Origin: Folioceros fuciformis
Taxonomy: Eukaryota
DNA length: 41,005 nt
Reading direction: 5' to 3'
NCBI GenBank assembly: GCA_049999805.1
Contig: JBNGIO010006272.1
Location: 147,638 to 188,642, forward strand
Below the pieces are notes generated by a model. The model was not told where the DNA came from, searched no databases, and saw only the letters and a program-made list of their open reading frames with translations. Positions 1 through 41,005 of the stretch are shown here, piece by piece. Each line of letters begins with the position of its first letter. The first letter of the stretch is position 1. Made by a program: the position numbers and the translations under genes.

Positions 1-627
1 AGTATCTGGAGGCGGCGGTGACGGTGACGGGGAAGGAGGAGGAGGCGGAGGTGGAGGGGACGGGGAAGGAGGGGACGGCGAGGACGAAGAGGACGAGGAG
101 GAAGAGGAGCGCGGGATGTCTGTGTCGCAGAAGCTTACCCTGGCATACGCGGCGGTGGTGGGAGGTGAGCTGCTTTTGCTGGTTTCTGATGTGATGCCGT
201 GGTTGGATTTGCGGCCTGGCTGATGGGAGGCTTCCTGGTGCAGCTGGTGGCTTGATGGGGTATCTCAAGAGCGGGAGCACCAAGTCCCTAGCGTCGGGGT
301 TGGCTTCCGCTGGGGTTTTGGTGTATGTGTATACGCAGCTGCCCGCGAACCCGATTTTCGCATCTTCGATTGGGCTCGGTGAGAAGAGGCTGTGTGCCAT
401 TGCTTGTTTGCGCATGCTCCGTGTGATGTTCGGCTGCCTCGGAATGTTTAGCGCTTTTTGTTGTTGATTTGGCAGGTGTGTCAGTTGCGCTTCTCACTGT
501 GATGGGAACCAGGTTTCGGAATTCTGGGAAGGTAATGCCTGCTGGATTGGTTGCCCTACTTTCGTTCATCATGTCGGGAGGGTATGTGCACGGTATTATG
601 CGGAGTGGACATTCGGCTACCGCCTGA
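1..627 (+). CDS. FAX: Fatty acid export (FAX)/TMEM14-family membrane protein, 5'-truncated; exons <1-165, 244-378, 476-627
   Basis: Spliced translation gives a Gly/Asp/Glu-rich linker then MSVSQKLTLAYAAVVG|AGGLMGYLKSGSTKSL...|VSVALLTVMGTRFRNSGKVMPAGLVALLSFIMSGGYVHGIMRS, the TMEM14 signature as in plastid FAX proteins. GT-AG introns; TGA at 625-627. Confidence 0.9.
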
Positions 628-1309
628 ATCGAGAGTTGAAGAGCGTTTCCGATAATTTCAGCTTGCTATCTGCATTTTGCGCTTCAGTTGCAGCTGGAAT
701 TGAAGCATGTCTGCGGATGTGCAAGTTGGAAGTTGTAACTGATCTTTCGCTGTAAGTACATAATAGAAAGTACATCTTTTTGTAAACAGTATGAAAACTT
801 GAAATCACATTTGTAGCATCGTCTCCAGTTTGCAGGGATTTTGCACAATCCCACGATCGCATCTGCTCACATACAATCAAGACAAGTAGACTGTGGCTAA
901 CACGGAAACATTTCCCGTGGGAATTGACATTCAAACGCACAGTCAATTGATGTGGCTTACTGCAGCTACCAAGAGCTCAGCAAACGATCAGTCGTGCGGA
1001 CTGTTGAACGGTTACTAGGAACAGCCATATGCAACCTACATTCGCACGAACTTCACCAGAGTGCAGTCTACAACACACGAGATACGTCCCGCCTCACGAA
1101 GATCTGTTTACTGTTTTCTTGTTCCAGAACAAAAGGACCAACGAAATTCAGCAGCAGACGGAGCCCTAGCCCTACCCTCTAGCAAACAAACTAGAAAGGA
1201 CCCTGGAAGGCTCCTTCTTCCACATGCTTAGAAAGCAGTCACAAATTTAACATAGCGAAGAACAGAAAGGACACAGCGGAACAAGACGGCCGATAGATCC
1301 CCAAAGAAA

Positions 1310-1331
1310 GGGTGGTGTTCAAAAAACACCA
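1310..1331 (-). other. Histone 3'-UTR stem-loop-like element
   Basis: mRNA sense TGGTGTT-TTTTG-AACACCA-CCC, about 52 nt after the H4 stop. GG...CC stem base, U-rich loop, followed by ACCC. The loop is 5 nt rather than the canonical 4. Confidence 0.55.
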
Positions 1332-1382
1332 TGATAGAACCGACAGAAATCTGCCGAGGTACCAACGGTAGCCCCGCTCTGC

Positions 1383-1730
<348 letters not shown>

Positions 1731-1906
1731 TCAAGCAAAGTTGAGGACTCCCGCCCAGCTCTCCGCTCTCCCACTGGCGGCCAAGTAGCGGTTCACTGCC
1801 AACAGAACGACAGCTCAAGAACAAGAGACGAAGACGAGAATTGGAGTTGCTCCCGGATGCTAGACAACACACAGCGCGAGAATGAGAATGGCGCCTTCGG
1901 TTCCGT

Positions 1907-2043
1907 CTATTTATCCACGACGGGGATAGAAGGGGTCGGGGCCGGCCCGGGTAGCAATGGAACCTTACCGCGACGTTTGAACGGCCAATTCCCGCGCTCA
2001 TCCAGATTCAAAGTTCAAAACTTTTGAACTTAGCCGCGGAGCA
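1907..2043 (-). promoter_or_regulatory. H4 promoter: TATA-like ATAAATAG, CCAAT, E2F-like site, four TTTGAA (CHR-like) hexamers, octamer-like GCTCCGCG
   Basis: ATAAATAG at ~1914-1907; TTCCCGCGC 1989-1997; TTTGAA/TTCAAA at 1976, 2007, 2014 and 2023; CGCGGAGC at ~2035-2042, one mismatch from the plant histone octamer CGCGGATC. Confidence 0.55.
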
Positions 2044-2549
2044 CACATCTTTACGCTCGTACTGCGGTGGACAAGCGTGAGGCAGCGAGAGGAAACGAGG
2101 TTGATAATCAAGAAGAAGATACTGCAAGACTGCATCACAAGTTCAAGTTAGGGTTTTCTACATGATCAAAGGTTTTTTTTAGGGCTATGTTCAAGTGGCT
2201 ACTTGCCCTCAACTATGGCTGGCTGTAATGTGTGCTAGAATGTAGCCTTAGAGCTCCATCTGCAAGGGTCTTAATTGAATGCTTGAGTGTGGATAACGTC
2301 TAGGACATCACACCAAGGCAAGGACAACATGGAAGAAGGGAGGAGGCCAAATATGCAAGGGTGACTTTTGCTTCCTTATGGTTCGAGCTGTGAGCACATG
2401 CTAGAGAATTGGTTTTAGGTTAGGCCTAGGGTTAGGGATCCTTGTAGTGTGCAGTTTTGGCTATTATAACATACCGTTGGGCATTGTTCTTTTGGCTTGG
2501 GTTAGGTCTAGGGGTACTTGTAGTATGCAATCCTTGTCTCTTGTTATAA

Positions 2550-2817
2550 CTTTTAGTGAAGGTTAGCCTCCTTTCCCCAATTCACATTGCGTTTCCACAT
2601 TGAATTTAGTAGAGTTGCCACTCTTGGTGGAGGTTGGCCTCCTCGTTCTATTCACAATGCCCTTGCACATTAAATTTGGTACAGTTGTAGCTTTTAGTGG
2701 AGGTTGGTCTCCTCTCCCTATTCACAATGCCCTTCCACATTGAATATGGTAGAGTTGTAGCTTTTAGTGGAGGTTGGCCTCCTCTCCCTATTCACAATGC
2801 CCTTCCACATTGAATTC
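2550..2817. repeat. ~70-bp minisatellite, ~3.8 copies
   Basis: Unit cttttagtggaggttggcctcctctccctattcacaatgcccttccacattgaa...gttgtag starts at ~2550, 2621, 2691 and 2761. Confidence 0.9.
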
Positions 2818-3065
2818 GATATAACCAATATATATTGGTAGGTAAGGTGCCTCCATAAATGTATTATGCAACATGAAGTGTGTTATGTGTTTTGAAGTGG
2901 GCTTGCAAAGTGTTGGTCAATTTTAAGCTACCTTGGCACCATATGAGAATGCTATACTGATTTCACTCAATTTTTAAGGGAATGTTATATTATTATTTAC
3001 CCGGGTTTTGCGTCCATCCATATGTTGGATGTCTTCCGGGCTATCCAGAAACACAAATCTTGTGC

Positions 3066-3112
3066 CTGCCATATCTTCTACATATGTAAAGCTTATGTAG
3101 AAGATATGGCAG
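3066..3112. repeat. Perfect 19-bp inverted repeat with 9-nt loop
   Basis: CTGCCATATCTTCTACATA (3066-3084) pairs with TATGTAGAAGATATGGCAG (3094-3112). Confidence 0.9.
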
Positions 3113-3292
3113 CCATATAAATAATATAATGTACAAGATGTAATATATTCTAATTCAGCACATCAAAAGTGAAAAAGAAAAAGCACTCACACCGACCCAC
3201 AGAGTATTGGACGAAGTACTGCGATGCCATACAGTAATCTTGCCGTCAAGACAAGTAAGGCATTCACTAATTTTGGCTTACACAGCCGAACC

Positions 3293-3519
3293 ATGTAGCG
3301 CTTCTGCTGTGAGTTGTTTTAAGACGGACTCCTCAGGATGTAGTACTTCAAGCGTGAGCTCTGCTAAGACGGACTGGCAAGGATGTAATACTTCAGGTGT
3401 GAGTTCTTCTAACAAGGACTGGAAGAATGTAGCACATCCGGAGTGAGTTGTTCTACAACGGACTGGTAAGGATGTAGCCCTTCGGGACTCGGTTCTTCCA
3501 AAACGGACTGGTAAGGATC
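3293..3519. repeat. 45-bp tandem repeat, 5 units
   Basis: Unit starts at 3293, 3338, 3383, 3427 and 3472 (one unit is 44 bp). Shared core acggactgg(t/c)aaggatgtag. Confidence 0.9.
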
Positions 3520-4101
3520 ACATTTCTCCTGCTTAGCCCATGGGCAAGATCGCAGGCTTCACCGCTGAGATTCGATATTCGTTGCCACTTAAAGTCGCAC
3601 GTTTGATAGGCAGCCTATCATTGACAGCTCAGGAATAGGAGAGGTGTATTTCACTCCAGCTTTCGAACCATGAGCAAACTGCCACTCCTTCAAACCCTTC
3701 CATAATACTACCTGCCAAGCACGCACATTCGGGAGGCGTAAGTCTCTTTCACACTGTCCAGTGACGAGATTCCAGTGCAATAAAGAAATGTTGGGGCTGC
3801 CTCTTCCTAAGTTGAATGCAATCTACAAGCATGAACCCTTACCTTTCCTGAACAGCAGGTTCAAGTGGAACTGTCATTATGACTTCTTTCCCGCTATTGC
3901 GCACGAGCTGCTACTATGTCACCACCAGCACCAGAGGCCTAGAAATTGTTGAATCGTCATCGACGTACCTCACCTATATGAAAGCCAGAGGGTTAGAGAG
4001 TCTTCGGATAACCTGTCTCCACGGTCAAGATCTTTGAGCACATTAATCCGACAGCATCAGCAAGACAAATGAAGAAAAGATGTGCTCACTGTGATCCGAC
4101 A
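3511..4101 (-). pseudogene. Inverted, degenerate partial duplicate of the SYT6 gene (end of one exon, two exons and two introns)
   Basis: Minus strand reads VRYVDDDSTI...DIVAARA...KEVIMTVPLEPA (3973-3843) and ...LKEWQFAHGSKA...SMIGCLS*...CDPY (3711-3511), matching SYT6 exons 10396-10530 and 10656-10886. Contains frameshifts and stops; intron sequence is also similar. Confidence 0.85.
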
Positions 4102-4401
4102 CCCGGAAGCCCTGTTGCAGGCTTAGTTCAGGCATGATCCAGAACGAGTATGACACGGCCACAACGAGTGAATCAATGGTCTCAGCCTTGTGAATTCACC
4201 CTTCCAAAAATCGAACGGCCCGGAAATTCAACCGATTCTCCAGACCAAACTCAACAACAACCATCTCCTCACGACGAAGAACCGGTCCTGCCAGCAGAAG
4301 AAAGTGCAGCCAATCCTGCCGGCAGCATAGATCCCCGCATTCCCCCTAAGCACCTTTCTAATGGTTGCGGTGTCTTCTGACGAGAATTTCACCATCACGC
4401 A

Positions 4402-5419
4402 TTAACTTTCGAAATTCCAGCCTCTTTCCTTCCTCCTCTTTATTATCTCATGGGCCGTGTTGAACACTCCATTTGTAGCCTTGTTACATACAAAGCAAAC
4501 CTTGCTCCTTGCGTGATGCTGCAGCAGATAACACAAATCAGCCCACAGACCATGATCCACAGAAAAAAAAGACAAAAGAAACAACACCAGAGGCAAAACA
4601 GCACAACCAACCAACCTTCAGAGCACAGTGCTCGCAGAAATAGTGCTTGCAAAGAGTTACAACAGGCTCCTGAAAAGGCTGCCGACAGATAAAACAGGCA
4701 AAAGGAAGGCCATCGTCATCCACCTCCTCACCATCCTCCTCCTCCTCATCCTCGCCCCCCGACCTTGCCAGCTTCGCCTTCCGTTCCTTCTCCTTCAACT
4801 CCCACTCCTTCTCTATCTGCCACCCCGACTTGTAATCCCCTCTGTCATGCATGAACTTGCAGGAATCCCCGTACCCGCAGTACCCAGTCTCCTTGTAGTC
4901 CTTGCAAATGTCTGGCTGGTAATCAAATCTAACAGATGACCTAATATGGGCTGAAGCTCTGAGCGGCCCATGCGCACCTCCAGCCTTCTCCCCGGCGACC
5001 GTCTGCTCCCTCCGAAACCCGGCCTTGTAATCTGTATAGCCGTGAATTCCCTTATAAATCTTGCTCTCCGTGGACGCCTTCCCTTTGAGCGCATCCTCCG
5101 CCTGCCTCAGCACCTTCTCCCGTATAGCCCTCGCATCCCTATCGAACTCCGTCTCCGTCTCCCGGGTGGCTGTGGCCTTGCTGTCGTTCTGCGTTTGAAC
5201 CTCCTTCGACGACTCGAAGAAAAACGTCCCCTCCTTCCTCTCCAGCTCCCCGTCCTGCTCCTCCGCTGCCGTCCTCCCGGGTCTCCTGGCCACCTTAGCC
5301 TTGGACACTACGGTAGCAAGGCCTGCTCCAGCTGCATCCTCCTCCCCACCCTCGTCCTGAGTCCTCTTCCGCAGGTTCTTGTTGCGCACAGACTTCTTGA
5401 AAAATGTGCAAGCTGCCAT
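4402..5419 (-). CDS. CWC24: Spliceosomal CCCH + RING zinc finger protein (CWC24/RNF113A); exons 5419-4616, 4518-4402
   Basis: [51 protein letters not shown] (CCCH) and [12 protein letters not shown]...[23 protein letters not shown] (RING). One GT-AG intron. Confidence 0.95.
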
Positions 5420-5830
5420 CGCACAGCAAACAGAGCCGTCAGAAACCACGCTCCTCCTCAGTAACGAAAAAACACACACACACAGGCATACTTTTCTGAG
5501 AAGCCTCAGCCTCCGGTGCACCGCCTGGCTGCTGGGTTTGCTCGTCCATGCCAGAATCTCCGAGCTGCCGACGATGCGTCTTCAGGAGACTGACGTATTG
5601 AACCCTAGATTGCCCAATTTACTTACTCGCAGCACTCTCTTTAGGCACCCATCTTTAGTCTACTGCGATTTATTTCAGTTTTATTTATTTTCATTTCATA
5701 AAATACTGTGAATAATTGGGACACCACGTATAGGCGGGTTGGCCTCGCTAGGCTCGCATGTTCAGACCAACAAGGTGCAAACATGTGTAGATCTGCGTAG
5801 CCCTGACGGTGTTGTGAGGCCAGGAAACAC

Positions 5831-6241
5831 AAGTGGCAGTCTTGTCTGATACAATCTACCATCAAACATCAGCAAAGATGCTGCCACGAACGCCATAAGA
5901 CCACAGCATTACTCTGTCGCTTCCCGCTGGCAACAGATGGTGGCGGATGACTCTTTTTCTGTTTGCGGAAGTGACAGTCTTGTCTGATACCATCTACCAT
6001 CGTTCAGGATTGTGTGTGTTGATGGGAGTAAAGAGTGCCTTCTAAAACCTTGAAGCGAACATCTTGCATCCGGCCGGGATCGGAGTGCAAGATGCTTCAA
6101 GACGGCTGTCGTGCAATTTCCAGACTCAGCCAAACATCAGCAAAGACGCTGCCACGAACGCCATAAGACCACAGCATTACTCTGCCGCTTCCCGCTGGCA
6201 ACAGATGGTGGCGGATGACTCTTTTACTGTTTGCGGAAGTG
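5831..6241. repeat. Interleaved direct duplications (110 bp x2; ~33 bp x2)
   Basis: 5864-5973 matches 6132-6241 with 3 mismatches; 5831-5863 matches 5969-6001 with 2 mismatches. Confidence 0.9.
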
Positions 6242-8192
6242 GATTAGAAGTTCACATATTCGAAGGGTTTGAGGACGGATCTCTCGAGATCCATGTCTGT
6301 GCCTTATCTTACTTTCCGTCAGACCGGTCTCGTTTTCCAGTTCGTCCGCGACCGTGCGTCACATCAGGATTCGGGTGCACGTCCCTCGATATTGCGCTTT
6401 CCTGTGTGCTGGATGTAACAGACCAGCAGCGACCTGAATTTGGTTCAATGCCTTTCATGAAGAACGTGCATCTGCTTCAGCTGTGATGGCCGCGCACCTG
6501 CATGATTTACAGCTAGGGTATGATGGCATCAGAAACCCTACGATCATTGGAACTTGCGGCTTGCAAGTGCCAGCAGTCATGGTTGCCGTGCTAGACCACG
6601 CTGGAGCATGCTGACGGATGCAGCGGAGACTATCTTCTACGAGCGCGAATGGTGGTCTGAGGAACCTTTTCACGGGATCTATTCCACAGGTTGAATATAT
6701 ATTGCCTTCCAAGCCAAGCAGTTGCGAGGATAGATCACGCACTGCTGGTCCAGATTCCTCACAGCGAGAAAGGATACATACATTCTTACGGTTGATGCTA
6801 CCGAACGGGATTCAGGTGGAGTGTCCTGTCCGGACAGGAACGTGCTCGGGACAGGGAAGCTTCTGAAGCAGGTACCTTCTAGCATATCCTACAGCGGCAG
6901 CGGCATATGCGTCGGTGCGAGGGTGCCGCGTTCCTCTGACTGCTGGTGCTGTTGACCGCTCGACGTTAGTGGGCTCAACCGGGACTGGACTCACACCGAG
7001 TGCCTGGTCAGCTGAAGCAGTCAAAACGCGTTAGTTTGTTCCCTTAACAGAAGACTTAACTTTTGAGCTTGCTCTAAAAACGATGGCGGGGAGTTGATTC
7101 ATTCTTCTAGACGCATAATAAGGGGATCATATTCCGCTTCCGATCCCACTGTGTTGATTTGTTAGACCGATGCCAACACGACGGGGTCTGGGCAACGGAG
7201 TGTTTATCGGCCTCCTGCTGCGCTGGGCACTCGTGTGGGCGGTGCTCAGGTCCTGAGCAGGTAGTGCGCAATGGAGGGGCTTGCTTCAAGGGAGTAGGGA
7301 CGAGATTCCGGAGCGGCGGATCCAGCCGCACCCAGAGGCAGCGTGGAGCCAGGGTTTCAGGAATTGAGGGCCGGGCGTTGCATTGCGCAGCTGGTTGCAA
7401 TTGGGTGCAATTGTCCAGGGTAGGGTCACGCAGATCGCGGGGCCGCTGACTAGACTTTCATTTTTGGATCTGATAAGCGAGGATGAGCTAGCTGGGCGGC
7501 AGCGGCAGTGGGTGTGGCAGCAGCAGTTTTGCAGTAGGGATGGAGCTGGTGCGGGAAGTGGGGTGGTGGATCTGACGTGCCGGCGAAGCTGGATTTTTGG
7601 TAGGTGGCGGGCTAGCACGCCGAAAGTTGGCCGTGTCAGCGGGGTTCGGTTGAGCTGGAGATTGAGCTTTGGTGCGGGAGGCTTGGATGACAGGTGCGAG
7701 TTTCGTGCGGCTGGTGGTGGGATGCGGCTCTGAATCAGGTGGCGGATTAGAGGATTTTGGGCAGCAGGGAAGGATATGTATATACGGGCTCGTGCTTGTT
7801 GCAACGGACTGTGAAATGGGCCTAGCAGGGATGCGGGGACGTATCCAGCAGGCAGGATTGGCTGTAGCTGCACCAGCTGCTATCACAGGTTCTGCATTTT
7901 GAGGACATGGTTGTTGCTAGATTTGTCAAGGCGGATTTTTCCATTCGGGCCGTTGCTTCATTTTGGGACGGTGAATTCGCAAGGCTGAGTTCATCGTCGC
8001 ACGGGTTGTGGTCCGCCGTGTATGACCAGACGCTGTACTAGATCAGGGGACGTGTCCGTATAGTCCCGCAGGCCTCCACTCAGGTGCACACAGCACGCCT
8101 GTGCGAGCAGGCGCCGGGTAGTGGAGAACATCTCGAGATCTGCGCCCAGCGTAGGGCTTAGACAGGCGGAGTGAAGGTTGTAAACTATCAGA

Positions 8193-11100
8193 ATGAAACG
8201 AGGTGTGGCAGCAGGAGTGATGGCAAGCGGGCAGGAGATGTGGCGGGACCTAGTTGAAGAGAAGCCTATGCTGCCCTATCTCCTTCCGATAGTCCTGTTT
8301 GCATGGTTCGTTGAGAGATGGATAGCTCCTCTATCAAATTTGATACCTTTGCTGGTCATTGCTTGGGGAGTTCTTGAGGTACCGGAATTTTGGTCGGAGG
8401 CTGTTCATGCAGTTTCACGTGCTGTGTTTTTCTGATCATGATTTTCAGTTGAAGTCCTTAATATGTTTGTGTTCACCGCTTCTTCAGTATGGAAAGATAA
8501 AACGTAAGCAGACCATAGAAGAACTCTATCGAAGATGGCAACGTCAGTTTCAGTTAAATCAGGTGTGTGCTTTAATCTGGGTGCCGCTTTGGCTGTGAGC
8601 TATGTTCCTGCGTTCCGAGTCACACGAGTGTTCTCGGATTGTAAATCTTATACATGGGCTCAGTTATGGCTCTCCTGTGACAGCCAACCACGTCACTGGA
8701 ATCTTGCGAGTGGCTGAACAAGCTCTGGTTGACGGTGTGGCCCAATTTCTTTGAGCCGAAGATTGTTAGGAAACTGTTGAAGACAGTGCAGGTGGGGTCT
8801 CGAACTGCATTCCAAAATTCATATTCAGATTGAGGATATTGTACAGGGTTTTCAGCTGATTGCTCTCGTTTTTTGGAGCAGAAGAGAATAAAGGAGAAGC
8901 GACCAATGCCTATTGTGAGTTGTAGCAGACTTCACATTTTTAAGCCTCCACTCCAATTTTGTGATTGGCTAGTTCTCATTTGTGTGTAGTGCTAATGACG
9001 CCTTTGCGGTCACAGAAAAGCATTGAAGTACAGGATTTTTCACTCGGCACGGCTCCTCCAAGCTTAAGTCACATCCATTGGACCACTGAAAATGGTGTGG
9101 TGAGTACCTATTAAAGTAACTGTCTGCTGGTGCTTTCCCTGACCTTGCTGCCTGGGTAGGTTGTTCCTCTGTTGTATTCCAAGTAGGTTTTTTGTTTTTC
9201 TTTCCGTTGTGGAGGTAGGTTGAAGCTTCTCACGAGGCGCTAGTGTGTTGAAGGGGCTCAGTGTGTTTCACAATGTGCAGGCTGCCTTAAATATGTCATT
9301 TGACTGGGTAACCAATGAGATGAGCATCCTTCTTGCAGCAAAGTTGGCTGGCCCACTTAGAGGGAAGGTGGCACGGATTGTGATCAACAGTCTCCGCATA
9401 AAGGGCGATGTATGTATATAGCTCTACCAGGGATTTGACTAGTCTCTTGAGTTTTCAGTCTTCCCCAATGGGCAGAACTTGAGCGTCTTTGTCCTCCCTT
9501 TCAGCAGCGTGCAAAGTTTGCTATTTGGCATGATCAAGTTCTGCATTGAATCTGTATCCTAACACTTGGGGCTCCTGTTTTGTAGTTGCGAGTAGTGCCA
9601 ATTTTGGACGGGATGGCTGTGTTATACTCTTTTTGGACCCTACCAGAGGTGAAGATTGGCTTAGCGTTTGGAAGTGGCAACCAGACATCGGTCCCTGCAA
9701 CAGAACTTCCAGCTGTCTCGTCGTGGCTGGTTAGTGTGCCGGCAGCTAATTGTTGTTCTATTGTAAAGCTGGGACTCGGCACCTTTTCCAGTTGCTAGGT
9801 TGTGTGAGGTCTGTGGGTTTTGTGCAATGCTCTAATGGTTTTTTTTTGTATGGTCTGAAATTTAGGAGAAGCTGCTAAGAGATTCTTTGATTCGAACACT
9901 CGTTGAACCGCGGAGACGGTGTTTTGCGTTGCCAGCTGTTGACCTTAAAAAGCATGCAGTTGGTGGAATCTGCTCTGTGAACGTGCTTTCAGGAAAAGGT
10001 CTCAAGTTTAGACCAAACTTCAACAAGTCCAATTCTTCATCTGGGACTTCTTATGTTGGCCAGAGTTCAAGTATTAAAGTTACCAACCCGTTTGTTGAGC
10101 TACAACTGGAAGATCTTATGAGAAAGACACAAGTCTCCAAACAAGGAGGTGCATCTCCTACGTGGGCAGATAGTGACCCTTTTGATATGGTTCTGCATGA
10201 CAACACGGGCACTCTCAATATTACAATATGTGAGGCAGGGGCTGTCCATGTTGGATCTCTAGGAAGCTGTCAGATCAAAGTGAGCACAACACCTAACCAA
10301 AAGGCTTGCAGATGCTCTCAGCAGCAAGTTAGAATTGTTCTCGGCAGAAAAGACAGGATAATCATAGTCTTTCTCATCCTCTTGCTTGGATGTAGATGAG
10401 ATACGTGGATGACGATTCAACTATATTCTGGGCTGTGGATGTCGATGGTGGCATAGTCGCAGCTCGTGCGGAACACTGTGGGAAAGAAGTCAAAATGACT
10501 GTTCCACTTGAACCTGCTGACTCAGGAGAGGTAATGGTTCATGCTTTTAGATTGCATCCCACTTGGAAGAGGCATCCGGTACACTTAGTAACTGCACTGG
10601 AAGTACTGGACAGTGAGAATGACACTTTCTGCTCCCAACTGAGGGTTCTGTGCAGGTGGTAGTACGGTTGGTTTTGAAGGAGTGGCAGTTTGCAGATGGT
10701 TCGAAAGCCGTAGCAAATTATACTCCATCAGCTTCTAGTCTGCAGCAGTCGATGATTGGCGGCCTATCAAGTGTGGCGCCTCTGACTGGTAGGAAGATTC
10801 GAATCACAGCAGTTGAAGGCCGCAATCTTGCTCCCATGGACAAAACAGGGAAAAGTGATCCCTACCTCAAGCTTCATTATGGAAAGGTTAGTCTCTAAGT
10901 GGCCAGTCACGATCAGGCTGGAGTGCTTCCTTGCGTTATGGTCTCTTAAGGACAACTGTCTTGTGATGGCTCGTTTTGTGGTTCTTGGAAGTTGGCAGGC
11001 TTATGTTTGTACCAGCTCTGACTTGGATGAGACAAAATCATTGAGATGTTGGGAGCTTTGTTGGGTGTGGATCAGACTGTCAGGAAAACTAAAACCGTCA

Positions 11101-12335
11101 ATCAAGACCTCAATCCAGTGTGGAACCAAAGCTTTGTGTTCCACGAGGTAATTGGAGAGTATTTAAAGCTGAGGTGCTATGATGCGGACTGGTTTGGGGA
11201 CGAGAACCTTGGAAGTGCACGTGTGAATCTTCAAGGCTTAGAGGATGGTAAAGCCAAGGAGGTTTGGGTACCTTTGGAAAAAATCAAACAAGGAGAAATC
11301 AAACTGAAGATCGAGGTGGTAGATCCTGGGTCTGAATATGATGACTCTCAGGTAACTTGCGTAACTTTATTTTGTTCTCGCTTTATGTGATGCAGTACGG
11401 TATTGCAGTCCTGACTGGAAATTTTTCTGTTATGTAGAATGGCCGTATGGAGGAGAACGGGACACTCTCAAGTCGTGGCGGGATGGTAGAGATTGTCCTA
11501 GTGGAAGGTAGAGACTTGATCGCAGCCGATTGGGGTGGAACCAGTGATCCTTATGTTAGTGTCCGATATGGGAACACCAAGAAGAGAACTAAGGTATGGT
11601 CTGTGCTTTGTAAGGAGGTTTGTAAGGAGGTTTGCCCCCTTAGTTCACCCAATTTGAAGATGTGCTGGAGTGTGGCCAGTGCTGATTTTTGTTCTTTGGC
11701 AGGTGGTTCACAAAACATTGGCGCCCCAATGGAATCAAACCGTGGAGTTCTGCGATGACGGAAGTCCTCTGGTACTCCATGTGAAAGACTATAACGCCAT
11801 AATGCCAACCACAAGCCTTGGTTATTGCGAGGTTGATTATCAGAGAATGGGCTTCAACAAGACTGAGGACAAATGGATTCCCTTGCACAGAGTTAACAAG
11901 GGAGAGATTCGTGTACAGATTACACGGCGAGTTGCAGACAAGGAATTGAAGGCAAATGTTCCTGCACCTTCCAAAAACGTGCAGTCCACTGGAAACATAA
12001 AGCTTCAAAGGACTTCAGGAAAAGTAAGTGCACCCCAAACTCCAAGCAGGAGATCTTGTAGCAGCACTTTCTGTACCGATATTTTTCATCACCGTCCTCC
12101 CAGTGGATGGCGCATCTGACACTTGAAGTGTTAAGTGCAGATTCGTGCTTTGATGCAGAAGGTACAGGCTTTAGCGGAAGAGGAAGGGGATCAAGATGAA
12201 ATCCGGCAGATGCTGGAGGAATTGGAAACTGTAGAAGAGGAACGGGAATCCTTGGCTTTGCAGCTGCTGAAGGAGAGGGACTTGCTTGTGGGCAAGGTGA
12301 AGGAACTGGAGTTAGCCATGAACGGGCTAATCTAA
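8193..12335 (+). CDS. SYT6: Synaptotagmin-like protein (N-terminal TM, SMP, three C2 domains, C-terminal coiled coil), SYT6/SYTF type, ~14 exons
   Basis: LAWFVERWIAPLSNLIPL-type TM; ESCEWLNKL; LPEVKIGLAFGSG...PATELPAVSSWL; LVEPRRRCFALPAVDL; C2 motifs GKSDPYLKL, NQDLNPVWNQ, GTSDPYVSVRYG, KTLAPQWNQ; acidic coiled-coil tail; TAA at 12335. Confidence 0.9.
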
Positions 12336-13047
12336 GAACTGATCTTGGTATCCCTGGGAGTAATCCTGGGAGTACTAGCACTCCAAGGCATTCCACTGAA
12401 GCTGTCAGCCTCTTTATATCTGGAGCATTGCTTGATCAACCCCCAATGGTTCCAAATTGTTGGTTCAGCAAGCCCGGGATAACGGATCATTCTTTTGCGA
12501 CGTGCAAGAGCTATTCTGGTTAGTTCCCGCAGGATATTGCAAGACCCTAGGTACTCTGCGGACGCAGAGCGCCCTTCAATAGTTTCTCAGCTAACGTCTG
12601 ACGGAGGCGGTGACCATTGTTTGGTTCCATTCACTAGTTTGTGAGCCGTCTCTTGTGCACTCGGTCAGTGTTTTGACATTTTTGACAGCTCTCCTTCAGA
12701 AGAGCTTTTGGAAACGTGTTGGAAACGTTGAAAACACAGATCAATGTTTCCAGCGTAAGGCAAATAAATCGAACAGATAGAAACAATGAGTTAAAGACAC
12801 CAGAGGCAAGAAATATTTTAAAGGAATAGGAGTTGACGACAGCAGAGTAGTCTTCTAGAAGGCAAATATATTCAAGTACAGAGAAAGAGAGAATGAGTTA
12901 AAGACGGTCGTCTACAAGAAATAGGAGATGCTGTGGAAAAAGCATGAGCTGAAGACATAAAAGTAATCTTCAAGAAAGAATATTGAGTTAGGTACATCAG
13001 AGAGGTGAAACGAGGAGTTAAAGCCATCAGACCTAAGAACGATGGTC

Positions 13048-13266
13048 AGAAGCAGAAGAGGGTCACAAGAGAATGTGAAGGGCAGGTGGAACAACAATGG
13101 TGGGACGCGGAGGAGGGTCACAACAGATTGTGAAAGNNNNNNNNNNAACAACAATGGTGGGACGCGGAGGAGGGTCACAACAGATTGTGAAAGGCAAGTA
13201 CAACAACAATGGTTGGAAGCAGAAGAGGGTCACGAGAGAAGAAGGTGAAAGGCAAGTAGAATAACA
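13048..13266. repeat. ~55-bp degenerate tandem repeat overlapping the LLG stop codon
   Basis: Recurring gagggtcac...gtgaaaggcaagta.aacaacaatgg units, at least 4 copies, interrupted by an N gap. Confidence 0.8.
13137..13146. other. Assembly gap (10 N)
   Basis: Run of N flanked by an identical 47-nt sequence (13090-13136 and 13147-13193). Confidence 0.99.
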
Positions 13267-13959
13267 GTAGCGGCTGAACCCCTTATGAGAGGAGCTGCGC
13301 TACTTGGATGTGGTGCTGGAGCAGGAGCGGGCGCCAAAGCAGGACACGGCAACCCATTGTCTCTGTCTCCAAATTGTTGGCAAAGTGTTTGAAAAAATCC
13401 AGGAGGATAATTGCCAGAATAATCGAGGTAGCTGAAAAACCGCGTAGAGCAGTCAGTGGTGTCGTCGTCCACGTAAACAACGTAGACAGGGCAAAGGAAG
13501 TTCACGAGGGCAGTGCAACAGCCCATTGCAGTGTAAGTAGTGGTGTTGCAGACGCTTGTAATAGGAGTGTAGTCCACGCCGGCAAAGTTTAAAGAGCACG
13601 CTGTTCAACGGAGAAGAAATGAGCTTCCAACATCACAAGAGCAATCTCAGCATTCAGAAACGAACCAGGTGAGAGAACCAACGTGTCTTTGACTGCAGCA
13701 ATCGTCGCTGAGAAAACACAGCGGCATCACGCCCTGTCGTCACGAACAGGCCCCGCGGTTCAGCCATCGGAAAAGGACGTGGAATCACACAATACACAAA
13801 CGGTCTCAACAGGTTTCAGTTCTCGCCAGCCAGATCTTTACCATCCCAGGACGAGGACGAGGACTCTGAATCAGCTCCCACCCCCGGGCTCAAGGCGAGA
13901 AGCAACAGAACGGAGAGGAGAACGAGGCGGCCTGAATCAAGATGGAGCGTCAGAAACAT
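13230..13959 (-). CDS. LLG: LORELEI-like GPI-anchored protein; exons 13959-13842, 13733-13683, 13600-13230
   Basis: Signal peptide (RLVLLSVLLLLALSPGVGA), RRLLQSKT|PCSLNF, 8-Cys domain (DYTPITSVC...CC...CP...DCSTRFFSYLDYSGNYPPGFF...C...CP), AP-rich linker, SSA omega region and hydrophobic tail. Confidence 0.85.
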
Positions 13960-14347
13960 AATGCACACGCTAGGCGGGAGCTACGACGCCTCACAGCAGG
14001 GCAACAGTGCAAAGGGGAAGTAGGATCTGGATTCGAAGCAGCCACCAAGATGCGCGGACGATGCCATAGCCCACGGCTGAAGCCGCTCAGTTCTTCCGGA
14101 AGACGCGCAGAACGGTACGCGGGTCAATGTCGAACCTCCGGGTGATCAACCAATGCCTTGTGATTCGTCCATAAAATAGATGACTCCGACGTGTAGTGTA
14201 AAGCTTGAGAAATCCATCCAATACCAGGCTGGAGAGGCGTGAAAATGAGAAACTTCGTGCTACAAGGGAATGGAGTCTGCGTGCTTCAGTAAGTTCGTCT
14301 TTGGAGTCTTTCGGTGCCCGGAAGCAATCTGCTGCGGGCAGCGCGCT

Positions 14348-15235
14348 ATGAGGCAGTGCTTGCTGCGGTCGGCGAGATCCTTGTGCGGGGCGCAGGCGGC
14401 GGCGGGGAACGTTGCTGGCTGTGCAGCATTTGCATTTGCAGCTGGAGGAGGAGTGAGCGAGGGAGGTTTAGGCTTGTTGCAGCGGCGGCGCCCGCATGTC
14501 TCGTTTTTGCGGACGGTGGCGGGGTGGGACGGAGTAGGGATCAGCTGGCGCCGGGAGCTGGCGCGGCCCTGCTCCGAGCTGCAGCAAGTGAGGGGGCTGT
14601 CGTGGAAGAAGCCCAAGGCAGAGAAGCCGGTAGGGAAGAAGATCGGGGCGCCGCGTGGCCCGCTCTGGAGGACCAGGAAGTCCGTGAGCAAGGAGGTGGT
14701 GCAGGCGGTGCAGGAGCTGAAGCGGGCTCATGTGCGGAGGGAGGAGGCGGAGCTGGCGCAGGTGTACAAAACCCGCGTCTCGCGGTTGCTCAAGATTGAC
14801 CTCATCGGGGTGCTGCACGAGCTGCAGCGGCAGAACGAAATTGAGCTTACCGTGAGGACGTTCCAGCACATGCGGAAGGAGGCATGGTACAAGCCTGACG
14901 CGTTTCTCTACCGGGACTTGCTGGATTGTCTGGCGCGCAACAAGGCGGTGGCGAAGTTGGAGGAGGTCTGGAGCATTTTGGAGTCGGAGACCACGGCTGA
15001 GCTGGTGAATTGGACCGAGCTGGTTGGCGGATATCTTAGAAATGGCATGTTTGACAAGGCTGTGGAGGCATTTGAGAAGATGAAGGCGTCCGGCATTGAG
15101 CCCGACCACTTCACCTACTCCATTTTGATCAAGGCTTTGTGGAAGGCAGAACAGTTTGAAGTTGCCTCCAAGTATAGGGATGAGAGGATGAAGGCTTTTC
15201 CGGAAATGGATGCCAGTCTCAGGATCCCCGCCTGA
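14348..15235 (+). CDS. THA8L: THA8-like short PPR protein, intronless (upstream in-frame ATG at 14270 also possible)
   Basis: PRGPLWR...SKEVVQAVQELKR, SRLLKIDLIGVLHELQRQNE, WYKPDAFLYRDLL and PPR motif GIEPDHFTYSILIKAL. Arg/Ala-rich organellar presequence. Confidence 0.85.
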   Translation: MRQCLLRSARSLCGAQAAAGNVAGCAAFAFAAGGGVSEGGLGLLQRRRPHVSFLRTVAGWDGVGISWRRELARPCSELQQVRGLSWKKPKAEKPVGKKIGAPRGPLWRTRKSVSKEVVQAVQELKRAHVRREEAELAQVYKTRVSRLLKIDLIGVLHELQRQNEIELTVRTFQHMRKEAWYKPDAFLYRDLLDCLARNKAVAKLEEVWSILESETTAELVNWTELVGGYLRNGMFDKAVEAFEKMKASGIEPDHFTYSILIKALWKAEQFEVASKYRDERMKAFPEMDASLRIPA

Positions 15236-15604
15236 ATATCAAGGCTTGAGCGACTCTCCACCCTAGTTCCACGCCTGGCCTGGTTGAGCAACGCTAGAAA
15301 TTTGTCCAGCACGTTATGTCTTTGGACAATTTCTAGCCTTGCTCAGCTCATGTTTTGGTCAAGCTCTCGCATGATACACACTTGTTCCACAGTAATGGTT
15401 GGAAGCATGCACAGGCAGCAAATTTTCATTCAGCGACAAAAATCGAAATGTAGTTTCAACTTTTATTTCAAAATCTGCCTAGAGTTGTCACAATCGAAAG
15501 CCTAAATCGCTGGGCTTGAAAAATCGGTGGCCTACATCAACATAAGCCACTCCGAACCCATCTTGATAACAAACTGGATATCGCAGCTTTACAAGAGATA
15601 TGTG

Positions 15605-18600
15605 TTAGTGCTGCCTCCGGCGATACACGCCATCACGGATTTCCAGTTTTTCCTCAGAGATAAGACGGGCCAGGAAGCTCTGGAGTTGCGGCAAAGTCTT
15701 GTCGTATGGAGGGTCAGACACGAACATCTGCATGGAGAGTATTCCAAAGTCAAGATTGCTGGGCGTCATCCGTGAGATGGAAGGAAACGCGAAAAAGAAT
15801 TTACCTTGAGCATGTTGTGGATCCTATCCAGTGCTAGAGACTCGAAGTTTGTTAGCATTCCCACCACATATGACTGCACCAAAGGAAATGGTTAGGTCCA
15901 CTAAGCTGAGGGCAGCTGCAGCGTCCAGCTGAGTCAGACAACAGACCTCATATACATTCATCTCCTGCTGCCACTGATCTTCCACTGATGCCACAGCACT
16001 ATCCCCTTCCTCGTCTCCCAGAAGAGGAAGTGCTGCAGCACCACCCATGGAAGCCACGCCGCCTCCAGCATCTCCAATGGTTTCAATGATTGTGTACACC
16101 AGCTCTTCTTCATTTCCTCCTCTGGATTCTATGAGGACCCCCTACACAGCGTTGCACAATTTAGAGTAAGAACGCTTTAAGAACTGGGTGGCTGCCATGC
16201 AGAGCAGTGCTGTAAGAGTCACCTGATTGACCCAGAGCATGATGCGCTTGCGTAAGGAGCTCACAGACACACCAACAGCCGATGCAAGGTCTGCTGCTAG
16301 CCACCTGCATTCAAGACAACAGGTGAAGTTCATGTATCCATGACAGCTTCATTGCTTACTGTGGCACTGGATCCTACCTGGACTGTTGTTCAAACTGCAT
16401 GATGATCGCAGCATGAACTGGGGAGACAACATATTGGGCTGATCGATCTTCAAATTGCAGCTCCAGCTGGAATGCAAATATGCAACAGAACAGCCACAAG
16501 TCTGAGGAATAAACCTCCAAGAGTCTAAATCAAGAAGGCAAACTCTGGAAGGAAACTCGACAAACCTTGACTGTGCCCAAATGTTTCTTCCACTGTAGTT
16601 TACGAGGAGCCTTCAAGGCATGATATCTCTCTGCATAGCTGTCAAGTAGCTTGTCCACAGCTTCAGGTACCTTAATTGTTTCAGCCTGTTGTTATGGTCA
16701 TCGTGCCATGTGACTTGTAAGTTTGACTTACCTTAGCCATGTCAAAACACCACCAGGATAAATTCCTTCCTCTCACACTCCTCAAAACCCAACCGAAGAC
16801 ACGAAACAGGTTCACACATTGCATGGCGTCATAGTCACCTGAAATGGAGGCCAGAAAAGAGCGGAAATTATGGATGCATCAACAATATCCAATGAAAGAC
16901 CTCCATCTGCAGCTCCAGCTGACTCGATCCTTTCAGGCACAGACGCTGTTTGTACTGGAGTTGCTTGTCTGAGGCGATTTTCAGAGAGCACAATCGAAGC
17001 TGCAGACGTTCCTAAAGCAGTATCGAGCCCCGTACCGATTCCAGGAGGAGGACCAGGTGCCAGTGCGCTGCCAATGGGAGCCTTGATATTGGAGTTGATC
17101 CGCTTAGAATCCGCTACATCCTTCAGCATGATCTCACAGCTATGCATGTTGTGCTCTCCAAACCGCAACTATTGTTGGAAAATAGGGAAATCAGCAAATG
17201 TAAGAGGTCTCTTGCAATTGCACAAACGTAAAGGAATGTAAAAGTAGAGTGCAACCTTCAGCAGCTCCAGTGTGCGAATCTCTCGGTCTGTATCATAGTC
17301 AGACTTATTAAGCAGCTTCTCTGCCAACATAACCCGGTACTCATTCACAAAGAGCTCTTTTGAGCCATATATGCCGACCAGCATACTGATAATATCCATG
17401 AGTCTTCGGCTTTTGCTTGTTCGTGAAGGATCCGCGTCAATAGGATCAGGCTCCCACCTGGCACCAACAAAGAGGAATCAGTGTTTGTGAGAGAACATAC
17501 ATCAAAATGCTACCAAATGATATAAACATCCACCTTTCAGCAGCTGCCCAAGCCTCTTCACCGTCGACATCACCATCATCTTCACTGTCAATGTTGTCCA
17601 CAGCAGACACACCCCTACTCAGTTCTTCAAACAAACTCTCTCCCACAACACCTGGTACACTGCCGCTGCCTCCACTGGTATCATCAGTGAGCATAGTCAC
17701 TATGCACCTAATAGTATCCTTCCTTCCCCGTAAATACTCCTTGATAGGCTCGCCGACTGCCTCAAGTACCACTCCCGTGGGGTCCATTGTACGCAAAGCT
17801 TTTATGGTTGACACATACTGCAGCAAAATATCCGTTGTTGCTGCACCAGCAGTCAACAGCCGTTGGCGCAATGCAGATCGGAAGGAGTGCACCAGCTTCG
17901 AATGCTGGCCAGTATTTTGCAAACACTTTTGTAGGTCTTCAATGGCTGCCATGCTGCTCACGGGCAAAACTTTTCAGCTAAACAAGGAAGTACTACAGCG
18001 AGCTTTAGACTTCAGAAAAAAAAAAACTTATTAGAATGGCAAACAGCAGATCAGCACCTCTCGGGGTAGTCAACAATGATGTCGAAAAGCTCACTGATCC
18101 TCAAATCTCCAAGTGTCTCGTATGCAAAAAATTGGAGTCGTAATTGCCACCGAATGATCCGCTCATTTGACACATCTCTACCTCCAGACACCAGTGGAGA
18201 TAATAATGAAAGTGGACCACGAAACTCATGAGTGCTAGGAGCCGAAGATGCCAGAATGACGGATATGAAACACAGGGGGACAGCCTGCCAAGAGATATAT
18301 TAGGTTCAATAACTCGTACAATGGCAAAAATCCAAGAAACTATGAAACCTGGCAAAAGGTATTGCAAAGTAGGCAAGGATATGAACCAACCTCAATCCAC
18401 TGACATATGGGACCCAAAACAGGCTTCTCATAATGCTTATCGGCAACAGCCAGGATCTTCTTCTGCAAGACACATCAACAAGGGCATTTGTGTACAACTT
18501 AGCCCAATGACTTAGGGGCCTCAGTTGCAAGACTGGCTGAAAGGTGGATAAGCTTGTTGTCCGACGTACAAATAGATACCTTTAAGAGGGAGTATACTGC

Positions 18601-19967
18601 TGACGCATAGCCATCTTCGCTCATTGCAGCAAATCCAAGTTCTCGAAGGCATCGCACCACATTGCCAATTCCCATCACCCAAGCTTCACCAGCAACGTTA
18701 ATGATTTCCTCCATGGTGGCCCCCGCACCAAGCTTGTAGTGGCCAGCAGGATAGTTGATCCCTTCCATCTCCTGCACAACATCGTCTTCATCTCCCACCG
18801 TTCCCTTCTGATGGTCATGAGGACTTTGGCCCATAACATACATTTCTTCTGAGACTCTAGATGTTCCCCTGCTACTCTGCTGGCTTTCCATCTCTTCGTC
18901 CTCATCAGCGCTAAGTGCTGCATCTAGAGGAGTCGATTCACCATCCTCTTCACTCTCCCCACTTGCTTGAGAACTTCGTGACTGGTTTTTAACCAACTTG
19001 CTGAATTCATCCAGTCGTCCCTTGAAGTACAAGTTTAGTATCTCTGCACAGAACATCTTTGTGCTGAGCGTTGCACCAACTGCGCGATACTGAACAAACA
19101 CACCTGACTGCTCAGGCATTTGCTTCGCAAACGTACCAGAAAAATATTTTGAAGCACTTGCAAGGAGAAGTGCAGTCACGTTGGTTTGATACTGTGAGAG
19201 CAAATAAGAGAAATCTTGAGAGCGTGCAGGTCCCTCATCTGCAGCTTGCAACTTGGGCCTCATGGCAAGGACCAAGACTGCAAGGCATGCCTCTTGAGAC
19301 AACTTGACAGTGCACAACTCCGAAAGGCTTTTTTGAAGAGCAGATTGCACCCATCCATCGAGCTGCATCAAATGTCAGGGGTCAATCTTTCCTCCGCCTG
19401 AAGTGGACCCGGAATACCGCAGCACAAATTCCCAGCAGAGTTGAGCGCAGCACAGCATGTTGATGGTAACCAGCCATCCAGCTGCAACAACATAGAGCAG
19501 CTGATCACGGTTCCTCCTCCTCTCTTCTGAGCACAAAATGCACAGCTGTAGAGGCAATGACAACTTGCCTTGGCCAACCCAGCAGCACTCCTCTGCGCTT
19601 CTGCCATCAAGTCAGTGAAATCTTCAAAATGACTCCAAAACCTCGAAACGTGCTGCTTGAACAATTTCTGCGCCAAATCCGAAACCGCATTGAAAAGCAC
19701 GGCCTTGTCAGTCACAACCAAAGGTTCAAAAGTCCCACCCAACCGAATCCTGACCTCCAGAGAGTCCATGAAGTGCCCGGATACGAGATAGCCCATATCA
19801 TGCTCGCAGAGCAGCTCCAGGTTCCGGCGAAACTCCCCGTTGCAGAGCTCCTCTGCCTCCTGCTTGGATAGAACCTCCGAAGCCTCAGCCTTGGAGAACA
19901 GGGCGCTGGCATGGCGGGAATACGCCTGCCATGCATGTGCTGTGAGCACCAGCCGAACCTTGTCCAT
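15605..19967 (-). CDS. APC2: Anaphase-promoting complex subunit 2 (cullin-like), multi-exon
   Basis: RLLTAGAATTDILLQYVSTIKALRTMDPTGV...YLRGRKDTIRCIV, WEPDPIDADP, GIYGSKELFVNEYR, RFGEHNMHSCEIMLKDVADSKRIN, PRKLQWKKHLGTV, LDRIHNMLK|MFV; TAA at 15607-15605. Start codon 19967 is inferred. Confidence 0.93.
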
Positions 19968-20452
19968 CTCCCGCCACCACGAATCCAATCCACTCCGCCA
20001 GCCAACCTTCACCAATTCCAGCTCCCGAAACCTACGTCTCTTTCAACCAAGGCCCCAAGGAGGCGGAAACGCTTCGCCGCTGCCCCTGGAAATATTGCCG
20101 TGTGAACGGGCCGAGAAGGACGAGATCTTGCGAGATGGAACACAAGCTTGCCATACCCTTCCGTCGCCGAATCAGGCTGGCCGTGAATTTTCCACTGCAC
20201 CTACACATTGTCGGAATGAAATTTTTGAGCCTGGTGTCCCGCAATTTCTCCCTGCAAAGATAGGGGGCAGGAAATGCATCGATCCATGGCTCTTCAGTCC
20301 GCATCCGCCAAGGACTTCGTGTACTGCGTCGCGTGATCGAGCGCAGGGATTAGGGTTGTGCGGTGATGGATGGTTGCCAGAGTTGGGAATTGTATGGCGA
20401 TCGTGGTCGCAAGCGGGCATGAGGAGAAACAGCATCGCGACTAAGGGAGTAG

Positions 20453-22129
20453 ATGAGAGGACTGCAGACTCGTGCAAGGGCGGCTTGGCTGGCTCTAGCA
20501 TCTCCGCTGGTGGGGTGGAGCGGGGGGAGAATCCAACCTGCTGGACGTTACGAGAAGAAATGTGCAGCCAGGATGCTATACTGCTCTTCCCGGCGTGTTG
20601 TCGGGGGCCAGCAATGTCTGAGGCGTCTCAGCCTGGTGGAGCCTCCCAAGCTGCAGCGGTGCATGAAGGAGAGGTTCCAGCCGGTTGCTGCAACCAGCAC
20701 GCAGGCTGCGTCCAGCAGTGGATGGGGAATGGGTGAGTCTACCAAAGATTCTGCCCCCTCTTCTTACTCGGAGGCGGATGAGGCAAAGGAGGAGGCTATG
20801 ATGTATCGTCGCACCGTGTACGAGCACGCAGACTGGATCCGGCACAGGAGCAGCGCAAGGCACGTGCGACACATCGTGTCCATATTCTCCTCCAGGGTGG
20901 TTCACGCTCTAGGCTTGCCCGTGTTTGCGCTCACCACATTCGCGGCTTGGGTAGCAGTCTTCAATCTGGCTGTTCTGGGAGGCCACCTGCCTTCGTGGGT
21001 GCCTTTGCTGCAGGTATATACGTAATTCCGTCCCGACTGTGGTAGGTGATGGTAAGCATCCAATTCTTGTCCAGTCCTGATGTTGCTCCGGTTTGCGCTT
21101 GTGGTAGGTGTCGTCCCTTCCGTTTCAGCTTACAGCCCCTGCGCTGGCCCTACTTCTGGTTTTTAGGACAAACTCTTCCTACGGACGCTTTGACGAAGCC
21201 AGAAAGGCCTGGGGCATGAACGTGAACCGCTCCATGGACCTTGCCAGGCAGGCTCTGACATGGATGCACCGACCGTCAGATGCTGAGAGACTCAAGGAGC
21301 TCCTGCGCCACACGGTGAGCTGACATGTTACCTGATCCCACGTCAAAGATGCTCACGATATTGCACTGCGTACTAATCGACCGGCAGGGACTGTTGTAGG
21401 TAGCCTTTTCCCACTGCCTGAAGCACCATCTGGATGCAGAAGAGGGCTTAGAGGCAGCGCTTCAATCCCTCCTTCAGAAAGACGAGGTAGATGCCATCGT
21501 AGCTGCTCCTCACCGACCCCATTACGTCCTTCAGAAGCTGACAGACATCATCGACAGCTCCGACATGATCCAGATGCACAAAGTCCTCATGGCAAGTTCC
21601 AAACCACCCTTCCGTTCCCGACACCTTCCTTCCTAACCACCACCTTCGTCTCACTCCCGCATTGCATCGACCCCGTGATGTGCAGGACGCCAACTTAACC
21701 CAGCTGCACGACGTCGTGGGCTCATGCGAGCGGATCTACAGGACTCCTATTCCGTTATCCTACACCCGCCTGACCTCCCGCTTCCTCGTCTTCTGGCACC
21801 TAGCGCTGCCCATGGCGCTGTGGGACGACTGCAACTGGTACATCGTACCGGCTGTATGCTTCAGCTCGGGCACGCTCTTCTGCATCGAAGAGGTAAGCCC
21901 GCTCCACTCTCCTGCACCCCTCTAGTAACCTTCATCCTGCCTCACATAACATCTTCCACCATCGCCACTGTGTGCACAGGTGGGAGTGATCATCGAGGAG
22001 CCCTTCTCCATCCTGGCCCTGGGCCACATGTGCCTCTCTGTACGCCAAAACGTGGATAACCTCGTTCGCGCCTCTGAATTTGTTAAACACCAACGCTGTG
22101 CATCAGCGAGGGCAGGAAGCAAAGCCTGA
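20453..22129 (+). CDS. VCCN1: Bestrophin-like anion channel (VCCN/UPF0187 family); exons 20453-21013, 21108-21314, 21400-21591, 21686-21892, 21980-22129
   Basis: RTVYEHADWIRHRSS, SLPFQLTAPALALLLVFRTNSSYGRFDEARKAWG, GSCERIYRTPIPLSYTRLTSRFL, FCIEEVGVIIEEPF. Intron 3 is GC-AG. Family is secure; exact paralogue is not. Confidence 0.9.
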
Positions 22130-22625
22130 AGGACAAACTCCAGGGCACCGAAGCCCCGGGAACGCGATGCCCGCCTTCCCTGATCCGCAAACACCAAGCG
22201 CGAGAACCCGGAAAGGCCACTCTTCTCGCCGGCAACCAGGGTCGTGGAAGTGCACCCGTGTGCCGTGCAAAGCAGCGAGATGGATCTGCGACCAACCCGG
22301 AAACGACGATGGCCCTACCAGTCACGACATGGAAGAAGTCCAGGTGAAAGTACAGTACCTCAAAGGCCAACAGAGAGCTAAATGAGGAAAATAAAGGCTC
22401 ATAAAAGAATCCCCTAAATTAGAAAAACGCCCCTCTCCAAGTAAACTTTATCTCCTTTGTTCTGCCAAGGTCCAAGGAAAAGACAGGCTATTTAAGCAGG
22501 CGCGCTCCCCCTATTTTCCTCCACACAGTCTTTGCTGTGTAAAAAAGTTCTCTGCAAAACCAGTCAGTGGTTCAGTATAGTTTTGGGCCCTCCTTTGGTG
22601 CTCTTACGCCTCTTGCACGGTAGAC

Positions 22626-23153
22626 ATGAATCGTCAGACAAGCTTACAGCAGAAAGACCGTCAAGATTCTCCTACTCCTGCGAGGAGAAAGAGAAAGTGT
22701 GATGAAGATGGCCGGAAGGTTAACAGCTCTAAGGCCGCCCGGTCAAATAAAAGGCACCCAATAGAAGATGATGATCCGAATGGGTCAGAATGTGAAGTAA
22801 AGGTGAAATCCACGCGGGTCATTCAAACTGATATTGCAGATGCTAGCCCCGCAGTGGCAGTGGCAGTGGCAAATCAAAAGAGCTTGTTGCAAGAAAGGGA
22901 GCGAAAAGGGGTACCATCAATCCATGAAGATGAAAGCCAAATGAAGACGACGCCCGAGATGTGTGAACCGGTGCAAAGCCCTCCAACGAAAATGTCGCAC
23001 ATCGCCCAGCTAATCGAGAAGGCCAAAAAGAGGAAGAAGGAACTGATAGAGGAAGAAGAGGCACAGGCTCGAGCAGCCCAGAGTGATCCGAAGCTTGCAG
23101 CGTATCTGCGAAAACTTCAAAGCTGGAAGTCGAAAATGAAACGAGTCCGTTAG
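22626..23153 (+). CDS. Hypothetical 175-aa Lys/Glu-rich protein, possibly nuclear
   Basis: Single ATG-to-TAG ORF with basic clusters RRKRK and KKRKK and a C-terminal helical segment. TATA-like TATTTAAG at 22489. No family recognised. Confidence 0.5.
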   Translation: MNRQTSLQQKDRQDSPTPARRKRKCDEDGRKVNSSKAARSNKRHPIEDDDPNGSECEVKVKSTRVIQTDIADASPAVAVAVANQKSLLQERERKGVPSIHEDESQMKTTPEMCEPVQSPPTKMSHIAQLIEKAKKRKKELIEEEEAQARAAQSDPKLAAYLRKLQSWKSKMKRVR

Positions 23154-23240
23154 CTAGCATGACTTTCTGCGTATGGAAATCGAATTGTAATTAGAACTGT
23201 AAAGTTTAACGTTAGAGACTTGCGGATCTGGTTTGGTTAC

Positions 23241-23320
23241 CCAGATTCTTACCATCCCAGGTCGCGGACGAGGGCTCCGAATCAAGGTGAGAGAAAAGAA
23301 ACGGCAGAGAGTGGGAACAA
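23241..23320 (-). pseudogene. Relic copy of LLG exon 1 3' end plus splice donor
   Basis: 38/44 identity by eye between 23241-23284 and 13830-13873, including TGGGATG|GTAA. Weaker similarity continues past a deletion. Confidence 0.7.
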
Positions 23321-23946
23321 GAACGATAAACGTATTCCGTTATCCTACCCCGCGTCGTTGAACTGATAATTAAACCAGCGGCGCTCTTTTGTATCAGCCC
23401 TTGGATGACTTACTCGTCAAAATCCGAGCCTTTGGGAAAGGAAGGGGATTGCGACCCATTGCCAACGGAGTTTGAAGACAAAGCGACTCTTCACAACCAG
23501 CGCCCCGGAACCATTACCAGTACGACACGGTTGCCGTAAGCGCAGGTCTGAGGCCCTATGACGATTACCCGCCCCCGGGTGAGGATGAAGGGTTCCTCAA
23601 AGCGGTTTCAGACACCAGCCAGCTTCCAGTGTTTTAAATACTGCCATCCGAATCCGATAGCGGTCCAGTTTCCCATCAGTGCCTTGACAGCTGCGCGATA
23701 ACCACCCGCGTCAGTTGAGGTACAGAACAGTAAAAACGCCAATATCATAGTTTCACTCATCCCACTACTACCATAATAATCTACAATAATCTGGGAAGAG
23801 AGGAGAGGATTTTGATGCCCTTGAAAAACGATGTACTGCAGCAACAGACTCCGTAGATACCTTCAATTTCTGTCAGTTAGCTTCAACCACTTGATTCTTT
23901 CAAGTCCTGATGAACAAGCGCTGCCGGAAGGTCACTACGACCTTGA

Positions 23947-25663
23947 TCAGGAAATTAGATTTGATCTCCGGGACCGTAAGAAAGCATCCAAACGATCCCA
24001 GAATTCTAGCACTGCCGTTCTATCTTGATGCCGCTTGTGCCTACTCAGCTGCAAGTCCCATGACCTATCGTTAACAATTTAATTATTCATACCCACCCAC
24101 AGATAAAAGACAAGGAACAAGCCATGAACAGAAATATGTGTGACCAGTGTCTACGGGCTTACGGATATGATCTTCACATTCCACTTCCGTACCGCTTTAG
24201 CCGACTCCACACTGTCATCCTCAAACCTGAGATGCACTCCCAGGGCTGCACCCACACAATAAGATGGATACAGGACCCTGGCTGACGGAGAAGACAAGAA
24301 GCACGAGCATATTATTAAGTGATGGTGTGCACTTACTCCGGTCGAAGATTTCGGCGTGATCCTTGAAGGGCCAATCCTTGAACTGCCATTCCTTCCCTAG
24401 CACAAATACTGCAACCACTCGTTCCCAGTCCTTGGGCGAGAGACCGGAAGGCTTATCCCTGACCTCGTACTTGATGGGGTTCTCTCGCCCAATCTTCCGT
24501 CTAATAGAAAGCACTTCAGTCTTCTTCTTGGTCGGGTCCGGAGGCACGTAGACGCCATCTTCAAGGAACTCCTTGGCGTTGCATGTGTTGAGCAGAGTCT
24601 GAGAAGCGCTGGGAACGAGGATAATGGGAACCCCCGGCGCGGATTCATGCCTCTGCTGGCCGTGGGCCGGCGCGGAGCCCATGGCGGGTCTGTGGTGGTG
24701 CTGGTGGTGAGGAGGCCTCTGAGCCCCTCTGCCGTGACCCCAGGAATCATGCTGCTGCTTGTGATTACTGCCATCATTGATGAAGCCCTGCGTTGGGTCG
24801 ATTCCAAGGTCTTCGGCATCAGTTCCCAAGTGATCCTTCCAGAAGGTCTTCTCCTCCAGGTCTGCATACCTGTGAGCGGACGGCTCCCCTCCTGGACCTG
24901 CTGCTTTTTCGGCCGCTCCACCGGCTACAGCTGCGGCGGGAGCATCCTTGGACCCACGTCCTGGCTGATGTGAATCGTTGTCATTGCGTCTCTTATCCTC
25001 ATCCCGCTTGCTCCCTAGACTTTCCAGAATGCTGCGAAAGCTCTTCGAAGGGCAGAGGAGAATGGTCTCCCTGTCCCGGACAGGCCGCTCCTGAAGGATA
25101 TCCGCCAAGCTGTCATACATCGACGAGGCCTCAGTGGCAGTATCAATGCTCCCCGCTTGATTGTCCAAAGACGCTGCCGCCGACGCTGCTACGTGCGAGA
25201 AACGGGAGCGCTTATGCGGTGGTCCATCCTCCTCCCCCACTCCCGCCGCGGCCGTCCCCACGGCGGCGCCAGCTGCTCCGGCCGCCGCCGTCAGCGGCAA
25301 ATCAGCTGCAGACGAGAGCGGCAAGGCAAGCGGAGCAAGCAACTCTATGGCGTCGTTGGTAGACACCCTGCCTTCCAAATAATCCTGCAACGGCTTGCGG
25401 TCGGTGAAGGTGACAATCTGCAACTTGAGGGACCTTGCCTGTTGCATATACTCGGTGTGCTTCAAGTTGGTGTTCTTCACAAAGAAGAGCAGCGACTCCA
25501 GAGTGTAGTGCCCGCCCTGCTTGTTCCCCGCAATCCGGTACGCCGTCTCCAAATTGGCCGGGAAGCGGTAGTCATCACCGAATCGCACCTCGCCGTCCAC
25601 CAGCTTGATGTTGCCAACATCGTTTCGAACCGTGTAGTCCCGCAGCAACCCCAGCGCATCCAT
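23947..25663 (-). CDS. CDC73: PAF1 complex subunit CDC73/parafibromin; exons 25663-24337, 24245-24163, 24048-23947
   Basis: MDALGLLRDYT...YTLESLLFF...DRKPLQDYLEG; VPIILVPSASQTLL; DWERVVAVFVLGKEWQFKDWPF; RFEDDSVESAKAVRKWNVKIIS|LSRHKRHQDR. Confidence 0.95.
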
Positions 25664-26624
25664 GGATCCCGCTGCTGCTCAGCTCTTCACTATCGAGAAG
25701 CCCTGCACCTCCAGCTAGCCGAGCCACATATATACCCTTTCGACATGAAGGGGTATACCCTTACCGAGAGAGATCCCTGACCGCCTCCCTCTGCTAGCCC
25801 TGGAGAATCTCCGTCACGAAGAGTACCTGCTCAACGACAAGCTCCCCTCCCGCTCCTTATCTTGCAACAATCCTCATGCCTCTGCACCTCTGCAACGGGG
25901 GTCTGGCACAGCAGTACTGACCCCTCGCAGGACTCGGAAGCCTAGTAACCCTTGTTTTCTCAGATGCGTGAGCTCATGTCCAGCTGCAAACACGATCTCA
26001 CAACATCAGCTCGTGCTCCAAACAACACGAGAGCAAGGATCCAAAAACCCCAAACCCAACCTGCATCCGCTTGCAGTCACAGCACGTCTCCCGCAGCCCT
26101 GCACATGTGCTTGGGACAGAGGGCTCCTGCTCCCCCGCGTAGTCTCGCGTGGCCCTCCCCTCCACTTGTACAAGGAATTGACAACCCCTTGCAACCTCAA
26201 GAGAAATGTTGGCCACTGGAAAGCAGCCTCCATAACGTCACCCTAACCAAAACCGATGTAGATTCCAAGAACAGCGATAGACGTAAACGAGTAGACTTTA
26301 CTAATCAGTTTCCAAAATAATCAGAACCTTAATCAGACAAGAAGAAGAGTTGGTGGACTGATTTAGTACTTACTTCATAACTAATTAAGGGGTATCTTTC
26401 CCTTTGAAGGACACAACTAAGCACCGATCCGAGCGCGGGATACTTCACCTTAGAGAAGAACCGTCGATTTGGCCCAAGACATTTCGACAACCAGGCTACT
26501 ATGGGGCGGCATTGGGTTTTCTGTGGTCAGCCGTTGAAGCTTGTGTGCTGATTTTAGCTACCGTGTTATCTACCCGAGCTACAGATTCTTGCTCGCACCA
26601 TCTCGACCAGCTGCCGCAATCACA

Positions 26625-28279
26625 ATGGGCAAGAAGAAGCCATTCGTGGACAAGAAGGCTTCGGCTACCTACAGGCTTGTGTTCAAGAGCGGGCAAGATG
26701 GAGACGAGGTGGACCGTGTGTTCGTGCGGACTGACGATGGCCCGGCCTGCGTTCCCGGCTTTGGGAATGAGGATGACGAGAGGCGGTCCTCATGCGGTGG
26801 CGACGCAGAATCCATTGATGAGAGCTGTGCCGGGTATCGGGCAGGCTTTCGAACGCAGGTGTCTTCACTTTCGGCTGAGCAGAGACAGGAGCTGGTGGAC
26901 GCGGGCTTCCCTGATGACGGCTACAACTATTTGCAGCACCTCAGGAACATATCAAAGCAGGGCACCTTCGTGCCTGCCGCTGGCTTCACGTTGGACCGAC
27001 TCCGCCCGGACGTGAAGGTTGGCGACGACGTGCCGCTGCGTCCAGCGTGTGCGGGGTTAGGTTTTGGTTTGACTCATGCTGACTGATTGCGTGGGGGTTT
27101 TGCAGGTTTATGCGGCGGCTGCGGGGAGTGGGGTGGCCAAGGCGGTGAGTGGTGTAGGGTTGCAGGATTTGGAGGATGAGAAGGATGTTGATGCCCAGTC
27201 CGATGGGGAGATCGAGGATGACTTTGTTTTGATTGCGAATGAGGGTGGAGAGGGAGCAAGGGATTGTGCTGCTTTGCATGACCGAGCAGAGATCGAGGAG
27301 GAAGACGAGGAGGGCGTGTGGGATGAAGAGGCTGAGGATGGGGATAGGGCCAGCCGCGATTTGGATCGTCAATTTGAGAAGGTATTGTGTAGATTGTTCA
27401 GCCCTAATGTTTGCGTGGAGTGGGGGGTGGCTTGGTTTCTGATTATTTGTGCGATGCTGCAGCTGGTTCTCGATGAGTACGAAGACGGTGATTTTGATGA
27501 CGATGGCGTCGTTCCAGACTTTGAGATGGACAGCTCTGTGCTGGAAGAAGCTTTGGCGGAGCTCACAACTGATCGGCAGTATGAGACACCTGCGGTGCTT
27601 GCTTCCGAGAGGACCGGGAAGAAGGAGGTGTCTGCCAAAGTGGTGGGAGTACATGAGCTGGAAGGAGGTGGAGCTCGGCTTGTGCCGGAAAGGTTTTTTT
27701 TCGAGAATGACGAGTCAGATTATGAGGTGGTGCTGGAGGAAGTATCTGACAAGGAGGAAGTGTGGGACTGCGAAACGATTCTCTCGACGTTTTCTAACCG
27801 GAGTCACCATCCATCCATCATAGACGATGTGCCGGTCAGGCGGAAGAGGCTACAGGCGGTTGTGAATGAAGGGGAGAGCGGGCCCAGGATAAGGTTGGGA
27901 GGCAAAGAGAAGTTACCAGTGAATTACGTGGGGAGGAGAGGCTCGGAGAAACCCGGAGATGGATTGAAGTTGCCGGCAGTACATGAGTCTCAATCAGACG
28001 CGACTCCTTTGCAGGGCGATGAGAAGAGTGAAGGGCGTGTTTCTCCCGGAGATAGGAAAGCCCACAAGGTGAGGAGGTGTCGTCTGTCGTCGATTGCTGC
28101 AAAGGGGAAGGTGTATAGTGTGTTTTATGAAACCCAAACTGATTTTGCAGGCTGCCGTCAAGTCGCAAAGGAGAGAAGCGAGGATTGCGAAAAAGGCCTT
28201 GAAACTGCAGTACAAAGCTGAATCGAAGCGGATGCAGCACGGTGCCGCGCAGACGGTACAGGTTACACTCCGTCTGTGA
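26625..28279 (+). CDS. LTV1: 40S biogenesis factor LTV1; exons 26625-27017, 27106-27381, 27463-28068, 28151-28279
   Basis: MGKKKPFVDKKASATYRLV, GFPDDGYNYLQHLRNI, EIEDDFVLIANE, WDCETILSTFSN...HP..I, AAVKSQRREARIAKK. Confidence 0.9.
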
Positions 28280-29383
28280 CTAACTCGTCTGCATCGACTA
28301 CGGGGGTTTGGAATGCCGTCTGGTGTACATGGAATCAACCAATTTTGCCTGGGTATCACGTCTATGTCGTTCCGAGATCCCGACCACTGTCAGCAATCTC
28401 TGAACACACTTTGACTGGAAATCGAGGAAGAGAACACATCTCCAAGATTGGTACGGAGGAGGGCTGGGGCAGCTCTCCTATTTGCTTTCAACTCAGGCTC
28501 AGACTCCACCCGCACCAATAGTCTGCAACACGTTTCGACGTCTCGTCCAGACGTTACACGAAGAGGCAAATCTGCCTCGGAGACTTCTTAAATGGAGCAA
28601 ACAACGGAATCTTCAAAATATGGAAGCGGTCTTCACATCCTCTTAAGGTTGCCCTTGTGTTACGCTTGTAGAGGAGGCCATTCTTCTTGGAGGGACAGAT
28701 CTTCTACGAGACCTGCATCGACTCTTGTCATCCTCATGCGTAGTGTGTTTGCCCTCCTGCAAGGCCTCAATCCCTGCACAAGCCTTCGGAAGGAAGGCCA
28801 AAAGATCGTCTTTGGTTAATCTGTAGAATCTTGTTGCACCTCACAAGACGATGAGAATGGCAGGGAGGCGACAGAGACTCCAGTGATGTAGAAGCATTTT
28901 TGGAGCAAAAAGACAGACTCCAATGGTAGCAGAGGTAACGCAAGTGATACCTCCGGACCATGATGCCGGGAGGTGACAGCAATTCCAGTGGTAGTAGAAG
29001 TAACGCAAGTGGGAGCAGATCCTTCCTCCGCACCATGATATCTCGTTTTTAGGCCCAGCCCTGCAGAGTCTCATCTCTCTGAACAGTGTGCGCATTTACC
29101 CGGTAACATCGCGGATAATGGTCTTGGAATGATTGGACACTTGGTTAAGCCAGTTATCGCTAGGAATCGGGAATGTGCGGTGTGAATCCCTGGAATGGCG
29201 AACGGAGAGCAGCCTTTGGCGGAAAAGAATATTTCATGTCAAGTGTATACAGGCCTTCGTGGCAAAAGAAGGACGCAGTGCAACACTTGGCAGTTGACGG
29301 GCTACGAACAGTAGAGTAGAGATGTCGACATAGGTCTGGGTCTCTACGCCCACGGGCCAGGCTAGGGCGGGAGAAGAGAGAGC

Positions 29384-31348
29384 ATGGCCGTCCCGTTGGT
29401 AATGCGGGCTGCAGCCTTGGCGCCCGCGGGAAGGAGAGGAAAGCGCACGCCATCGATCTCCCCTGCCCTCGTGTCCTCCCTCTTCTTCCCTCCCCACCGC
29501 CTGAGCCTGCCCCAGCGGCTGGACGCACGCAGAGGTGCGGGCGGCCCTGGAGTGGTGAGCTCCGCGATGGCGGAAGATCTCAGGAACCTGAAGCTGGATG
29601 ACGGCAGGAAGGAGGATGCGGGGAACGGCTCTGCAGCGGATTCGTACGCGGCTCCGAGCACCAGCGGGAGCGGCCCGGTCGGTCCTGGCCAGGGGAAGAA
29701 GAAGCTGGAGGATTTGCGGTGGGAGAGTTCGTTCGTGAGCGAGCTGCCGGGAGATATCCGGGAGGGGGGCCCCGTGCGGCAGGTCTTGCACGCCTGCTAC
29801 ACCAAGGTGAAGCCCTCGGCGGTGGTGAGGGATCCGAAGATGGTGGCGTTTTCGGAGCAGTGTGCGGAGCTTTTGGATCTTGATTCGCGGGAGTTCGAGA
29901 GGGACGATGCGGCGGCCATCTGGTCCGGATCCAAGCTGTTGAGCGGGAGCGTGCCCTACGCGCAGTGCTACGGCGGGCATCAGTTTGGAATGTGGGCCGG
30001 ACAGCTGGGAGATGGCAGGGCTATCACGTTAGGAGAGGTTATGAATGACAAGGGGGAGCGGTGGGAGTTGCAGCTCAAAGGTGCGGGGCGGACTCCTTAT
30101 AGCCGAATGGCGGACGGGCTGGCTGTGTTGCGCAGTAGCGTGAGGGAGTTCTTGTGCAGTGAGGCCATGTTTTATTTAGGGATTCCAACCACCAGGGCCT
30201 TAAGCCTGGTGACCACCGGTGCCGGTGTGGAGCGTGATATGTTCTACGATGGGAATCCCAAGGTGGAGCCCGGGGCAGTGGTTTGTCGGGTTGCCCCGTC
30301 CTTCTTGAGGTTTGGATCGTTCCAGATCCACGCGGCCAGGAGGGAGGAGGACATGGTGCTCGTCAAGACCCTGGCGGATTATGCTATCCGGCATCATTTT
30401 TCTCAGTTCGAGAGCTTGCCAACTGAGCAGCAGGTGGAGCCGGAGACTACCGAAGAGGAGTCGGACGAGAGCACTAGCCCGCGGGTGGATCTGACCAAGA
30501 ATAAGTATGCAGCATGGTTTGCTGAGGTTGCTGGCCGGACGGCCCTCACCCTGGCGAAGTGGCAAGGGGTAGGGTTCACGCACGGCGTGATGAACACCGA
30601 TAATATGAGCATTCTCGGCCAGACCATCGACTACGGGCCGTTTGGGTTTCTGGACGCGTTTGATCCCAAATATACGCCCAATACTACTGACCTGCCGGGT
30701 CGAAGATACTGTTTTGCGAACCAACCGGATATTGGTTTGTGGAATGTTATGCAGTTGGCAACCACTCTCAATGCTGCAGGCCTCATTTCCACTGCAGAAG
30801 CACAGAATGTCCTGGGCCTGTATGCGAAGAAGTTTATGGAGTCATATCAACGGATCATGATGGCCAAAATTGGCGTCAAGGACTACAACAAGGATCTCTT
30901 GACCAAGCTTTTGAACAACATGGCTTTCGACAAGGTGGACTACACAAATTGCTTCCGAGCTCTTAGCCACATCAAGGCTTCCCCTGAAACTCCTGATGAG
31001 GAGTTACTTCTACCGTTGGGTGGAGTGCTTCTGGATCTGAGTAAAGAGCGGAAGAAAATCTGGATATCGTGGGTGCGCGAATACATAGCTCAGCTGCTCT
31101 CCGATGGAACTTCTGATATTGACCGAAAGGCCGCCATGGATGCTGTGAACCCCAAGTACGTTCTACGCAACTACCTTTGTCAGAGTGCCATTGATGCTGC
31201 TGAGAATGGTGATTATAGCGAAGTGCGGCAGCTGCTGAAGGTGATGGAGAGGCCATATGATGAGCAGCCAGGCATGGAGAAGTATGCTAGGTTGCCTCCT
31301 GCATGGGCATATCGACCAGGGGTTTGTATGTTGTCTTGCTCCTCCTGA
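29384..31348 (+). CDS. SELO: Protein adenylyltransferase SelO (YdiU family), Cys-type, intronless, with N-terminal organellar targeting peptide
   Basis: YAQCYGGHQFGMWAGQLGDGRA, ELQLKGAGRTPYSR.ADG.AVLRSS.REFL, GFTHGVMNTDNMSILG.TIDYGPFGF, NPKYVLRNY; C-terminus CMLSCSS. Confidence 0.97.
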   Translation: MAVPLVMRAAALAPAGRRGKRTPSISPALVSSLFFPPHRLSLPQRLDARRGAGGPGVVSSAMAEDLRNLKLDDGRKEDAGNGSAADSYAAPSTSGSGPVGPGQGKKKLEDLRWESSFVSELPGDIREGGPVRQVLHACYTKVKPSAVVRDPKMVAFSEQCAELLDLDSREFERDDAAAIWSGSKLLSGSVPYAQCYGGHQFGMWAGQLGDGRAITLGEVMNDKGERWELQLKGAGRTPYSRMADGLAVLRSSVREFLCSEAMFYLGIPTTRALSLVTTGAGVERDMFYDGNPKVEPGAVVCRVAPSFLRFGSFQIHAARREEDMVLVKTLADYAIRHHFSQFESLPTEQQVEPETTEEESDESTSPRVDLTKNKYAAWFAEVAGRTALTLAKWQGVGFTHGVMNTDNMSILGQTIDYGPFGFLDAFDPKYTPNTTDLPGRRYCFANQPDIGLWNVMQLATTLNAAGLISTAEAQNVLGLYAKKFMESYQRIMMAKIGVKDYNKDLLTKLLNNMAFDKVDYTNCFRALSHIKASPETPDEELLLPLGGVLLDLSKERKKIWISWVREYIAQLLSDGTSDIDRKAAMDAVNPKYVLRNYLCQSAIDAAENGDYSEVRQLLKVMERPYDEQPGMEKYARLPPAWAYRPGVCMLSCSS

Positions 31349-31501
31349 TCAATTTGCTTGGCGCACGCCTCTCTGGTAACGATCTAAGTTGCCAGATGGA
31401 GCGAATTCTGTACTATATGTGAAATTGTGAAAAAATACATGCCTGTGAAAGATATAACTTGCCTACCACTCTGGTGGTGTACAAACCGGCATTTGGATTT
31501 G

Positions 31502-31718
31502 ACGAGTAGCTCTCTCATCGTGCTGTTCATCTCTGAACACCACCGTCATCGTCGTTCGGGACTCCAGCATCCCGAATGGCTTCTGACGTAGAAGCTTCCC
31601 GTCCCGGGGAAGCTGCCTCGGGAGCTTGCACTGTTGCCTGTGGGCGAGGGAGCGAGCAAGTACTGACCGATCTAGTAAGCAAACCACTGACAACTTTGGT
31701 ACAGTCCTTCAATTGGGT
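31502..31718 (-). pseudogene. Relic duplicate of the last intron and exon of the DnaJ gene
   Basis: Matches 33326-33576. Relic reads ATVQAPEAASPGREASTSEAIRDAGVPNDDDGGVQR* versus source ASVQTRGAASPGREASAPESVREGAVPNGNDDDDGGVRRRRTIR*. Splice donor is deleted. Confidence 0.85.
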
Positions 31719-32124
31719 TTATTTTTACCCTTTCTTTCACAATTTTAATTACGATTTATGACCATTTTAATTACTATTTCATTCTTTCACAATTTTAATT
31801 ACGATCTTTTTATTTTATCACGTAAACTAAAATGATCGAAGGTTCCGTGTGGATGGAATCCTTTTTATAGAATTTCTAATCAGGGAGGGCCGACTGTGTA
31901 GATACGTATTGTACATACAGTACAATGTACTGTATTGTACTGTATAGAGCGGAAGTTTTGTAATTTGCAAAGACGGCACCAACACTTTCACTGTCCGTGG
32001 CACCCAAAGGCTTCCAGGAGAAATCGAAATCGGAAAGGCCACACTTCCAGCAGTTTATGCAGTTGACCCTCGAGCTCGCGCTGGACGGCGCGAGTTTGAG
32101 GGTCACTGAACAAAACCAGAGACG

Positions 32125-32748
32125 ATGTTTGGGGCTGCGGGAGTGAGCGATGCCACCATCGCGGTGCGCGACAAGCTGCGTGGCAGGATCGGGCAGACCA
32201 AGGTGAAGAGATACTGGCCTGGGAAGGTTCCCGAGTGGGCTGGGGGTGGTGAGGACGAACCTGAGGCCAAACGACCCCGATCTGTGCACAGTCTTCGAGA
32301 AACGCTTGCGCGGGCCTTTCCCAAGGAAGATACTGACATTTCTGTCATGGCTGATCCTAAGCTTCGGCGCCTGGCGCAGAGGGCTCGGGATCGGGAGGAG
32401 GTGATTGCCAGTCATCGCCAGATTCGGCAGGCGGAGCTGGTGTCTACGAAGGAAGAGGAGGCGAATGCGGCGGAGGCGGCTGAATTGGAGGAGGAGGAAG
32501 ATGAGGACGCTGTTGGTGCAAGAAGACGGCGCATCAGGGAATAGCTGCTTCAACGACACAGGGAGGGGGAAGCCGAAATTCAGGAGGAAGACGAGGAGGA
32601 CGAGTCGGACTATGACACTGGATCGGAGGAGGCGTACGGAGGTGTGGCGGTCGTGAAGCCGGTGTTTATGCGGAAAGCTGAGATGGAGACCATTGCTGAG
32701 AGGGAGAAGCTGTTAGATTTAATTTCCGATCTGGGCACGCGAGGTTAG
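32125..32748 (+). pseudogene. MFAP1: Truncated MFAP1 (spliceosomal microfibrillar-associated protein 1) pseudogene
   Basis: AGVSDATIAVRDKLRGRIGQTKVKRYWPGKVPEWA, DPKLRRL, HRQIRQAE; in-frame TAG at 32542-32544 (RRRIRE*LLQR). Homology ends after KPVFMRKAEMETIAEREKL, before the C-terminal domain. Confidence 0.85.
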
Positions 32749-33336
32749 CTGTTTATGCGCTAGTTGGTGCAGCAGGTACTGCTGTTCCATGTTGCTGCCA
32801 TTTCTCTGATGCCCGTGGGTTACTCAGGAGTTGGTTGGCTTTTACATCAGGGCGGACTTGGATTGGATGGCCTGGGTGTGGAGGTCTTTAACCTGCTCCT
32901 ACCTCAAGTTGGAGAGGCTCGCAATCCTCTACCCAGGTAACGATAAAGTGGAAGCAGAGTAAGTATGCAAAGGAGTCAGTTATGCACATTACTGCAGCAG
33001 GTGGTACATGCTGTTGGCTTGACATTCTCTCATTGCACCGAGGCAATGAAGTTTCCGGGCAGACAGATGATGAACTCCGTCCCATTCCCGATTACATCTG
33101 AACCTGTACGGGTTACTTTGGTAGCTTCTGTCTGCTGATTGTGCTCTTAGATCACAGCTGTATTCATTGCGAGCCGACACTTCCAGTTCCCAGGAGGTGA
33201 CAATTGAGTTCTGTTTGGAAGCAGGGCTCATAGCAGATGCACATGGAAAGTGCATCTCATCTGATGAGTCTGTCGGGTCATGTTGAAGGTAATACATAAC
33301 AATTAACAAACTAGGTTGGGGGCCTACGAGTACCTC

Positions 33337-36300
33337 TCATCGTATTGTTCTCCTTCTGCGAACACCACCGTCGTCGTCGTCATTGCCGTTCGGGACTGCA
33401 CCCTCCCGTACGGATTCTGGTGCAGAAGCTTCCCGTCCAGGGGAAGCTGCTCCGCGAGTTTGCACGCTTGCCTGTGGACCAGGGAGCAAATAAGTGCTGA
33501 CCGATATCGTAAACAAACCTATGCGAACTTTGGTGCAGAGATCTTTTCCTCTCATTTAGATACCTTCAATTGGGCTTGCGTGATCTTCAAGAAAACCGCG
33601 GTTGCATACAGAATACTAAGTGCAACCACCATTGCCACAAATTTCTGCTGGCGGATCGCATCTAGAAGTTGAACCAGAAGCTGTTTCCCCTTCACAAGCA
33701 GAATGTCATTTTGTTCTGATACGTAGTCCAGTGCCCTTGTCCAGATCGGCGGTAGCTCCTCCGGCAGGAGGGGAGGAGGCTGTCCCTTCTGCTCGTGGGA
33801 CAAACATTCAGAACTCGTAATCAGGTGATCCACAACTCTCTTTCTCACTATATGGTGGGGAAAGCATTCATTCTCTGGTTATAAAATCAGAAGCCAAGTG
33901 ACTTACAAACTTCGGAAGCCCGACAGCGGTATCCCCCTCATGTATCATCTCTGAAATCCAAGCTACAACCTGTACCCACCGGGAGAAATCAAGAACGAAA
34001 AATAAAAAACGCCCGATGAATTACATCAAGGCAAAGTCACAGTCATACCTCCGAAGCTGTTGCTGACCCGTTGTATTTGGTAACTATCTGTGAGGCCACT
34101 TTCTGCTGCTCTTCCACCAATGTCTGCCACATATTTGGATTTCGTATCGGCTCTTCTTCTTTCTGCTCTCTTTCATACCGGACCATGAATATCTTCGGTA
34201 TATCATCATTAGCTGCCATAGTTCGAGGTCCGCACGCCTCAAACATCGTCTCCCCGTGCAAATAAAACAAGCAAAAATGCTGCCAGCGGGTTCAAAGTGA
34301 CGTTAGCAAGGCATCAAGATATCATCTCTCACACTCAATCTGCGCAACTCATTTGTACAGGTAACATGTCCATGATTTAGATACCTGCTGAGCCTCCCCA
34401 TCCAGCCACGCTAAGGTGAGACGTTTTTGCATCAAGGCATTTGCAGCAACCACGTGCTCCACAGAGTCCAAGTCATTCGCGGGATGTCGCATTAGAATTT
34501 CCTGAGCCTCCCTTAACACCTAGCAATTGGACCACGAGTCACCCTCCCCACATTGCTTGGACTTGTTGAGTTGAAGGTCATTTCTCGAAACAGCGAGACT
34601 CAAATTCTCAAGCACAAGTGATACAAAAGATTGCCATGCAGAATAGTTGAACAAAGTAGAAAGAGGATTTCTGAGTCTTACTGCACGCTTATGATTGAGC
34701 TCAAAACCAGGCTTTCCAGCCACAATGACACAGTACCATATGGGTGTCTCTGCTCCCGCACGGGAATAGGCTGCTGGGTTACACCCAAGCTCGGTTGCCG
34801 AGATGCTCCTCAATTGGGGCGGCACTGTTTTTGGAGAGGATGCCACAAACAGTTAAGTTTCGTTGACAAGATTCCCTTGCTTTCAGGTGGTCACCCCTGA
34901 GAATTCCCCTTTCATGCTTACCAAGCACCTGACTTACCATGAGTCTTATGTTCATCCATCAGCTTGCGGAATGTGGAACTGTTTGCCTCACCTGCATCTC
35001 AGAATCTGACGGTCAGACATTTACGAACAATGCCTTGCCTTTAGATCGCTTCATCTGCAAATCTCTGAAAGCAACCCAATACACTGACCATAATGAATGA
35101 CTGGCTCCACTCCAGGCTCCTTCAGGAACACTAAGGCTGGAGCAGATTCAACTTCAAGGCTGAACGGTAAAGGACGCAATGTCATTGTCACCCATACACT
35201 GGGTCTACACTGCTAGGATCAGGGATTAACCTATCCCACCTTAGGCTACAAATTGCAAAATCGTGGCCCACTCTCAATCTTCTGTGTAGTTCATTGTGTA
35301 CACGGTGATATCTTACCTTGTTACCCAGAAGGTCTCATCCTCCTTGCGCCACAAGGAAAGACTAATAACAACACGCTCCCGATGCTTCTTAGCAGCTTCC
35401 CTTATGTAAGGTGCTACTCTTACGCCCGAATCAGATAAGATGATCACTTTAACCTGCACCAAGACCCTTTTATCATCAATCCCAGAAAGTCGTACCCTCA
35501 AAATGAACACAGATCAGTAAAAGCTGGACCTGGTGGGGGACAGACTTTTGGAGGACCTCCGTCATCTGCAGACACACATACATAACTTCAAGCCAACATC
35601 AAGGAGACCTTCATGATAGAAACGGGGCAGATGCGTAAAATCAACTCTGCAAATAAAGACTTGCAAGTGAAAGTACCAGCGAGATTGGAGTTTGAAACAC
35701 AATTCGAGGGAGTCTCAAAAGTTTTGAAGCCACCCAGTCCTCCACATCCAGCCAAACCATTGGTCCAGCATACCTGAGTGTGGGAAAGCAAAGGAGCTTG
35801 CTAAACATATCGACAAGGCAACACAGAGATTTCAAGTTGCCTCAGAGACAGCTTCCAGACAAGTGTGATACCTGGCAAGGCACTCTAGCCTCTGACAATG
35901 TGGGGTGAAGACAACAATCTCAGGAACTCCTGCAGATATATGTAATTATGAGCTGATTGCAAGAGATGGAGATGCCAAAAATATGCTTGTGTTCTGTTCA
36001 GGCAAAACCGGGCGGCCCTAAAAAATACCTCTTTGAATATACGGAGACCCCGTTGCCCAGCTTCTCTGACACAGGAGTCTGACCAGTTGGATCTCTCCAA
36101 GCTCAACCCTTGCGAGATTGGCAACACCCTCAAATCTTTGGCCTGAGTAATGCAGCTCACCAATGCTTTGACTTAATGACACTATTGCTTTAACCTAGTG
36201 ACTAAAGTGAAAAGCAGCCAAGCTCAGCAGTGGAAAGCAGCCTTGTCATTAACAAGATTGAGGGCACTTACGAAGTATTTCCCAATCATTTGCGAACTTT

Positions 36301-37492
36301 CGTGATTTTTCACTTGCTACCGAATATATCTGTTACAGACCGTTAGACGCATCCTGATGATGGAAAGTTTCAATGGCAGAGAAAGGTGCAGGGCCCAACG
36401 TTTTCACACCTGTACAATCCATGTCTCTGTGCTGTTCAGGACTTCCTCGAAAAAACTCGTGTAAAACAGATCCACGGTCGCAGATGGGATGGCTTCTGCA
36501 TGCGGTAAAAGAAATGTCAGGCTCATTCAAGAATACGCTGTTAGTGAAGGGAGGGCGCCAAGACTTTGAAGTCTTTTAAGCTGGTTGCTTATCCTTGCTG
36601 TGCTATTAACATTCTGCACCCGCCTCCCTACGTAGCTACAACGTTCATCAAAAAAGTTTCGACCTGACGTTCAGATGGAGCAACTTACCGACAGCTGGAA
36701 CATCCCACAGACGGAACACAACATCGGGTTTGCTCTCATCTTTTTCCACCACTTTGGCCTCACGAACTGCTTCCTGCCCTCGGAGAACAAAGTAAACAAC
36801 ACGGACCATCTCCTCGACTTTGTCCTACCTAGCTTCAACCACATGAGACACATCACGCGTTGCAAGTGATCTCACCTCTAACTCATCAACTTCAAAATTG
36901 TCGTAATCTCTGCGCCTCGTATCATGAGAAAGAACATCATAAGCATGCTGTATCTGCAAGAGTAGAGCTCTCAACCAGTGAGCCAGTCAAAGCAAGCTAG
37001 TACAAACGACGACTCAGGAGACCGCAATGACTCTACCTCGATAATTCTCCGTCGAGAATCAGGTCCATCCTTTCCATCCTCGAGCCTGCAATACCAGCCC
37101 CATCGTTGTCAACAAGCAAATGGCAAGCTTCCTGAAATTCCAAACCTCACAACCGAGCTGCAACCGAACTCGCAACCAGTTCACAAGGTACAGCCAGACA
37201 GCTCCCTGCTAACAAACCTACCATTTATGAGTGAGCTTATCGTATGCAGCGAAAACTTCCTCTGCAGTAGCGTTTCTCCGGAGCCCCAGAACTGCACAGA
37301 AATTCGAATCAGCGTCCATTTCAAGAATAGTCAAAACAGATCGTACCAGCTGGAAACAGGACCATGTGATCGTTCAAACCCGGCACCTTGGTAGTGAAAC
37401 ATGGTGTACTCGGCTCCTCCATTTGGAATTACCAACAAGCAGGTGAGCAGAATCAGGGCCAAGCTTAGGATGCCGATGTGTGGAGATCCCAT
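33337..37492 (-). CDS. DnaJ-domain + thioredoxin-like membrane protein (DNAJC16-like plant family), many exons
   Basis: Hydrophobic N-terminus; FHYQ|VLGLRRNATAEEVFAAYDKLTHKW|LEDGKDGPD...|IQHAYDVLSHDTRRRDYDNF; Trx-like segments (LPMLLSSFP, WYCVIVAGKPG); C-terminal TM (FVAMVVALSILYATAVFL). Confidence 0.8.
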
Positions 37493-37782
37493 TTCGAGGA
37501 CTGGAAAATTAGCACCCAGCCAGCTCAAGTTACAGTACATGGAAGGTCGACGTCCCCCCCTCCCCCCCCGTCGATCTCTATTCTCGATGTAGAAGTGCAA
37601 GAGAACCTCTAAAAGTGAACCGGATTCTTATTGGAAGTGGTTAATAAAGATCCACGCAAATAAATCCACATAAATAGATTTTATAATAAAAGAAGAGGTG
37701 GAACCGTGTAACCCGTAAAAGAAAGGGAAACAAACCCATTCCAGTACATGTAATACCCAGCCATATGGGGGGTTTCGCGCTC

Positions 37783-37817
37783 TATATATGTGCATGTCTG
37801 GTCTACGGGTTAGGGTA
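37783..37817 (+). promoter_or_regulatory. RPS27a core promoter: TATA box and telo-box-like motif
   Basis: TATATAT 37783-37789; GGTTAGGGT at ~37808-37817 resembles the telo-box of plant ribosomal protein genes. Confidence 0.45.
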
Positions 37818-37916
37818 TATCTTGCCCTAGGCTATTTGTTCGGGTGAGCCCGATGAATCCTGTCCTTTGAGCGAGTGGTCTTCTGGCGCAGGTGCTGGCG
37901 GCTAGTGGTGGGCGCG

Positions 37917-38605
<689 letters not shown>

Positions 38606-39307
38606 GCTTTTCTGGACCGTGTCGGTGCGGAGGGAAGAGGCTGAAACCGCCCTCTTCCGTATTTCAGAGTGAGCTGCGATGGGGGTGATTTTTCAGGAGG
38701 CACCCCGTTGTGGACGCAATTAGTTTAGGCTTGTTGAGACTGACATCTCCATCAATTGTCGAGATCCTGTGTTGTGAACGGATTTGGTCCTGTGTTTTGA
38801 AAGGATTTCGATAGGATACGCTGTCATATCCGAAACACTCGTTTGTCTGTTTTGGCTGTGTGAATTTTATCAGCCAGTGTTCAGGTCTGACATCTACATG
38901 TAACGTGCCCTTCGTAATTCCACCTTTGAAACAGGAGCGCGACTGTGAGGGGCAGCCTGCCTTTGGGGACAGGGGAGGGGGGTTCGATCTCTTTGCTTGG
39001 TCGTGTATTCCGATGCGAACCACCGTGCTAATAGCATCGTAAGGTGGGTTTCTTCAGTCTTCAGAAAAGGACGTATGTGGGAGCAGTTGCCAGAGTACGA
39101 TCGTGTGTATTTGAGGAACACGTTACTGCTCGGTGCACACCAGATGGCGAAAACTACCAGGGGATGACCCTGGGAGTATCCAAAATTTCCGTGGCGGACT
39201 AAGCAAAAATTGCTGCCAAACATTTCTTTAGGCCACTTTCGAAGAGAACTCCTCGAATTTCTCAAGACAACTATCAGGAAAAAAAGTCTTTTCATACTTT
39301 CGATCAC

Positions 39308-39391
39308 TGCATTTTACCGGGTTGGATCCAGCGATTTGAGAATCTTTCTGCAATTCACAGTCATCCACTCTACCAACTGAGCTAAAGTGGA
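39308..39391 (-). pseudogene. Degenerate intron-containing tRNA-Tyr-derived pseudogene or SINE head
   Basis: Intact A-box/D-arm TAGCTCAGTTGGTAGAG; GACTGTGA plus an intron-like ATTGCAGAAAG; degenerate B-box GGATCCAACCC; broken acceptor stem; T7 run about 22 nt downstream. Confidence 0.75.
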
Positions 39392-41005
39392 ATGCTAACA
39401 AAGTTTCCATTAACTTTAAATTTGTAGAATTTTGTACATTGTAAAAAACTAGAAGCTGAACATGTCCCCTTCTCCAGATAGCCAAGTCCTCCTTTCGCTA
39501 ATAGATGGGAGTCTTTGAAAGAAATTCTTTCTTATTGGTCATAAGTATTTTATGCTTTGCTCATCGAGAAGCATTCACTTTCTCAAATTTTGCTTAATAC
39601 TGCAGTACATTGCAAAATGACATATAGTTGCAGGTTGAGTTTGAAAGTCATCACATACATAGCCACCTAACTTCAAAGTGGTGCCTTCTAGCCCATATAA
39701 GTGGGCATTTTGCTAGGCTTCTAACACACCCAAATGGTGTTGGATGTTTGTATCACTTCATGGCAAAAGAAGAGATTAGATTGTCCTCAGCCCTCACGTG
39801 TGTTGCATATGTTTAACATGAGACGTGTGCAATCTGAAAGCCCATTTCTAAGGTTCTTTTCCATATGAAGAACAATTCAAGCCGGTTGTAGGCAACCATT
39901 TCCCAGAGCTTCCTACCAATTAGCAGACCACACAGATCTAGTCGAACATGCTTGAGTTATGCACTGGTATGTAAATGGCTCTACCAACTCAATGGAAATC
40001 TCTCTCAAAGCTTCGTGCCATCCATACTTTTAGTACCCTCCCTTCTTTCTCCCAACTTACTTCCCTAGGCCTTGTGCTCATGTTTTACTTACAAGAAGAA
40101 AACCAAGATTGCTCAGCTTTAATTTATCACTGGCGCAAGTTTGTTATGACCCTGACATGGAATTAGCCAACTTGTGCGTCTCCACTTCCCAAATGCATCC
40201 ACGCAATGAAAGGAGCTTGTTTGAAGAGAAGCACACCCCCCCTTTTAGTGGAAAAGTTTGCAGCGTGGTGGCTTTGGATTTTGTGCCACGTACATGCATA
40301 CCGGAAACTATCTCCCTCTTTTGGTAGGAATCTCCTGTTCTTTCGGGTGAGGCTCTCCGTGTGACTGCCATCCCTTTGCAGTGGCCAGAACGAAAAGGTT
40401 TTCATGTGTTCCGAAAGTGTCCAATGTACTAAAAGGTGGCAACAAAATCCTCAACGGATGAATGAAAGAGCATCTCAGCAAAGACGGACAAGCGTACATA
40501 CATACGCAGCCCAGCACTGCTATACCGCAACCGCAAGCGCCGATGCAACAAACAATCGAATCCCAACCCCGACCACATGTCACATGCAACCAAATGGACA
40601 GGCATGTGTGATGACGTCGCGAGCGCAAGCTCGAGCTCGGCAAAACGGGTCACTGCTGAATTGAATGCGGACGACAACCAACTGCAGCCCGGTTGCAGCA
40701 ATCTTTTGACCAACCACCGTGTCGTCCGTCGTCGTTACCGCCAGTAGCGTGTACGGCTCAGAATAAGGGCAAGCAGGCTATAATGGACGCCCGACTTCCC
40801 GGGCAAGCAACCATGCACGCAAGCAAAGCGGTGGCCCGGATGTGTGAGGTCAAACATCTGCCAGGCCAGGCTAGCCGGCAGCCCTGGCCGCAGCCGCAGC
40901 GGCGCAGGGTAAGGGTCATGAAATGACATAAAACATGACCCCACAGCACGGCAGTCCAGAGCGCAGCGCAGCACCCGCAAATCACAACCCACCAAGCCCC
41001 CGCCA

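Follow-up and report, generated by a model that had tools for sequence, protein, structure and literature searches.

An intronless histone H4 gene in the window (the whole stretch of 41,005 nt analysed here) is followed by a hairpin that, judged from its sequence, is very probably homologous to the histone 3' stem-loop of the green lineage. With moderate confidence, we favour the reading that this hairpin, the flanking U-A pair and the ACCC tail included, truly represents an inherited stem-loop of that kind and is functional today.

The H4 coding sequence lies on the minus strand at 1383-1694 and encodes 103 amino acids followed by a TGA stop codon (1385-1383). The translated open reading frame matches PDB 'Histone H4' chains along its full length (E 1.8e-62), and it is the only histone gene in the 41-kb window. 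A spacer of 52 nt read from the sequence (1331-1382, minus strand) separates the stop codon from the first G of the stem-loop at 1314-1330 (minus strand), which was assigned from the sequence, from its being the sole pattern match in the window and from its fold. The 5' arm GGUGUU (1330-1325) and the 3' arm AACACC (1319-1314) enclose the loop UUUUG (1324-1320), and an ACCC tail (1310-1313, minus strand) abuts the stem. The plus strand from 1310 to 1331 reads GGGTGGTGTTCAAAAAACACCA, corresponding to U-GGUGUU-UUUUG-AACACC-ACCC in the mRNA from the minus strand. In agreement with the initial annotation, which had described a hairpin with an ACCC tail about 52 nt past the H4 stop, the element is found exactly at this distance in 1310-1331. 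The extension to 7 bp that had been proposed is also possible, as U1331, the final base of the spacer, can pair with A1313; RNAfold forms this pair in addition to the six stem pairs and a U1324-G1320 pair on top of the loop. The folding energy of the hairpin 17-mer is -6.1 kcal/mol, or -5.2 kcal/mol for a structure of 6 bp with a 5-nt loop. Position, stem base and tail all agree with known histone stem-loops, as had been suggested, and the deviations that had been listed are likewise present: the loop has 5 nt, one U more than in the moss-like form described below, and CUAUCAU, the sequence on the 5' side, lacks A-richness. On sequence comparison, the 5-nt loop is the sole real deviation from the green-lineage form.

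The pattern GGTGT-N7-ACACC occurs only once on both strands of the 41 kb, at this hairpin, with 0.04 occurrences expected; at least one match was present in 4 of 100 shuffled windows, and the N6 version of the pattern does not occur in the window. For the 61-nt stretch, the fold z-score provides little evidence when taken alone (-1.55, with 16 of 200 shuffles folding equally well). A covariance model (R1) was built from 12 green-type histone stem-loops with four-base loops, none of them from the window (alignment A2), in which the bases after the stem are ACC, ACA or GCC. The model was limited to members with four-base loops because a MAFFT alignment of 21 stem-loops with variable loops split the stem. 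With filters off, R1 gives a single match below E 1 in the window, which scores 26.4 bits (E 3.3e-4) and extends over 1304-1338 of the minus strand; the runner-up reaches 10.3 bits (E 2). The score of the window hairpin is comparable to those of natural variants with other loop lengths that lie after histone genes and were not used for training (L029, 26.3 and 24.4 bits; L027, 25.4; L002, 22.4; L018, 22.2; L008, 31.9). In an alignment of 54 distinct stem-loops, 100% of the cells pair and compensatory changes occur in 4 of the 6 pairs; its covariation score was reached by 0 of 500 shuffles, in an alignment fitted to the model, which favours structure.

The animal-centred Rfam model RF00032, proposed earlier as a check, assigned the hairpin 12.1 bits (E 4.5 on 401 nt), below the gathering score of 34, and no Rfam family reached its gathering threshold in the window. 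This low score is uninformative, since canonical green stem-loops also fall below 34 bits (L005, 21.1; L034, 19.6), as do the two hairpins of L029 (18.7 and 17.5), while RF00032 did not match L015, L035 or L002 even with E allowed up to 10. The kinship with the histone 3' stem-loop claimed in the initial annotation is upheld by the identity of the stem, by the R1 match and by the presence of the same stem after other H4 genes.

These other genes were found by scanning metagenome contigs with the H4 protein of the window, which yielded 598 pattern matches, of which 490 were confirmed and the best 80 kept. Among these best 80 of 490, a 6-bp GG...CC hairpin is present within 150 nt past the stop codon at 53 of the 77 loci with at least 100 nt of downstream sequence, and in the 150 nt upstream at 6 of 79. 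The GGTGTT/AACACC stem follows the stop codon at 14 of the 77 loci from the same best 80, at distances of 27-120 nt, a range that includes the 52-nt spacer of the window. Most of these 14 loci are GC-rich and encode an H4 of the algal LKVFLEN form; two alga-like loci (L005 and L034) read GGUGUU-UUUU-AACACC-ACCC. Animal-like H4 loci among the best 80 carry GGCYCU/AGRGCC stems. A U before GG that pairs with an A after CC is common to the window and many green-type loci. The likeness to the chlorophyte form, pointed out in the initial annotation, is thereby substantiated, the GGUGUU/AACACC stem being found in alga-like H4 loci, in moss-like loci and in Cycas.

At 17 plant-type loci among the best 80 of 490, the encoded H4 protein, of the LKIFLEN form, is 100% identical to that of the window. 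GGUGUU/AACACC is found at three of them (L015, L035 and L039, the latter two being alike), and these are also the only ones of the 17 matched by R1. L015 reads U-GGUGUU-UUUG-AACACC and L035/L039 read U-GGUGUU-CUUG-AACACC, located at +31 to +33 in DNA of 0.40-0.41 GC; we call them moss-like, a label based only on the plant-type H4 protein and this GC content. When an HDAC exon of L035 was used to look for homologues, the matches were animal HDAC6 proteins and a single one at 96%. The moss-like hairpins fold at -5.3 kcal/mol, similar to the hairpin in the window, whose loop UUUUG equals the UUUG of L015 with one U added in the T-run. The stem-loop is missing at the other 14 of the 17 loci, which are mostly AT-rich, and this counts against a functional stem-loop in the window.

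The window departs from the green-lineage type, with its four-base loop, in having the five bases UUUUG. Among green-type stem-loops after histone genes at alga-like loci, loops of 3, 5, 6, 7 and 9 nt occur, so that a 4-nt loop is perhaps no strict rule in the green lineage; from these sequences, loop length seems to be free there, unlike the fixed 4 nt of animals. Loops other than 4 nt, in GGUGUU/AACACC or GGUGAU/AUCACC stems followed by ACC, were observed after H4 and neighbouring histone genes on GC-rich, alga-like contigs (L002, L008, L018, L027, L029 with two, L003 and L004/L006). In L004 (2546-2578; the same sequence as in L006) the hairpin lies 74 nt past the H4 stop in antisense orientation: read on the H4 strand it has GAA as its loop and UCUC as its tail, and read on the opposite strand UUC and ACAAAG. 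This hairpin could be part of a convergent gene or serve both strands.

The initial annotation had started from the premise that land-plant histone mRNAs are without a stem-loop system. This view is outdated: the system has been reported in non-flowering plants by PMC13130582 (Genome Biol, March 2026) and by the preprint 10.64898/2026.10.14.759114, and on the content of these two sources the general phenomenon is not new. PMC13130582 used full-length nanopore reads from 20 species, with no liverwort or hornwort among them, and describes histone mRNAs that are mostly poly(A)-less in Chlamydomonas, Physcomitrium patens, Adiantum capillus-veneris and Cycas debaoensis. In the sections drawn on here, SLBP is given as present in Chlamydomonas, Physcomitrium, Adiantum and Cycas debaoensis and as absent in Selaginella and all angiosperms, an RF00032 stem-loop is reported for 33 of 51 poly(A)-less histone genes, and only 6-4-6 hairpins were extracted. 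In its Table S6, 'No' is entered under stem-loop for several Physcomitrium genes whose share of poly(A)-less reads exceeds 0.9. The 16-nt stem-loops of the Cycas debaoensis histone genes are listed in its Table S9, where all 27 stem-loops of genes with 65-100% poly(A)-less reads begin with GGUG, compared to 0 of 14 low-ratio genes. GGUGUU-NNNN-AACACC, with a loop that is mostly UUUU, accounts for 14 of the 27. In the preprint, bryophytes and gymnosperms are described as having stem-loops in which diagnostic positions are conserved, and mosses and seed plants as having SLBP; it states that the SLIP1-binding motif was not found in SLBPs outside animals, and it warns that stem-loops with 'different loop lengths' may be missed. 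Its main text nowhere uses the words hornwort, liverwort, Marchantia, Anthoceros or Selaginella. A brief literature search on the tolerance of SLBP for loop size returned nothing useful.

Compared with the land-plant stem-loops of PMC13130582, the window's stem agrees at 12 of 12 bases with the form most frequent in Cycas debaoensis, and the difference lies in the five loop bases. The elements are also alike in their U-rich loop, in their closeness to the stop codon of an intronless core histone gene and in folding energy, the window hairpin falling within the range of the Cycas genes with 65-100% poly(A)-less reads (-5.1 to -10.1 kcal/mol). The window differs in its 5-nt loop and in a lineage outside the 20 species of that study. 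With the green-algal palindrome of Chlamydomonas and Volvox (cited in PMC13130582 and in the preprint 10.64898/2026.10.14.759114) and with the alga-like loci it shares the stem, the ACC(C) tail and a pyrimidine before GG, whereas its H4 protein has the land-plant LKIFLEN in place of the LKVFLEN of the alga-like loci, and the purine-rich downstream element described for chlorophytes in the preprint was not recognised in the window. The metazoan RF00032 element is similar in its 6-bp GG...CC stem, U at loop positions 1 and 3, ACCC tail and position after the stop codon, but has GGCUCU/AGAGCC as its stem, with a different inner part, and a loop of 4 instead of 5 nt, and the window lacks the AAA 5' flank. 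The metazoan system comprises SLBP, the U7 snRNP and a cleavage complex; in the literature covered, no U7 or downstream element was found described for plants, and an Rfam search of the window for U7 snRNA gave no match.

A putative downstream block, GGGGAUCUAUCGGCCGUCUU, lies at 1283-1302 on the minus strand and was delineated by alignment with blocks 3' of the L015 and L035 stem-loops. The arrangement GGGAU .. UCG .. CUCUU/GUCUU is loosely common to the window, L015 (1560-1580) and L035 (2872-2895), and the shared block is not purine-rich. Such a block could be a plant downstream processing element; as only three independent sequences are involved, it is a lead and not a finding.

Transcription of the region was evaluated with contigs from one public run (X1), which give no strand, ends or levels; that X1 represents RNA follows from its contigs skipping GT..AG introns. 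The H4 3' UTR had no cover in the runs X2, X21 and X22 of relatives. One spliced contig of 1945 nt covers 475-1868 without interruption, with 0 differences and 0 gaps, and also covers 242-377, skipping the introns 162-242 and 377-475. Because of this perfect match, the six-T run and hence the 5-nt loop are no assembly slip. RNA is thus present for at least 680 nt past the hairpin, which counts against a functional stem-loop; it could represent H4 read-through, polyadenylated forms or the 3' UTR of the neighbour. For the main 3' end of H4 the contig is uninformative, as few read-through reads suffice to bridge the region. The neighbour is a convergent gene of the Tmemb_14 family, whose last two exons lie at 252-627 on the plus strand (Pfam PF03647, E 2.3e-5 and 2.4e-8; GT..AG introns skipped in the RNA contig). 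About 750 nt separate the stop codons of the two genes, which are joined by the single spliced contig; their transcripts therefore overlap or read into each other.

At its other end the contig stops at 1868, so that the H4 mRNA probably has 1695-1868 (minus strand) as its 5' UTR. On the same strand, at 1914-1908 and about 40 nt upstream of the contig end, there is a TATA-like ATAAATA, and transcription presumably starts near 1868. Exact matches to the plant histone promoter hexamer, octamer and nonamer were not found upstream of H4; a reverse octamer with one mismatch is located at -348, and CCAAT occurs at -150. The 700 nt past the hairpin contain no AAUAAA on the H4 sense strand, only AAGAAA and AGUAAA near 1120-1112. 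Since plant poly(A) signals are loose, the absence of AAUAAA is weak evidence.

The window has about 50% GC, introns of 79-136 nt and about one gene per 3-4 kb; the Anthoceros genomes described in PMC7027989 and PMC8075897 have a GC content of 49.6%, introns that are short and densely packed genes. Besides H4 and Tmemb_14 it encodes a CCCH/RING zinc-finger protein (3390-5580, minus strand) and a multi-C2-domain protein (9600-12200, plus strand), both with introns confirmed by RNA contigs, a short P-type PPR protein without lineage mark (14249-15235), an APC2-like protein (16800-20000, minus strand), CDC73/parafibromin (24221-25663, minus strand) and SelO (29384-31348, plus strand). The closest named relatives of CDC73 (Marchantia, Riccia, Calypogeia and Sphagnum) share 49-50% identity with it and one further protein 58%, while for SelO some relatives reach 75-78% and named land plants of all groups 63-72%. 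In a quick, midpoint-rooted tree of 35 hand-chosen rows out of 120 listed, the CDC73 of the window and the 58% protein fall outside liverworts, mosses, ferns and seed plants and beside zygnematophyte algae, with 89% support. A non-seed land plant is a plausible host, and a hornwort is our best guess from the protein trees, the 50% GC, the short introns and the gene density, with a lycophyte, some other unsampled lineage or a streptophyte alga as further candidates; a protein atlas returned nothing beyond 'SelO'. The window also contains a short N run (assembly gap) in a directly repeated segment at ~12912-13300, with the same peptide flanking the gap, and low-complexity purine-rich repeats at 1-113, within an exon farther upstream in the region of the Tmemb_14 gene, and at 4719-4761.

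Three other explanations of the hairpin have to be weighed. It seems rather unlikely, though it deserves serious attention, that the stem-loop is inherited but no longer directs 3' ends, with the H4 mRNA being polyadenylated downstream. This could have come about through loss or silencing of SLBP, as in Selaginella, the angiosperms and Cycas panzhihuaensis, or because this copy is inactivated by its additional loop base. The RNA cover far beyond the hairpin, the 5-nt loop and the weak poly(A)-signal variants at 1120 and 1112 would fit such a state, although the bridging contig needs few read-through reads and is silent on the main 3' end, and natural green-type loops span 3-9 nt, so that one extra U need not be disabling. 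As reported in PMC13130582, Cycas panzhihuaensis is a case in which stem-loop-like hairpins or the gene for SLBP are retained with no poly(A)-less mRNA being made, and stem-loops are called 'Yes' in low-ratio genes of Selaginella and lettuce; since Selaginella and the angiosperms have lost the system according to that study, loss is common in plants. Against a relic, the U-A flank, the ACCC tail and all 12 bases of the stem are intact, as would not be expected of a 3' UTR that has long been neutral.

It is improbable that a histone-type hairpin has been kept for another role in a polyadenylated mRNA, be it as a stability or translation element or as an aid to pausing or termination between the convergent Tmemb_14 and H4 genes. 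The genes do converge, their RNAs are bridged by one contig and the palindromic stem folds on both strands; however, the U-rich loop and ACCC tail exist on the H4 sense strand only, the same element follows H4 in unrelated loci without such a neighbour, and no evidence supporting this role was found. A chance inverted repeat unrelated to histone stem-loops is very improbable. The low RF00032 score, the modest fold z-score and the shuffled windows in which the loose pattern matched somewhere in the 41 kb would be compatible with chance, but the hairpin is the single best match of an independent model, lies on the correct strand 52 nt past a histone stop codon and has a stem identical to published working stem-loops (PMC13130582).

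If the hairpin is a functional stem-loop, as we favour, SLBP would bind it in the nascent H4 transcript and, by analogy, cleavage would occur a few bases past the stem, either at ACCC or immediately behind it. This would leave a mature H4 mRNA that ends in the hairpin and carries no poly(A) tail, the state measured for histone genes of moss, fern and cycad; SLBP and histone mRNAs without poly(A) are reported together for these three groups in PMC13130582. The 5-nt loop may lower the efficiency and allow some read-through to downstream sites, and H4 might then have a dual mode, with hairpin-ended and read-through products. A perfectly kept 6-bp stem with its flanks, in a lineage placed by the tree outside mosses, liverworts, ferns and seed plants, would speak for long purifying selection. 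The more specific proposal that the gene stems from a land-plant lineage unsampled in the surveys examined, perhaps a hornwort, and that its five-base loop is fully functional is put forward tentatively.

If these predictions hold, the SLBP of plants would recognise the GGUGUU/AACACC stem together with its flanks and tolerate loops of 3-9 nt, a recognition looser than the animal rule. H4 would give rise to two kinds of transcript, one ending in the hairpin and one that reads through and overlaps the mRNA of the convergent Tmemb_14 gene. With regard to the two 2026 surveys, as far as their content was considered here, the points of interest are modest: a lineage beyond their coverage and a loop-length variant that standard searches miss. 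As searches fixed on a 6-4-6 hairpin or on RF00032 do not detect such a variant, published presence/absence maps may undercount plant stem-loops, and divergent ones are probably undercounted. The window would add one more streptophyte lineage, possibly the single bryophyte group absent from these surveys, that keeps the ancestral histone stem-loop, and its retention would support a stem-loop system that was present in the first land plants and has been lost repeatedly since.
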